This document shows, one piece after another, positions 1 to 64,000 of a stretch of DNA of 64,000 nucleotides. Location of the stretch: positions 6 to 64,005 of the forward strand of contig JAEEVT010000002.1 of assembly GCA_016291005.1 (NCBI GenBank), written 5' to 3'. The notes below the pieces were generated by a model. It did not search any database. It had not been told where the DNA came from and saw nothing but the letters and a program-made list of their open reading frames with translations. The position numbers were made by a program, and so were the translations under genes. Position 1 is the first letter of the stretch. Each line of letters opens with the position of its first letter. The DNA is from Prevotella sp. (GTDB lineage Bacteria > Bacteroidota > Bacteroidia > Bacteroidales > Bacteroidaceae).

Positions 1-2591
1 TTCTTTGTTATTTGTTCATTGTTATTTAGACGCGCGGCGTCGCTGATTCCTGTCGTCAGCACTTCGAATTCGCCAGTGAACGACTCACGGCTATTCTCCA
101 CGATGACGGTGTAACGGCCTTTGGCATAGGCGGAGATGTCGATGCTGAGGCCTACGATGGTGCCTGCATTGATGGTCTTCTCATAGACGACTTGGCCTGA
201 TTCGTTAGTAATGCTTACCAAGTAGGCATCGTCGAGCGGGTCAAGATGAATGCCTAACAGCAGGTCGTTGTATTCACCATATAGCGACTGTGCTTCACCA
301 CTCCTCCTCGGTACCTTAACCTCCGGTTGAGCCACCTCACGCTCGGAAGAGCCGATGCAAGCATCGCTATTCTCTTGCTTAAACGGTGCCTTGGGATTTG
401 TCTTGATGGTATGGGTGAAGTCGAAGCGGTCTTTTCGTGAACCCTCAGAGGTCGTTCCGTCCTCATATTCGTCGTTGAGGTAGATAACCTCATCGCCAAC
501 GGTACATGACATCAGGAAGTGCCCAAGATCTACTAACGTCGGATCAAACGCATTTGCTGTCAGTCCATCAATACCTCCGACTCCTTCCAACCAGAAGGTA
601 CTGTGGATGTTTTGGCCTTCGTTTTGACACAACATGATATCCCTGTAAACACCTTTAAAGCCTTTTATTCCTCCCGTCTGCTTCGGTCCAATAATAAAAG
701 TCCGATCATTAGGATAATCTGGATTGTCATTCAGGAAATACAGGGTTTCATTGGCACCGAGGGAGAAGTCATACATCATCCTCATAGACTGTGTCCCCTC
801 GTAGCAAAAGTACACTTTCTGATTCTCTTCGTACCATGCTCCTACTTTTCTCAAGGAATTTGGATTTGAAAAATCATAATAATTTGGATATTCAGGACTG
901 ACATATTGCTGGCACATCATCTGCTTGCAGGTCTTTCCATTGATGATCGTGTCGCCATCGAAGTAATAGTAGTCTACTATCTGCACAGGATTACCCGAAA
1001 ATATGGCACCAAACTTCCACACCTTACCGTCTTCAATCATTGGACGATAAGCTATTTGAGTTTCGAGTGGGACGATAGCTCCGAACTCGTTCCAAGGACT
1101 TGAAGCTTGATAGTTCTCAATAGATGCTTCAGGCACATGGAGGGTAATCTGCGAGAGGTCAACATCTCCAAAGGCATTATTGTTTGTATCAGGTACAGTT
1201 TTTGCATGGCAGTAAATATCTTTTATATTAGAAAGATATCTAAAAGCAAAGCCATCAATATAATTGATGCTTTCGGGTAAATCAAATGACTGCATAGCCT
1301 CACAGCCAATGAAGGCGCCATTGCCTATAGTAGTGATACCAAACGGAATAATGACCTCGGTCAATTTGCTACAGTCACGGAACATATCAGTTGGAATTTC
1401 TTTTAGATTTGGAGACAAGGTAGCACTCTTAAGTGACGTACAACCCATAAAGGCACCCCTACCAACCGTCGTAACACTTTTTGGTATTGAGATGGCATCC
1501 AAACTGCTGCATTCATAGAAAGCATAAGAATCTATAATGGTTACACTCTCTGGAATAACAAAAGATTTCAGTTTTATACAATTCCTAAAAAGACTAGTTG
1601 GCAATTCATTGATGTTAGACGAAAGAACAACTTCTTCTAAGCTTTTACTATTATAAAACATATGAGAGCCTAAGGTTTCCATATTGTCGGGCAATACTAT
1701 TAATTTCAAGTATTGACTATTTATAAACGCATACAACGAAGCTTTTTTTACACCATCTGGCACTGTATACGACTCTCGTGGCGAGGCAGCGGGATAGCCA
1801 ATAAGAGTGGTCTTGTCTTTGTTGAAAAGCACACCGTCTACAGAACTCAACACAGGATTTCCCTCTTCCACTTCTATTGCTTCCAAAGACAAACAACTGT
1901 TGAATGGACTATGGGGAAAATCCTCTAAGCTGCCAAAATCTGTATTCTTGACGCTCTTAGGAAGGATAATCTTTTTTATGGTACATTTTGTGTCAAATAC
2001 CCCCGGACTAATACTGGTAACAGTATATTTCTCGCCCTTGTTTTCTACTTCAGATGGTATCTGCAGTATTTCTGTATTATTATCCCATTCACTCTGATAT
2101 AACAGCTTGGCCTGATGTGTGGTCTTCAATAACTGATACTTTAACCCATCTATGTAAACATCTTCAGTATTATATTCCAAAACTAATGGTTCACCATCGG
2201 TCAGTTCTACCTGCCCGTCATACCACCAGCAAGTTAAATAGAAATTGTTATTCTCTAAATCACGAACTGTAAAAGATACGTTGAAAGGACAATTGCAGTC
2301 CATGTCAGCAGGAATAACAGGAACTACACTGATGGTCACAGAGCAGGGTTCATATCCGTTGCCTCCGCTTACGTTGGTTGTCACATCAAAGTCCCTCGTA
2401 CCGCAATTACTCATATAGTTTTGCAGTTGCACCGATAAAATGTTGCCCTCTTTCGTCAGGATGATAGTCGGTGTATAAACCATGTTACCTCGTGTCATCG
2501 ACAGACAGCCACTATTCTGTACGTCTGATACTGTCTGGGCACTTGCCAGCATTGGCAAGAAAAACATGAATAAAAATAATGATCGTTTCAT
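1..2591 (-). CDS. Secreted BspA-type leucine-rich-repeat surface protein, probable T9SS cargo; 3' end lies outside the window
   Basis: Manual translation from ATG 2591 (MKRSLFLFMFFLPMLASAQ) stays in frame to the window edge, which is why the ORF track omits it. Domains: Cys-containing N-domain, LRR_5 repeats (IPESVTIIDSYAFYECSSL, IPKSVTTVGRGAFMGCTSL), a YRPMIEDGKVW...WLEGVG domain, a DUF3244-like Ig domain and a TTGI linker. Confidence 0.85.
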   Translation of the reverse strand, partial: MKRSLFLFMFFLPMLASAQTVSDVQNSGCLSMTRGNMVYTPTIILTKEGNILSVQLQNYMSNCGTRDFDVTTNVSGGNGYEPCSVTISVVPVIPADMDCNCPFNVSFTVRDLENNNFYLTCWWYDGQVELTDGEPLVLEYNTEDVYIDGLKYQLLKTTHQAKLLYQSEWDNNTEILQIPSEVENKGEKYTVTSISPGVFDTKCTIKKIILPKSVKNTDFGSLEDFPHSPFNSCLSLEAIEVEEGNPVLSSVDGVLFNKDKTTLIGYPAASPRESYTVPDGVKKASLYAFINSQYLKLIVLPDNMETLGSHMFYNSKSLEEVVLSSNINELPTSLFRNCIKLKSFVIPESVTIIDSYAFYECSSLDAISIPKSVTTVGRGAFMGCTSLKSATLSPNLKEIPTDMFRDCSKLTEVIIPFGITTIGNGAFIGCEAMQSFDLPESINYIDGFAFRYLSNIKDIYCHAKTVPDTNNNAFGDVDLSQITLHVPEASIENYQASSPWNEFGAIVPLETQIAYRPMIEDGKVWKFGAIFSGNPVQIVDYYYFDGDTIINGKTCKQMMCQQYVSPEYPNYYDFSNPNSLRKVGAWYEENQKVYFCYEGTQSMRMMYDFSLGANETLYFLNDNPDYPNDRTFIIGPKQTGGIKGFKGVYRDIMLCQNEGQNIHSTFWLEGVGGIDGLTANAFDPTLVDLGHFLMSCTVGDEVIYLNDEYEDGTTSEGSRKDRFDFTHTIKTNPKAPFKQENSDACIGSSEREVAQPEVKVPRRSGEAQSLYGEYNDLLLGIHLDPLDDAYLVSITNESGQVVYEKTINAGTIVGLSIDISAYAKGRYTVIVENSRESFTGEFEVLTTGISDAARLNNNEQITK

Positions 2592-2611
2592 ATCTGTATT
2601 TTTTTTATTTC

Positions 2612-4072
2612 TTACTTCTTACCTATAACATCTTTTCTGTTGAGTATCTGTTCCAGCGTGATGTCTGGGTTGCTCTCTCCGAACACATCCTTCTTCAGCT
2701 TGAGTTTGCGATGCTGGACGGCGGAGACGGTGATGCAGTAGATGTTGCCGATGGTGCGGTTGCTGAGACCGAGCCGCGTGAGGATACAAAGGCGGATGTC
2801 GTCTTCCTGCATAGTGGGATGTTGTTCACGTATCTTGGCAAAGCGGTTGCCGTCGATGGCGTTGAGCGTACGTTCTATCTCGCTCCATTCGTGCGGACTG
2901 AGATAGATGAGCGAGTCGTCGCTTTGGTTTAGCTTCTTCAGCACTTCCGTACGTTCGAGGATGAAGTCTTGCAGGAACGCCACCACTTCGTTGGACTGGT
3001 GCAACAAGGTCTTCTGATGCTCGGCCTCCTGCTGAAGCCGACGTTTCTCCTGTTCCTGAACGAGTAGCTCGTTTTCCAGTTTCGACTGCTCATACGCTCG
3101 TTGCTGACGAAGCATACGGATGCGATAGCGAAGCGCCAGCACCACCGTAAGAAGGATGACGACTGAGGCTATGATGACTATCAGGAGTGTCCGGCCATAC
3201 ATCTTTGAGCGGTACTCCAGTTGCTGGTTCTCCATCTCCTGGCGCAACGTCTCCTGATAGTACTGGTCTTTCTGTTCCAGCGCCTTGTAATAGAAACCCT
3301 CTATTTGCCCGAAAGCCTCGGCTATGCTATCCTCCACCTGTGTGGCGCCCATCCGTCGGAGTGCGATCTTCGCGAGGTTACTCTGCACGATATATGCCAG
3401 GTGGACATCATTGCCAGGTTCAATCTGCCGATAGACCGTTTCTGCCGAATCGAGCATGTTAAGGCTGAGGTAACTGCGAGCCAGCACTTGCAATGCGCCT
3501 GGTTTCAGGTCGTTTGTCGCTGCCGATTCTGCCCGATGGGCATAGTCGAGTGCCTGGCGATAGTCCTCCCTGGCCCAGGCAATGTTTGCAAGACTGGTGA
3601 GCGTCTGGCACATCAAGTCCGTCATCTGCTTTTTCTCAGCGATATCGTAAGCACGACGGATGAAGTCGAGTGCTTCATCGTAGGAACCCTCCGTGGTGAA
3701 AGCCACCTGTGCGGCGTATGTTCCAGCAAAATCGAGCAGAATGACATAGTTGCGCTCATCGTCGGGATGCTGCTCATAGATGGCTAAGGATTTCTTCATC
3801 AGACGCAACGCCTCCTCTGGGTTACCCTGCGACAATGCTCTCGCCAATCGCTGATACGCGATATAATAGGTGTGCCAGTCCTCTGACGCTTCAGCCATCT
3901 TTATGGTCTTTCGCAGCAGAGTCTCACCCTGGCGGATGCTGTCGTTGGCCAAAGCAGCCTCAGCGTCCTCCAGACAACGAGCTGCCGTCTGTGGCTCCGT
4001 CTTCGGCTGTTGCTGACTGCAGGCAGCCATCAGAACGCCTATGATGAATATGTACAATGACCTTGCAAACAT
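2612..4072 (-). CDS. Membrane-anchored regulator: lipoprotein signal, TPR sensor, TM helix, coiled coil, C-terminal LuxR-like HTH
   Basis: Lipobox LMAAC, TPR helices, TM LLIVIIASVVILLTVVLAL, C-terminal LCILTRLGLSNRTIGNIYCITVSAVQHRKLKLKK. Start moved to ATG 4072 because the track's TTG 4105 lies inside the -7 promoter box. Confidence 0.8.
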   Translation of the reverse strand: MFARSLYIFIIGVLMAACSQQQPKTEPQTAARCLEDAEAALANDSIRQGETLLRKTIKMAEASEDWHTYYIAYQRLARALSQGNPEEALRLMKKSLAIYEQHPDDERNYVILLDFAGTYAAQVAFTTEGSYDEALDFIRRAYDIAEKKQMTDLMCQTLTSLANIAWAREDYRQALDYAHRAESAATNDLKPGALQVLARSYLSLNMLDSAETVYRQIEPGNDVHLAYIVQSNLAKIALRRMGATQVEDSIAEAFGQIEGFYYKALEQKDQYYQETLRQEMENQQLEYRSKMYGRTLLIVIIASVVILLTVVLALRYRIRMLRQQRAYEQSKLENELLVQEQEKRRLQQEAEHQKTLLHQSNEVVAFLQDFILERTEVLKKLNQSDDSLIYLSPHEWSEIERTLNAIDGNRFAKIREQHPTMQEDDIRLCILTRLGLSNRTIGNIYCITVSAVQHRKLKLKKDVFGESNPDITLEQILNRKDVIGKK

Positions 4073-4102
4073 TGTTATCGGTTTTTTGTCATTTCTCGGT
4101 TG

Positions 4103-4110
4103 CAAAGTTA
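4103..4110 (-). promoter_or_regulatory. Bacteroidota -7 promoter element TAACTTTG
   Basis: Matches TAnnTTTG, about 30 bp upstream of ATG 4072. Confidence 0.6.
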
Positions 4111-4141
4111 CGACAATATTTCTAAAGTTGTATCAGTTACC

Positions 4142-4249
4142 TATGGAAAAGATGCAAAAGAAGGAAATCAGGAAACTGCTACAAATCAGTGGCTTATGGA
4201 AAAGCGCCCATAACACCCTATGGAAAATTTTGATTGATGGTATGGAAAA
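4142..4249. repeat. Four direct TATGGAAAA repeats upstream of the TPR regulator
   Basis: Copies start at 4142, 4195, 4219 and 4241. Confidence 0.7.
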
Positions 4250-4282
4250 AAGGGCCTGTCTGCCAGAAAAATGCCCAGACAG

Positions 4283-4392
4283 CATGTTAGGTTCGATGGT
4301 AGGTTGGATGGTAGGTCTCCGAAAACAAACCTACCATCGACAAGCCCTTTGTCTATCGGGGTTTCAGGCTGCGATGGTAGGTTGTTAGGTTA
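4283..4392 (-). repeat. AACCTACCAT repeat element, copy R1
   Basis: About 110 bp with direct and inverted AACCTA(C/A)CAT motifs; colinear with the copies at 43558, 51033 and 52967. Confidence 0.9.
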
Positions 4393-4397
4393 CTTTA

Positions 4398-9136
<4,739 letters not shown>

Positions 9137-9175
9137 AAGCGTAATATTTAATAGTTTTCTGCCCTCAAAGTTACG

Positions 9176-9207
9176 AAAAATCCCCATTCGTTGGTTGCGA
9201 ATGGGGA
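9176..9207 (-). terminator. Intrinsic terminator after the MFS gene
   Basis: TCCCCATTCG/CGAATGGGGA stem followed by a T tract on the minus strand. Confidence 0.7.
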
Positions 9208-9227
9208 GTGAAATGTAAGATAAAGGG

Positions 9228-9241
9228 TGCAAACGATTGCA
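9228..9241. promoter_or_regulatory. LacI-family operator upstream of malQ-susB
   Basis: TGCAAACGATTGCA, a near-palindrome with the LacI-type AAACG-TT core; matches the site at 11748. Confidence 0.7.
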
Positions 9242-10543
9242 TCATTTCTTGGTCTTGATGACCGTTACACAGGCCGCGCCGATGAAAAGACTGATGCCAG
9301 CCACCAGCATCATGCTGCTTTGTACAGAGCCGATGAGTGTGAGGATGGTACCACCCAGTATGGCAGCAATAATCTGTGGAACACAGATGGTGCCGTTGAA
9401 CAGTCCGAGATAGGCGCCCATGTGTCCATAGCCCTGCAAGGCGTTGGTAACCAGGGCAAACGGCATAGCCAGCATGGCAGCCCAGGCACAGCCGATGAGT
9501 ACAAACGGAACGAAGAGCAAGTACTGGTCGTGGATGAAAGGAACCATAGCGAAGCCAATACCGCCCAGCACCAGACTCAGCGAATAAGCCAGCTTGGCAT
9601 TCTTGAACTGTGTCAGTACAGCAGCCCAAACCACAGAGCCGATGGCCTGTACGGCAAAGAGAATGCCTACCCAGTCACCAGCGTCCTGGTAATCTTTGCT
9701 GGCAGTATCGGTGGTATTCCAAACGGTGTCGGCAATGGTGCCTGCCGTATAAGTCCACATATACATAAACGCCACCCAACAGAAGAACTGAACCAAGCCA
9801 ACTTTCCAGAAAGTTGAGGGAGCGTTCTTCAAAAGGGTTATCCAGTTAGCCTTCTCTTCTTTCTGCTCAGGCAACGGGTTGTACTCCAAGTACTCCTTCG
9901 GATTCCACTCCTTGACTTTCAGGGTCGTATAGATGACACAGAGAATGAGGATGGCAGCACCAATGTAGAACGACCAGATGACGCTGTCGGGAATGACACC
10001 CTTGGCAGCCACATTGCTAATGCCTACGAAGGCAAAGACGTAGGGGAACACGTAGCCCACGACGGAGCCAGCATTACACAGGAACGACTGGATGCCATAG
10101 GCCTTGGTCTTTTGCTCCTCGTTCACCATGTCGCCAACCAGCATCTTAAACGGTTGCATAGCCATGTTGATACTGGTGTCGAGGAACATCAGGGCAATCA
10201 GTCCGAACACTAAGGCTGCGCAAATTGTCAGTCCAAAAGAGCCGGAGTTCGGCAACAGGCACATCACTAATACGGCAACAAGTGCACCTACAAATAAATA
10301 AGGTATGCGACGGCCGAAGCGTGTCCAAGTCTTGTCACTCAGCGTGCCGACGATGGGTTGTACTAAAATACCCATCAGCGGCGGCAGTATCCAGAAGTAA
10401 CTCAGGTTGTGAGGGTCGGCACCTAGCGTAGCGAAGATGCGCGAGATATTTGCACTCTGCAGAGCGTAGGCAATCTGCACGCCAAAGAACCCAAAACTCA
10501 GGTTCCACAGGCTCCAAAACGGTAAATTAGGTTTTTGTTTCAT
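9242..10543 (-). CDS. MFS sugar transporter (SLC45/maltose permease-like)
   Basis: About 12 TM helices; SDKTWTRFGRRIPY and YLGLFNGTICVPQI motifs; located in a starch PUL. Confidence 0.85.
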   Translation of the reverse strand: MKQKPNLPFWSLWNLSFGFFGVQIAYALQSANISRIFATLGADPHNLSYFWILPPLMGILVQPIVGTLSDKTWTRFGRRIPYLFVGALVAVLVMCLLPNSGSFGLTICAALVFGLIALMFLDTSINMAMQPFKMLVGDMVNEEQKTKAYGIQSFLCNAGSVVGYVFPYVFAFVGISNVAAKGVIPDSVIWSFYIGAAILILCVIYTTLKVKEWNPKEYLEYNPLPEQKEEKANWITLLKNAPSTFWKVGLVQFFCWVAFMYMWTYTAGTIADTVWNTTDTASKDYQDAGDWVGILFAVQAIGSVVWAAVLTQFKNAKLAYSLSLVLGGIGFAMVPFIHDQYLLFVPFVLIGCAWAAMLAMPFALVTNALQGYGHMGAYLGLFNGTICVPQIIAAILGGTILTLIGSVQSSMMLVAGISLFIGAACVTVIKTKK

Positions 10544-10626
10544 ACTATGTTGTCTTTAAGTTATCTCTATGAATAGTGTAGCGTTGCAATGTCGAATAAA
10601 TAAAAAGGAGTTGTCGTAAATAGCTC

Positions 10627-11652
10627 TTACCTTGTTGTGCCGCGGATGATGAGACGAGTGCGGACGATGCGGCGTTCGGCTTTGTCACGGGGTAGGGCAC
10701 CCTCAACCTGACTGATCAGGATGTCAGCAGCCTCCTCGCCGACCTTGACGCCACGCTGTTCGACGGTAGTCAGCATGGGGTCGCAGGCTACGGCACGCTG
10801 GCCGTTGGTGAAGCCGCATACAGAAATATCGTCTGGCACACGGAATCCCATGCGCTTGGCAGTATAGAGGATGCCTATGGCTGTGTCGTCGTTGACGGCA
10901 AAGAAACCGTCGGGACGGTTTTCGACATTCAGCATTTGTGGTGTGATAGCTTCAGCATCGGCACGATTGTCACAAATTCTTGTAATGGATGCGTCATAAG
11001 GAAGTCCGTGCTTCAACAACGCATCCTTGTAGCCATTGAAACGGTTTTTGGAAATTTCCATGTTCGGAGCTGAACCATAGAAGGCAATGCGCTTGCATCC
11101 CGTCTCAATCAGGTGGGTTACGGCATTGAAGGCACCCATATAGTCATCGACCACCACGCGGCTGGCATTCACGCCAGTACAGATGCGGTCGTAGAAAACC
11201 AGGGGAACGCCTTCATCCATCAGGCGCTGGAAGTGGTCGTACTTATGCGTATCCTTGGCCTGCGAGACAATGACGCCGCATACTTTGTTCTCAAGAAACG
11301 ACTGGCAGATCTTGACCTCTCGTTCGTAGCCTTCGCCGCTCTGTGCCACCATGATACGATAGCCTCTGGCTGAGGCTTCCTCCTCGATGCCCGACAGCAC
11401 TGACGAGAAGTAGAAATGTGTAAACTCTGGGATGATGACGCCAATAACCTTGATGGGCTGGATGCGCGAAAAGCGCAACGACTCGGCAATGACATTCGGC
11501 GTAAAATGATGTTCACGAGCATATTGCTGAATAGCCGTCCTACGCTCTAATGAGATACGTGGCGAGTCCTTCAGGGCACGCGAAACTGTAGCCACCGAGA
11601 TGCCAAGTTCCCGGGCTATGTCCTTCATTGTCAATGGTGCCTTTTCGTTCAT
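10627..11652 (-). CDS. LacI-family transcriptional regulator (MalR-like)
   Basis: HTH TMKDIARELGISVATVSRAL plus a periplasmic-binding-protein-like sugar domain. Confidence 0.92.
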   Translation of the reverse strand: MNEKAPLTMKDIARELGISVATVSRALKDSPRISLERRTAIQQYAREHHFTPNVIAESLRFSRIQPIKVIGVIIPEFTHFYFSSVLSGIEEEASARGYRIMVAQSGEGYEREVKICQSFLENKVCGVIVSQAKDTHKYDHFQRLMDEGVPLVFYDRICTGVNASRVVVDDYMGAFNAVTHLIETGCKRIAFYGSAPNMEISKNRFNGYKDALLKHGLPYDASITRICDNRADAEAITPQMLNVENRPDGFFAVNDDTAIGILYTAKRMGFRVPDDISVCGFTNGQRAVACDPMLTTVEQRGVKVGEEAADILISQVEGALPRDKAERRIVRTRLIIRGTTR

Positions 11653-11747
11653 CACTTTTCTTAGGTTTTTAGCTTATCAGCTGCAAAGTTATTTAAAAGT
11701 TTTGTTCGATGTTTTCATACCTTATTTATTTTATAGCTTCAAGAAGT

Positions 11748-11759
11748 GCAAACGTTTGC
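11748..11759. promoter_or_regulatory. LacI-family operator between the divergent lacI and susC genes
   Basis: Perfect palindrome GCAAACGTTTGC. Confidence 0.8.
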
Positions 11760-11894
11760 GCTAACTATATAACGTATTTAAGCGAAAAAAAGTATGAACG
11801 AATCAAAACTTTCCTTATTTTTGCACTTGATTTAAATCAATAACACAACTTGCACTCGAGAATTATTATATATACTAACTTTAAAACTTAAAAG

Positions 11895-14800
11895 ATGAAG
11901 CAGGTAAACATTAAAATTCCGTTTAGGATGCTTGTCCTCATGCTTGGACTCTTCCTATCGGTAGGAGCCTTTGCGCAGCAAATTGCGGTGAAAGGCCATG
12001 TTAAAGATGCTCAAGGTGAAGATGTCATCGGTGCTACCGTACGTGTAGTAGGTACTCAGACCGCTGCCGTGACAGACTTCGACGGTAACTTCACCTTGCA
12101 AGCCAATCAGGGTGCTGACATCAGCATTTCTTATGTCGGCTATCAGACTATGACGGTGAAAGCTGCACCTACTCTGGACATTGTTCTGCAGGAAGATGCA
12201 ACGATGCTGGAGAACGTGGTGGTCATCGGTTACGGTGTAGCCCGTAAGACAGACTTGACTGGTTCTGTGACGGCTATGAAGCCCGATGAGAAGAACCACG
12301 GTCTGCAGGTCAGCGCCCAGGACATGATTCAGGGTAAGATTGCCGGTGTGAACGTCACAAACGGCGGTGGTACCCCTGGTGGTGGCGCTACAATCCGCAT
12401 CCGTGGCGGTTCTTCACTGAACGCCTCTAACGATCCGTTAATTGTGATTGATGGTCTGGCTATGGATAATCAGGGTATCAAGGGTGCTCCCAATGCTTTG
12501 GCAATGGTTAATCCGCAAGATATTGAGAGCTTCACTGTCCTGAAGGATGCTTCAGCAACGGCCATCTATGGTAGCCGCGGTTCTAACGGTGTCATCATCA
12601 TCACTACCAAGAAGGGTCGCAGAAACCAGAAACCCACAGTCAGTTACAATGGTAACGTTTCCGTATCATGGAAGCAGAAAGAACTTGACCTGTTGGATGC
12701 AGCCGGTTATCGTAAGTTCGTCACTGAATACTATGGTGTAGGTTCAAAGGCAGCAGCTCTGCTTGGCGACGCCAGCACCAACTGGCAAGATGAGATTTAT
12801 CGTACCGCCATTTCTACTGACCATAATGTGACGGTTGCCGGTGGTATGGCCAATATGCCTTATCGCGTCAGCGTTGGCTATACTGACCAGAACGGTATTC
12901 TGAAGACCAGCAACTACCAGCGTTTTACTGCCAACTTCAGCGTTAACCCGACGTTCTTTGAGGACCACCTGAAGTTGAACATCAACGGTAAGTTCATGTA
13001 CGCCCACACCAAGTATGCCAACGGCGACGCCATTGGCAACGCCACCCGCATAGACCCAACACAGCGCGTTTATTCGGATGATCCCGCGTTTAAGTCTTAC
13101 AACGGTTTCTGGCAGTGGACTACTCCCGATGACGTAAAAGGCACCGTGTTTAACGACAAGGCTGTGGCTAACCCAGTTTCAAATCTGGAAGAAAAGGACG
13201 ATCGCGCCAACTCATTCGACTACATGGGTAACATTGAGGCCGATTATCAGATCCACGGTTTCGAAGATCTTCGTTTGCACCTTAACCTCAGTGGTGACTG
13301 GGCTAATGGTAAGCAGAATACCGATATGGCTGAGTGGGGTCCTTCCTGCTACAGCTGGGGTAACACTGGTTTCACCAAGGAGAACAAATACAACCTCGTA
13401 GGTACTATTTATGCTCAGTACATGAAGGACTTCACCAAGGACCATCACTTCGACATCATGGCTGGTTATGAAATGTCCAAGGCCAAGTACTGGGGCAACA
13501 GTCTCTACTACGACACCTATTCCGTTAAAGGCAAGACTGCCGACCAGATTGCTGCCATGAAGTCAACTGACTTCCACAGCTACGGCGAAGGTATTTGGAA
13601 AGGCGAGAACAAGCTGCAGTCATACTATGGACGTATGAACTACTCGGCATTTGACATGCTGATGCTCACTGCTACCATGCGTATCGACGGTTCGTCTCGT
13701 TTCCACAAGGACGTACGCTGGGGTTACTTCCCCTCTGTCGCCCTCGGCTTCCGTGCCAGCGAACTCATCAAGGCCGACTGGCTTGACGACTTGAAGCTGC
13801 GTCTCGGCTGGGGTAAGACTGGTCAGCAGGACGGTATCGGCAACTATGTTTATTTTGCCTCTTATAACGTCAACGAGACCAACGTCAACGGACGCTATCC
13901 CATCAACGACGTCAACCCCACTGGTTTGCTCTATCGTCCCGATGCTTACAACAAGGATTTGAAGTGGGAGACCACGACGACCACTAACGTCGGTTTGGAC
14001 TGGACATTGTGGAACGGCCGCCTCAGCGGTACTGTTGACTACTACTTCCGTAAGACTACCGACCTGATCAACACCGCATCTGTATCTGCCGGTTCTAACT
14101 TCCGTAACCAGGTGACTTCAAACATCGGTTCTCTGGAGAACAAGGGTGTTGAGGTTTCACTCACCGTACGTCCTATTTCCACACAAGACTGGCAGTGGGA
14201 GATTACTGGTAACTTCACCTATAACAAGAACGAGATAACCGAACTGACTGGTGAGTCTTCACTGGTTATGACTGGTGGCATCTCTTCTGGTACAGGTAAC
14301 CAGTGTCAGGCTCATAGCGTAGGCCATCCGAAGAGCTCGTTCTATGTATTCCAGCAAGTTTACGCTGAGAACGGCAAGCCCATCGAAGGTATGTTTGTCG
14401 ACCGCAATGGCGACGGTACCATCTCTGATGCTGACCGTTATTTCTACAAGAGCCCCGATGCTCCTTATCTGGCAGGTCTGAGCTCTCGCGTACAGTATAA
14501 GAATTGGGACTTAGGCTTCGGTCTGCGTGCCAGCTTCAACAACTACGTATTCTGGGACAAGGGTGCTGGCGTGCAGAACACTGAGAAGCGCTTCGACTCT
14601 TCGTTCAACTATCTGCAGAACACCATCCCCATGATTCTTGAGAACATGTGGACGACCTATGACAACAAGTGCTGCTTGTCTGACTACTATGTGCGCAACG
14701 CATCGTTCCTGAAGTGTGACAACATCACGCTGGGTTATTCTTTCGATAACTTCTTCAAGACCTCAGGACGTTTGTATGCTTCTGCTACCAATGTGTTCAC

Positions 14801-14906
14801 CATCACCAAGTATGACGGTCTCGATCCTGAAGTGGGTGGCGGTATTGACAACAACATCTATCCGCGTCCGTTCACACTGCTCTTGGGCTTGAGTCTTAAC
14901 TTTTAA
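11895..14906 (+). CDS. susC: SusC/RagA TonB-dependent transporter
   Basis: CarboxypepD-like N-domain, [47 protein letters not shown], C-terminal Phe. Confidence 0.95.
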   Translation: [1003 protein letters not shown]

Positions 14907-14929
14907 TTAATAAGAAAGGAGATACTATT

Positions 14930-16534
14930 ATGAACTTCAAGTATATTAAGCGAATAGCCCCTGCAGCAGTCATGCTGTTCACATTAGGGCTTACCTCATG
15001 CGACTATTTGGACGTGACCCCCATCGACCCCAACTCCGTGATGGTGCCTGACGAGCCTGCACTTTATTCGAAGTGCTATGCTACGATGGCTCTGGCAGGA
15101 CAGACGGGTGCCGACGGTGACTGCGATATTGACCGCCTGGATGGTGGTACCACTGGTTTTGTACGTCAGATGTGGAACCTCAACGAGTTAGTCACTGACG
15201 AGGCTATCTGTGCATGGGGTGACCCAGGTATTCCCGAGTTCAACTTCAATACCTACGATGCTTCCCACCCGATGGTGGAAGGTTTCTATAACCGTCTCTA
15301 TGCCAGCATCGCCTACTGCAACCACTATCTGGACGTCTGTGCTGGTGCGGATGCTACCCGCGAGGCTGAGGTACGTTTCCTCCGTGCTATGTACTACTAC
15401 TTCCTGATGGACTGCTTTGGCAATGTTCCTTTTGCCACGAAGCTGATGTCAACTCCTCCCGAGCAGATTCAGCGTGCTGAACTCTTCAAGTGGATTGAGG
15501 AAGAGTTGCTGGCCATCAAGGATCAGCTGCTGCCTCCCGCCGCCCGCAAGAGTTCTGACTCTGGCTACGGCCGCGCCGACCAGGATGCTGCCAACCTGCT
15601 GCTGGCCCGTATGTATCTCAATGCTGAGGTCTATACAGGTTCTGCACGTTGGGCTGACGCTCAGACATACGCTGAGAAGGTTATCAACGGCCCGCACAAG
15701 CTGTGGACTTCTGGTGCTAACGGCTGGAGTGCCTACCAGATGCTCTTTATGGGTGACAATGGCGAGAGCGGTGCTTCTTGCGAGGCTATCCTGCCTCTGC
15801 TGCAGGATGGTGTTACCACAACATCGTACGGCACTTCTATGTACGTCATCAGTTCTGCCTGGAAGGATGACATGGACACCCAGAGCAACTTTGGAATGGA
15901 GCTGACCAACTGCTGGGCTGGTAACCGTGCACGCAGCCAGTTGCTTGCCAAGTTTTTCCCTGGCAATGATGCACCAGCTGTTGCTGCTGCCGACATGACG
16001 TCTCTGGCAAAAGACGACCGCGCCCTGTTCTTTGGTGTTGGCCGTTCCCTGACTGTGACGACTCCTGGCGAGTTTACCTCAGGTTATTCGGTAGCCAAGT
16101 TCCGCAATGCTTACTCTTCAGGTGCTGCGCCCCATCACAACAAGTTCCCCGATACGGACTTCTTCCTGATGCGTTCTGCTGAGGCTTACCTCATTGCTGC
16201 CGAGGCTGATGCCCGTCTGCACAACAACGTAACCAGCAGTGACAAGGGAACAAAGTACATCAATGCCCTGCGCAACCGTGCCAATGCTGCTGTGTCGGGT
16301 GGCGACTATACTGTACGCCAGATTCTTGACGAGCGTTCTCGTGAGCTCTATTTCGAGGGCTTCCGCCGCACCGACCTCATCCGCTACGGTCTCTACCACA
16401 CTGGTGACTACATGTGGGACTGGAAGGGTGGTGCCCAGGCAGGTTCTCCTTTTGCTCAGACACGCTGCCTCTATGCCATCCCTGCCGAGGACCTCAATGC
16501 CAACCCCAACTTGGTACAGAACCCCGGTTACTAA
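14930..16534 (+). CDS. susD: SusD/RagB glycan-binding lipoprotein
   Basis: Lipobox LTSC; EVRFLRAMYYY, ILDERSRELYFEGFRRTDLIRYG, QNPGY. Confidence 0.95.
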   Translation: MNFKYIKRIAPAAVMLFTLGLTSCDYLDVTPIDPNSVMVPDEPALYSKCYATMALAGQTGADGDCDIDRLDGGTTGFVRQMWNLNELVTDEAICAWGDPGIPEFNFNTYDASHPMVEGFYNRLYASIAYCNHYLDVCAGADATREAEVRFLRAMYYYFLMDCFGNVPFATKLMSTPPEQIQRAELFKWIEEELLAIKDQLLPPAARKSSDSGYGRADQDAANLLLARMYLNAEVYTGSARWADAQTYAEKVINGPHKLWTSGANGWSAYQMLFMGDNGESGASCEAILPLLQDGVTTTSYGTSMYVISSAWKDDMDTQSNFGMELTNCWAGNRARSQLLAKFFPGNDAPAVAAADMTSLAKDDRALFFGVGRSLTVTTPGEFTSGYSVAKFRNAYSSGAAPHHNKFPDTDFFLMRSAEAYLIAAEADARLHNNVTSSDKGTKYINALRNRANAAVSGGDYTVRQILDERSRELYFEGFRRTDLIRYGLYHTGDYMWDWKGGAQAGSPFAQTRCLYAIPAEDLNANPNLVQNPGY

Positions 16535-16554
16535 TTTAACGACGAACAGAATTA

Positions 16555-17751
16555 ATGACAAAACGTATGAAAAAGAAGATTTCTTTCGCAACGCTGCTGC
16601 TGGCCGGCACCTTTGCACTCATATCATGCGAAAAGGATATTGACTCCAACCCCGTGCTGATTCAGGGCGATACCCCCGTGGTCTTCCCTCTGAACGTTCC
16701 GGAGTTTGCCACCTCGCCTGTGGCACTGTCAGGTACGGAGGACTTGACCATCAGTTGGACACAGCCTAAGCTGACAGCTGACAACGCTCCCTTAGGACAG
16801 GAGAGTAACATGGGTCTGTCGTATACCGTCCAGGTATCGAAAGACGGCAACTTCACCAAGACCTTTACTCAGGCTCTTGATGAGGTTACAGATGCTGACG
16901 GCAACTATACCGGTGTGCCTTCGGGCTACGACTACGTACAGTTGGCTACCACTTATTCTGCTTGCAAGGGCAAGCTTGACACAGACGAGCTGAATCTAGC
17001 CCTCAACCAGCTGTTCCTTTATGATAAGGACGCGGAGCTTCCCATTTCTGAGGTTTTCGTTCGTGTCTTAGGCATGATGACCCTCGGCGACAACTCCATA
17101 AAGCAGCTGGCTACAAGTAATGTTGTCAGCATGAAGCTCATTGCCTCTGAATGGATTGACGTATTGGCAGTACCTGCTAAGGAGAGCTATCTCTGGGTTC
17201 CTGGCAACGGTAACGGATGGAACCACGGTGTTGCTCCTGTACTTGTCTCTAGCGACGGCGTCGTATATTCTGGATATGCTTACATGAATGGTGAGTTTAA
17301 GTTCACTCCTGTCGACAAGTGGGAAGGTGAGTACAACAACGGCAGCTTCACTACTGTCAGCGATAACATCGACCTTGGCGACGGTGGTGGCGGTAACATC
17401 AACTGCACTGGTCCTGCTGGCATGTACTACTTGACGGTAGATGTTGTCGAGAAGTCACTGAAGGCAACGCCTGTCACATGGTCTATCATTGGCGGCTTCA
17501 ACAGTTGGGGCGGCGACGAGGTGATGACTTACGATGAGTCTAACCACTGCCTGACTGCTACTGTCAACTTTGCTGAGGATACGGAATGGAAGTTCCGTCG
17601 TGATGCCGATTGGGCTGTTAACCTTGGTGGTAGCCTCAACGCACTTGAGCAAGATGGCGGCAACCTCTCAGCTACTGCAGGTGAGCATACCATCCAGCTC
17701 TTCCTCGAGCGTCCTGCTCAGGATGGCGGCTTCCACGCTACGATTAAGTAA
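16555..17751 (+). CDS. SusE-like starch-binding surface lipoprotein
   Basis: Lipobox LISC; SusE-type N-domain and Trp-rich modules (WSIIGGFNSW, EWKFRRDADWAVNLG). Start may be 16567. Confidence 0.8.
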   Translation: MTKRMKKKISFATLLLAGTFALISCEKDIDSNPVLIQGDTPVVFPLNVPEFATSPVALSGTEDLTISWTQPKLTADNAPLGQESNMGLSYTVQVSKDGNFTKTFTQALDEVTDADGNYTGVPSGYDYVQLATTYSACKGKLDTDELNLALNQLFLYDKDAELPISEVFVRVLGMMTLGDNSIKQLATSNVVSMKLIASEWIDVLAVPAKESYLWVPGNGNGWNHGVAPVLVSSDGVVYSGYAYMNGEFKFTPVDKWEGEYNNGSFTTVSDNIDLGDGGGGNINCTGPAGMYYLTVDVVEKSLKATPVTWSIIGGFNSWGGDEVMTYDESNHCLTATVNFAEDTEWKFRRDADWAVNLGGSLNALEQDGGNLSATAGEHTIQLFLERPAQDGGFHATIK

Positions 17752-17833
17752 GATTCCTGAAAAGACCCGCCGTCCCTGTGGCGGCGGGACTAAGGGTAAA
17801 CAAAAATAGTAAACATTAAAAAACGAAGAAAAT

Positions 17834-18889
17834 ATGTTTAAGAAGATATTTTTCGGACTGTCTGCCATCGCACTGTTAGCAGCCTGCACAGAGGACTATA
17901 AGGACTGGTCACAGCCTCAGAGCAATGAACAGCTGCCAGTAAAGACAGTACAGTGGTCAGTGACAGCTGCCCAGCAGGGTACTATCAACCTTGACGATGT
18001 GTCGGGCGAGACCGTTAAGCTTTTGAATGTTTCGATACCAGAGGGCACTATTGAGTCTATCAATGTGAAGCTCACTGGCGAGGGAACTAAATATCCTGAC
18101 TACAACATTACTGCCGATGCTGATGGTTACGTCAAGGTAGCCGATCTGCAGAAGGCTGTTACTGAGATGTACACCGTTGAAGCCATCGAGCGTACGTTTA
18201 ATGCACTGGCCAGTTCCGACGTCAAGTTAAAGGCTGTGGAAACCGAAGCTGCAGTACGTATGCAGGAAACCGTTTCTGGTATTAAAGTGGTTCCGCAGAA
18301 GCCTAAGTTCAATCCGTTCATCTATGAGATTGGTAATAGCCAGAGCTGGTCTGTCTCGGCTCCGCTCTATTGTGCCAACGGCGACGGCAAGTATCAGGGC
18401 TACTACTATCTTGACGGTGGCTATAAGTTCAAGCCTAATGCCGACAACTGGGACGGCGACTGGGGTCAGGATCCCAACGGTTCTGAGGGAACGCTCGTGC
18501 AGGACGGTGAGAAGGATTGTCAGGCAGAAGCAGGATTCTATCAGATTGACGTAGACCTTGCTGCTATGACCTACAAGACGACGCTGGTTTCTACCATCAG
18601 CATCATTGGTACGGTTAACGGCAACTGGGATACTGATACCGACTTGACCTACAACACTGAGACTGGTGCTTGGGAGGTGACGGCTGCGCTGAAAGCCGGT
18701 GCTATGAAGTTCCGCATGAATCACGACTGGACTATCAGCTGGGGTGGTGCTAACGGTGACCCGAAGGCATACAACAACCTGACCCAGAATGGTGGAAAGG
18801 ACCTTGACCTTCCTGAGGACGGAAACTACTTCATCCAGCTCTTCATCACCTTCGAAGGCAACAACAAGGTTTTGGTTGTAAAGAAGTAA
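17834..18889 (+). CDS. SusF-like (DUF5115) starch-binding lipoprotein
   Basis: LAACTEDYKDW start; modules YKFKPNADNW and MKFRMNHDWTISWGG. Confidence 0.8.
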   Translation: MFKKIFFGLSAIALLAACTEDYKDWSQPQSNEQLPVKTVQWSVTAAQQGTINLDDVSGETVKLLNVSIPEGTIESINVKLTGEGTKYPDYNITADADGYVKVADLQKAVTEMYTVEAIERTFNALASSDVKLKAVETEAAVRMQETVSGIKVVPQKPKFNPFIYEIGNSQSWSVSAPLYCANGDGKYQGYYYLDGGYKFKPNADNWDGDWGQDPNGSEGTLVQDGEKDCQAEAGFYQIDVDLAAMTYKTTLVSTISIIGTVNGNWDTDTDLTYNTETGAWEVTAALKAGAMKFRMNHDWTISWGGANGDPKAYNNLTQNGGKDLDLPEDGNYFIQLFITFEGNNKVLVVKK

Positions 18890-18901
18890 CTTTGTCTGAT
18901 A

Positions 18902-18957
18902 AACAAGAGTTCGGGCCGCACTCATTACGATGGGTACGGCCCGACTTGTCTTTTTTC
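18902..18957 (+). terminator. Intrinsic terminator after the susCDEF operon
   Basis: TCGGGCCG/CGGCCCGA stem followed by a T run. Confidence 0.6.
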
Positions 18958-19033
18958 TGCAAAAATCCTTTGGAGTTTCAAAATTAATGATTATCTTTGT
19001 GCCGATATTGCATAAAGAATAAAAAATAACGAT

Positions 19034-21073
19034 ATGAAGACTAAACATTTCTACTACCTGTTGATGCTCCTGTGCGCCTTGACGCTGGGCATCACTTCTT
19101 GTGGCGACGACGACCCTGTCAAGCCCGTTAACCCTGACGGTCCTACCGTAGATCCTAAGACTGACCCTACTGACGAACCAAGTACAGACCCTGACCCAGA
19201 AACACCGAGTTCGCCCACCGTGGGCTGGCCGGCAGAGTATAGCGGCGTCATGCTCCAAGCCTTCTCTTGGGACTCCTACGACGAGACGCAGTGGACGGTG
19301 CTCACCCAGCAAGCTGACGAAATGGAAGGAACCTTCGACCTGGTCTGGCTGCCGCAGAGTGGTAATTGCGGAGGCAAGTCGATGGGTTACGACGACCTGT
19401 ATTGGTTCCCTGGAGGCGACCACTATAAGAGCTCCTTCGGAACGGAGTCGCAGCTGAGGACGCTCATCAGCACCTTCAAGACGAAGGGCATCAAGACCAT
19501 TGCCGACGTCGTCATCAACCACCGCCGCAATGTGTCCAGCTGGGTGGACTTCCCCAAGGAGACCTACGAAGGTGTGACCTACGAGATGACATCTACCGAC
19601 ATCGTGAAGAACGACGACGGTGGCGCCACGCTGAACTGGGCTAACCAGAACGGCTTCCAGCTGTCGGCAAACAACGATTCAGGCGAAGGCTGGGACGGCA
19701 TGCGCGACCTCGATCATAAGAGCGAGAACGTGCAGAAGAGTGTCAAGGCTTACCTGAACTGCCTGAGAAACGACCTCGGCTATGCAGGCTTCCGCTACGA
19801 TATGGTGAAGGGCTATTCAGCATCCTTTACGGGTCAGTACAATGCCGCCTCGCAGCCCGAGTTCTCCGTCGGCGAGTGCTGGGACAACTCGACCACCATC
19901 AAGAACTGGATAGAGGGCACGAAGTACGAAAACATCATCCAGAGTGCCGCTTTCGACTTCCAGTTCAAGTATGTGGTGCGCAATGCTACTGACAACGGTC
20001 TGTGGAGCCGTCTGGGCAACCAGAACGACGGCAGCTGGCCACTCGTCTATACCAATTTCGAAAACGGCAAATACCGCCGCTATGCCGTCACCTTCGTCGA
20101 GAACCACGATACGCAGCTTCGCCACGACGGCTCCTCAAACGGTCCTCTGAAGAAAGACACCCTGGCCGCCAATGCCTTCATGATGGCAATGCCTGGTACA
20201 CCGTGCGTCTTCCTGCCCCACTGGCTCGACTATCCCAGTCAGATCAAGGCGATGGTGGCAGCCCGTAAAGAGGCTGGCATCCACAACGAAAGCTCCTATA
20301 CCGACTTCCGCAGCTCAACGAAGTATTACGCCTTCACCACCAAGACCAACAACGTGGAGCGTCTGCTGACCGTCGTTGGTGACGTGAGCTCTGTAGAGGC
20401 TGTCATCGACGCCACACAATGGACGAAGATCATCGACGGCTACCACTACGCCTACTACTTCCCCAACTCTCTGAACAAGGCCTATGCCGACCTGCCTACG
20501 GGCAAGTATCAAGGCAAGCAGCTCGTCAGGCTGTCGGCAGTCACCTCTGCCGAGGGCGCCCAGGTGGTCTATACCCTTGACGGTTCCAACCCCACCGCCA
20601 GCAGCCAGGCAGTACCCTCAGGCACGCTCGTCGAGATTCCCGTTGGCAACCACATACTCAGGGCAGCCATCCTCGCAGGAGGACAGGTCGGCGACATCAT
20701 CTCGCGTACATATAATGTTGTAGAGAGCGAGAAGGACCGTCCTGTCGAGATACCGTCGTTCTGCACCGTCGCTGCCGGCGAGACCTGCGCATTCTTCGAG
20801 GCTCCCGCCAGCTGGACAGAGACCATCATGTGCTGGGCATGGGACACCCAGAACTATACTGGCGGCAACTGGCCCGGACAGGCCTGTAAGAAGCTGGGCA
20901 CGGCAGGTAACGGCAACAGCGTCTGGAAGTGGACCTACACTGGCACGCTGTCCACTCACCCCACCTACATCATCTTCAGCAACAACGGCGCTCCCCAAAC
21001 CGACGACCTCCAGTTCAAGAACGGAGGCTACTACAACAAGGACGGTCTGAAGGGTGTCGTCTCACCGCAGTAG
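19034..21073 (+). CDS. Surface lipoprotein alpha-amylase (GH13) with FN3/chitobiase-like and C-terminal starch-binding (CBM26-like) modules
   Basis: Lipobox ITSC, Pro/Asp linker, ADVVINHR, GFRYDMVKG (nucleophile D), VGECW (E), FVENHD (D). Confidence 0.9.
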   Translation: MKTKHFYYLLMLLCALTLGITSCGDDDPVKPVNPDGPTVDPKTDPTDEPSTDPDPETPSSPTVGWPAEYSGVMLQAFSWDSYDETQWTVLTQQADEMEGTFDLVWLPQSGNCGGKSMGYDDLYWFPGGDHYKSSFGTESQLRTLISTFKTKGIKTIADVVINHRRNVSSWVDFPKETYEGVTYEMTSTDIVKNDDGGATLNWANQNGFQLSANNDSGEGWDGMRDLDHKSENVQKSVKAYLNCLRNDLGYAGFRYDMVKGYSASFTGQYNAASQPEFSVGECWDNSTTIKNWIEGTKYENIIQSAAFDFQFKYVVRNATDNGLWSRLGNQNDGSWPLVYTNFENGKYRRYAVTFVENHDTQLRHDGSSNGPLKKDTLAANAFMMAMPGTPCVFLPHWLDYPSQIKAMVAARKEAGIHNESSYTDFRSSTKYYAFTTKTNNVERLLTVVGDVSSVEAVIDATQWTKIIDGYHYAYYFPNSLNKAYADLPTGKYQGKQLVRLSAVTSAEGAQVVYTLDGSNPTASSQAVPSGTLVEIPVGNHILRAAILAGGQVGDIISRTYNVVESEKDRPVEIPSFCTVAAGETCAFFEAPASWTETIMCWAWDTQNYTGGNWPGQACKKLGTAGNGNSVWKWTYTGTLSTHPTYIIFSNNGAPQTDDLQFKNGGYYNKDGLKGVVSPQ

Positions 21074-21120
21074 AGGGAGCCAGTAGGTGCCCTTGGACGT
21101 ACGCTCCAGCAGGAGTTCAT

Positions 21121-21155
21121 AACTCTCCCGGCATTTTTCGCTGGGAGAGTTTTTC
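21121..21155 (+). terminator. Intrinsic terminator after the amylase gene
   Basis: AACTCTCCC/GGGAGAGTT stem plus T tract. Confidence 0.7.
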
Positions 21156-21246
21156 TTGCTTGTTGATTGTTACTACCTTTGGAGTTAATTATAAAAACGG
21201 CACCATATAGACCGGCACCATCAACTTCCCGTCATTTTCTTGAAAA

Positions 21247-21322
21247 ATATTTCTTTTTTTTGCCGCTTGCGGCGCCTGCCATAGCGGTGAGCTTGCCAAT
21301 GGTGCGGGCTTTGTGGATGGTG
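21247..21322 (-). pseudogene. Displaced fragment of the gene at 25143-25796
   Basis: 21260-21322 matches 25360-25422 at 61 of 63 positions, and both differences are synonymous. It is preceded by sequence resembling that gene's stop region. Confidence 0.85.
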
Positions 21323-21334
21323 TCAGAGCAACAG

Positions 21335-21534
21335 TGCGCGGCAACGCGGCAGCGCGGCATTTGACCATTTCAATTTGTAGTATTCGTTGTGGCGTCCACA
21401 GAAATACGCTTATTAAATTATTATATATTATTATATATTATAATATATAATAATATATAATAATTATCAATACCATAAAAATCCTTTGCCGCGGAATCAA
21501 TTTTGCAAATGCCGCGCTGCCGCGTTGCCGCGCA
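21335..21534. repeat. 200-bp element: perfect 29-bp GC-rich inverted repeats around a perfect 50-bp A/T-only palindrome
   Basis: Arms at 21335-21363 and 21506-21534; palindrome at 21416-21465. Confidence 0.9.
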
Positions 21535-21560
21535 AGGCTTTTTCCTGAAAGTGTTGACAC

Positions 21561-21676
21561 TTTCCACGCGATTTCTCTAACTTCTCTTGGCGCTTTCCTC
21601 TACTTTTCCACGTGATTTCCTGAACTTTTCTACGTGATTTTCAGCGCCTCGCCACGCGATTTCCTGCACCTCGCCA
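21561..21676. repeat. Degenerate 22-bp tandem repeats with a CG(T/C)GATTT core
   Basis: About 5 units, e.g. tttccacgcgatttctctaact and tttccacgtgatttcctgaact. Confidence 0.75.
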
Positions 21677-21847
21677 AATATTAACACTATTTTTGAGAAA
21701 TGGCTTTTCAAAGAGTTTTTGTGTGTAAAAGAAAGTTAAATATTCCGCCTTTTCCAATAATTTTCACGAAAAATCTAATAATTTCAGAATTTTTTATTAA
21801 TTTTGCATATCAAAATAATTAACTAAACTATTTTTAACTGCAGTCTT

Positions 21848-23014
21848 ATGCGGAAACTACTATTTACATTGTGCGTGTGTTTAGCATTTGCGACTCAGTC
21901 AATGGCACAACAACAGGTCACTAACCAGCGGCTCATCTCTGCGGGAAACGTCTTCTTTGTGCCTCACTGGTTCGTCACCCTTCAAGGCGGTGGTGCCTAC
22001 GATGTGGGTGAAGCAAAGTTTAGCAAGCTTGTCAGTCCTGCCCTACAGGCATCATTGGGTTACCAGTACAATCCCTATCTGGCCACCCGACTGTCTGTCA
22101 GCGGATGGCAGGCTCGCAACTGCTATGCCTATCCCTATGCTGAATACAAATGGAATTTCATCCAGCCTGCCGCTGACGTTCTGGCAGACCTCACCACCTT
22201 GATTGGCGGCTGGAATCCTGATCGTTCCTTCCATGTATGGGCTTTTGCCGGTCTGGGAGTGGCGCTGTCATTTAACAACGACGATGCTTTAGAGGCTGAC
22301 AAGCGTTACGGCATTGACTTCCAGAAGATCTGGGATGGCAGCCGGTGGAACCCCGTGGTCAGGGGAGGCCTTGGCGCTGACATCGTTTTGACGGACAACA
22401 TTTCCGTCGGAGCTGAGGTTAATGCCAACATGCTGCCAGACCATTTCAACTCCAAGCTTGGCAAGCGCGACAATCGGGACTGGCATTTCAATGCCTTGGT
22501 AGGCATTAAGTACACTATTGGCAGGAGCTACGGCCATACGGAACCCATTTATCAGACCATCGTGGAGCCTGTGCCTCAACCAGAACCGAAGCCAGAGCCG
22601 AAGGTCGAACCCAAGCCGGAGCCAAAGCCTGAGTTTGTGGACGTTCCTGTCGAGAAGATCTCCTTTAATGTCAACATTCATTTTGTCATTAACCAGAGTG
22701 TAATTCGTGCCAACCAGGTGCCCAAGCTGCAGCGACTGCTGCAATACCTGCACGAGCATCCGAAGGCATTTATCCGTCTCTCCGGCTATGCCGACAAGGA
22801 CACGGGAACTCCCGAAATCAACATGCGTCTCTCAATCGAGCGTTCACAGGTGGTTTCACAATACCTGCAGGATGCGGGCATCGAGGAGTGGCGTATCCGT
22901 CGCTTTGCCAAGGGCGACCGCGTCCAGCCTTTCGACATTCCACAGGACAACCGCGTCTGCATCTGCTTTGTCTACGATCCTGACAACCCTGTTCCTCAGG
23001 CTTTCACTTACTAA
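21848..23014 (+). CDS. OmpA family outer-membrane protein
   Basis: Signal peptide, beta-barrel, PEPK linker, peptidoglycan-binding GYADKDTGTPEINMRLSIERS. Confidence 0.9.
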   Translation: MRKLLFTLCVCLAFATQSMAQQQVTNQRLISAGNVFFVPHWFVTLQGGGAYDVGEAKFSKLVSPALQASLGYQYNPYLATRLSVSGWQARNCYAYPYAEYKWNFIQPAADVLADLTTLIGGWNPDRSFHVWAFAGLGVALSFNNDDALEADKRYGIDFQKIWDGSRWNPVVRGGLGADIVLTDNISVGAEVNANMLPDHFNSKLGKRDNRDWHFNALVGIKYTIGRSYGHTEPIYQTIVEPVPQPEPKPEPKVEPKPEPKPEFVDVPVEKISFNVNIHFVINQSVIRANQVPKLQRLLQYLHEHPKAFIRLSGYADKDTGTPEINMRLSIERSQVVSQYLQDAGIEEWRIRRFAKGDRVQPFDIPQDNRVCICFVYDPDNPVPQAFTY

Positions 23015-23053
23015 ATTCATTTATTCTCATAGAAACAAAAGACATCATCTAAT

Positions 23054-23785
23054 ATGAAAACTATCCGTAAAATTCTATTGCTGGCCGTAACAACGACCAT
23101 CATTGGCGCCCAAAGTTCGTGTACGGACTATCAGGACGAGATTGACGCGCTGGACGTCCGCGTCACTTACCTGGAAAGTCTTGTCCAGAAGGTCAACACA
23201 CAGATAGAGTCGCTGAAGACCATCGTCTCAGCCTACGCCAGTGGTGATGTAGTGACAAGCATCACAGAAAACAGCGAGGGTTACATCATCAACTTCATGA
23301 ACTCCGACCCCGTCTTTGTCCATCATGGCAAGGATGGCAAAGATGGTAAGGACGGTAAAGACGGTGCCGACGGTAAGGATGGTAAAGACGGTAAGGACGG
23401 CAAAGACGGCAAGGACGCCCAGATGCCAAACATCACCATCGAACAAGACCCTATTGACGGCTGCTACTACTGGAAGCTGAACGGCGAGTGGCTTACCGAT
23501 CCCTATGGTGTGCGCATTCAGGCCAACGGTAAGGACGGCAAGGACGGTGAGGACGGCAAGGACGGCATCACCCCACAGGTGCGTATCAGTCCAGACGGTA
23601 TCTGGGAGGTTTCCACCGACGGTGGCGTCACTTGGCAGAGCACGGGTACTTCTGCTGCCGGCAAGGACGGTAAGGACGGCCAGGATGCCAACGTCATCGT
23701 CAGAGTTATCACTAACTGGAACGAAGGATACGTGGAATTCATCACCGCTTCGGGTTCCTTCCGCGTTCCTCTGAAGACAAGCTAA
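23054..23785 (+). CDS. Lipoprotein with DUF4988/PL29-N-like coiled coil and collagen-like Gly-Lys-Asp repeats
   Basis: SSCTDYQDEIDALDVRV, GKD tracts, YYWKLNGEWL, WEVSTDGGVTW. Confidence 0.8.
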   Translation: MKTIRKILLLAVTTTIIGAQSSCTDYQDEIDALDVRVTYLESLVQKVNTQIESLKTIVSAYASGDVVTSITENSEGYIINFMNSDPVFVHHGKDGKDGKDGKDGADGKDGKDGKDGKDGKDAQMPNITIEQDPIDGCYYWKLNGEWLTDPYGVRIQANGKDGKDGEDGKDGITPQVRISPDGIWEVSTDGGVTWQSTGTSAAGKDGKDGQDANVIVRVITNWNEGYVEFITASGSFRVPLKTS

Positions 23786-23798
23786 TTCCCTGAACATC

Positions 23799-24545
23799 AT
23801 GAAGAAAGTAACTATCAAACTATTAGCCCTTTTGCTGCCGGCACTTCTGTTGATGGGAGCGTGCAGCGACGACTACGGCGACCAGTTACGCAGTTTGGGC
23901 AAACGAGTGGAGTGGCTGGAAGAATACATGCAGAAGGTCAACTCGAGCATTGAGAACCTGAACAGGCTCGTTACTGCCATTCAGGAGAAAGGCTACATCA
24001 CCAACTACACCATCAATGCTGACGGTTCATGCACCCTTGTCTTCAGTGATGGCAGAACTATCACGTTACAAGACGGCAAAGACGGAGCCGACGGAAGGGA
24101 TGGACGAGACGGTGTTGACGGCAGGGATGGTCATGACGGACATGACGGACACGACGGACATGACGGCAAGGAAGCCCAGCTGAATGTGAGCGTCATGCAG
24201 GATGCTGACGGACAATGGTACTGGACGCTGAACGGTAATTGGCTGCTCGATACCAACGGCAACAAGGTACGAGCCGGGGCTACCGACGGTAAAGACGGTA
24301 CCAATGGTAAAGACGGTAGTAACGGCTACGTTCCCCTGATGCGCATCAACGAGGACGGCATTTGGGAAGTATCTACCGATGGCGGCAAGACATGGCAAAG
24401 CACGGGTTCGCCAGCAAACGGAAAGGACGGTAAGGACGGCCGCGCCGACTGTATCTCGAACGTTACGGTTTCAAGTGACGGCAAATACCTTATCATTACA
24501 CTGGCTGACGGAACGACAACGTTTACTATTCCTATTTTAGAGTAA
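23799..24545 (+). CDS. Paralogous DUF4988-like collagen-repeat lipoprotein
   Basis: GACSDDYGDQL, G-x-D tracts, WYWTLNGNWL, WEVSTDGGKTW. Confidence 0.8.
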   Translation: MKKVTIKLLALLLPALLLMGACSDDYGDQLRSLGKRVEWLEEYMQKVNSSIENLNRLVTAIQEKGYITNYTINADGSCTLVFSDGRTITLQDGKDGADGRDGRDGVDGRDGHDGHDGHDGHDGKEAQLNVSVMQDADGQWYWTLNGNWLLDTNGNKVRAGATDGKDGTNGKDGSNGYVPLMRINEDGIWEVSTDGGKTWQSTGSPANGKDGKDGRADCISNVTVSSDGKYLIITLADGTTTFTIPILE

Positions 24546-24561
24546 TATTTTTTGACCTCGG

Positions 24562-24614
24562 TGTCTTACCCTGAAAAACGTCGTTTTTGATTCAACGTTT
24601 TTCGGGGTAAGACA
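24562..24614. terminator. 20-bp stem-loop, probable terminator
   Basis: TGTCTTACCCTGAAAAACGT / ACGTTTTTCGGGGTAAGACA. Confidence 0.55.
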
Positions 24615-24702
24615 TTTTTGAATGCATAAAATTCAGAGAGCAAAGTAGTTTCATACAATGTAGTTGGCCGCAGAGTTAATAACATGAAAAACACACAAGA
24701 GT

Positions 24703-24935
24703 ATGAACTATTACGCACTTGCAAAAAACAACAACGAGCACTCGCCGATTTTCGGCAAGTACACGGCTCGCCCCGTCTATCCTGACGAGTTCGTGGACCT
24801 GAACGAGGTTGCTGAGTTCATCCAGACGCAGGCCAGCGTGAAGCGCTCCGACTGTAAGGCCGTCATCGACGAGCTGGGCGGCGCCATCCGCCACTTCCTG
24901 GGCATGGGCTGCAAGATCAAGATCGAGGGCCTGAG
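24703..24935 (+). pseudogene. Truncated Bacteroidota HU-like DNA-binding protein
   Basis: VDLNEVAEFIQTQASVKRSDCKAVIDEL...GCKIKIEGL breaks off where the G-x-F beta arm should continue. Confidence 0.7.
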
Positions 24936-25027
24936 CCTGAGGAGCCTACAATACTCACAACAGTAGCTCTTGCTCCCGTAATCATCGTCGCGAGAAACGC
25001 AAAAAGTAATAATAGTTTTTGTTTCAT
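24917..25027 (-). pseudogene. Signal-peptide-only remnant of a secreted protein
   Basis: MKQKLLLLFAFLATMITGARA with a TATCTTTG box at 25089-25096; the frame runs into the HU remnant and stops. Confidence 0.6.
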
Positions 25028-25142
25028 AATTGTAATATTTATAGTTTGTAATTGGTTTATATCATTAGAAAAGGTAGTAGCGCGTTTGCAAAGATAAGCA
25101 AAAAAATAAAATCCCGCTATTTCCATGTAGAAAAAGATTGCA

Positions 25143-25796
25143 TTATTTCTTTTTCTTGGCGTTGGGGCAATGGTCGCACAGGAACTGATAGACGAAGTCG
25201 AAGTCCTCGTCGGCGCAGTAGACGCGGTTGCGGCTGAGGAGCTGGTTGACCTTGATGAGGTTCATGCGGCGGCAGGGGATGACGCGGCGTACACCGCTCA
25301 GCGTGGTGGTCATCGAGGTGCGCGTTGCTGCCAGTATGCCCATCCCCACCATGCCGGGCTTGCCGCTGGCGGCGCCAGCCATAGCGGTGAGCTTGCCAAT
25401 GGTGCGGGCTTTGTGGATGGTGCTCTTCAGCTGTTTGTGGACCACTTCCTTCTCGTCCATGACGAAGAGGACGCTGTATTTCCAGCCGTAATACCAGGCG
25501 ACGAAAAAGTAGGCCACGTAGCCCAGTACGAAGAAGAAGAGTGTGAGCAGGACGAACATCTCCAAGAAGTTCCACGCCATCTCGAGGCTGGCGTCTCCCG
25601 TGCAGCACATGATGACCATATTGAACAGATAGACGATGGCGAAGCTGATGGCCAGCACCCAATAGACGTCGAAGAGGATGCTGGGGTTGATGAGCATGGG
25701 GACGTCGTACACCCAACGGTATTTGCCGTCTGGGCAAAGCACCGGGTGCGAGGAAGCCATAGCGTCGTAGTTTTCTTTCTTCTTTCGATTTGCCAT
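25143..25796 (-). CDS. Hypothetical membrane protein (2 TM helices plus soluble C-terminal domain)
   Basis: Host-like codon usage and two hydrophobic segments. Start moved to ATG 25796 because the longer ORF begins inside a repeat. Confidence 0.7.
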   Translation of the reverse strand: MANRKKKENYDAMASSHPVLCPDGKYRWVYDVPMLINPSILFDVYWVLAISFAIVYLFNMVIMCCTGDASLEMAWNFLEMFVLLTLFFFVLGYVAYFFVAWYYGWKYSVLFVMDEKEVVHKQLKSTIHKARTIGKLTAMAGAASGKPGMVGMGILAATRTSMTTTLSGVRRVIPCRRMNLIKVNQLLSRNRVYCADEDFDFVYQFLCDHCPNAKKKK

Positions 25797-25803
25797 ATTC
25801 GTT

Positions 25804-25884
25804 GCAAAGATAGTGCAAACCGAATGAAAAACCAAATTTATTTGAGTTTTTCTGAGGTGCAGCCTATTTTCTCCGAAGGAAAAA
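25804..25884 (-). repeat. Promoter-carrying ~80-bp repeat, copy A
   Basis: Inverted copy of 26183-26249; ends in GCACTATCTTTGC (-7 box). Confidence 0.8.
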
Positions 25885-26025
25885 TACAAAGAAAAATGAA
25901 GATTATTAGTGCGTTGCGATGCTAAAAAACGTTAAACAATAGATGTGCGGCAGCAAATTCTTCATTCTTCATTCTTCATTCTTCATTAAAAGCACTACCT
26001 TTGCAGCCGCTAAGCGAGCAAACGG

Positions 26026-26096
26026 TGTCCAATGGTGTAATGGTAGCACAACAGGTTTTGGTTCTGTTTGTGGTGGTTCGAATCCGCCTTGGACAA
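26026..26096 (+). tRNA. tRNA-Gln (anticodon TTG)
   Basis: Acceptor stem TGTCCAA/TTGGACA, anticodon arm ACAGG-TTTTGGT-TCTGT, T loop TTCGAAT; TACCTTTG promoter at 25996; CCA not encoded. Confidence 0.95.
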
Positions 26097-26145
26097 CTGA
26101 CGACGCTCCGCAAGTCCTTATTTTATGGGCTTGCGGTTCTTTTTT

Positions 26146-26329
26146 TCAAATAAATTTGGTTTTTCGTTTAGTTTGCACTACCTTTTCCTTCGGAGAAAGT
26201 AGGCTGCACCTCAGAAAAACTCAAAATTATTTGGTTTTTCGTTCGGTTTAATCAACTTTCTCACGCTCAGAAATGAAAATTTTATTCTCATTTCTTCGCT
26301 TAATCGAAAATTTGCACTACCTTTGTAGC
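26146..26329 (+). repeat. Promoter-carrying repeat, copy B plus partial copies
   Basis: TTTTCCTTCGGAGAAAGTAGGCTGCACCTCAGAAAAACTCAA...; terminal TTTGCACTACCTTTG lies upstream of 26353. Confidence 0.75.
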
Positions 26330-26352
26330 CTAAAACGTATAAATATAGCTAT

Positions 26353-27522
26353 ATGACACCTGTAAAGATTTTGAGCGTAGACGACGAGATGGACCTCGAG
26401 TTGTTGTTGACGCAATACTTCCGCCGCCAGATTCGTAAGGGACAGTATGAGTTCTTTTTTGCCCATAACGGACTGGAGGCTTTGACGACGTTGCTGAAGC
26501 AGAAGGACATAGACATCATCCTTTCGGACATCAACATGCCTGAGATGGATGGCCTGACGCTGTTGGCAAAGGTTAACGAAATGCAGAACCCGGCGCTGAA
26601 GTGCATCATGGTATCGGCGTATGGCGACATGAGCAACATCCGCCAGGCGATGAACAACGGTGCCTTCGACTTTGCGACGAAGCCCATCGACCTGGATGAC
26701 CTCAGCGTCACCATCGAGAAGGCCGCGGAGCAGATAGATTACATCAAGAAGTCGCAGGCCGAGCACACGCAGTTGGAATCGCTGAAGACTGACCTTGCTG
26801 TGGCTGGCGACATCCAGCAGGCCATACTGCCGCGCATCTTCCCGCCATTCCCTGAGGACGAAGACGTGCTGGACCTGGCGGCGCTGATGACACCTGCCAA
26901 GGATGTTGGCGGCGACTTCTACGACTTCTTCCGCATTGACAAGGACCGCATTGGCGTGGTGATAGCCGACGTCGCGGGCAAGGGAGTCCCTGCAGCCATC
27001 TTCATGGCCGTCAGCCGTACCTTGATACGTGCCATAGGCATGCAGGGCTACGAGCCTGACGTGTGTCTGACGAAAGCCAACAGCCTGCTGTGTCAGGAGT
27101 CGGTGGACCAGATGTTCGTCACGGTATTCTACGCCATCTATAACCTCCGCACTGGGGTGTTGGACTATTGTAACGGAGGACATAACTCACCTTATATAAT
27201 AAGAAGTGGCGGACAGGTAGAGGCCATGCCCATCAGCCAGAATTGTCTGGTAGGTGTTATCGAGGGTGTGACGTACAAAAAGGAACAGACTCAGTTACAA
27301 GAGGGTGACATGCTGGTGATGTATACCGATGGAGTGAACGAGGCTACAAACACCACCTTTGAGGAATATGGAGATGACCGCATGGAGAAACTACTGGGTC
27401 AACTCAACGTCAATAGCTGTCGCGAGGTGATAGACCGGCAGTTGGCTGACGTCAGAGCATTCGCCAACGGTGCGGAGCAAAGCGACGACATTACATTACT
27501 GGCTCTAAAAAGAAAACAATAA
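26353..27522 (+). CDS. Response regulator receiver fused to a SpoIIE/PP2C phosphatase (RsbU-like)
   Basis: REC motifs VDDE, SDINMP, TKP; PP2C motifs VGGDFYD, ADVAGKG, YTDG, DDIT. Confidence 0.92.
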   Translation: MTPVKILSVDDEMDLELLLTQYFRRQIRKGQYEFFFAHNGLEALTTLLKQKDIDIILSDINMPEMDGLTLLAKVNEMQNPALKCIMVSAYGDMSNIRQAMNNGAFDFATKPIDLDDLSVTIEKAAEQIDYIKKSQAEHTQLESLKTDLAVAGDIQQAILPRIFPPFPEDEDVLDLAALMTPAKDVGGDFYDFFRIDKDRIGVVIADVAGKGVPAAIFMAVSRTLIRAIGMQGYEPDVCLTKANSLLCQESVDQMFVTVFYAIYNLRTGVLDYCNGGHNSPYIIRSGGQVEAMPISQNCLVGVIEGVTYKKEQTQLQEGDMLVMYTDGVNEATNTTFEEYGDDRMEKLLGQLNVNSCREVIDRQLADVRAFANGAEQSDDITLLALKRKQ

Positions 27523-27544
27523 CGAGAAGGGCTCTCCTAAAGGG

Positions 27545-29149
27545 ATGGACTTGGGGGGCGAGGACGAAAACGAAAACGACTTGAAGTATAGTAAGAGTAC
27601 CATCGTGGCCTGTGTGGCCTGTGCGCTGCTGGCAATAGCCCTTGTCAGGGATGTCATTACGCAACGGGAGCTGATTCTCCAGAACGAAGAACTGCAGGAT
27701 CAGCTTAAGAGGTTGACGAGACAGGAACAGGAGTCGGAGGTGATGCAGCACGTGAATGCTCAGATGGAAGAGATAGCCAACGAGGAGCGGCGCATCAGCG
27801 ACGAGCAGCGTGAGGAGGCCATAGAGCAGCGAAGACAGGCGGAGCGTGAGCGCCAGAATGCCGAGGAGCAGCGCCGTGAGGCTGAGCAGGAGCGTCAGAA
27901 CGCCCTGGTTGCTGAGAAGCGTGCCGTGGAGGCCTCGCAGGTTGCCCAGCGCGAGAAGCAGCATGCCGAACAGCAACGTGCGGAGGCTGAATACTCGAAA
28001 CGCGTGACAGACACTCTGAGCTATGTCACTCTTGTGCGTACACTGGGAAACACGGCAGTTATGCTATACAGGGCGAACAACCACGAACTGGCAGACATGA
28101 TAGCATATACCGCGGTGATGTTCACCAACCGATATCACGGAGATATCTATGCGCTACCCGTCTATCAGTCATTGGCCATAACCAGCCAGAACAAAAGTGT
28201 CTGGCTGAAGCACAAGGGAAGCATTAGGGACATCACATTCTCGGACGACGCCCACGGATTCATGATGACGTGCAGCACCTATGGCGAAATCATGAGACAC
28301 ACAGGCTACTATAACGGTAAGTTGAACAGCGAGATGGTAGTACAGAATCCGAAATATGACTTCCGCGACCTCTACATCGACCGCAACACCAATACCACCT
28401 ATGCCTTGAGCCGGTCAGGCCATCTCATCATCATTGACCATAACAAGAAGGTAAAGGTGGTGGAACTCCCGGTAAGCAAGCCCTTCAACTTAGACTTTAT
28501 TGACAACCAGTTTATCATCTTCGGTGAAGGTAAGATGGCGCTGTTCGACATCAAGACATGTAGCATCATCGACACAAAAGAACTACCCTTCAGTATAGAA
28601 TCTCTGAGCCGCTCTGAAAACTGTCCTATCGTCTTCGACCGGCAGGGACGAATGCATCTCATCAAGGGCTTCAACAAGATAGAAACTAAAAAAGTCCCCT
28701 TCAAGGGTCAGGTGACGGCCTTTGCAGAATCGAAGCACCAGCATTTCAAGGCTTACGGCATGAGTGACGGAACGATACATGTCATAAATGGCAAGGGTGA
28801 GGAGCTAAAACTGGTGGGACACCTGTCGCGCATTTCCAAGCTAAAAGTAAACGGCCATCGCTTGTACTCGTCAAGCTACGACGGTACGGTGAACCTATGG
28901 CTACTGAACATGCCGAAGATAGAACCTATGACACTGTTTACGACAAAGGGCTGGATTATCAACTTTACCTTCGACCTGAAGAAGTCCAGCATCTGGTCCG
29001 GCGACCAAAACGGTAACCTGACGAGTGCGCTCATCTCTGTGCCTGACATGACTGAGCGTCTGAAGAATAAGATTAAACGCAACTTCACGCGTGACGAGTG
29101 GAATTACTACATCGGAAGGAACGTGCCGTATGAAAGAATAAAAGAATAA
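27545..29149 (+). CDS. TM, long coiled coil and WD40 beta-propeller protein
   Basis: Hydrophobic IVACVACALLAIALV, A-x-x-Q-R heptads, GHLSRISKLKVNGHRLYSSSYDGTVNLW. Start uncertain. Confidence 0.75.
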   Translation: MDLGGEDENENDLKYSKSTIVACVACALLAIALVRDVITQRELILQNEELQDQLKRLTRQEQESEVMQHVNAQMEEIANEERRISDEQREEAIEQRRQAERERQNAEEQRREAEQERQNALVAEKRAVEASQVAQREKQHAEQQRAEAEYSKRVTDTLSYVTLVRTLGNTAVMLYRANNHELADMIAYTAVMFTNRYHGDIYALPVYQSLAITSQNKSVWLKHKGSIRDITFSDDAHGFMMTCSTYGEIMRHTGYYNGKLNSEMVVQNPKYDFRDLYIDRNTNTTYALSRSGHLIIIDHNKKVKVVELPVSKPFNLDFIDNQFIIFGEGKMALFDIKTCSIIDTKELPFSIESLSRSENCPIVFDRQGRMHLIKGFNKIETKKVPFKGQVTAFAESKHQHFKAYGMSDGTIHVINGKGEELKLVGHLSRISKLKVNGHRLYSSSYDGTVNLWLLNMPKIEPMTLFTTKGWIINFTFDLKKSSIWSGDQNGNLTSALISVPDMTERLKNKIKRNFTRDEWNYYIGRNVPYERIKE

Positions 29150-29196
29150 AAGAATTAAAAAATAAAATATTGGCTGCGGCCAAATGAGAAATAGAA

Positions 29197-32094
29197 ATGA
29201 TAAATGAAGAAAGGAAGACGGCGTGCCACACTTTGACTTTTGGGTCAAAGACATGGCGACGATACGGTGGGCAGACAATGCTTCTCCGGCTCTTGCTGTG
29301 CGCAGCATTCCTCATTCCTCATTTCTCACTTCTCATTTCACACTCCTCATTCCTCATTCAACATTCCACATTCTTCATTTGCCCAGCTTACGGCCAGGGA
29401 GCACCCATTATCCGAAACTTCCCAGCGACGGAATACAAGGCGCACAACATGAACTTCGACGTCATAATGGGCGACGACGGTACGGTTTACTTTGCCAACT
29501 TCGAAGGACTGCTGTACTACGACAATGCTGAATGGCGCATCATCCACACCCCTGGCGTGAGCCGCATCACTGCTGTCTTCCGCGATCAGAAGGGCACCAT
29601 CTGGACTGGAGGCTACAACTACATAGGTTACGTGGAGTCTGACGAGCAGGGATGTCTGCGGCTGCATTCCTTGCATGATAGCAGCCAACAGCAAACGTTC
29701 CAAGGCGAGGTGCAGTGGATATGGGAGAGGGAGGGTCACATCTTCTTCAAAGTCAGTGACGACAAGATATACACCATCCAAAACGACAATGTGCTTTGGG
29801 CGGCAGGCGAGAAGCTGCCCACCACGGGATTCTCTGTGTTTGTTGATCAGACGCACATCACCCAGGTGCAAGAGCTGGAAGACGGGTTGAAGGCCGTATC
29901 GACGAACGGTAACGGAATCATCATCATGGATGCTAATGACAAGGAACTGTTCCGACTTACTGAGGACAACGGACTATGCTCGAACAACGTCAACCACATC
30001 ACCTACAACAAGCATGGACTCATCTGGGGAGCTACTGACAGTGGCGTATTTGCCGTGGCATTCCCATCCATCTATACCCACTATACCCAGCACCAAGGCC
30101 TGCGTGGCGGCGTGCTGTCCATCGAGAAACTGGGGAATGACCTTTTTGTCGGAACCATACGTGGACTCTTCGTGAAGAAGGGTATACAATTCGAACCCGT
30201 CAAAGACGTCAAGTACGGCTGTTGGCAATTGGCACGACAGGGAAACTCGCTTCTGGCGGCAACAAGCAACGGTGTCTACCGCATCAGTCCTGGTCCCAAC
30301 GTCAAACACCTCAATACCGACAATACGCTCTCGCTGTTGGTCGATGAAGGGGGCTACTACAGTGGAGAGGCGGACGGTGTATACTACAACACAGGGGCTA
30401 TCCACAAGAAGGTGAGCGACTTAGAGAAGGTGGTGAAAATCAGACGAGACAGTCAGGGAACCATCTGGATGCAGAACCTGTATGGCAAAATATGGAGAAA
30501 CTTTGCACCATATACCGACAAGAAAGAACCAGAGGCCAGCGCGACACTGGTGGAATACAACGGACAGGTGCTACCCATCAATACCTTTACGACAAAGCCC
30601 TTCCCCTATCCGACCTTCTCATACACTGACCCTGAAGGCGTCACGTGGCTCACCAATCCCAAGGCGCGCCACCTCTATGCCTTTAAGGACGGAAATGTAC
30701 AGACGAAACTGTCGCATGACGTCTATCCACTCATGGAACTCTCGGTACGTACCATGCTGCGTGACGACAGGTTGCTGTGGATAGGTAGTGACAAGGGACT
30801 TAATGTGGTCTATTATACCCAGCACGAACCCTCGGAGTCACCAAATAAACCGCACCTGCTGCTGCGCTCCGTACTGTTGCATGGCGACAGCGTGCTGTGG
30901 GGAGGCTATGGAGAACAGATTACCCAGTTGCCTACACTCAATAGTGACGACCACCGACTGACGTTCAACTTCTCCATCGACTATCCTTCGCTGACGCTGA
31001 AGACGCAGTACCGCAACCGCATCAATGGCGGTAAGTGGAGTGCCTGGGACACTGACACTTTCGAAGAGTTCAACAACCTGACACATGGCAGCTATACCCT
31101 CGAGATACAAGCCAGGGACGCCTTTGGAAAATTGTCCGACATCGTGACGGTCCAGTTCGACATCAGGGCGCCGTTCTACCTGCGATGGTATATGATAGTG
31201 CTCTACCTCCTGCTCTTGATGCTGGCCGCCTACCTTATTATGCAGTGGCGCACCATACAGTTGGAGAAAGACAAGCACCGGCTGGAACGACTGGTGCAGC
31301 AGCGCACCAATGAAGTTGTCCGACTGGAGAAACAAGCCTCAGTGGGTAAGCTGACGCAGGGTCTGATTGACCGCATCCTGAACCCGCTGAACTACATCAA
31401 CAACTTTGCCAAGCTCTCTGAAGGACTGGTCAAGGACGTCACAGCCAACATTGAAGACGAGAAGGAACACATGGATCCAGATAACTACGAGGACACCCTG
31501 GATGTGCTGGACATGCTGAAAGGCAACCTTCAGAAGGTGGGCGAGCATGGTGCCAATACCACTCGTACGCTGAAGGCAATGGAAGAAATGCTGAAAGACC
31601 GCTCGGGAGGCATTGTACAGATGAACCTCACCACGCTGTTACACCAGAACGAGGAGATGGTGAGGAAGTACTTTGAGAACGAGATATCCCAGTATCACAT
31701 CAAGACCATCTTTGAGCTGCCTCAGAACGACATTCTCATTAACGGAAATGCAGAACAGCTGAACAAGACCTTTATGAACCTGCTGACCAATGCTATTTAT
31801 GCCCTTGTCAAGAAGGCACAGCGTGGACAGGCTTACGACCCAGAAATCAGTCTGACGACTGAAATGTCGAATAAGCATATACTGCTGCACTTCCGCGACA
31901 ACGGTATTGGCATCGAGAGCACCATCATGGATAAGATTTTCGACCCCTTCTTCACCACCAAGACCACTGGCGAGGCTTCGGGAGTAGGACTTTACCTGGG
32001 TCGCGAGATCATCCAGAACCACGGCGGTGACATCAGCGTGCAGTCGGAGAAAGACGTCTATACGGATTTTACAATCACATTACCAGTGATATAG
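29197..32094 (+). CDS. Beta-propeller/Y_Y_Y sensor histidine-kinase-like protein lacking the phospho-His
   Basis: HTCS-type periplasmic propeller, Y_Y_Y domain, TM; H-box reads GLIDRILNPLN; N, G1, F and G2 boxes are present. Start may be 29278. Confidence 0.88.
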   Translation: MINEERKTACHTLTFGSKTWRRYGGQTMLLRLLLCAAFLIPHFSLLISHSSFLIQHSTFFICPAYGQGAPIIRNFPATEYKAHNMNFDVIMGDDGTVYFANFEGLLYYDNAEWRIIHTPGVSRITAVFRDQKGTIWTGGYNYIGYVESDEQGCLRLHSLHDSSQQQTFQGEVQWIWEREGHIFFKVSDDKIYTIQNDNVLWAAGEKLPTTGFSVFVDQTHITQVQELEDGLKAVSTNGNGIIIMDANDKELFRLTEDNGLCSNNVNHITYNKHGLIWGATDSGVFAVAFPSIYTHYTQHQGLRGGVLSIEKLGNDLFVGTIRGLFVKKGIQFEPVKDVKYGCWQLARQGNSLLAATSNGVYRISPGPNVKHLNTDNTLSLLVDEGGYYSGEADGVYYNTGAIHKKVSDLEKVVKIRRDSQGTIWMQNLYGKIWRNFAPYTDKKEPEASATLVEYNGQVLPINTFTTKPFPYPTFSYTDPEGVTWLTNPKARHLYAFKDGNVQTKLSHDVYPLMELSVRTMLRDDRLLWIGSDKGLNVVYYTQHEPSESPNKPHLLLRSVLLHGDSVLWGGYGEQITQLPTLNSDDHRLTFNFSIDYPSLTLKTQYRNRINGGKWSAWDTDTFEEFNNLTHGSYTLEIQARDAFGKLSDIVTVQFDIRAPFYLRWYMIVLYLLLLMLAAYLIMQWRTIQLEKDKHRLERLVQQRTNEVVRLEKQASVGKLTQGLIDRILNPLNYINNFAKLSEGLVKDVTANIEDEKEHMDPDNYEDTLDVLDMLKGNLQKVGEHGANTTRTLKAMEEMLKDRSGGIVQMNLTTLLHQNEEMVRKYFENEISQYHIKTIFELPQNDILINGNAEQLNKTFMNLLTNAIYALVKKAQRGQAYDPEISLTTEMSNKHILLHFRDNGIGIESTIMDKIFDPFFTTKTTGEASGVGLYLGREIIQNHGGDISVQSEKDVYTDFTITLPVI

Positions 32095-32131
32095 GAGTTA
32101 AAGTAGTTAGGGAAGTTAAAGAAGTATTAAT

Positions 32132-32956
32132 ATGGAACAGGAACTGGAAACCCTTAAGCAACAGCTCAAGCAACAAGAGAAACTGGCATCGCTGGGTATG
32201 CTGTCGGCAGGCATTGCCCACGAGATACAGAATCCGCTGAACTTCGTCATCAACTTCAGTAAGATGTCGGAGAAACTGCTCAGCGACCTCGCAGAAATCG
32301 TTGAGGACAACGAGGACAAGTTGTCTGAGGACGACCGTGAGGATGTGGAGGACATTGTGACTGACCTGAAGGAGAACATGGCCAGAATTGTTGAACATGG
32401 TGAACGTGCCATCAGCATCATACAAGGCATCCTGCTGGTGTCTCGAGGTAAGGAAAACGAATTCCTGCCCACTGACATCAACCACCTTGTGAAGGAGTAT
32501 GTATGGCTGTCGTATCATGCCATGAGAGCCAAAGACAAGCGCTTCAACATTGCCATCCACGAGGACTATCAGGAAGGTATACCGCAGGTGATGGTCATTC
32601 CGCAGGACTTGAGCCGTGCCATACTGAACATCATGAACAATGCCTGCTATGCCGTATTCAAGCGCTCACAGACGGAGGGCGAAAACTACAAGCCCACCAT
32701 AGATGTCAAGACGGCCATCTCTGGCGAACAGCTCGTCATCAGCATCCGCGATAATGGTGAGGGTATGACTGACGAGGTGAAGGAGCGCCTCTACGAGAAT
32801 TTCTTCACGACGAAACCCATTGGGATGGGCACTGGCCTGGGTATGGGAATCACTCGCGACATCGTAGAAAACAAGCATGACGGCAAGCTCAGCTTCAAGT
32901 CGACTGCAGGAGAAGGCACCTGCTTCACCATCAGCATACCAAATAGGAAAAAGTAA
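32132..32956 (+). CDS. Soluble sensor-less histidine kinase (HisKA + HATPase)
   Basis: GIAHEIQNPLN, NIMNNACYA, DNGEG, FFTTKPIGMGTGLG. Confidence 0.92.
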   Translation: MEQELETLKQQLKQQEKLASLGMLSAGIAHEIQNPLNFVINFSKMSEKLLSDLAEIVEDNEDKLSEDDREDVEDIVTDLKENMARIVEHGERAISIIQGILLVSRGKENEFLPTDINHLVKEYVWLSYHAMRAKDKRFNIAIHEDYQEGIPQVMVIPQDLSRAILNIMNNACYAVFKRSQTEGENYKPTIDVKTAISGEQLVISIRDNGEGMTDEVKERLYENFFTTKPIGMGTGLGMGITRDIVENKHDGKLSFKSTAGEGTCFTISIPNRKK

Positions 32957-32969
32957 GAGATAGCGAAAA

Positions 32970-35471
32970 GTGAAAGACATGAAACAGATCCTCCTTTTCA
33001 TCCTTTTGGCTTTTTTACCATTAACGTTGTCTGCACAGACGACGGAAGAACGCCATCGCGCTATCTATGATGCTGCTGAGCAGGATTATAATATAGGAAG
33101 ACTTGAAGAGGCAGAGAAACAGCTAAAGGACAACATCGACAACTTCCCTGTGGCGCTACGTCAGAACGTCTACCGTATGCTGTCGCTGTGCTATCTGGGA
33201 ATGGACCGTGAAGACGAAGCCGAGCAGTATGTCCGCAATATGTTGGACGAGAATCCTTATTACAGTCCAACCCTTAATGACCCACAGCGGTTCATAGATA
33301 TGGTGGAGAACTTCAAGTCGGGACTTTCAGCCACCATCACCACGGCATCCAGCCAAGCTGAGAACCTGAGCGAGGTGCCTGTGCCTACAACGCTGATTAC
33401 GGAGGAGATGATACACGATTGTAGTGCTCGTAACCTCCAGGAGGTTCTGGCAGCTTATGTACCAGGCATGAACATCGTAGATTGTAACGATGATATCAAC
33501 ATCGCCATGCGCGGCATATACAGTGTTGGGCAGGAAAAGATTCTCATCATGCTCAACGGCCACCGCCTCAATAGTTTTGCCACTAACATTGCTGCTCCCG
33601 ACTTCAGCATCTCGCTCGATAAGGTACGACAGATAGAGGTGCTGCGTGGTCCTGCCTCATCACTTTATGGCGGTGTGTCACTTACTGCCGTGGTCAACGT
33701 CATCACCAAGCAGGGAGCCGATGTTGACGGTGTCGAGGCTCATGCCGGTGTGGGATCTCATGGTCAGCTTAAGGCTGGGCTACTGTTCGGCAAGCGCTAC
33801 TTCGACCTTGACCTGATTATCTGGGGTAACCTGTATAAGGCCTCAGGCGAGAAAATCTACGTCCCACAGGAGGAAACAGGTATGAAGATGACCGATGGAG
33901 ACATCACCGTGGGAAAGATAGGTCCCAAACCCTCCTATGACATTGGCCTCCAGATGAAGTACAAGAACCTGCAGTTCCTTTATAACAGCGCTTTCTCACA
34001 GATAGTGTCCCCCTTCACTATGGGCTATACTATGTCGCCCTACACCATTGATAACTATCGTACCGTCAATAGCATACGCCCCAGCTTTTCGACGCTCTCC
34101 CATCATGCCAACCTCAGCTATGGACAACAGTTGGGCAACTTGTACTTGAAGGGGACTGTCACCTACGACAATAGCGACCTGACGCACTATCAGGTTGTCA
34201 ACGAGCCCCCAGTTTCCGCCTTTATCGAATTGTTGCCTTTGCCCGATATCATCAAGAATCAGCTCTCCGGTCACGAAGGCATTACCCGGTTCCTCAATGG
34301 TCAGGAGCACACCATAGGTGGTAAGCTGCAGGGCGACTGGAGCTATATCAACACCACAAACCACCAGGGACAGCTTTCCTTTGGTGCAGAATACAGCTAT
34401 TTCGAGCTCGACGATGTGCGTTACACTTATGGCTATGACTACAATAAACTTGCCTCTGAGCTTGATTCTATCCAGACCTTAGGCAAAGGTCACGAGAGCA
34501 ACTTCAACGCTTTCGTACAGCTGAAACACCACTGGCGCTCGTTCATTTTCAATACCGGACTGCGCTTCGACTACAAGAACCGCTATAACGGAACCAAGAT
34601 CCGTGAGTTCTCACCACGTATGGCGCTCATCTACGTACAGCCAAAGTGGAATCTTAAGCTCTCTTACTCAAAAGCTTTTATCGACGCGCCCTACATGTAC
34701 CGTAAAATCAACCTCTTCCTTTACAGCTACATGGGCTATCCTGAACTGACCGTTGATCTTGCCCCAGAGTCGCTGCACTCCCTACAGCTCACCTTTGGTG
34801 CCAACCATTGGCTACCGGGACTCAACTTTGAAATCAACGGATTCTATAATAGAGCCCGGGATCTTATTATCCCTAACGTTTCAGAGCATGAGAACACGGG
34901 TAACATTAATACCTATGGTATCGAGCTGTCAGCCAACTACCAGTACCGCCGTTTCTCGTCATATCTCACAGCCACCTGGCAGGATGTCGGCCGTGAGGAG
35001 ATTTATGACTACGACATCAAACAAGCAATCAGCACCCCAACCATCTCTGCCAACGCCGTTCTGGCCTGGCAAGTCACCAAAAGTCTCAATCTTCACACAC
35101 ACATAGACTTCCAAGGCCGTCAGCAAGCATTCTATCTTGATATAATAAACTATGCAGCCTACTATTCAATCCTTTCGTACCTTCGTGATTTGATATTGAA
35201 GTACGAGGCGCGTCCTACTAATGATCTCCAACATGAAATAGACGTAATATTGGGGACGTTAGAGAATCCAAGACAAAAAATGTCCGTCACCAAAGACGTA
35301 CCGGCCCGTGTGCTCTTCGACGTTGGCGCCACTTATAAATGGCGTAACTTTACTTTTGAATTCAATGTCAAAAATCTTTTTAACAAGAATTACAGACAGG
35401 GAGGCCTGTCGACAGGGCTTGTTCCCCAGCGTGGTCGCTGGATGATGTTCGACGTTGCCTATAAATTCTAA
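32970..35471 (+). CDS. TonB-dependent receptor with an N-terminal TPR extension
   Basis: Signal peptide, TPR-like helices, plug (IEVLRGPASSLYGG), barrel ending VAYKF; no SusD partner. Confidence 0.88.
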   Translation: MKDMKQILLFILLAFLPLTLSAQTTEERHRAIYDAAEQDYNIGRLEEAEKQLKDNIDNFPVALRQNVYRMLSLCYLGMDREDEAEQYVRNMLDENPYYSPTLNDPQRFIDMVENFKSGLSATITTASSQAENLSEVPVPTTLITEEMIHDCSARNLQEVLAAYVPGMNIVDCNDDINIAMRGIYSVGQEKILIMLNGHRLNSFATNIAAPDFSISLDKVRQIEVLRGPASSLYGGVSLTAVVNVITKQGADVDGVEAHAGVGSHGQLKAGLLFGKRYFDLDLIIWGNLYKASGEKIYVPQEETGMKMTDGDITVGKIGPKPSYDIGLQMKYKNLQFLYNSAFSQIVSPFTMGYTMSPYTIDNYRTVNSIRPSFSTLSHHANLSYGQQLGNLYLKGTVTYDNSDLTHYQVVNEPPVSAFIELLPLPDIIKNQLSGHEGITRFLNGQEHTIGGKLQGDWSYINTTNHQGQLSFGAEYSYFELDDVRYTYGYDYNKLASELDSIQTLGKGHESNFNAFVQLKHHWRSFIFNTGLRFDYKNRYNGTKIREFSPRMALIYVQPKWNLKLSYSKAFIDAPYMYRKINLFLYSYMGYPELTVDLAPESLHSLQLTFGANHWLPGLNFEINGFYNRARDLIIPNVSEHENTGNINTYGIELSANYQYRRFSSYLTATWQDVGREEIYDYDIKQAISTPTISANAVLAWQVTKSLNLHTHIDFQGRQQAFYLDIINYAAYYSILSYLRDLILKYEARPTNDLQHEIDVILGTLENPRQKMSVTKDVPARVLFDVGATYKWRNFTFEFNVKNLFNKNYRQGGLSTGLVPQRGRWMMFDVAYKF

Positions 35472-35501
35472 GAATGGAGGGAACGGAAAAGACGATGATT
35501 C

Positions 35502-35747
35502 CTAAGAATGTAGGGAACGGAAGATGCGTTCTTTGAGGATTTGGGCCTGTTCAGGGGTCAATAGCTGACAGTCGTCCAAATGAATCAGAATGTCGTAGGC
35601 TTTCAGGTAGGCTGAACGGACAGGAGGTGCTGCCGACAGGTAAGAAGCCCAGTAGGATTCCTTGTCAGGTACAGAATCCAAAGCGTAGCGGATAAAGTCA
35701 TCGTCACGCAGGAACTGCTCAACTTGTGTGTATATTGCTCTTTTCAC
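35502..35747 (-). CDS. Small protein resembling the cytoplasmic N-domain of FecR-type anti-sigma factors
   Basis: FLRDDDFIRY...W..YL...P motif; immediately downstream of the ECF sigma. Confidence 0.6.
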   Translation of the reverse strand: MKRAIYTQVEQFLRDDDFIRYALDSVPDKESYWASYLSAAPPVRSAYLKAYDILIHLDDCQLLTPEQAQILKERIFRSLHS

Positions 35748-35870
35748 GTGCTTCGTCGTTATTTCTAATCTAAAGACGAAGCTGTAGTTAAAATGTCATC
35801 ACTCTACTTATTACCCTTTTACCCTTCTACCCTTTTCTTTTTACCTTTTTACCTCTTTACTTTTTTACCT

Positions 35871-36428
35871 TTACATGGCTGCCTCGCGGAGTTTCAACAT
35901 ACCACGGTGCATCAGGTTACGGACAGAGTGGTAGTTCATCTGCATAATGCCACAGATCTCGTCGTACTTGCGCTCCTCTAAATAATATAAGGTAATGGCC
36001 TGACGCTGGCGACGGGTAAGGTTCTGCATCAGGTGAGCAACCTTAGCCGAACGCATAAACTCTCCCTCTTGGGTCAGATAGTCGCGCTCTACATCCTCGG
36101 CAGCGTGACGGTATTCGTATGACTCAACCTCGTTGGGCGTTGAGAACGTCTGACGACGGAATTCATCCAACAGACGATTCTTCAAAGATATAATAAGGTA
36201 CGAGCACAAGTTGTTAATGGCGTTCTTGTCATGACGCTTGTTGTAGACCTTGATAAAGACGTCGTGGATACAGTCTTTCAGCAACTCCTGGTCATTGGTG
36301 AGTTTCATACCATAATTAAAAAGCATCTGTACGTACAAGTCGTACAGTTCGCCAAAAGCCTGGTCGTTGCCAGAACAGAATGCTGTCACCAGTTGTTGGG
36401 TGCGCTCTTTGAGGTTGGTAGTAGCCAT
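35871..36428 (-). CDS. ECF sigma-70 factor
   Basis: AFGELYDLY, DCIHDVFIKV, LTRRQRQAITLYYLEERKYDEICGIM. Confidence 0.92.
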   Translation of the reverse strand: MATTNLKERTQQLVTAFCSGNDQAFGELYDLYVQMLFNYGMKLTNDQELLKDCIHDVFIKVYNKRHDKNAINNLCSYLIISLKNRLLDEFRRQTFSTPNEVESYEYRHAAEDVERDYLTQEGEFMRSAKVAHLMQNLTRRQRQAITLYYLEERKYDEICGIMQMNYHSVRNLMHRGMLKLREAAM

Positions 36429-36515
36429 AGAATTGGACTTTTTATTTTTGACAGTAGTTTGTTTGATGTTGCAAAGATACGCAAAAAATGTAAGACTACA
36501 CCCACAAAAACTAAT

Positions 36516-36557
36516 AAAAAAGTGGGAAAAATAGGTATTTTCACTATTTTTCCCACT
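36516..36557 (-). terminator. Intrinsic terminator after the pectate lyase operon
   Basis: Perfect 14-bp stem AGTGGGAAAAATAG/CTATTTTTCCCACT plus a T tract on the minus strand. Confidence 0.75.
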
Positions 36558-36563
36558 AAATAC

Positions 36564-39500
36564 TTACTTTTTGCTAAGCCAGTAGATGCCCGCTCGGGTG
36601 AGCTTAACATCCCCGGAAATCGTTTGTAACTGCTTGATTTCTCCTGTTTTAGCATCGATTTCGTGCATCAGGAAGCGTCCTTCAGGCAATTGATACCGAT
36701 AATTACCATTATTTTTCTCTAAGAAAATGATGACAGTCTTATCGCTCTTTAATAAGTAGGCTCCTTCAGCCTGTTCTGGCATGGTATTGGCAGTCTCTTT
36801 TAGGAAATCGGCATCCGTAACAGGGATGGCAGCACACGAACCGCCAGCCATAAACGACGCCCAGCCTAGTTCAGGGAACTTTTGGGCCGAATAGATGACG
36901 GCTTTTCCAGGATATTTGCTGCGATATTCGCAGACAGCCCGATAGACATCCTCAAAACGGGCACTCCCTGTACGTATCTTTCTCATATATTGGCGCTGTG
37001 CCATGTTGACGCCGCCAGGAGGAGCATACTCGCCTTTGTTGTGGTAGAACCACTGTTCAATGTCGATGAAATCGACGATTTTTGAACGAACGGGGTCAGC
37101 AAGGATGGCATCTTGCACGTCTTTGTTGACAGCCAAGTCCACCAGCACCTTGCCGTTTTCCTGTTCCCACTCGGCGATGACGTCAAGCCAGAACTGCACA
37201 AAATGCAACGGTCCTGTAAACTCTTCGCCAATGGAATGTATGACGTTGGGGTATCCCTTGAAGGCATCTAACGTCTGGCGGATGTATTGGCGATGCAGTT
37301 CGCGCAACACGGGGTCTTCTGTATTATAGAATAAGGTCGCGGTAAAGATACGCTTGTCGCCAGTAAAGTTGACGGGTTCTAAGAACGGTGTACCATTAAC
37401 ATTGTTTACTGTACGCCAAGGACAGTCCACCCAGTGAGCGCCTGCCTCCAAGATGTTATGTTGGAAATAGTGCTGGTTTTTGAGCAATATTCCGTTGGAT
37501 TCGGCCTTTTTTGCAAACTCTTGTAGTCTCCAGAAGTACCATTTGTTCAGTTTAGTCAGGTCGTATTTTGACATGCCGTCCCAGGCCAATTGGCTGTTGG
37601 CTATTGGCTGTTGGTCATTAATGCCGATGCGGGCGAAGGGCTGTTCGTAGAAAGGAGCCCAGGCGTCACCGTTCTTGCGGCGGATGCGTTCGTGGTCGTC
37701 GCGACGACGGTCAGTCCATAGTCCATAGTTCTGGCTGAACACCAGAGTATGACTTTGTTGCATGTTGGCAATAACGGAGTCAATGCGGTCAGTACCGCCA
37801 GTACCTTCATATCCAGGTACAAAGCGTGTCAGAGCAGGCTTGGCCTTTGCCATAGCGGCATCGGTAGTACGTCCGTTCCACCAGGGAGTCTGGTGTTTGC
37901 CGCCAACCAGCACGGCATCGTTCATCGTTAACCAGCCGTTCTTGACAATATAGCTGAAGGAACGGAAATCGCGTAGCTGCATTGGCTTAAAGGCAAAAGG
38001 CTTCAGGCTTCCCTGTGACACGTCGCCGTAGAAGACTGTAGAATCTATCCATTGTTGCATGGAAATGCGCGGTTTCATCGCTTCTTCTGCCATGCGTTGC
38101 GCCTCTTCAATAGTGGGCGAACTGCTGGCATTGGTGTTCCTTTGCAGTACACGGCATTGGGCTGCCACCTGTGCTGTGGCCTGCTCTTCCGACTCACCTT
38201 GTGCGATACGTCTTTTCAACAGCTGGTCGGCGAAGAGCGAGTAGGGCTTGACATGTTCGTTCATCTCGGCATATTCGCCATTGCCCTGAATCTGTCCCCA
38301 ACAGCCAATGGAATAGTTGCGGTTCAGCGAGTCAGGCGAATAGCAGAATAGTCCTGAAGCGGTGCTTTGCCATAGAGTGCTGTTGGCTGTGCTCCAGCCG
38401 GCACCGAATTTCTCCAGTTCCCAGTTTTTGAAGCAGAGGTCGTTGCCGTCGATGTTGACCACGTCGAACAGTAAGCCTGGCGCCCAGGACGAGATGGCGC
38501 CGCTGGGACCTAACGACTCATAGCTCTCGCACTGTACAAAGGCATTAGGTCCAGGTGCGGTATGTCCTGCGGCGAAGTCGTTGATGCCATGCTCTGAGTA
38601 ACAGCGCTGGAAGAGCGTCTTCTCGCCAAAGGTTAGGAAGGTGCGGCGGCGAAACCCACCAATTTCAGAGACAGGTTGCAGCGACTGGCAGTCCTCGACG
38701 GCGATTTGCTGGGCTGACTTCTGGATAACCACGGCAGAACCCGCGAAATGGCGGAAGTTCACCATGCGAACCCAGCAATCTTCGGCGTCTGCCATGTAGA
38801 TGCCATCCCAACAGTGACTCTCATCCATCGGCAGGGAGCGGTCGTAGTCACTCTCAAGGGTCATGTTCTCCACACCACACTCTGCAATCAGGCCAGGCTG
38901 TTCATAGACAATGGCCTTAGCACCACCATAACGGCTATCGACGCTACAGGTGATGGGCGCATCGAGGGTTAGTTCAGCGCTGTTGGTGGCCATGATACGG
39001 CGATGCCATACGAGATCCAGATCACCTGAATGCCAAGCCCAGTAGCCCATGCGCTTGCCGCCACCAAAGGATGAACAGCCGAGGGCATCAATCCATTCCT
39101 GCGTTGATGGACGGCAGATGGCGAGGCGGGATGGAGTGGTGAGAGGTGAGTGGTGAGTAGCGAGAGTAATGCTCATGTTACCGGCTTTTACGTCGGCAAC
39201 ATCAAAGCTGTCCTTGACAATGATGTCATGCGTACCTTCTATATATATAAGGGCACCGCGGTCGTAGCCTGTCTTTCGGAGGATGGTTTTTTCGCGTCCG
39301 TTACCCCGTAGGACGACGCCACTGGTACGGATACGCAAAGGTTGGCTTAGCTCGTATGTACCTTCAGCCAGTAGCACGGCACCACGCAATCCCGTCTGCT
39401 TGTCAGGCTTCTGCTTGCTGACATAGTCGATGGCAGCTTGTAACAGCGGGGCATTGTCGCCAGCCTGTGGCTGTACATAAACGGCAACTTTTGCCGATGG

Positions 39501-39614
39501 AATGGGCTTTTCTGAGCGGTGATAGCCACAATACGAGTAATCCATCGGCAGTTTTTGAGCTGCCGATGGAATGACGCAAAGGGTGATGAAAGCTAATGCT
39601 AACAATTTCCTCAT
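36564..39614 (-). CDS. Pectate-lyase-like beta-helix protein with C-terminal DUF6298-like domain
   Basis: DYSYCGY, LQAAIDYV, GVVLRG beta-helix start; QHNILEAGAHWVD; pectin locus context. Confidence 0.7.
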   Translation of the reverse strand: MRKLLALAFITLCVIPSAAQKLPMDYSYCGYHRSEKPIPSAKVAVYVQPQAGDNAPLLQAAIDYVSKQKPDKQTGLRGAVLLAEGTYELSQPLRIRTSGVVLRGNGREKTILRKTGYDRGALIYIEGTHDIIVKDSFDVADVKAGNMSITLATHHSPLTTPSRLAICRPSTQEWIDALGCSSFGGGKRMGYWAWHSGDLDLVWHRRIMATNSAELTLDAPITCSVDSRYGGAKAIVYEQPGLIAECGVENMTLESDYDRSLPMDESHCWDGIYMADAEDCWVRMVNFRHFAGSAVVIQKSAQQIAVEDCQSLQPVSEIGGFRRRTFLTFGEKTLFQRCYSEHGINDFAAGHTAPGPNAFVQCESYESLGPSGAISSWAPGLLFDVVNIDGNDLCFKNWELEKFGAGWSTANSTLWQSTASGLFCYSPDSLNRNYSIGCWGQIQGNGEYAEMNEHVKPYSLFADQLLKRRIAQGESEEQATAQVAAQCRVLQRNTNASSSPTIEEAQRMAEEAMKPRISMQQWIDSTVFYGDVSQGSLKPFAFKPMQLRDFRSFSYIVKNGWLTMNDAVLVGGKHQTPWWNGRTTDAAMAKAKPALTRFVPGYEGTGGTDRIDSVIANMQQSHTLVFSQNYGLWTDRRRDDHERIRRKNGDAWAPFYEQPFARIGINDQQPIANSQLAWDGMSKYDLTKLNKWYFWRLQEFAKKAESNGILLKNQHYFQHNILEAGAHWVDCPWRTVNNVNGTPFLEPVNFTGDKRIFTATLFYNTEDPVLRELHRQYIRQTLDAFKGYPNVIHSIGEEFTGPLHFVQFWLDVIAEWEQENGKVLVDLAVNKDVQDAILADPVRSKIVDFIDIEQWFYHNKGEYAPPGGVNMAQRQYMRKIRTGSARFEDVYRAVCEYRSKYPGKAVIYSAQKFPELGWASFMAGGSCAAIPVTDADFLKETANTMPEQAEGAYLLKSDKTVIIFLEKNNGNYRYQLPEGRFLMHEIDAKTGEIKQLQTISGDVKLTRAGIYWLSKK

Positions 39615-40225
39615 GGTTGTTTTGCCTTTTGTTGTTCAATTCTTTTCATCCATTCGTCGCGCTCTTTCTTCAGGTCGTAGCCGCGGGAGGAAAGCCAGTT
39701 GTTGGTGCGGCCGCGGTACTTGTCGAACCAGAAATGCTTGCCCTTCGAGTCGGCAGCATCCATGGCATACTCGCGGGCCTCCTTGAGCCAGATGAGCACT
39801 TGGAGTTTCTCCTCGTCAGTGAGCGTGGGAATCATGTCGAGCGTCGCATTGTAGTCGCGCTTCAAGCGGCCGAAGGTCATGCCGTCCTTCACAGCATCAA
39901 TCTGTTCCTCCGTCAGGTACTGTGCCAAAGCGGAAGCCAGCTCAAAGTGGTGCTTGTAGAGTTCCGCATCACGTGCATCCTGCTGACTCTTGTCGTACTT
40001 CGAGTGGATGGCGTTTAGCAGGAAGTAGCGATTGGCTATGATGTTACGGACGTTCTCGGCCTTCTTAGTGTCAGACAACTGTAGGCCGTCGACGATTTTC
40101 TGCGAACGGGCTATGATACTATTGACATACGCCGAGTCCAGACCTTCGGTGTTGAGGGAGACGGACTGGGCGCTGATAGGGAGGGTGAACAGCCATAGTA
40201 TGGCTGCATACAGAACATTCTTCAT
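39611..40225 (-). CDS. DUF3826-like periplasmic protein
   Basis: VKDGMTFG, EAREYAMDA, FDKYRGRTNNWLS; signal peptide. Confidence 0.75.
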   Translation of the reverse strand: MKNVLYAAILWLFTLPISAQSVSLNTEGLDSAYVNSIIARSQKIVDGLQLSDTKKAENVRNIIANRYFLLNAIHSKYDKSQQDARDAELYKHHFELASALAQYLTEEQIDAVKDGMTFGRLKRDYNATLDMIPTLTDEEKLQVLIWLKEAREYAMDAADSKGKHFWFDKYRGRTNNWLSSRGYDLKKERDEWMKRIEQQKAKQP

Positions 40226-40229
40226 AGGC

Positions 40230-42038
40230 TTACATGAGCTTTCCTTTTTCGGCCAGTGTGTCGTGGTTGTTCTTCAAATTGGTCCAGTCGACCTTGGTGG
40301 CTGTCGGGATGCCGTTGATGTACTTCTCGATGTTGGTATAGCCGTCGCCATTGCAGTCCTTGACGGCATCGCTGGCATCGTTGGGGTTCAGGCCGTTGGC
40401 CGTTTCCCACTCGTCGGGCATGCCGTCGCCGTCGCTGTCCTTCCAAGGCTCCCAGGCCTTATACTCCGGATATCCGCCCATCTGGCGCGGGTCGGTGATG
40501 ATACCCTGCTTATAGGAATCCTGCGCTAAGCGACGATATTTGAAGAAACCTTGCTCGTTTTTCGACTTCTCGTGCAGTCCCCACATGTCACCATAAGGAT
40601 TCTGGGGAGTCTTGGTTTTCTTCTCAAGTTTGGCCATCTGCTTCTCGTAGTCAGGCACATAGTAAGCTACGCCAGTGCGAACCTCCTCGCAAATGCGCTG
40701 GTCTACGATATCGCGACAGGGTACGGTGGCTCCAGCATTCTGGAGCACCCAGTCGTAAGCCTCCTGAGTGGACATGATAGTGATGGGCGCACATGCAAAG
40801 GGCTCGTTGGAGCGCATCAGTGCCAGTTCGGTAGCATCCATTTCACCATCCTTGTCAGCAGTCTGGATGCCGCCGTTCCAGTTGTCTTTGGTAATCTCGG
40901 GATAGCCCTCCATGATGTTGCCTGAAGCATAGACGCGGCCGAACTGCTTGAAGGGGAACAGTCCCTGCGAGCGGCTCTCGCTCTTCATGATGCGGTGGCC
41001 TACAGGCTGGTCGGAATCAGTCAGCGGTCCTGGCTTGTAGTAGTTGTTGATGAAGTTGAACATCGACTTGTATTCGCCGCCGTCGGCCGTACGGTGTACC
41101 CAGTTATAGACCACGTTGTTGACGTAGTTGAAGACGCCAGCCCAGCCCACGCTCGGGTTACGGCCTGTATTGTCGGCCCAGAGGTTTCGCATAAATGTGG
41201 TATTCTCGCCGCCTATGGTCGAGCCGAAGGCATGGTTCCACGTGTCGAGCGCCTTGGCAGAGATGGTGTTCTGGATGGTGACGTTGACGGTGGGCTTCTT
41301 CTCCTTGGGCTTGCCGTTGTTCATGTCGAACATGTGACGGTAGAAAGAAATGTTCTCGTCCAGACCCCACTCGCACGAACAGTGGTCAATCATAATGTTG
41401 CCCACGGGATTGCCGCCGAAGGAGTCTTCACGGTTCATGACGTTAGTCTCGCCACGGCGGAAGCGCATGTGGCGAACGATGACGTCGTGCGTGTCGACCT
41501 GGAATGACTCTCCGGCAATACAGACTCCCTCGCCAGGCGCCGTTTGGCCAGCAATGGTAATATAAGGAGCACGCACGTAGATGGGCGACTTCAGGCGGAT
41601 GATGCCCGAGACGTTGAACACCACGATGCGGGCACCGCCCTGTTCGCAGGCCCAGCGGAACGAGCCAGGGCCGTCGTCGTTAAGGTTGGTGACGGTGAGC
41701 ACCTTACCGCCACGACCTCCGAAGGTGTACATACCACCTCCTTCGGCACCAGGGAAAGCGGGAATGGTGGCCTGGCGCAGGTCGTAGGGCATGCCTGCCC
41801 AGGGCACGTAGGCCCGGCCAGCCTTGGCCTCTTCGATGACAATAGGAAAAGCCACGGCCCATGCGGAGTCGCTATGAGCCTGCCATTGTTTCTTCTGCTG
41901 TTCGATGAGTGCCTTCGCCTCATCGGTGAGTTGCGGATACTGTGCACTAACGCATAAAGGCAAAAAGGCAAAAAAGTAAAAAGGTAAAACCCATTTTACC
42001 ACACCCATTACCTCACTCATAATCTTTTTCTTTTTCAT
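40230..42038 (-). CDS. Pectate lyase (PL1 family)
   Basis: PAFPGAEGGG, GGRGGKV, TIAGQTAPG, IDHCSCEWGLDE, GRNP, DSDGDGMPDEWE. Confidence 0.88.
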   Translation of the reverse strand: MKKKKIMSEVMGVVKWVLPFYFFAFLPLCVSAQYPQLTDEAKALIEQQKKQWQAHSDSAWAVAFPIVIEEAKAGRAYVPWAGMPYDLRQATIPAFPGAEGGGMYTFGGRGGKVLTVTNLNDDGPGSFRWACEQGGARIVVFNVSGIIRLKSPIYVRAPYITIAGQTAPGEGVCIAGESFQVDTHDVIVRHMRFRRGETNVMNREDSFGGNPVGNIMIDHCSCEWGLDENISFYRHMFDMNNGKPKEKKPTVNVTIQNTISAKALDTWNHAFGSTIGGENTTFMRNLWADNTGRNPSVGWAGVFNYVNNVVYNWVHRTADGGEYKSMFNFINNYYKPGPLTDSDQPVGHRIMKSESRSQGLFPFKQFGRVYASGNIMEGYPEITKDNWNGGIQTADKDGEMDATELALMRSNEPFACAPITIMSTQEAYDWVLQNAGATVPCRDIVDQRICEEVRTGVAYYVPDYEKQMAKLEKKTKTPQNPYGDMWGLHEKSKNEQGFFKYRRLAQDSYKQGIITDPRQMGGYPEYKAWEPWKDSDGDGMPDEWETANGLNPNDASDAVKDCNGDGYTNIEKYINGIPTATKVDWTNLKNNHDTLAEKGKLM

Positions 42039-42187
42039 ATATACACGTTTAAAATTTACTTACCTTTTTTCCTTTACAAGACGTTTTCTAAGGAGCCTTG
42101 TCACACTCACCATCATTAAAATATGTAAAAACGACGGCTGGCTCATTTCTTTTTACTACTTTTGCACCCACGACTAAAACCTAAGCA

Positions 42188-43498
42188 ATGAACAAGAAAG
42201 AATCAATCATCTCGAAGGACGGCGTGAGCTACCTCGTGCCATTCATCCTCGTCACCTCGTGTTTCGCCCTCTGGGGCTTTGCCAACGACATCACCAACCC
42301 CATGGTGAAGGCTTTTTCCAAGATTTTCCGTATGAGCGTTACGGACGGCGCCCTGGTCCAGGTGGCCTTCTACGGCGGCTACTTTGCCATGGCCTTCCCC
42401 GCAGCCATGTTCATCCGTAAGTATTCTTACAAGGCTGGTGTGCTGATGGGTCTCGGACTCTATGCCGTGGGAGCACTGCTGTTCCTGCCGGCATCGTGGA
42501 CAGGTATGTACTATCCGTTCCTCGTGGCCTACTTCATCCTGACCTGCGGACTGTCGTTCCTCGAGACATCGTGTAATCCCTATATCCTCACCATGGGAAC
42601 GGAAGAGACGGCGACACGCCGCCTGAACATGGCACAATGCTTCAACCCCATGGGTTCGCTCTGTGGCATGTATGTCGCCATGAACTTCATCCAGGCCAAG
42701 CTCAACCCCGCCAGTACCGACGAGCGCGCCTTGTTGAGCGATGCCGAGTTCAGCGCCATGCGCGACAGCGACCTTTCAGTACTCATTGCCCCGTATCTGG
42801 CCATTGGCGCCGTTATTGCCATCATGTTTGCCGTCATTTGGTTTACCCGGATGCCCAAGAATGGCGACCAGAACCACAGCATCAACTTCCTGCCGACGCT
42901 GAAGCGCATCTTCTCCATCGACTACTATCGCGAGGGTGTCATCGCACAGTTCTTCTATGTCGGCGTACAGATTATGTGCTGGACGTTTATAATTCAATAT
43001 GGAACGCGCGTATTCATGAACGAAGGCATGGCCGAACAGGAAGCCGAAGTCTTGTCGCAGACGTATAACATTGTGGCCATGGCCATCTTCGTCTCCAGCC
43101 GATTCATCTGCACCTATTTCCTGAAGTTTATCAATGCCGGAGCCTTGTTGGGCATCCTGGCTGCCGTCGGCGCCTGTCTGACGCTGGGCGTCATCTTCCT
43201 CGACGGACGTCTCGGACTCTACTGCCTCGTAGCCATCTCTGCCTGCATGTCACTCATGTTCCCCACCATCTACGGCATTGCCCTGCAGGGTTTGGGCGAC
43301 GACGCGAAGTTTGGTGCTGCAGGTCTCATCATGGCCATCCTCGGCGGCAGTGTGCTGCCCCCGTTGCAGGCCACCATCATCGACCAGCACGAACTCCTCG
43401 GCATGCCTGCCGTCAACCTGTCGTTCGTCCTGCCGCTGATTTGTTTCCTGATCATCATCTCCTACGGCTACAGAACGTACAAGCGGACCCAGAAGTAA
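42188..43498 (+). CDS. fucP: L-fucose:H+ symporter-family MFS permease
   Basis: FALWGFAND, LETSCNPY, RRLNMAQCFNP, MSLMFPTIYG; substrate not established. Confidence 0.8.
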   Translation: MNKKESIISKDGVSYLVPFILVTSCFALWGFANDITNPMVKAFSKIFRMSVTDGALVQVAFYGGYFAMAFPAAMFIRKYSYKAGVLMGLGLYAVGALLFLPASWTGMYYPFLVAYFILTCGLSFLETSCNPYILTMGTEETATRRLNMAQCFNPMGSLCGMYVAMNFIQAKLNPASTDERALLSDAEFSAMRDSDLSVLIAPYLAIGAVIAIMFAVIWFTRMPKNGDQNHSINFLPTLKRIFSIDYYREGVIAQFFYVGVQIMCWTFIIQYGTRVFMNEGMAEQEAEVLSQTYNIVAMAIFVSSRFICTYFLKFINAGALLGILAAVGACLTLGVIFLDGRLGLYCLVAISACMSLMFPTIYGIALQGLGDDAKFGAAGLIMAILGGSVLPPLQATIIDQHELLGMPAVNLSFVLPLICFLIIISYGYRTYKRTQK

Positions 43499-43557
43499 CG
43501 GCCAAACATTTTGACGTTTTCTAATTTGTGTTGACAAATAGGGGACATTTCGATTTT

Positions 43558-43666
43558 AACCTAACAACCTACCATAGCGGCCTGGAATGCCGATGCACAG
43601 AGGGTTTATCGATGGTAGGTTTGTAGTCGGAGACCTACCATCCAACCTAACATCGAACCTAACATG
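43558..43666 (+). repeat. AACCTACCAT repeat element, copy R2
   Basis: About 7 mismatches in 109 bp versus R3. Confidence 0.9.
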
Positions 43667-43701
43667 ACTCTGGGTTTGCACCTACAATGTGACAACTGTC
43701 T

Positions 43702-45387
43702 ATGAATACACAATTAATTCCGATGATTCCCCAATTTGACATTAAGCACTATGTATTAGGCATTCTCCTGCTGGCGGTCCTGTTTGGCTGCACCACCGAG
43801 GCTGAGCGCAACCGGATGCGCGCCGGCCTCGACAGCATCAACGTGCTCAACCGCACCGACCAGCCCTTCACCCCCGACGATGTCCGCCCCTATGTCGACT
43901 TCTTCGACAAAGAGGCCAAAGCCTTTTTCACCCTCCTCTCGTCAGACTCCATCCATAACGACCAGCTGCTGGCCCACTATCTCCTCGGCCGCGCCTACCA
44001 CGAGAAGGGCGACGCCCCCATGGCCCTCGAAAGCTACCAGCACGCCATCGACCACGCCGACACCACCTCCGCCTCCTGCGACTATAAACAGCTCAGCCGC
44101 GTGTATGCCCAGATGGCAGATCTGTTCTATTTCCAAGGGCTATACAGGGAGCAAATGAAAAACACAAAGGCTTCTGTTTACTATGCGTGGAGCGGTAAAG
44201 ACACCCTAGCCGCCCTCATGAGCTATGAACAATTGTTTTTGTGTTATAACAGTTTAGGCCTGATTGATTCCGCAATATATGTAATTGAGGATGTTGCTCA
44301 TCGTTATGACAACCTTGGATATACCAACTATGCTGCTACTTCACTGGGGTTGATTATGAAGCCTCTTGTTGAAACGGGTGATTATATAAAAGCAAGGAAA
44401 TATATGCATAGATATGAGTCTGAAACTGGCCTTTTTGACTCATCGGGAAATATTGCAAAAGGACGTGAAGTATATTATAAGATAAAAGGCCTATATTATT
44501 TTTATAATAATGTATTAGACTCTGCTGAGTATTATTTTAGAAAAGAATTACATGACGGTAAAGATTTTCATAATCAGCATTCCGCAGCACAGGGATTGAT
44601 ACTGCTCTATCAAAAGTTAGACCGCATAGATTCGATAGCAAAATATTCATTGTATGCCTATGCCATGAATGATTCCTTAAATGCTCAGAATCAAGCCAAG
44701 GAACTAAAACGTATACAGTCAATGTACGACTATTCCTGCCATCAGGAAGAAGCTCGTAAAGAAAAGATAAAAGCGACCTTAGCGAATCAAAGACTTTTAG
44801 TGAGCCTTGTTATCCTATTAGTCATTTCCCTCGTTGCATCATGGCTTTATATTGCGCGAAAACAAGTTATGGAGAATCTCAGAAAATCGCAGATAGCACT
44901 TAATACCTATAGAGTTGAGTTAAGGTTACTTCAACAGGACAAGTCGGCAAGTGAGCAATGCATCTCTGAGAAAGAAAGGAGAATTAGGCAACTTGAACAG
45001 AAAATGGGCAGATACGCCAAACTGGTTTATTTTGGTTCTGAGGTTGCGGATAATAATCTGAAGATGTCGCCCAACTACCAAAAGGTTAAAGCAATGGCTT
45101 ATAAAGGGCAATCTCTTTCGGCAGAAGAATGGAAAATCATAGGCCAACTAATCGGTGAGTATTTCCCTGGGTGTTATGATTTCTTGCTATCTAAACTAAA
45201 GGCCGATTCGATAGAATATAAAATATGTCTCTTACTACGTTTGCACTTCAAGGCTGGTGACATCGCTAATATGTTGGGCTTTTCTTCTGCATATGTTTCC
45301 AAGGTTAGCAGTGAGATTCTCAAGAAAACATTCAACAAAAAAGGCAGTTCCAAGGAACTTTCAACAACATTATGCAAAATATTTTGA
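43702..45387 (+). CDS. Lipoprotein-TPR-TM-HTH (LuxR-like) membrane regulator
   Basis: Lipobox LFGC, TPRs (AHYLLGRAY, LSRVYAQMA), TM LLVSLVILLVISLVASWLYI, C-terminal ICLLLRLHFKAGDIANMLG. Confidence 0.82.
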   Translation: MNTQLIPMIPQFDIKHYVLGILLLAVLFGCTTEAERNRMRAGLDSINVLNRTDQPFTPDDVRPYVDFFDKEAKAFFTLLSSDSIHNDQLLAHYLLGRAYHEKGDAPMALESYQHAIDHADTTSASCDYKQLSRVYAQMADLFYFQGLYREQMKNTKASVYYAWSGKDTLAALMSYEQLFLCYNSLGLIDSAIYVIEDVAHRYDNLGYTNYAATSLGLIMKPLVETGDYIKARKYMHRYESETGLFDSSGNIAKGREVYYKIKGLYYFYNNVLDSAEYYFRKELHDGKDFHNQHSAAQGLILLYQKLDRIDSIAKYSLYAYAMNDSLNAQNQAKELKRIQSMYDYSCHQEEARKEKIKATLANQRLLVSLVILLVISLVASWLYIARKQVMENLRKSQIALNTYRVELRLLQQDKSASEQCISEKERRIRQLEQKMGRYAKLVYFGSEVADNNLKMSPNYQKVKAMAYKGQSLSAEEWKIIGQLIGEYFPGCYDFLLSKLKADSIEYKICLLLRLHFKAGDIANMLGFSSAYVSKVSSEILKKTFNKKGSSKELSTTLCKIF

Positions 45388-45549
45388 GAAGAAAACCATT
45401 GTACGCTATTCCCAAAATCGGGTCAATTATCTGATTTTCAAACAGGTATACGTGGTTAATTTTTAGTTAAATCTTGGACTTAATATTTCTTGCTTTCTTC
45501 ATCTTTTTCTCCTACTTTTGCAGGTGAATTATTTAATACATCAAAAGTT

Positions 45550-45906
45550 ATGAGAAAAAAGTTTTTATTTATATTGAGTGCTTTTATGTTAAGCACAAGT
45601 ATTTATGCTGCAAGAGAGATAATTCCTCTTTCTGCTAAAAATGATAATCTTAAGCCAATTGGAAATGGTTATCCTAAATCCCCCGTTCAGGTTCCCACGG
45701 TCTACATTGAGGACTACACGCTGACATTTGAGGCTTATCACCCTGACTACATTCTTAATATTAAGGATGAGGATGGTGATGTGGTATTTACTACGACGGT
45801 CTACTCTGCTCAGACGCAGGTTGTGCTGCCGTCTACTCTCTCCGGCGACTACGAAGTCGAGCTCGTCATGGGCAACTGGCTGTTTACTGGTTGGATTAAT
45901 CTGTAA
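45550..45906 (+). CDS. Small secreted DUF3244-like protein
   Basis: Signal peptide MRKKFLF...IYA, PKSP motif, Ig-like domain ending GDYEVELVMGNWLFTGWINL; -7 box TACTTTTG at 45513-45520. Confidence 0.75.
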   Translation: MRKKFLFILSAFMLSTSIYAAREIIPLSAKNDNLKPIGNGYPKSPVQVPTVYIEDYTLTFEAYHPDYILNIKDEDGDVVFTTTVYSAQTQVVLPSTLSGDYEVELVMGNWLFTGWINL

Positions 45907-45982
45907 ACTTATCATTCTACTTTTGAGGGTGTGCCAGTATTGGCGCATCCTCATTACAAAGAGTAATTAAAAACTTAAAATA

Positions 45983-47107
45983 ATGAAGAATAATATTTCA
46001 TTCTTGATATTGCTGCTTATGTCACCTGCTTTCACCTATGGACAGTTTAAAGTGTTAAGCAACGGCAGGATAACAGTGGAATCAACTGCAACTACACCAG
46101 CAGCAAGGATTAATATAGGGGAATCTCTTAATGCACATAACTATAACATGGGAGTTTCTTCCTGTTTGGTTCCTGAGAATACAGACTGGAATATTGGTGT
46201 TTTTGGATCGGCTGCCAAAACTCCAGCTGTTCAAGGGCGGACATGTGGCGTTATGGGATTGGCAGATAATGGTTCTCAAGGTGTGAACTATGGAGTATAC
46301 GGCATTATTGGAGGGCAAAAGAACGGTGCAGCAGTGCTGGGATCTATAGGAATTTTTAATGATATTCTTTGGCATAAATATGCCGGCTACTTTAACGGAA
46401 CGACACGCGTGGTTGGCAGTTTGACAGCAAACTCTTTTAACACCCCTTCAGACGGAGGACTCATTCTGAATGTCCAACCATTGACAGATAGGGGAAGTTC
46501 GTTGGATAAGGTTTTAAGAATGAACACCGTGTCTTTTAACTACAAGGGAAAGGAAACGGCCGATGTGGCAGATGATACTTCATTGCCTTTTGATACTGCT
46601 ACACCAGAAACCGATGTGTATGCCATACGCCATTATGGCCTAATAGCCCAGGAACTGCAAGACATCTGTCCGGAATTGGTCAATAAGGGTGAAGATGGCT
46701 ATTTAGAAGTGAATTATGTCGAGCTTATCCCTGTTCTGATAAGTTCCATACAGGAACTGAAGGCAAAAGTCGATATCTTAGAAGGATTATCGAATGCTTC
46801 AGTTGCCAAGTCTCCTATGACTACTGGTATTTCTGGAGCCGCAGTAAGCGATAATGTTCTCTATCAGAACACCCCCAACCCCTTCAAAGAGCAGACTGTC
46901 ATCCGTTTCCGTTTAGCTGACGATGCTCAGAATGCCGCCATCTGCATCTTCGATATGACAGGCAAGCAATTGAAAAGACTCCCCATTTCGTCGGGAATGG
47001 ACAGCGTCTCCGTCGGAGGCTACGAGCTTGGCCAAGGCATGTTCCTCTACTCTTTAGTCGTCAACGGTCAGGAGATTGACACGAAGAAGATGGTGATTTC
47101 AAAATAA
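45983..47107 (+). CDS. Secreted protein with Gly-rich beta repeats, S74 intramolecular-chaperone domain and T9SS C-terminal domain
   Basis: HYGLIAQELQDICPELV, VNYVELIPVLISSIQEL, LYQNTPNPF...DTKKMVISK. Confidence 0.85.
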   Translation: MKNNISFLILLLMSPAFTYGQFKVLSNGRITVESTATTPAARINIGESLNAHNYNMGVSSCLVPENTDWNIGVFGSAAKTPAVQGRTCGVMGLADNGSQGVNYGVYGIIGGQKNGAAVLGSIGIFNDILWHKYAGYFNGTTRVVGSLTANSFNTPSDGGLILNVQPLTDRGSSLDKVLRMNTVSFNYKGKETADVADDTSLPFDTATPETDVYAIRHYGLIAQELQDICPELVNKGEDGYLEVNYVELIPVLISSIQELKAKVDILEGLSNASVAKSPMTTGISGAAVSDNVLYQNTPNPFKEQTVIRFRLADDAQNAAICIFDMTGKQLKRLPISSGMDSVSVGGYELGQGMFLYSLVVNGQEIDTKKMVISK

Positions 47108-47202
47108 ATAGTTTTGTTAATTATCATAATAATCGTTAACGAAAACATGTTAATGTTTGGTTTGTTTCTATTTTTGTAAACAGTTAGCAACAAGAGAAAA
47201 AT

Positions 47203-49458
47203 ATGAAGACTATATATCAATTACTAATAATATCCTCACTCTTGTTCGTCAAGTATAGGGCATTTGGAGAAAGTGTTACCCAAAAAGTACACTTCTCTCA
47301 AACGGAACTTAGGTGCAACACTATAATGGGTGAAGACGGGCTGCTTTATAGTCTCTTGACATATCCAGGAACCGAGAACGACTATTATAATTTGGGGTAT
47401 CCCACACTTCCCGTTAAATATGTGACTATTCCTCTTCCATACACCGCCGATAACATTTCGTTAAACATACAACAATTTAATGTCACGTCTTCTGCTATAG
47501 GAAACAGGATATATCCCATCCAAGAGCTAGAAGTTACATCCCTCGAAAGTTTAAAGAAAGAATTCATTCCTTGTGATAGTCGTGTCTACGAATCCGCTGC
47601 ACCTTACCCTTCAGAACGGGTAAGAATTGCGGAAATCTCATGCGTTGGGCATGGAGACAGGCTTGTTGTTGTTGCGGTATATCCAGTAACTTACCGCCCA
47701 TTTGAAAACCAATATGAGTTTTCTGAGGAAATAGAGTTTACCCTGACATATAATCACTCCTCAAAAAGATCAGAGGTTTTGACTCGTAATACACGAACAA
47801 CAGATATAGGTATACCGTTTTATGAATATTGTATAATTACGAGTCAACCCCTAAAGGATGCTTTTACCCGTTTGGTTGCATGGAAACGGGAGAAAGGATT
47901 AAATGCTGGCGTCGTATGTAAGGAAGAAATACTCAATAATGCATATATTGTAGGAGACACTGTTTCTTCTATATATGATGATGCTGGTAAGATAAGACAA
48001 TACTTGCAATATGCATACGACTCGGGGGTAACAAAATATGTATTATTTGGAGGGAACGATAGTGTTTTACCTATAAGATATGGTACTGGCTATAACGATT
48101 ACTGGACTAAACCACAAACTCACATAATCCCCAATGATTATAAGATTCCATCGGATTTCTATTTTAGCGAATTAAATTCAAACTGGAATACGGATAATGA
48201 TATTTATTATGGAGAATATAGTGATAATCTGGACTATGGGTCGGAATTGTGCGTAGGACGTCTGTTGTGTACTAATTCTGAGGAAATACATAATTATACC
48301 GATAAACTCTTAAGATATGAAATGAATCCTGGAAATGGGGATTTCTCTTATCTCAAGAAGGCCTTATATACACAGTCTGACGAAATGCAAAACGGGCATG
48401 AACAAGACAGCATAGCGGCTCAACTTCAGTCTATTTTCCCTATAGATACGATTTTCTCTGAAGTGCCCTCTTATAATGATCCTACACCCACTGCGCCATA
48501 CGGGAATGAAGTTATTGCAGAGATGAATGAACACTATGGGTATGTGAGCTGGGGTGGACATGGTCATCCAAATGAAATAACGATGAAATCTAATGGATGT
48601 GCACAATCTTCTCATTATGCTATTACATCCGTTCAGGGTAATATTCCATATGTAGAACAAGAGACGGCAAACGGACTGGATAATCTTACAAACAAAGACT
48701 ATCCCATGTTCGCATATTCAATATCATGTACAATTACCCCCTTTGACACATTTAATGAATATACAGAGTTTCCAAACATGGGGCAATCTTTTACGTTAGG
48801 AAAGGACTATGGTGGCCCCGTGCTTGTTGGTAATACAAGATATGGATGGGTCGGATCTTCTGCGTACATGCAAAAAAAATTCAATGAAGGCCTATTCATT
48901 AACCCTATGGTAGGTTATGCGCAGAATTACGCGAAATTAAATTACCACTATCATTATTTACGCCATAGCTCAAACATAATAGGATGCCCCAATATCCGCA
49001 TTTGGACTGACATTCCCAAACTTTTTTCAGCAAGTATATCATATAACTCCAATAATTATATTATCTCAGCTAACAATTCTATTTCAAATGCAGAAATAGG
49101 CGTTCGGGATATTACACAAACAGATGAAAGAGTTGACACTATTAGTTTCAGCCCTTCTCAGGGGTCAAAGACTCTTGCAAATGTAGAAAACTGCCTTATT
49201 ACTTTAACTGGTAAGAATTGTCTGCCTCAGATAATGCCTTTGACTATTCAGAATGCGACACTTCATGGCAAACACCATGCTATCGTTAAGGACGTCGCTT
49301 GTGGAACGGATGTAAGGGCAGGAACCCAAGGGAATGTCATCTTTGAACAGGATTCAGACTATACTTTTGAAACAAAAGGGACATTTGAATTAACCAATGG
49401 CGTAGAAATAAAATTAGGAGCGCAATTGGAAGTAATACCATCAGAAATAAACTATTAA
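47203..49458 (+). CDS. C25 (gingipain-family) cysteine peptidase with propeptide
   Basis: PTLPVK propeptide, WKREKG, YVLFGG, SDFYF, VGRL, catalytic GHG and SISC. Confidence 0.85.
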   Translation: MKTIYQLLIISSLLFVKYRAFGESVTQKVHFSQTELRCNTIMGEDGLLYSLLTYPGTENDYYNLGYPTLPVKYVTIPLPYTADNISLNIQQFNVTSSAIGNRIYPIQELEVTSLESLKKEFIPCDSRVYESAAPYPSERVRIAEISCVGHGDRLVVVAVYPVTYRPFENQYEFSEEIEFTLTYNHSSKRSEVLTRNTRTTDIGIPFYEYCIITSQPLKDAFTRLVAWKREKGLNAGVVCKEEILNNAYIVGDTVSSIYDDAGKIRQYLQYAYDSGVTKYVLFGGNDSVLPIRYGTGYNDYWTKPQTHIIPNDYKIPSDFYFSELNSNWNTDNDIYYGEYSDNLDYGSELCVGRLLCTNSEEIHNYTDKLLRYEMNPGNGDFSYLKKALYTQSDEMQNGHEQDSIAAQLQSIFPIDTIFSEVPSYNDPTPTAPYGNEVIAEMNEHYGYVSWGGHGHPNEITMKSNGCAQSSHYAITSVQGNIPYVEQETANGLDNLTNKDYPMFAYSISCTITPFDTFNEYTEFPNMGQSFTLGKDYGGPVLVGNTRYGWVGSSAYMQKKFNEGLFINPMVGYAQNYAKLNYHYHYLRHSSNIIGCPNIRIWTDIPKLFSASISYNSNNYIISANNSISNAEIGVRDITQTDERVDTISFSPSQGSKTLANVENCLITLTGKNCLPQIMPLTIQNATLHGKHHAIVKDVACGTDVRAGTQGNVIFEQDSDYTFETKGTFELTNGVEIKLGAQLEVIPSEINY

Positions 49459-49469
49459 AAGAAACTATT

Positions 49470-50996
49470 ATGAAGAGATTTGTATCGTTTTTGTTCTTCT
49501 TGGCTGTGCAGACATTCCTTTTTGCCCAAGAGTATTACCCCGAAGGGACCAAATGGACGGAGATTAGGCTTGACACGCTGAAGTATGACAGCTGGTATTC
49601 GAAGGTCGGCGACGAATGGGTGCCGAACTTCGAGACTGTGGAGTACTATGTCCAAGGGGAATATGTAAAAAAGGAGTGGGATGATTCCAATATATTCAAA
49701 AGAGTATACACCAACGGCCCGGAATGGACAGACTCCCTCACGCTGTTGATAATAGAAGGTGAACAGGCGAGAGACGTTTATGGACAAAATTGTGTTTTGG
49801 TGTCAGTGCTAAACAATGCCACTGATGGACTTTATGCGCTCTGGCCAGGTGAGGCGTACCAGTTTGACTGGAGCGTAGGAAAAGAACTTTATTATCAGGA
49901 TATTACTATGTCAAATACGACAAGTATGTGGAAGCCTTATTTTTACTATGGCATAATAGATGAAATCAAGGAAGGATACTTTGGAGGTGTAAAACCGCTG
50001 AAGTACGTGGATTTAGACGGTAAGGCACCAGAAGATGAAACGGGTTTGAATAGAAATATTAGCACAAATGGCGGTCGTATCATTCAAGGAATAGGCATTA
50101 CGGAATGGAATGACGGAGAATGCCTGTTCGGACCACCAAACCCATATTTTGCTTCAACATGGGAAATGGGTAAACGTCATTACCGCTCCATGCTTGTTCA
50201 TTTTGAGCGCAACGGAGAGGTGCTTTATGACGTCTGGCCAGAGAAAAAGTCTGACGACGCAGTTGCGCAGGAGGCTGACATGTTTGTCGACAAGAGGAAG
50301 TCGTGGAGATGCCTGAATGAAATGCCGGGATGGGAGCCGGAAGTCCACATGTATGAGTTCTCCGGGGACGTAACGGCAAACGGCAAGACTTACTCCGAAC
50401 TGCTCATGGACGGCAGCCATCCTTATTTGTTACGGCAGGAGGGGAACAAGGTGTTTATGATTGACAATAATAGCCCCGAAGAGGTGTTACTTTATGACTT
50501 TGGGCTGGAAGTTGGGGACAAGTTCTCTTTTACAGGTAAGGAAAGTGAGAATCTGGTGGTAATGGACGTTGACTTCATTACGGTAGGCGACCGCGTCCGC
50601 CGCAGGATGATCTTTGCATGGGAACGGTACTTGCCTAAAGATTATGATGTGCAGTCACTCAGCAGCCAGGATTACTCCGCGATTGATTGTTGGGTTGAGG
50701 GCATAGGCAGCGTTTATAGTCCCGTAAGTCCGATGACACCATTCATGATAGGTGGCCGCTACCGTACTCAGAGCTGCTTACTGGATGGAAGCGTCATCTT
50801 CTCCTATTCCGACTTCGGCGTTGATTCGTATAATCCCCAAAACGGCTCATCTGTAGCTATCCCGACACAAACCGAAAACGTCCGTCAGCCCGTCTTCGAC
50901 CTCCAGGGCCGCAAACTGTTAAATAGTCAATGGTCAAATAGTCAAATCAGAAGGGGCCTCTACATCCAAAACGGACGTAAGGTCGTGGTGAAGTAA
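49470..50996 (+). CDS. Secreted two-module protein with Prevotella-type T9SS tail
   Basis: Signal peptide; modules containing IIQGIG and WVEGIG; tail FDLQGRK...RGLYIQNGRKVVVK. Confidence 0.8.
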   Translation: MKRFVSFLFFLAVQTFLFAQEYYPEGTKWTEIRLDTLKYDSWYSKVGDEWVPNFETVEYYVQGEYVKKEWDDSNIFKRVYTNGPEWTDSLTLLIIEGEQARDVYGQNCVLVSVLNNATDGLYALWPGEAYQFDWSVGKELYYQDITMSNTTSMWKPYFYYGIIDEIKEGYFGGVKPLKYVDLDGKAPEDETGLNRNISTNGGRIIQGIGITEWNDGECLFGPPNPYFASTWEMGKRHYRSMLVHFERNGEVLYDVWPEKKSDDAVAQEADMFVDKRKSWRCLNEMPGWEPEVHMYEFSGDVTANGKTYSELLMDGSHPYLLRQEGNKVFMIDNNSPEEVLLYDFGLEVGDKFSFTGKESENLVVMDVDFITVGDRVRRRMIFAWERYLPKDYDVQSLSSQDYSAIDCWVEGIGSVYSPVSPMTPFMIGGRYRTQSCLLDGSVIFSYSDFGVDSYNPQNGSSVAIPTQTENVRQPVFDLQGRKLLNSQWSNSQIRRGLYIQNGRKVVVK

Positions 50997-51032
50997 TATG
51001 AAGCGGAGCAAAATAGTGGGCATTTTGAAACC

Positions 51033-51141
51033 GACCTAACAACCTACCATAGCGGCCTGGAATGCCGATGCACACTGGGTTTGTCGATGGTAGGTTTGTT
51101 GTCGGAAACCTACCATCCAACCTACCATCGAACCTAACATG
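51033..51141 (+). repeat. AACCTACCAT repeat element, copy R3
   Basis: Near-identical direct copy of R2. Confidence 0.9.
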
Positions 51142-51210
51142 CTATAGGGACTCATGTTTAGGGTTCTAGTGTTTTTTGCCTCTTTGGGATAAAAAATAAT
51201 CAAAAAACTA

Positions 51211-51264
51211 TAGATATATCAAATAAAAGTTGTATATTTGCAGCGAAATTATTAGATATATCTA
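51211..51264. promoter_or_regulatory. Two palindromic operators flanking the hipBA -7 box
   Basis: TAGATATATCAA (51211), TATATTTG (51233), TAGATATATCTA (51253). Confidence 0.7.
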
Positions 51265-51267
51265 TTT

Positions 51268-51639
51268 ATGACGGACATTTATGCACTTTCAGACCCGGCT
51301 ATATTGGCCCAGATTGGCCAGAAGCTCAAGGAAGCCCGTATCGAGCAGAACATATCGCAGAAGTCATTGGCGGACAGCAGTGGCCTCTCAACCTTTTCCA
51401 TCAGTCAGATGGAGAATGGGCACAACACTTCCCTGCTCAGTCTTATCATGGTGTTGCGGGCTTTGAACCGTTTGGATGTTTTCGAGGGACTTTTCCGAGA
51501 AAAGCCTGTGAGTCCCGTAGCCCTCTCTAAGTACATGAAAAAGAATCCGCAAAGACAGCATGCCTACAGTATGAATCCTACTGCAGAGAAAGGTGGTGAG
51601 ATAACGAGCGATTTTAACTGGGACGAAGACAAACAATAA
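51268..51639 (+). CDS. XRE/HipB-like HTH antitoxin
   Basis: LKEARIEQNISQKSLADSSGLSTFSISQMENG; upstream of hipA. Confidence 0.85.
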   Translation: MTDIYALSDPAILAQIGQKLKEARIEQNISQKSLADSSGLSTFSISQMENGHNTSLLSLIMVLRALNRLDVFEGLFREKPVSPVALSKYMKKNPQRQHAYSMNPTAEKGGEITSDFNWDEDKQ

Positions 51640-51642
51640 TTT

Positions 51643-52923
51643 ATGATAACATTAGCAGACATTTACCTGTGGGGACAACATGCAGGAACAGTGGCATGGG
51701 ACGAGAACTATCAGGCAGCCAGTTTCGAATTCACCCCTGAATTTGCCTCTGGTCATTGGGATGTCGCTCCATTGATGATGCCCGTCAGACAGCGGCAGAT
51801 ATACCAGTTCCCATCGCTCAACAAGGATACGTTTATTGGATTGCCTGGTCTATTGGCCGATGCTCTGCCAGATGCCTTTGGTAAAGCCCTGTTGGACAAG
51901 TGGCTGGCCAGTATGGGACGAACTTTTGCCAATCCGGTAGAGCGGCTGTGCTATCAGGGGAAGCGTAGTATGGGTGCCTTGGAGTTCGTGCCTGCACAAG
52001 ACAACTATCTGGAGCAAGGGACAAAGTTGGAGATAGACTCACTTGTGGAAGTGGCCCGAGAGGTGCTAGACGAAAAGAAAAAGCTGGATGTCAATGTCAA
52101 TGAAGACACCAAGGAAGCCATTGCCAATATCATCAGGGTCGGAACATCGGCAGGCGGTCAGCGGGCAAAGGCCGTTATTGCCTACAACGAGAATACTGGC
52201 GAGGTGCGTAGCGGTCAGATAGATGTACCTGACGGATTCAGCCATTGGCTGCTCAAACTGGATGGTGTGACCAATGCGGAACTTGGCGACCCCAAGCATT
52301 ATGGACAAATAGAATACGTCTATTACCTGATGGCTCGTGCAGCAGGTATCAACATGACAGAGTGCAGACTTCTGGAAGAGAATGGACGTGCGCACTTTAT
52401 GACGCAACGATTTGACCGTCTCAACGGAAACGAGAAAGTACACATGCAGACGCTTTGCGGCATAGCACACTACGACTACAAGATGTTGCATGCCTACAGT
52501 TATGAGCAGGCTTTCCAGGTTATGAGACGACTTCGCCTGCCCTACAGTCAGGCAGAAGAGATGTTCAGACGCATGGTGTTCAACGTGATTGCCCGCAATC
52601 AGGATGACCACACGAAGAACATCTCTTTCTTGATGGACAAGAGCGGCCGATGGTCATTGTCACCAGCATACGATATGTCATGGTCGTACAACCCCAAAGG
52701 TGCCTGGACTGCTAAACACCAGATGTCTATAAACGGAAAGTGGGATGATATCACCCGTGCCGACTTCTTGACTCTGGCCAAAAACGTGAATATCAAACAG
52801 GCTGATGCCATTATCGAACAAGTGAAGGACGGGGTCAGCAAATGGAGAACATTTGCCACACAGTATAGTATTCCTTACGAGATGGTAAAGGCCATCGACT
52901 CAACTTTGTTATTAGGATTATAA
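51643..52923 (+). CDS. hipA: HipA-family serine/threonine kinase toxin
   Basis: LPDAFG, GTSAGGQRAK, QRFDR, NQDDHTKN, LSPAYD. Confidence 0.92.
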   Translation: MITLADIYLWGQHAGTVAWDENYQAASFEFTPEFASGHWDVAPLMMPVRQRQIYQFPSLNKDTFIGLPGLLADALPDAFGKALLDKWLASMGRTFANPVERLCYQGKRSMGALEFVPAQDNYLEQGTKLEIDSLVEVAREVLDEKKKLDVNVNEDTKEAIANIIRVGTSAGGQRAKAVIAYNENTGEVRSGQIDVPDGFSHWLLKLDGVTNAELGDPKHYGQIEYVYYLMARAAGINMTECRLLEENGRAHFMTQRFDRLNGNEKVHMQTLCGIAHYDYKMLHAYSYEQAFQVMRRLRLPYSQAEEMFRRMVFNVIARNQDDHTKNISFLMDKSGRWSLSPAYDMSWSYNPKGAWTAKHQMSINGKWDDITRADFLTLAKNVNIKQADAIIEQVKDGVSKWRTFATQYSIPYEMVKAIDSTLLLGL

Positions 52924-52966
52924 GTACGGCCAATGGGAATCCATGGGGAATTCTGATTGATGGCTA

Positions 52967-53106
52967 ATGGTAGGGTAAAAGACAAAAATGGTAGGTTGGA
53001 TGGTAGGTTCAGAAAGGATAACCTACCATGCTCAAAACTAGTGTACATCGGGGTTTAAGGGGTGTTATGGTAGGTTGTTAGGTTGGTTTTGAAATTGCCG
53101 TATTTT
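52967..53106 (-). repeat. AACCTACCAT repeat element, copy R4 (more diverged)
   Basis: ATGGTAGGTT at 52988, 53000 and 53067, inverted at 53020; shares the outer flank with R2 and R3. Confidence 0.85.
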
Positions 53107-53154
53107 CCGCAAGATTATGATACGCGATTTTTCAAAGTATTTACTGAGTTCAAC

Positions 53155-53308
53155 TTATCCAGTACTTTTCCATCAGTTATCCAGTACTTTTCCGTCAGTT
53201 ATCCTAAGGATTTCCTCAAGAAATCACCGTGATTTCTTGCAATTATTGCCGTGATTTCTTCAAGAAGTTGCCGTGATTTCTGAAGGTTTTTTAGGTGACT
53301 TCTGGCAG
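53155..53308. repeat. Degenerate 22-bp tandem repeats (7 units)
   Basis: ttatccagtacttttccatcag x2 grading into ...ccgtgatttc... x3. Confidence 0.8.
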
Positions 53309-53433
53309 TTCTCTGGTGCTTATCTGCGTGATTTGCAAAATAAAACTTAATATATTTTGTAGTTCGGCAGATTCTTCGTACCTTTGCACCCAATTTTTCG
53401 AGTTTATATATTTAATAAGGTATAGAAGAAGAG

Positions 53434-54795
53434 ATGAACATTCAATTTGAAGCTCCTGACAAGGTGAATGGTTTGATGACCATTACGCTGGAGTCGGCTG
53501 ACTATCAGCCGGAGGTTGAGAAGACCCTGAAAGACTATCGTAAGCGTGCTAATATTCCCGGTTTCCGTCCCGGCCAGGCCCCTATGGGCATGATTAAGCG
53601 CCAGTTTGGCACCAGCGTCAAGGTGGACGTGGTGAACAAGATGCTGGGCGAGAAGCTTTACGGATATGTACAGGACAATAAGATCCAGATGCTTGGCGAG
53701 CCTTTGCCCAGCGAACAGCAGGAACAGCTGGACTTCGAGGGTGACAAGCCATTAGTATTCAAGTTCGACATCGCCGTGGCTCCCGAGTTCAAGGCTGAGC
53801 TGACCGAGAAGGACAAGATTGACTTCTACGACATCAAGGTGGAGGACAAGCTCGTCGACCAGCAGGTGGAGATGTACCAGAGCCGTGCCGGCCAGTACGA
53901 GAAGGCCGAGACGTTCGACCCCGAGCAGCGCGACATGCTGAAGGGCGACCTGCGCGAGCTGGACGCCAAGGGCAACGTGAAGGAGGGTGGCATCGAGGTT
54001 AGCGAGGCCATGCTGATGCCCCAGTACATGAAGGCTGACGACCAGAAGAAGCTCTTCAACGGCTGTAAGCTGGGCGACGTCATCACGTGGAACCCCCGCA
54101 AGGCTTATCCTGAGAGCGACATCGAGCTGTCGAGCCTGCTGAAGATTGAGAAAGACCAGGTGAGCGAGCATACTGGCGACTTCACCTATCAGATTACCGA
54201 GATCAGCCGTTTCGTGAAGGCTCCCGTCGACCAGACGCTGTTCGACCAGACCTTCGGCGAGGGTGCGGTGAAGGACGAGAAGGAGTTCCGCCAGAAGATT
54301 GCCGACCAGATCAGTCTGCAGTTCCAGTCAGACTCCGACTATAAGTTCCTGCTCGACGTACGCGCGTATATGGAGAAAAAGGTGGGCAAGCTGGAGTTCC
54401 CAGAGGCCATCCTGAAGCGCGTCATGCTGAGCAAGAACCAGGACAAGGGTGCCGACTTCGTTGAGAAGAACTTCGACGCCAGCATCAAGGAACTGGCTTG
54501 GCACCTCATCAAGGAGCAGTTGGTTGAGGCCCAGGGTATCAAGGTGGACAACGACGACCTGAAAGCCGTTGCCAAGGAGGCCGCCCACGCCCAGTTTGCC
54601 CAGTACGGCATGTCGAACGTGCCCGACGAGTACTTGGAGAACTACGCCAACGACATGCTGAAGAAGAAGGAGAACATCGACGGTATCGTGGACCGTGCCG
54701 TAGACACCAAACTGACAGCAGCACTGAAGAGCGTGGTGAAACTGAACAAGAAAGCCGTCACGATGGAAGAGTTCCAAAAACTGTTGAATAATTAA
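53434..54795 (+). CDS. tig: Trigger factor
   Basis: IPGFRPG ribosome-binding motif; upstream of clpP. Confidence 0.95.
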   Translation: MNIQFEAPDKVNGLMTITLESADYQPEVEKTLKDYRKRANIPGFRPGQAPMGMIKRQFGTSVKVDVVNKMLGEKLYGYVQDNKIQMLGEPLPSEQQEQLDFEGDKPLVFKFDIAVAPEFKAELTEKDKIDFYDIKVEDKLVDQQVEMYQSRAGQYEKAETFDPEQRDMLKGDLRELDAKGNVKEGGIEVSEAMLMPQYMKADDQKKLFNGCKLGDVITWNPRKAYPESDIELSSLLKIEKDQVSEHTGDFTYQITEISRFVKAPVDQTLFDQTFGEGAVKDEKEFRQKIADQISLQFQSDSDYKFLLDVRAYMEKKVGKLEFPEAILKRVMLSKNQDKGADFVEKNFDASIKELAWHLIKEQLVEAQGIKVDNDDLKAVAKEAAHAQFAQYGMSNVPDEYLENYANDMLKKKENIDGIVDRAVDTKLTAALKSVVKLNKKAVTMEEFQKLLNN

Positions 54796-54811
54796 TTAGA
54801 ATTCTTTAACC

Positions 54812-54852
54812 AAAAAAAATGGTCGGAATGCTTGGCGTTCCGACTTTTTTTT
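54812..54852 (+). terminator. Terminator-like hairpin after tig
   Basis: GTCGGAA/TTCCGAC stem flanked by A and T tracts. Confidence 0.65.
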
Positions 54853-54875
54853 GTAATTTTGTATCTTACAATTGT

Positions 54876-55547
54876 ATGAATATGAACAACGACTTTAGAA
54901 AATATGCTACCAAGCATCTTGGAATGAACGGTCTGGTGCTCGACGAAGTGGTGAGCGCACAGGCTCAGTATATGAACCCCTATATCCTGGAGGAGCGCCA
55001 GTTGAACGTTACGCAGATGGACGTCTTCTCGCGACTGATGATGGACCGCATCATCTTCCTCGGTACACAGATTGACGACTATACCGCCAACACGCTGCAG
55101 GCGCAGCTGCTCTATCTGGACTCCGTTGACTCGGGCAAGGACATCAGCATCTACATCAACTCGCCTGGCGGAAGCGTGACAGCAGGTCTCGGCATCTACG
55201 ACACCATGCAGTTCATCTCCAGCGACGTCGCCACCATCTGTACCGGCATGGCCGCCTCGATGGCCGCCGTGCTGTTAGTGGCCGGCACCGAGGGCAAGCG
55301 CTCTGCCCTGCCCCACAGCCGCGTCATGATACACCAGCCCTTAGGCGGCGTGCAGGGTCAGGCCTCGGACATCGAGATTGAGGCCAAGGAGATCCGTAAG
55401 TTCAAGGAAGAACTCTACCGCATCATCTCCGACCACTCGCACACACCCTACGAGAAGGTGTGGACCGACTCCGACCGCAACTACTGGATGACTGCCGAGG
55501 AGGCCAAAGAGTACGGCATGATAGACCAGGTGTTGGTGAAAAAATAA
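54876..55547 (+). CDS. clpP: ATP-dependent Clp protease proteolytic subunit
   Basis: YINSPGG, GMAASM, MIHQP; start at 54876 or 54882. Confidence 0.97.
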   Translation: MNMNNDFRKYATKHLGMNGLVLDEVVSAQAQYMNPYILEERQLNVTQMDVFSRLMMDRIIFLGTQIDDYTANTLQAQLLYLDSVDSGKDISIYINSPGGSVTAGLGIYDTMQFISSDVATICTGMAASMAAVLLVAGTEGKRSALPHSRVMIHQPLGGVQGQASDIEIEAKEIRKFKEELYRIISDHSHTPYEKVWTDSDRNYWMTAEEAKEYGMIDQVLVKK

Positions 55548-55598
55548 ATTAAGAGTTAAGAATTTGGAATTTGGAATTGTTGCCAAAATTTCTGAAGA

Positions 55599-56819
55599 AT
55601 GAAGAAAAAGTGTAATTTCTGTGGACGGAGCGACCGGGAGGTAAAACTGCTGATTACCGGCGTGGACGGGTGCATCTGCGAAGACTGCGCCGTTCAGGCC
55701 TATCAGGTGGCGACGGCCAACGGCTACGGACCCGACGCAAAGACGACACCCGAGAACAATCCGTTCAAGACAAAGCGCATTCCCAAGCCGCGGGAGATTA
55801 AAGAATACCTGGACCAGTACGTCATCGGCCAGGAAGAGGCCAAGCGCTACCTCAGCGTGGCGGTCTATAACCATTACAAGCGACTCCAACAACCCGTTGA
55901 GAAGGACGGCGTGGAGATAGAGAAGTCGAACATCATCATGGTGGGTTCGACGGGAACCGGCAAGACGCTCCTGGCACGCACCATCGCCAAGATGCTGGAC
56001 GTGCCCTTCTGCATCGTCGACGCCACCGTGTTCACTGAGGCCGGCTACGTCGGCGAGGACGTGGAGAGCATATTGACGCGCCTGCTGCAAGTGGCCAACT
56101 ACGAGGTGGAAGCCGCCCAGCGAGGCATCGTCTTCATCGACGAGATAGACAAGATAGCGCGCAAGACCGACAACCCCTCCATCACCCGTGACGTCAGCGG
56201 CGAGGGCGTCCAGCAGGGACTGCTGAAACTCCTAGAGGGTACTACCGTCAACGTACCGCCACAGGGCGGTCGCAAGCATCCCGACCAGGAGTACATCCAT
56301 GTCGATACGCGCAACATCCTGTTCATCTGCGGCGGAGCCTTCGACGGCATCGAGCGCAAGATAGCCCAGCGACTGAATACCCACGTGGTAGGCTACAACT
56401 CCGTACAGAACGTCAGGAAGATAGACAAGGGCGACCTGATGAAGTACATCCTGCCACAGGACCTGAAGTCGTTCGGACTCATCCCCGAGCTCATCGGCCG
56501 ACTGCCCGTGCTGACATACCTGAACCCGTTGGACAAGGACGCCCTGAACCGCATCCTCATTGAACCCAAGAACAGCATCGTCAAGCAGTACGAGAAACTG
56601 TTCGACATGGACGGCATCCAGCTCTCCTTCACCCCCGAGGCCATGAACATCATCGTCAACAAGGCCGTGGAGTACAAGCTCGGCGCCCGTGGTCTGCGCT
56701 CCATCGTCGAGGCCATCATGATGGACGCCATGTTCGAGGTGCCCTCCAAGCGTACTAAATCCTTTGAAGTGACTGCTGCCTACGCCCAGGCTCAGCTCGA
56801 CAAGTCACACCTTAATTAA
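55599..56819 (+). CDS. clpX: ClpX ATPase
   Basis: C4 zinc finger, [23 protein letters not shown]. Confidence 0.97.
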
Positions 56820-56854
56820 TTAATGAGAAAGCTCATTTCGTAAGCTAAAAGTCT

Positions 56855-59038
<2,184 letters not shown>

Positions 59039-59133
59039 CCCTACGCGTTAAATCGTATTAATATTGCGTGCAAATGGCTGCTATCTCGAAAAAAAGCAGT
59101 AAATTTGCACGCAATAAATTTAAATTGGAGTAA

Positions 59134-60618
<1,485 letters not shown>

Positions 60619-60672
60619 GAGAATTGAAAATTATACAATAATCATATAAATTGTAAATTGTAAATACCCAAG

Positions 60673-62166
60673 ATGAAACTGAAATTGATTCTGGCTGGCT
60701 GCCTGATGAGCGCAGCTGCCGTAGCACAAACGGCAAAGGACCCGATAATAATGAATGTTGCTGGTACGGATGTGCCAAGAAGTGAGTTTGAGTATTCGTA
60801 CAACAAGAACAATACCGACGGCGTCATTGACAAGAAGACTGTCGAGGAATACGTCGACCTCTTCATCAACTACAAACTGAAGGTGAAGGCCGCTATGGAT
60901 GCTCGCATCGACACCACGTCGGCGTTCCTGAAGGAGTTTACTCAGTATCGCGACCAGCAGGTGCTGCCCACCTTCGTCACCGACGACGACATGTTGGCTG
61001 AAGCGCATGTGGTTTACGACACCACTGTGAAGAACATCGGCCCCGACGGATTGGTGAGTGCCGGACATATCCTGATAGTCATCCCGCAGAAGGCTACCCA
61101 GGCACAGCAGGACGATGCCAAGCGCCGCATCGACTCTGTATATACTGCGCTGAAGGCCGGTGCCGACTTCGAGGAACTTGCCAAGAAGGTGTCGCAGGAT
61201 CCAGGTTCAGCCAAACGTGGCGGAATGTTAGGATGGTTCGCCCGCAACCAGATGGTGAAGGAGTTTGAAGATGCTGCCTTCGCCCTGCAACCCGGTGAGA
61301 TGAGCCAACCTATACAGTCGCCCTTCGGATGGCACATCATCCTGATGAAGGAGCGTAAGCAGATGGAACCATTCGACTTCCACAAGGACAACATTCTGCG
61401 TTACTTGGAACAGCGTGGTGCCCGCAACAGCATCACCGAGAAGAAGCTGACCGCAATGGCTAAGGCACAGCTTGGCATCAACGACACGTTACCCCAGGGA
61501 GCACGTCAACAAGAGTCGCCAGAGGTGACTGCCGTTAAGAAACAATTGATACAGCAGCGTGCTGACTCGCTGTCTGCCACCGACCTCGACATGCGCTACC
61601 TCATCAAGGAGTACCACGACGGCTTGCTGCTCTACGAAATCAGCAACCAAACCATCTGGGAAAAGGCCGCCAAGGACGAAGAGGCTCTGGCTAAATACTT
61701 CAAGAAGAATAAGAAGAAGTACACGTGGGACGAGCCCCGCTTCAAGGGCATGGCCTACCACGTAAAGGACCAAGCCGACGTTCAAGCCGTTGCCAAGTGT
61801 GTGAAGAAGCTGAAGTTCGACGACTGGAACGAGGCCCTGCGCAAGACCTTCAACAACGACTCCATCATCCGCATCCGTGTGGAGAAGGGACTCTTCAAGA
61901 AGGGCGACAACAAACTCATCGACCGCGAACAGTTCAAGGTGCAGGACGTCAAGGTTGACAGCGTGAAGGGTTATCCCATCGACGCCACCTACGGCAAGAT
62001 GCTGAAGAAGCCGCAGGACTATACCGACGTGCGCGGCCTCGTCACCGCCGACCTCCAGAATGAGTTGGAGCGCCAGTGGGTGGCCGACCTCCGCAAGCGC
62101 TATACCTTCACCGTCAACGAAGAAGTTTTGCGAACCGTGAATAATCACGGTTCGAGTGAAAAGTAA
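60673..62166 (+). CDS. Periplasmic parvulin-type peptidyl-prolyl isomerase
   Basis: HILI, FEELAKKVSQD, GGMLG, SPFGWHII. Confidence 0.9.
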   Translation: MKLKLILAGCLMSAAAVAQTAKDPIIMNVAGTDVPRSEFEYSYNKNNTDGVIDKKTVEEYVDLFINYKLKVKAAMDARIDTTSAFLKEFTQYRDQQVLPTFVTDDDMLAEAHVVYDTTVKNIGPDGLVSAGHILIVIPQKATQAQQDDAKRRIDSVYTALKAGADFEELAKKVSQDPGSAKRGGMLGWFARNQMVKEFEDAAFALQPGEMSQPIQSPFGWHIILMKERKQMEPFDFHKDNILRYLEQRGARNSITEKKLTAMAKAQLGINDTLPQGARQQESPEVTAVKKQLIQQRADSLSATDLDMRYLIKEYHDGLLLYEISNQTIWEKAAKDEEALAKYFKKNKKKYTWDEPRFKGMAYHVKDQADVQAVAKCVKKLKFDDWNEALRKTFNNDSIIRIRVEKGLFKKGDNKLIDREQFKVQDVKVDSVKGYPIDATYGKMLKKPQDYTDVRGLVTADLQNELERQWVADLRKRYTFTVNEEVLRTVNNHGSSEK

Positions 62167-62199
62167 ATTGTGAATAGTGAATAGTGAAAAAGTAAGGTT

Positions 62200-63651
62200 A
62201 TGTATAGTCAAATTATTAAGAGGTTTATAGTGGTAGCGATACTGTTCACTATTCACTGTTCACTCTTCATTAGCCACGCAGTGGCGCAGACCGACAGCAT
62301 CGCGTCTATCGTCGACGAGGTGATTTGGGTCGTCGGCGACGAGGCAATCCTCAAGTCCGACGTTGAGGAACTGCGCCTGCAAGGACAGCAGGAAGGTATC
62401 ACATGGAAGGGCGACCCCGACTGTGCCATCCCAGAGCAGATTGCCGTCCAGAAACTTTACCTGAACCAGGCCATCATCGACAGCGTGGAGGTGACAGAGT
62501 CTGAGATTACCCAGGGCGTAGAACAGTACATCGACAGGATGATTTCCGTTATTGGCTCACGCGAGAAGGTGGAAGAATACCAAAAGAAGAACATGAGCCA
62601 GATTCGTGCCGACCTGCGCGAGTCTTTCCGTGAGCGTAAGATGGTAGAGGGCATGCAGCAGAAACTGGTCAAAGACATCACCGTGACACCTGCCGAGGTG
62701 CGCCGCTTTGTCAAGGACCTGCCGCAGGATAGCATACCCTTCGTACCCACCGAGGTGGAGGTTCAGATTATCACAAACAAGCCCCGCATCGAGCAGGACG
62801 AGATTAACCGCGTCAAGGAAGAGCTGCGCGACTATACCGACCGCATCAACAAAGGCGAGTCGTCGTTCTCGACACTGGCACGCCTGTATTCGGAAGACCC
62901 TGGCTCAGCACGCCGTGGCGGTGAGCTCGACTTCACCCCGCGTGCTGCTTTCGACCCGGCTTTTGCCAACGTAGCCTTCAGCCTCAGCGATCCCAAGCGC
63001 GTCTCGAAGATTGTAGAGTCTGAGTTTGGCTTCCACATCATCCAGCTCATCGACAAGCGCGGCGACAGAATCAAGGTGCGCCACATCCTGCGCAAACCTG
63101 TCGTCAGCGATGATGCCATACAGAAGGCTATGGCCCGCATGGACACCGTAGCCACGGCCATTCGTGACGGTGTGCCTCCAGAGATGATTAAGCCCATCTT
63201 CAAAGACAAGGACGGCAATGCAATAGAGAAGTTCACTTTCGAGGATGGCGTAGCACTCTTTTCTGACGACAAGGATACGCGAAACAACCATGGTCTGATG
63301 TTCAACGTCACTCAAGACAATTCACGTACTTCCCGTTTCAAGCTATCCGAACTGCCGGCAGAGGTTGCCAAGGCCGTCGACCCCTTGAAGGTTGGTGAGA
63401 TTTCGGCTCCCTTCCAGATGATGAACGAGCGCGGCAAGATAGTATGTGCTATTGCCAAGCTGAAGAGTCGCACAGAAGGTCATAAGGCCACCATCACCGA
63501 CGACTATCAGGTGCTGAAGAACCTGGTGTTAGAGCGTCTCCGTACCGAGAAGCTGCACAACTGGGTGGTGAACCGCATCAAGTCAACTTATGTACGAATC
63601 AACGATCGCTACCGCAACTGTAACTTTGAATATGAAGGTTGGGTACGATAA
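62200..63651 (+). CDS. surA: SurA-like peptidyl-prolyl isomerase/chaperone
   Basis: VDEVIWVVGDEAILKSD, LARLYSEDPGS, SEFGFHIIQ. Confidence 0.85.
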   Translation: MYSQIIKRFIVVAILFTIHCSLFISHAVAQTDSIASIVDEVIWVVGDEAILKSDVEELRLQGQQEGITWKGDPDCAIPEQIAVQKLYLNQAIIDSVEVTESEITQGVEQYIDRMISVIGSREKVEEYQKKNMSQIRADLRESFRERKMVEGMQQKLVKDITVTPAEVRRFVKDLPQDSIPFVPTEVEVQIITNKPRIEQDEINRVKEELRDYTDRINKGESSFSTLARLYSEDPGSARRGGELDFTPRAAFDPAFANVAFSLSDPKRVSKIVESEFGFHIIQLIDKRGDRIKVRHILRKPVVSDDAIQKAMARMDTVATAIRDGVPPEMIKPIFKDKDGNAIEKFTFEDGVALFSDDKDTRNNHGLMFNVTQDNSRTSRFKLSELPAEVAKAVDPLKVGEISAPFQMMNERGKIVCAIAKLKSRTEGHKATITDDYQVLKNLVLERLRTEKLHNWVVNRIKSTYVRINDRYRNCNFEYEGWVR

Positions 63652-63699
63652 ACATGAATTATTAAGAACTATCGGCTGACGCCGATTAAGAAATAAGAG

Positions 63700-64000
63700 G
63701 TGAAGAGGTCGCTGGCTGTTATATCTGGTCTGTTAGCACTTTGTGTGGTGTTTGCCATGCAACCCGTGCAGAAGAAGCGCCTGCCACGAAAGCAGGTGGA
63801 ACAGGACAAGCGCGTCTATCTGATACATGCCGACAACCTGCACTACGACCAGTACCGCAACGGCGACGCCCAGATACTGAAAGGCCGCGTACACTTCCGT
63901 CATGTGGGTGCCAACCTCTATTGCGACAGTGCCCACTTCTACGAACAGACCAACTCCTTCGAAGCTTTTGGTCACGTCAAGATGGTACAGGGCGACACGC
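63700..64000 (+). CDS. OstA/LptD-N-like protein, partial
   Basis: GTG 63700 MKRSLAVISGLLALC...VYLIHADNL...VHFRHVGANLYCDSAHFY...FEAFGHVKMVQGDT, open to the window end. Confidence 0.8.
   Translation, partial: MKRSLAVISGLLALCVVFAMQPVQKKRLPRKQVEQDKRVYLIHADNLHYDQYRNGDAQILKGRVHFRHVGANLYCDSAHFYEQTNSFEAFGHVKMVQGDT

Follow-up and report, generated by a model that had tools for sequence, protein, structure and literature searches.

A TPR regulator gene followed by a cargo-fused DUF3244 domain in a rumen Prevotella: a candidate regulator-partner cassette

In Bacteroides thetaiotaomicron, the gene for the TPR protein BT_3442 is followed by BT_3441, a homologue of 3D33; this gene order has been noted, the pair being named in passing, and the two genes head a cluster of secreted or lipoproteins (PMC2954219). 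In the window analyzed here (the whole 64,000-nucleotide stretch of DNA from a rumen Prevotella, starting at base 6 of contig C18), the arrangement is similar, a TPR multi-domain membrane protein preceding a small DUF3244 Ig-like protein or domain, and the fused domain superposes on 3D33. Unlike in BT_3442/BT_3441, however, the DUF3244 domain at the start of the window lies within the cargo, the regulator is shorter (486 amino acids), and just 20 bp separate the two genes. Moreover, the NCBIfam family of BT3442 (NF053779) matches regulator 1 of the window weakly (25.7 bits) and a paralogue of regulator 2 (C185) with 41.8 bits, in both cases over the TM-to-HTH part and far below the equivalog cut-off of 940, while regulator 2 itself is unmatched; these proteins are distant relatives only.

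Small periplasmic partners encoded downstream of membrane-bound one-component regulators are known from Vibrio, as in ToxR/ToxS (and also TcpP/TcpH), where the OmpR-type winged helix of ToxR is N-terminal and cytoplasmic and its C-terminal domain periplasmic. As a working analogy, our locus may likewise combine a bitopic inner-membrane transcription factor with the gene of a co-expressed periplasmic partner that modulates the sensor. The likeness would be in logic only: the predicted topology is opposite, with a C-terminal cytoplasmic LuxR-like HTH and a TPR sensor, ToxS does not have the DUF3244 fold, and the two systems are unrelated in sequence. TPR sensors fused to an HTH, with an adjacent ligand gene, also characterize the RRNPP regulators (Rap, NprR, PlcR and PrgX), cytoplasmic proteins of Firmicutes that bind re-imported short peptides encoded next door. 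This resemblance may offer a lead for reading the invariant linear motif described below, although the TPR domain here is predicted to be periplasmic and the putative partner is a folded domain. Finally, SusR of Bacteroides is a maltose sensor that regulates PULs, and direct repeats with a spacing of 67 or 77 bp have been predicted as its operators (PMC3878776). Compared by architecture and operator logic alone, SusR and, by prediction, regulator 1 are both Bacteroidetes-specific membrane proteins with a periplasmic sensor, a cytoplasmic C-terminal HTH and direct repeats; however, the repeat spacing here is 22–53 bp, and a DUF3244 partner such as the one proposed here has not been described for SusR.

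The first locus (3-4249, reverse strand) is probably a single operon-like cassette, a judgement that shares the moderate confidence we place in the explanation as a whole. Regulator 1 (2612..4072, reverse strand, as are all features of this locus) comprises a lipoprotein signal (4019-4072; hydropathic segment 10-30 of a 497-amino-acid ORF), a predicted periplasmic TPR sensor with TPR Pfam matches (residues 19-289; 3206-4018), a single TM helix (3119-3205; hydropathic segment 301-329 of the same ORF), a coiled coil (2918-3118), and a putative divergent LuxR/GerE-type HTH indicated by profile A3 (2615-2917). A start at TTG 4105 was rejected in favor of ATG 4072, as the TTG falls within the -7 box of the promoter; database homologues 100% identical to regulator 1 have a length of 486 amino acids. 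We defined the regulator family by profile A3: a C-terminal DNA-binding domain, a preceding TM helix and an N-terminal TPR region. The profile matches the DNA-binding domains of VraR, FixJ, DosR and NarL (E 2.4e-4 at best, to 2e-2). Regulator 1 alone has no Pfam HTH match, GerE (PF00196) included, at E ≤ 1, and GerE is matched by six of the 37 family members (best 2.8e-6).

A Bacteroidetes-type -7 box, TAACTTTG, assigned by position and cross-locus conservation to the promoter of the regulator-cargo operon, lies at 4103..4110 and fits TAnnTTTG, the consensus of Bacteroides promoters; among orthologous loci, TCGTAACTTTGCA is conserved at this box. Upstream of the promoter, four direct repeats TTTTCCATA(GG) (4142-4150, 4195-4203, 4219-4227 and 4241-4249) form a candidate operator array (4142..4249). 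When the upstream regions of 76 orthologous loci are aligned, two or three of the copies show at least 80% conservation, and four of the 37 occurrences of the TTTTCCATA 9-mer in the 3.09-Mb genome fall inside the 108 bp of this array.

The downstream gene (3..2591), which runs off the contig end and thereby loses its 3' end, encodes a BspA-type LRR secreted protein with 863 visible residues. A signal peptide (2535-2591) and LRR_5 repeats (PF13306; 165.8 bits in two stretches, cut-off 27.7; best stretch 1428-1775) precede domain X, an all-beta region of about 200 residues (514-712; 456..1052) that is conserved in 78 sequences. Its AF2 model (pLDDT 85.8) finds its best structural match, to 4fvs, at only Z 6.9, and no named family was found for it, the ESM Atlas giving unnamed Bacteroidota clusters. 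There follow the motif RFDFTHTIKTNPKAP (384..428), a low-complexity linker of variable length (288..383), the DUF3244 Ig-like beta-sandwich core (residues 769-845; 57..287; recognized by PF11589, hhalign and 3D33), and the start of a C-terminal tail (TTGISDAARLNNNEQITK...; 3..56). Within the motif lies HTIKTNPKAP (residues 727-736), and the pattern D-F-x-H-x-x-K-x-x-P recurs without exception among 78 module sequences; these invariant columns, together with the position of the equivalent strands (225-233) inside the superposition of the model on 3D33 (model range 223-324), show the motif to be the N-terminal strand(s) of the DUF3244 fold. The linker, which has a mean column identity of 0.49 and is duplicated in P0072, is a loop inside the DUF3244 domain.

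In full-length homologues, the tail continues for about 30 residues beyond the last residue encoded in the window, ending in a short sorting-like tag (...IYNLQGQRLSSLQKGLNIVNGKKVYVK). About 50 residues thus come after the Ig domain, and the DUF3244 domain is therefore not terminal. The sequence-only reading had placed HTIKTNPKAP and then an Ig-like domain near the C-terminus of the LRR protein; the order proved correct and the domain does lie in the C-terminal part, but not at the end. The N-terminal cargo part is freely swapped. What is conserved as a unit is a module (domain X, motif, linker, DUF3244 and tag; about 350 residues) rather than the Ig domain alone. Conservation amounts to 0.86 for the TPR domain, 0.90 for the HTH, 0.81 for the DUF3244 motif, 0.80 for its core, and 0.64 for domain X.

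With 35.9 bits, the fused domain exceeds the Pfam cut-off of 25 for DUF3244 (PF11589; residues 778-844, window 60-260); homologues score 30.9-37.3 bits, and positions 4-95 of the 96 profile positions are covered when the linker is short. The modeled domain is that of the homologue L079, which is 54% identical to the window protein over domain X, and not that of the truncated window protein itself. This AF2 model (pLDDT 82.6) superposes on PDB 3D33 with Z 14.2 and an rmsd of 1.9 Å over 91 of 93 residues, and on the further DUF3244 structures 3SD2 and 4G5A with Z 10.6 and 10.2. By score and by this model, the fused domain (window 57-428) is a true DUF3244 Ig-like beta-sandwich.

The standalone secreted protein of the second locus (118 amino acids; 45550..45906, forward strand) scores 21.9 bits (E 1.8e-4, positions 21-92), below the 25-bit cut-off, and can be aligned to 26 standalone members that score above or near the threshold (A2 profile); it is a divergent relative by profile, not by curated cut-off. 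The standalone family profile matches the fused module in hhalign (97.5%, E 5.9e-12), and a profile of regulator-adjacent standalone DUF3244 proteins matches 76 of 76 module proteins (E 6e-16 to ~1e-10), so that the kinship proposed for the two domains holds at the level of profiles and, for the fused form, of structure. A PKxP parallel had also been drawn between them: in a short-linker homologue, the covered DUF3244 positions do include TKPKAP, but a residue-by-residue match is ambiguous, and hhalign places the standalone 'QVP' opposite residues just before LYGEY.

Regulator 2 (561 amino acids; 43702..45387, forward strand), a paralogous TPR-TM-LuxR-like protein, represents the other deep branch of the regulator family; with 35 others, the two regulators align over about 110 residues of the shared C-terminal DNA-binding domain. 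The standalone gene is the first after regulator 2, at a same-strand gap of 162 bp. Hence, as had been claimed, both DUF3244-bearing genes in the window directly follow a lipoprotein-signal/TPR/TM/LuxR-like regulator of the family architecture. Behind the standalone gene come genes for secreted proteins and peptidases, namely an S74/T9SS-CTD protein, a C25 peptidase and a protein with the tag. The same gene order recurs at two more loci of this genome (C185 and C158), and peptidases of the C10 and C25 families are encoded after standalone DUF3244 copies of the genome.

Among 71 informative orthologous loci of rumen Prevotella, 68 have between one and four genes with the module downstream of the regulator, although, since these loci are kin, they amount to one conserved arrangement and not to 68 independent events. 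The module gene adjoins the regulator in 58 of the 71 and lies further downstream in 10 more; a module-less LRR gene stands between the two in 10 of the 71, and each tandem cargo paralogue retains the DUF3244 domain. Seven of the eight module genes in five whole genomes sit just downstream of a regulator ortholog, and one is located apart from any such regulator. Across 81 Bacteroidaceae genomes, a regulator lies just upstream, on the same strand, of 36 among the 44 significant DUF3244 matches (5-271 bp, in one case 821 bp), and two others have an upstream regulator frame or HTH remnant (36-38 of 44, in 19 genera). Because there are about 14 family regulators per genome, chance adjacency would be about 0.4%, and the observed adjacency is enriched about 200-fold. 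The linkage of regulator and DUF3244 is far above chance, and the gene neighborhoods thus support the description of the domain as the regulator's 'dedicated partner' only in the sense of tight genomic linkage. Conversely, 29 Pfam-detectable DUF3244 matches in the five genomes stand against 69 regulators, i.e., about 40% of regulators have DUF3244 downstream.

Fusions to cargo, mostly to BspA-type LRR proteins, are C-terminal in the window, L123 and L126, and N-terminal in L100, L128, L129 and L131; fusion thus arose at least twice. In the regulator tree, both fused clades are nested among standalone-partner forms, and the fusion is derived and recurrent, which agrees with the initial contrast between a standalone and a fused locus. 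The cargo-fused form of the regulator-DUF3244 pair is the new part. The ancestral and commonest form was probably a separate small periplasmic DUF3244 protein right after the regulator, as at 43702-45906; this belongs to the same joint, moderately confident judgement.

We propose that regulator 1 is an inner-membrane one-component regulator, with a periplasmic TPR sensor and a cytoplasmic coiled coil and HTH. The predicted HTH would most likely bind the four TTTTCCATA(GG) direct repeats, that is, the TTTTCCATAGG repeats, before its own promoter, and the regulator would thereby control its own transcription plus the gene 20 bp downstream. The product of that gene would be a Sec-exported BspA-type LRR surface protein ending in domain X, DUF3244 and the sorting-like tag, DUF3244 having been fused onto cargo in this Prevotella clade. 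In the mechanism that we infer as most likely, the periplasmic TPR domain would make contact with DUF3244, either with the domain as such or with its invariant N-terminal strand or peptide. Regulator output would then be tied to how much partner the periplasm contains, and after fusion it would be the cargo itself that the regulator reads, during its periplasmic passage before export. Conjectural in this picture are the contact between TPR domain and DUF3244, recognition of the repeats by the HTH, the direction of regulation and the path of export. As a whole, a regulator-DUF3244 partner cassette, here cargo-fused, is an explanation that we hold with moderate confidence.

This explanation is favored by the conserved and family-wide linkage, the domain homology, the derived, recurrent fusion, the putative operator and promoter, the higher conservation of the TPR, HTH and DUF3244 parts than of domain X, the matching gene order of BT_3442 and BT_3441, and the predicted periplasmic location that the TPR domain shares with the protein bearing DUF3244. 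In addition, DUF3244 is not a general sorting or export signal, because at least 57 other ORFs of this genome have the short C-terminal tag but lack DUF3244, because the cargo of the regulator-2 operon is equipped with a CTD or tag although DUF3244 is encoded separately, and because DUF3244 occurs in B. thetaiotaomicron, where there is no SprA match. However, since adjacent genes are co-inherited, linkage alone cannot separate a regulatory partner from the first cargo or accessory gene of an operon. The share of regulators with DUF3244 (about 40%), the interposed module-less LRR genes, the single stray module gene, the fold likeness to T9SS CTDs, and the retention of the domain in every tandem cargo paralogue, needless if there is one regulatory partner, also count against it. 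A bolder version, which we regard as unlikely, is a secretion-coupled feedback switch, in which the TPR sensor reads a DUF3244 'reporter', here welded onto exported cargo. If true, operon transcription would track cargo waiting in the periplasm rather than on the surface, a periplasmic counterpart of FlgM/sigma-28 logic for many swappable secreted-factor cassettes in Bacteroidales.

Alternatively, the Ig domain might serve the secretion or surface display of the cargo, as a carrier similar to T9SS CTDs, a stalk or an anchor. The regulator would then be no more than the transcription factor of the operon, its TPR domain sensing an unrelated periplasmic signal, with no contact between the two; we consider this possible, if somewhat unlikely. 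Like T9SS type A CTDs (Por_Secre_tail, TIGR04183), the domain is a seven-strand Ig-like sandwich, its model superposing on a translocon-bound substrate CTD (8glk_D) with Z 9.3 and an rmsd of 1.9 Å over 73 of 75 residues, and on the CTDs of RemA, mirolase and RgpB with Z 7.5-8.5; the DUF3244 structures nevertheless fit better, including the extra N-terminal strand. Similarly, a true T9SS CTD (L130) cross-matches DUF3244 (25.2 bits). Homologues score 16.6-23.9 bits with Por_Secre_tail on the same stretch, which is sub-threshold, and the fused domain itself reaches 16.7 bits for PF18962 and 13.0 for TIGR04183 (cut-offs 27 and 23), whereas it passes the DUF3244 threshold. The organism has a T9SS, its genome encoding SprA and PorV, and the domain adjoins the C-terminal tag and is kept by all tandem paralogues; the extreme C-terminal placement of T9SS type A domains, however, is found in none of the full-length homologues. 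Furthermore, module genes are nearly confined to the regulator locus, the 57 or more tag-bearing proteins lack the domain, and the standalone form keeps its place behind the regulator with cargo of any kind and occurs in B. thetaiotaomicron, where SprA is unmatched.

It is quite unlikely that DUF3244 is instead a dedicated periplasmic chaperone, adaptor or inhibitor of the cargo, in trans or built in (a Rosetta-stone relationship), and not a partner of the regulator. Two independent cargo fusions in both orders would agree with such a role, as would the standalone copies before peptidases of the C10 and C25 families, for which dedicated inhibitors or chaperones are common, but no peptidase fusion was seen in our sample. 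Moreover, the standalone gene stays behind the regulator before unrelated cargo (MACPF and lectin-like proteins in B. thetaiotaomicron; C10, C25 and S74 here), and it is less economical to assume one adaptor fold that serves clients so diverse.

That two unrelated Ig-like domains stand by chance behind two TPR proteins in one window is hardly credible and was refuted by the homology and enrichment tests: while pairwise BLAST similarity is weak for both the domains (E 0.006, 35% over 52 residues) and the regulators (E 5e-4), profiles and structure relate the former, the C-terminal domain relates the latter, and adjacency is enriched across genera, with the same order at C185 and C158.

We found that the window cassette is a cargo-fused version of an uncharacterised, widespread Bacteroidales regulator/partner cassette. 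The MAG that holds it is a rumen Prevotella (82% complete, 200 contigs), the window covering bases 6-64005 of its contig C18, and related loci occur in Prevotella and Prevotellaceae MAGs from cattle, sheep, goat, yak, buffalo and deer. The cargo gene (3-2591, minus strand) encodes a signal peptide, BspA-type LRR_5 repeats (165.8 bits) and, as the sequence-only reading had claimed, an Ig-like domain near the C-terminus, which matches DUF3244 (PF11589) with 35.9 bits against a cut-off of 25. Over the same stretch, the T9SS sorting-domain model (16.7 of 27 bits) and TIGR04183 (13 of 23 bits) stayed below threshold. The gene is incomplete, running past the contig edge; full-length homologues, with 82-97% identity there, extend about 30 residues beyond the last one encoded in the window, which brings the tail after the Ig domain to about 50 residues, with ...IYNLQGQRLSSLQKGLNIVNGKKVYVK at its end.

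In these proteins the domain belongs to a conserved C-terminal module of about 350 aa, which consists of a domain that we call X, an invariant D-F-x-H-x-x-K-x-x-P motif, a variable loop, the Ig core and a short tag. The N-terminal parts joined to it vary (LRR_5, Reg_prop, BNR/sortilin, CarboxypepD_reg, or none). Domain X is all-beta, about 200 aa long and folds confidently (pLDDT 85.8); a fold search found no clear relative (best Z 6.9, to 4fvs; weak LolA/MucB/YmcC-like half-barrels), Foldseek returned just 3fzx at low TM, and the ESM Atlas gave unnamed clusters alone and no named family.

Homology between the fused domain and the standalone protein encoded at 45550-45906 (+) had been proposed from the sequence, and both profile and structural matches bear it out. 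Pairwise BLAST of the two was marginal (E 0.006). An HMM of 29 standalone proteins encoded next to regulators in many genera matched 76 of 76 module proteins (E 6e-16 to about 1e-10), and hhalign of standalone against module DUF3244 gave a probability of 97.5% (E 5.9e-12, 79 columns). L079, which at 372 aa is the shortest protein of the family and comprises a signal peptide and the module, was modelled with AF2 (pLDDT 82.6); the top PDB matches of the model were the three existing DUF3244 crystal structures: 3D33 (Z 14.2, rmsd 1.9 A, 91/93 residues), 3SD2 (Z 10.6) and 4G5A (Z 10.2). The superposition on 3D33 covers model residues 223-324 and takes in the strand that the motif R-x-D-F-T-H-T-I-K forms; the low-complexity stretch that follows PKAP is therefore a loop inserted in a complete DUF3244 domain. 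The next-ranked matches were T9SS substrate CTDs (Z 7.5-9.3), so that DUF3244 and the T9SS sorting domain are structural relatives; the fused domain itself, however, is a DUF3244.

Regulator 1 (2612-4072, minus strand) starts at the ATG at 4072, giving 486 aa, the length of 100%-identical database proteins; a TTG start at 4105 was ruled out, as it falls within the TAACTTTG promoter box. Its N-terminus carries a lipoprotein-type signal (…LMAAC). A TPR region of some 270 residues comes next, then a single strong TM helix, a coiled coil and, at the C-terminus, a domain of about 100 aa. A profile of this last domain (37 sequences) matches the LuxR/GerE-type DNA-binding domains of VraR, FixJ, DosR and NarL (best E 2.4e-4), and from the layout of signal, TM helix and C-terminal HTH the TPR domain is predicted to be periplasmic and the HTH cytoplasmic. 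Regulator 2 (43702-45387, plus strand) has the same architecture and aligns with regulator 1 over its last 110 residues, the whole-protein BLAST match being weak. Each of the two was said to be directly followed by a gene encoding a DUF3244-type domain, which proved correct: the LRR gene lies 20 bp past regulator 1, and a 118-aa secreted protein with a DUF3244 match of 21.9 bits is encoded 162 bp past regulator 2. The PKxP that was noted in both proteins may be a linear motif common to them. Two more such arrangements exist in the same genome, on contigs C185 and C158, in the order regulator, small DUF3244-like protein, C10 peptidase with Spi pro-domain. In five Bacteroidaceae genomes we counted 7-29 regulators of this TPR-TM-HTH family per genome, and the cassettes that they head in the loci examined and in B. 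thetaiotaomicron encode secreted factors, among them proteases, BspA-type adhesins, and MACPF and lectin-like proteins. Beyond the standalone partner, the regulator-2 operon (45983-49458, plus strand) encodes a Peptidase_S74 (intramolecular chaperone) protein that bears a type A T9SS CTD, and a propeptide-bearing peptidase of the C25 (gingipain) family in place of the C10 peptidases of the C185 and C158 loci.

With a regulator-cargo gap of just 20 bp, regulator 1 and the LRR gene look like one autoregulated operon. Conserved copies of TTTTCCATAGG and then TCGTAACTTTGCA stand upstream of regulator 1 in 76 aligned orthologous regions. The window has four copies of TTTTCCATA between 4142 and 4249, spaced 53, 24 and 22 bp apart, the proximal one of which precedes the -7 box by about 35 bp. 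The 9-mer of these repeats occurs 37 times in the genome, four of them at regulator 1. A lone TTTTCCATAGG match elsewhere (contig C131) is a chance match in a coding region, and a 9-mer match on contig C69 is a duplication. The HTH would bind the direct repeats; such repeats have also been predicted as the sites of SusR-like regulators (PMC3878776).

To determine how closely domain and regulator are linked, 80 loci with regulator 1 orthologues (70-92% identity) were fetched, 71 of which had informative downstream DNA. A module gene starts on the same strand within 100 bp in 58 of the 71, typically after 3-68 bp, lies farther downstream in 10, usually behind a module-less LRR gene, and is lacking in three; where present, the module genes number one to four, arranged in tandem. 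In five whole genomes, taken from those behind the fetched loci, seven of eight module genes lie directly downstream of a regulator orthologue, the stray eighth being without such a regulator upstream; these loci and genomes are kin, so the counts show conservation rather than independent events. Among 30 relatives drawn, just one other genome has the module, which is thus confined to a subclade.

A broader sample comprised 81 Bacteroidaceae genomes of 27 genera, with DUF3244 matches in 29 genomes and 44 matches counted (at least 25 bits, with upstream DNA). For 36 of the 44, a same-strand family regulator ends 5-271 bp upstream (in one case 821 bp), and two more have a regulator frame or HTH remnant there. 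Two of the remainder (L144, L151) have a regulator within about 1 kb on the opposite strand, not in the upstream same-strand position, and one (L130) is a real T9SS CTD cross-matching the model. Given 7-29 regulators per genome, the chance that a gene's upstream neighbour is such a regulator is about 0.4%. The enrichment that had been anticipated is therefore evident, at 36-38 of 44 matches, in addition to 68 of the 71 orthologous loci. The domain had been called the regulator's dedicated partner; this holds for genomic linkage and homology, and we are highly confident that DUF3244 is the regulator's genomic partner.

That the partner is standalone in one window locus and fused to cargo in the other is upheld by profile homology and by a tree of the DNA-binding domains. 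One clade (99/94) unites the regulators whose partners are fused C-terminally, and its sister regulators have standalone partners. A second fusion class, from another genus, has the order signal peptide, DUF3244, LRR_5, tag (L100, L128, L129, L131), directly after a regulator, and the regulators with such N-terminally fused partners form a separate clade (94/70). Regulators 1 and 2 of the window fall in the family's two deep halves. From the two fused clades, fusion is derived and arose in at least two events, mostly onto BspA-type LRR proteins. A search of longer proteins for other DUF3244 fusions, including to the regulator, found none, which is weak evidence.

The regulator sensor domain and the DUF3244 partner domain are a conserved pair, both predicted to be periplasmic. 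Mean column identity is 0.86 for the TPR domain versus 0.90 for the HTH, and 0.81 and 0.80 for the DUF3244 motif and core, higher than for domain X (0.64) or for the swapped cargo. The TPR domain may touch the DUF3244 domain or its N-terminal strand, in which case operon output would depend on the periplasmic partner and, in the fused form, on cargo in transit. Overall we lean slightly towards such a partner mechanism; the physical TPR-DUF3244 contact we propose only tentatively.

DUF3244 may instead serve to display or secrete the cargo and not touch the regulator at all, a reading to which its kinship with T9SS sorting domains is relevant and which we consider rather unlikely. The domain is probably not merely the export signal. 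T9SS is present in this genome (SprA 2501 bits, PorV 503 bits), at least 57 of whose ORFs end in the short tag Y.L.G.R…KG.YI.NGKKV.IK, while among all its ORFs the LRR protein alone has a fused DUF3244. In the regulator-2 operon, cargo genes have their own CTD or tag and DUF3244 is a separate small protein, and B. thetaiotaomicron has DUF3244 while the SprA model matches nothing there. A role as chaperone or adaptor of the cargo seems distinctly improbable.

A JCSG paper on BT_3439 describes a putative lipoprotein operon that begins with BT_3442 (TPR) and BT_3441 (3D33 homologue) (PMC2954219), and NCBIfam includes a 'BT3442 family' model. Our search for a functional study of DUF3244, the BT locus tags or the TPR/HTH regulator found none, yielding only PMC2954219 and the expression tables of PMC10434189. 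New here are the fusion of the partner to cargo, the finding that this form is restricted to the regulator locus, the invariant motif and this clade's repeat array. The fused forms are a natural experiment: in them the DUF3244 domain can act on cargo in cis, and they mark the DFxHxxKxxP motif and the well-conserved TPR sensor as candidate contact surfaces. Combined with the conserved direct repeats, they delimit a small circuit that can be tested. A true TPR-DUF3244 contact would account for the way in which surface adhesins and secreted weapons are switched on in gut and rumen Bacteroidales. Without such a contact, DUF3244 would be a new domain for handling cargo, akin to the T9SS sorting domains. 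In both cases a gap would be closed.

One of the tag-bearing ORFs, which end in about 30-50 aa of the form (TTGI)…Y.L.G.R/K..…KG.YI.NGKKV.IK, encodes a 508-aa window protein (49470-50996, plus strand), in which Pfam did not find Por_Secre_tail; 56 others are spread over contigs of the genome. The tag resembles a type A T9SS sorting domain in much-shortened form and may be a clade-specific mini sorting signal. A 'headless' regulator relative of 170 aa, with TM helix and HTH and without TPR (L012:1480-1992, minus strand; genome G000, contig C111), adjoins a 1459-aa tag-bearing protein. Between two tandem module genes of a related genome lies an HTH-domain fragment of the regulator (G034:C9:51343-51570), 86% identical and in a 147-aa frame, which suggests that the whole cassette was duplicated and the second regulator then decayed.

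Module genes at L037:9453-15339 and L060:1517-5385 are broken by deletion or frameshift just past …KPKAPRRLPADT, twice in one locus, so that the remainder of the domain is left in ORFs of 63-88 aa. An apparent fission into a domain-X gene and an 88-aa Ig gene was rejected, these being deletions or frameshifts within the Ig domain, in copies that have decayed or were mis-assembled. P0089, a module protein from the rumen, has a type I dockerin (PF00404, 29.3 bits) directly after DUF3244 in place of the tag; to our knowledge, dockerins are unusual in Prevotella. Finally, in one orthologous locus (L058:9440-17440) the regulator is succeeded by a truncated gene and then by integrase- and mobilisation-like ORFs; a mobile element has apparently inserted in the cargo slot.

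Follow-up and report, generated by a model that had tools for sequence, protein, structure and literature searches.

A conserved Prevotellaceae gene cluster that may couple an outer-membrane receptor and a split sensor kinase to a Ser/Thr phosphatase

Do five adjoining genes of a Prevotella genome form a single signalling pathway, and could such a pathway end in protein dephosphorylation rather than in DNA binding? Prevotella species dominate the rumen, and to our knowledge their signalling is almost unstudied. The genes lie in a window of 64,000 nucleotides (Prevotella sp., GCA_016291005.1 JAEEVT010000002.1:6-64005), which is the whole stretch of DNA that we analysed. Here, we found five co-directional open reading frames on the + strand, g1 to g5, which fill positions 26353-35471 and are separated by gaps of 22, 47, 37 and 13 nt. 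This agrees, coordinates included, with an earlier note that had described a tightly spaced set of a REC-PP2C gene, a TM-coiled-coil-WD40 protein, a propeller sensor pseudokinase, a soluble kinase and a TPR-TonB receptor; as detailed below, these descriptions hold, that of the pseudokinase only in part and that of the TPR domain at the level of a TPR-like fold. No SusD, CAZyme, STAS or RsbW-like (anti-sigma kinase) gene is present within 26353-35471, as the same note had stated, and its remark that no characterised system has this composition is matched by our literature search, in which we found no published description of the operon. We read g1-g5 as one operon encoding a conserved, envelope-associated two-component pathway, the output of which would be protein dephosphorylation and not DNA binding, and we give this reading an even chance of being correct.

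Layout and conservation of the cluster

Is the arrangement of the five genes a chance neighbourhood? It is not, because g1-g2-g3-g4 are colinear in about 75 other Prevotellaceae species genomes, with the receptor gene attached in most of them. Essentially all complete loci among 80 Prevotellaceae species genomes keep g1-g4 colinear, and the order g1-g2-g3-g4 also occurs in one genome of another family. Thus, the five-gene cluster proposed earlier is co-conserved, and it is tightly coupled, with median intergenic distances of -4, -4, +3 and -4 nt in the orthologues. Within a sample of 300 genomes of the family, full-length g1-type (at least 58% identity) and g2-type genes occur in the identical 15 genomes from 8 genera, always on the same contig and within 7 kb. 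The receptor gene is duplicated, displaced or exchanged in several orthologous loci. Cultured carriers include Xylanibacter ruminicola KHT3, Prevotella sp. tc2-28, tf2-5 and ne3005, and Prevotellaceae bacterium HUN156 and MN60.

Upstream of g1, we read from the sequence a candidate Bacteroidota -7 promoter box, TAccTTTG (26318..26325, + strand), 27 nt before the g1 start codon and downstream of a tRNA-Gln gene that ends at 26097; the call relies on TAnnTTTG, which we take to be the Bacteroides promoter consensus. A scan for sigma-70 promoters and terminators gave counts near the shuffled expectation and was uninformative, and Rfam matched a tRNA alone, with no riboswitch ahead of the operon or of the receptor gene. 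Two upstream open reading frames (25170-25925 and 25943-26251) were rejected as members of the operon because they are not conserved with it and the second overlaps the tRNA-Gln gene. An ECF sigma gene downstream (35871-36428) was likewise rejected, since it converges on the operon from the opposite strand and orthologous loci do not conserve it. NCBIfam offered no family-level name for g2 and g5, and matches below the cut-off alone for g1, g3 and g4.

The kinase pair and the phosphatase output

The product of g3 (29197..32094, + strand; true start probably the ATG at 29278) is, by Pfam, a membrane sensor with a periplasmic Reg_prop/Ig-like domain between two TM segments, the second of which covers residues 658-687 (31168-31257), followed by a cytoplasmic DHp and HATPase_c. 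The protein ends with the HATPase_c at residue 965 and carries no fused receiver and no AraC HTH. Its H-box reads D-R-I-L-N against the canonical H-E-x-x-N, i.e. Asp725 (GAC at 31369) replaces the phospho-acceptor His and is followed by Arg instead of Glu, while the Asn at +4 is kept. This H-box, GLIDRILNP, is found in 77 of 77 g3 orthologues, and the same 77 show invariant ATP-binding residues in the N, G1, F and G2 boxes. In previous work (Willett & Kirby 2012, PMC3510030), the acidic residue that follows the His was shown to be required solely for kinase activity, and the Thr/Asn at +4 solely for phosphatase activity. Judged by these motifs, g3 has lost the His and the Glu on which autophosphorylation depends, and retains every ATP-binding residue as well as the Asn that a phosphatase acting on a receiver requires. 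The term pseudokinase used in the earlier note is therefore apt for the H-box, but not for the ATP-binding boxes.

The missing His is found in the next gene. The product of g4 (32132..32956, + strand) is a soluble, sensor-less kinase composed of HisKA and HATPase_c (Pfam; no TM segment by hydropathy), with His30 (CAC at 32219) in the H-box AHEIQNP and an acidic residue at +1. All 71 orthologues of g4 show GIAHExQNP, and the key residues of the N, G1, F and G2 boxes are invariant in the same set. In other Bacteroidales, the relatives' sensor is one fused protein of the type Reg_prop-GAF-HisKA(His)-HATPase, and the C-terminal cores of these 1240-1300 aa sensors, to which g4 is orthologous, share 47-52% identity with it. 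Indeed, g4 groups with the kinase cores of the fused sensors in a tree (support 94/83), in which the g3 kinase core forms a separate clade on a long branch. From its motifs and its place in this tree, g4 is a complete kinase descended from the core of a once-single Reg_prop sensor kinase, and the alignments show the pair of g3 and g4 to be real and ancient. A paralogous cluster on contig C180 lacks g4, and thus g3-type sensors can be encoded without a kinase of their own.

How might the two proteins share their labour? We propose that g3 sets the phosphorylation level of g1, and two arrangements can be envisaged. Either g3 pairs with g4 via the DHp helices, so that the ATP domain of g3 would act on the His of g4, or g3 may be a phosphatase, gated by the signal, that counteracts g4 as a constitutively active kinase.

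The putative target, g1 (26353..27522, + strand), combines a receiver (Response_reg, PF00072, 1e-22) with a SpoIIE-type PP2C Ser/Thr phosphatase domain (PF07228, 8e-51; 173 bits versus a cut-off of 25). The receiver residues DD10-11, D59, S88 and K110 are invariant across 72 orthologues, as are the phosphatase motifs DVGGD, DVxGKG, TDG and DD, which include the metal-binding Asp; as far as such motifs tell, both the receiver and the PP2C active site are complete. Phosphorylated g1 would switch its own PP2C domain, which would then dephosphorylate a phospho-STAS protein encoded elsewhere and thereby flip a partner switch with an RsbW-like kinase.

Partner switching was the output suggested in the earlier note, and a search of the host genome for RsbV/RsbW-like targets did return candidates, namely two single-domain STAS proteins with an SSGLR phospho-site motif and two RsbW-like kinases (HATPase_c_2). 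All of these genes lie outside the operon and are unlinked to it; their presence makes a partner-switching output plausible. Moreover, in three loci of more distant Bacteroidales a STAS-domain gene comes after the REC-PP2C orthologue (54-56% identity), and RsbW+STAS pairs flank two other loci. These neighbours add to the plausibility of the suggestion. Among the 80 Prevotellaceae loci, none carries a STAS or RsbW gene within the operon or beside it. The adjoining STAS-domain proteins of the relatives measure 403-415 aa and have no orthologue in the host genome. That genome encodes two further PP2C proteins, of 638 and 663 aa, which might instead act as phosphatases for its unlinked STAS and RsbW proteins. 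In the literature that we searched, we found no characterised example of partner switching in Bacteroidota.

The absence of STAS and RsbW genes from these loci would also fit an output of another kind, in which g1 dephosphorylates a non-STAS substrate or serves as a phosphorylation-controlled adaptor like RssB. The best full-length matches of g1 are with Pseudomonas RssB: the closest solved structure is that of the P. aeruginosa protein (3EQ2, 1e-24), and the RssB family NF045505 is matched at 1.5e-33, far under its cut-off (116 vs 700 bits). Nevertheless, the invariance of the metal-binding motifs argues for catalysis, and both the STAS-domain genes that adjoin g1 orthologues and the phosphorylatable STAS proteins of the host speak for a partner switch, so that we consider an output outside partner switching unlikely.

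The envelope proteins and the possible route of the signal

Between the phosphatase and the sensor, g2 (27545..29149, + strand; true start probably the TTG at 27581) encodes a type II membrane-anchored protein, which conforms to the predicted TM-coiled-coil-WD40 layout. Hydropathy places its single TM segment at the N-terminus (27587-27664), and the AlphaFold2 model (mean pLDDT 87.7, propeller >90) continues with a helical stretch of about 160 residues, followed by 28 strands that form seven four-stranded blades, i.e. a WD40-like propeller (~28193-29032). The match to the WD40 profile PF00400 falls just under the cut-off (26.1 versus 27), and proteins homologous to g2 carry a WD40 match at an E-value of 1e-39. 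The helical stalk is highly conserved in alignments of homologues and would span an estimated ~20 nm if fully extended. None of the 723 clusters homologous to g2 (E<=1e-3) has a functional name, and a search of the ESM Atlas returned cluster names of the 'hypothetical/WD' kind alone. A TolA/TolB-like, energised role of g2 was considered and dropped because its TM segment is without a conserved His/Ser motif across homologues.

The last gene, g5 (32970..35471, + strand; start probably the ATG at 32979), encodes a TonB-dependent receptor with plug (Pfam Plug, 3e-15) and barrel (TonB_dep_Rec, 9e-24). Its signal peptide and a TonB-box-like ATITTASS (33327-33353) are separated by about 95 helical residues (33033-33323), a feature conserved in all 68 orthologues. 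The predicted model of this N-terminal domain shows five helices (pLDDT >90), and its top Foldseek matches are all TPR proteins, albeit weak ones (E >=0.016, TM 0.5-0.56), with Pfam TPR matches at sub-threshold level alone (E 0.006-0.16). The TonB receptor of the earlier description is thus borne out, and its N-terminal domain is a candidate TPR domain, assigned on weak E-values. Pfam found no STN domain in g5; there is also no CarboxypepD_reg N-domain, no SusD-like partner, and no FecR gene with g5.

In FecA-type transducers, a signalling domain occupies the position of the TPR-like domain of g5. Of 23 distant loci, 22 have this domain on the gene that adjoins the g2-type gene, with either a TonB receptor or a small OMP_b-brl_2 barrel behind it, which indirectly supports a link between g2 and g5. 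In a mirror-tree analysis, the divergence of g2 follows that of the g3 periplasmic domain (partial r 0.66) much more closely than that of the TPR domain (0.18). The barrel of the receptor shows an evolution largely uncoupled from g2 and g3. Since the pairs are not independent, these correlations are no more than suggestive.

Like the earlier note, we infer an outer-to-inner-membrane relay. The receptor g5 would supply or report a ligand, with its TPR-like domain probably touching the propeller of g2; the signal would be received by the propeller domain that g3 exposes to the periplasm, probably together with that same g2 propeller. The weak tracking of the TPR domain by g2 speaks against this scheme, as do the loci with a duplicated, displaced or exchanged receptor gene. 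In its full form, i.e. cell-surface signalling in which the receptor reports its occupancy via the TPR domain to the stalked propeller, the His-less sensor gates the soluble kinase and the chain ends in STAS dephosphorylation, this scheme is tentative, and we would not expect all of it to hold. If it does, it may represent a previously unrecognised kind of cell-surface route in Bacteroidota that uses no sigma/anti-sigma pair.

Another scheme would need no protein relay: g5, perhaps stabilised by g2, imports a small molecule that g3 senses in the periplasm. Ligand-binding hybrid sensors use a periplasmic domain of the Reg_prop/Y_Y_Y type, as does g3, and the hybrid two-component sensors of Bacteroides sense imported oligosaccharides. 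In about a quarter of the orthologous operons (22 of the 80 loci), a one-module NRPS (C-A-T-TE or A-T-TE) lies inside or directly after the operon, which hints at a self-made small-molecule ligand that the receptor could take up, and the largely independent evolution of the barrel is also in keeping with import. However, the TPR-like domain precedes the TonB box in all orthologues, g2 has no transport-related domain, and the retention of the TPR-like domain beside g2-type genes even on a small, non-transporting barrel is hard to explain by import. We regard this transport-centred explanation as rather doubtful.

Ancestry and relation to known systems

Where does such an operon come from? It resembles a pared-down version of a cluster that is more widespread in Bacteroidales, to which homology and gene content connect it. 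In nSTAND1-TM-coiled-coil-WD40 proteins, the C-terminal half is a homologue of g2; the clusters that encode them, as yet uncharacterised, are present in 86 of 401 sampled genomes. These clusters share with the operon the homologous g2 part, a TPR-bearing outer-membrane barrel, a sensor kinase of the Reg_prop type and a PP2C phosphatase linked to REC or HAMP. It is within this wider cluster that REC-PP2C orthologues have STAS-domain or RsbW/STAS genes as neighbours. They differ by a STAND NTPase, an MFS-HEAT protein and a formyltransferase-like protein, and by a single canonical sensor kinase with a core matching g4, where the operon has the kinase split into g3 and g4. The nSTAND1 NTPase domain (PF20703) is absent from g2, which begins at the TM segment, and no nSTAND1 homologue was found in the host genome.

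Since nSTAND1 was defined in conflict systems (PMC8195603), the homology of g2 raises the idea that the operon is the remnant of a conflict or defence system, perhaps one detecting invaders in the periplasm; one variant of the nSTAND1 clusters also has a weak TIR_2-like neighbour. Against this stand the loss of the NTPase from g2, the lack of an effector domain, the absence of any PADLOC model matching one of the five proteins, and a stable inheritance with cytoplasmic parts that are strongly conserved and not diversifying. We judge a defence origin of this kind highly improbable.

Among known systems, the cytoplasmic half of the proposal resembles RsbK-RsbY-RsbV-RsbW of Bacillus cereus, in which a histidine kinase phosphorylates a REC-PP2C regulator that dephosphorylates a STAS protein; HenR of Anabaena (PMC13555669) and Pseudomonas RssB (3EQ2) group with this type. 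In contrast to the operon, these systems lack an outer-membrane receptor, a propeller protein on a stalk and a sensor partner devoid of the His, and they keep STAS and RsbW in the same locus, whereas in the host genome these genes are unlinked.

The receptor half is reminiscent of FecA/FecR/FecI, which also combines a TonB-dependent receptor, an extra periplasmic N-terminal domain before the TonB box and an inner-membrane partner. There, the domain is STN and not TPR-like, and the signal passes through the FecR anti-sigma factor and an ECF sigma factor. The operon has neither FecR nor a conserved ECF sigma gene, and its output is a two-component phosphatase. Information from a TonB-dependent receptor might here reach the cytoplasm by a path other than that of FecA/FecR. 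The hybrid two-component systems of Bacteroides polysaccharide utilisation loci have the same type of periplasmic sensor and the same topology as g3, but with a fused receiver and AraC DNA-binding domain and a SusC/SusD pair, all missing here, and without the replacement of the phospho-acceptor His by Asp.

The closest parallels to the division between g3 and g4 are FasB/FasC of group A Streptococcus, RetS-GacS and DivL, in which two kinase-like proteins split the labour or a kinase without the His has a regulatory role. An obligate kinase heterodimer has a precedent in FasB/FasC, where the His comes from one partner and the kinase domain from the other (PMC12675982). In contrast to these systems, the His-less g3 keeps its ATP domain and the His-bearing g4 has no sensor and no membrane anchor, and a g3/g4 heterodimer is putative. 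The operon thus presents a natural, strictly conserved split of a sensor kinase into a His-less sensor and a sensor-less kinase, which makes the partitioning of kinase and phosphatase activities, a long-standing question, directly testable.

Layout and conservation of the operon

Exactly five long plus-strand ORFs lie within 26353-35471, with gaps of 22, 47, 37 and 13 nt: a REC-PP2C response regulator (g1), a membrane-anchored stalk and propeller protein (g2), a Reg_prop sensor with a His-less H-box (g3), a soluble sensor-less HisKA kinase (g4) and a TonB-dependent receptor with a TPR-like domain (g5). The source is a rumen Prevotella assembly (82%-complete, 3.09 Mb, 200 contigs), of which the window is contig C18. 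The upstream boundary is a tRNA-Gln gene (anticodon TTG, 26026-26097) just 5' of the operon; since this gene falls within ORF 25943-26251, that ORF was rejected as spurious. A TAccTTTG box stands 27 nt ahead of the first start codon, and downstream an ECF sigma gene (35871-36428) occupies the opposite strand. Further upstream, an OmpA-family gene (21848-23014) precedes two neighbouring genes for DUF4988 proteins with short collagen-like repeats (23054-24545). Three longest-ORF starts are probably too early: that of g2 (27545-27583), whose homologues start at the position of TTG 27581; that of g3 (29197-29277), for which homologues match from about residue 58 onwards and Met28 (29278) opens the first hydrophobic segment; and that of g5 (32970-32978), where ATG 32979 lies just 5' of the signal peptide.

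Are the five genes conserved together? A g2 profile found 329 matching stretches in species-representative genomes, and the best 80 of these loci were examined. All are from Prevotellaceae, mostly rumen, with cultured strains among them. Among these best 80 of 329, g1-g2-g3-g4 are colinear on every contig of sufficient length, at identities of 66-85% (g1), 42-67% (g2), 44-66% (g3) and 65-78% (g4), with median intergenic gaps of -4, -4, +3 and -4 nt; the receptor usually comes next after g4, and in some loci it is a tandem duplicate or displaced by an inserted gene. The co-conservation that an earlier note on this DNA asked to be checked is borne out. Tandem duplication of the receptor gene 3' of the soluble kinase gene was seen in seven loci (L008, L020, L033, L036, L039, L040 and L078). 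The same five genes are present in a genome of another family (L114). Among 300 sampled genomes of the family, the 15 (8 genera) with a full-length g1-type gene are identical to those with a g2-type gene, the two always being on one contig; this is a count and not a test, as related genomes are not independent.

The flanks of the operon vary between loci, and conservation of the window's upstream ORFs with the operon was not found in the orthologous loci. In 45/80 loci a divergent gene directly 5' of the REC-PP2C gene (e.g. L019:7519-8607) encodes a 362-residue protein that has no Pfam match and is absent from the window's genome as assembled; a GH43 gene often follows.

The g3/g4 kinase pair

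In g3, a periplasmic Reg_prop-type domain flanked by two membrane segments precedes the kinase core, whose H-box reads G-L-I-D-R-I-L-N-P, while the 274-residue soluble g4 has G-I-A-H-E-I-Q-N-P. His and the next Glu are replaced by Asp and Arg in all 77 g3 sequences, in which the Asn at +4 and the ATP-binding residues of the N, G1, F and G2 boxes are invariant; H-E-x-x-N is kept in 71/71 g4 sequences. In four HisKA kinases, the acidic residue beside the His is required for kinase activity only, and Thr/Asn at +4 for phosphatase activity only (Willett and Kirby, PMC3510030). By these roles, g3 is without exactly the kinase-specific residues and retains the phosphatase-specific one.

In distant Bacteroidales, the homologous sensor is one protein of 1240-1300 residues (Reg_prop, Y_Y_Y, TM, GAF, HisKA with His, HATPase), the core of which is 47-52% identical to g4 and only about 33-35% identical to the g3 core. 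In a kinase-core tree, g4 and these fused cores cluster together (94/83); the g3 cores have a long branch to themselves. Tree grouping and identities together argue that g4 is the ancestral kinase core, now released as a separate protein, and that the core of g3 is its diverged His-less copy. The two could work as a g3:g4 heterodimer, for which FasB/FasC (PMC12675982) is a precedent, or g3 could be a signal-gated phosphatase opposing g4 as a constitutive kinase; both mechanisms are compatible with the data.

The same genome holds a paralogous cluster on the minus strand of contig C180 (1131-9527), comprising a REC-PP2C protein (64% identity to g1), a stalked propeller protein (40% to g2), a Reg_prop sensor again carrying Asp in place of the H-box His (41% to g3) and a TPR-bearing TonB receptor (46% to g5). 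A soluble kinase gene is absent from this cluster; a gene for a 158-residue GAF protein comes next (571-1047). A further genome, in which the cluster found first has no g4, carries a full cluster elsewhere.

Stalk, propeller and receptor

The g2 protein has a single N-terminal membrane segment with positive charges on its N-terminal side. Modelled with AlphaFold2 on 51 aligned sequences (mean pLDDT 87.7), it has about 160 helical residues, two short helices and 28 strands, the C-terminal part being predicted as a 7-bladed propeller; the helical region is unusually conserved for a coiled coil. In g5, the signal peptide is followed by about 95 helical residues, then by a TonB-box-like ATITTASS, the plug and the barrel. 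The N-terminal domain is confidently predicted as five helices; its top Foldseek matches are all TPR proteins (PilF, designed TPRs, YbgF, BamD), with weak E-values, and its Pfam TPR matches are sub-threshold.

Sequences like g2 occur in 86/401 evenly drawn genomes of the order, nearly all as the C-terminal half of proteins of ~1030-1090 residues in which an nSTAND1 NTPase, a Lys/Arg-rich stretch and a membrane segment precede a coiled coil and WD40 propeller. The widespread, uncharacterised clusters centred on them (L113, L115-L136, from other Bacteroidales) have two neighbourhood variants. In variant I, the nSTAND1 gene is followed by genes for a TPR-bearing TonB receptor, for formyltransferase-like and MFS-HEAT proteins and for the fused Reg_prop kinase. 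Variant II combines MFS-HEAT, HAMP-PP2C phosphatase, weakly TIR-like and nSTAND1 proteins with a small OMP_b-brl_2 barrel, a propeller protein and one giant T9SS-secreted protein (PKD/Omp28). An HMM built on the N-terminal domain of g5 matches the barrel gene adjoining the nSTAND1 gene in 22/23 loci, small barrels included (E 1e-13 to 1e-21). What stays constant is therefore the pairing of a TM-stalk-propeller protein with an outer-membrane barrel that bears a TPR-like domain; this pairing is the strongest indirect argument for a putative g2-g5 contact. Against tight g2-g5 coupling counts the covariation of g2 divergence, once the part shared with g1/g4 is removed, which is 0.66 with the g3 periplasmic part vs 0.18 with the TPR domain.

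A hint to the ligand may come from an NRPS of one module (C-A-T-TE, A-T-type or longer) embedded in 22/80 of the best loci, either immediately behind the receptor gene or between it and g4 (e.g. L045:15163-18900, L073:9828-13568 and L055:10378-14271). The window's operon lacks it, and no orthologue was found in its genome as assembled.

Output and comparison with known systems

The receiver and metal-binding motifs of g1 (receiver plus SpoIIE/PP2C) are all invariant across 72 orthologues. As the earlier note had it, the operon contains no STAS or anti-sigma (RsbW-like) kinase gene, nor do the 80 best orthologous loci. In the variant I loci L116, L123 and L139, the gene downstream of a REC-PP2C orthologue (54-56% identity) encodes a protein of 403-415 residues that carries a STAS domain at its N-terminus, and ABC transporter genes follow as well. 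The REC-PP2C gene of L123 is preceded by one for a soluble kinase resembling g4 (45%), and an RsbW-STAS pair adjoins the cluster in L125 and L128. The window's 82%-complete genome, as assembled, has no nSTAND1, MFS-HEAT, formyltransferase-like or long STAS proteins. A search of it for RsbV/RsbW-like targets, suggested earlier, did return two RsbW-like kinases, besides two single-domain STAS proteins that have a motif with a phosphorylatable Ser. An apparent operon on contig C177 (2522-7167) comprises genes for one RsbW-like kinase, an ABC transporter of 966 residues, a 267-residue protein of unknown kind and a single-domain STAS protein; the second RsbW-like gene (L100:3145-3573) adjoins a small RelA/SpoT-type synthetase, and the second STAS gene (L082:1489-1800) is followed by a soluble HisKA kinase gene. 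These STAS proteins are candidate targets of g1; two longer PP2C proteins, also present in the genome, could act on them instead.

A full-text literature search yielded no description of the operon or of the wider nSTAND1 cluster, in line with the earlier note, to whose author no characterised system of this composition was known; the literature found names nSTAND1 solely as a clade of NTPases in conflict systems (PMC8195603), and PADLOC models matched none of the five proteins. Each part is of a known kind: g1 and the kinases resemble known pathways from kinase to REC-PP2C, g3 resembles known His-less kinase partners, and g5 known TonB receptors bearing an N-terminal extension. It is their conserved combination that is uncharacterised, and a possible trans-envelope relay is the more novel reading of it.
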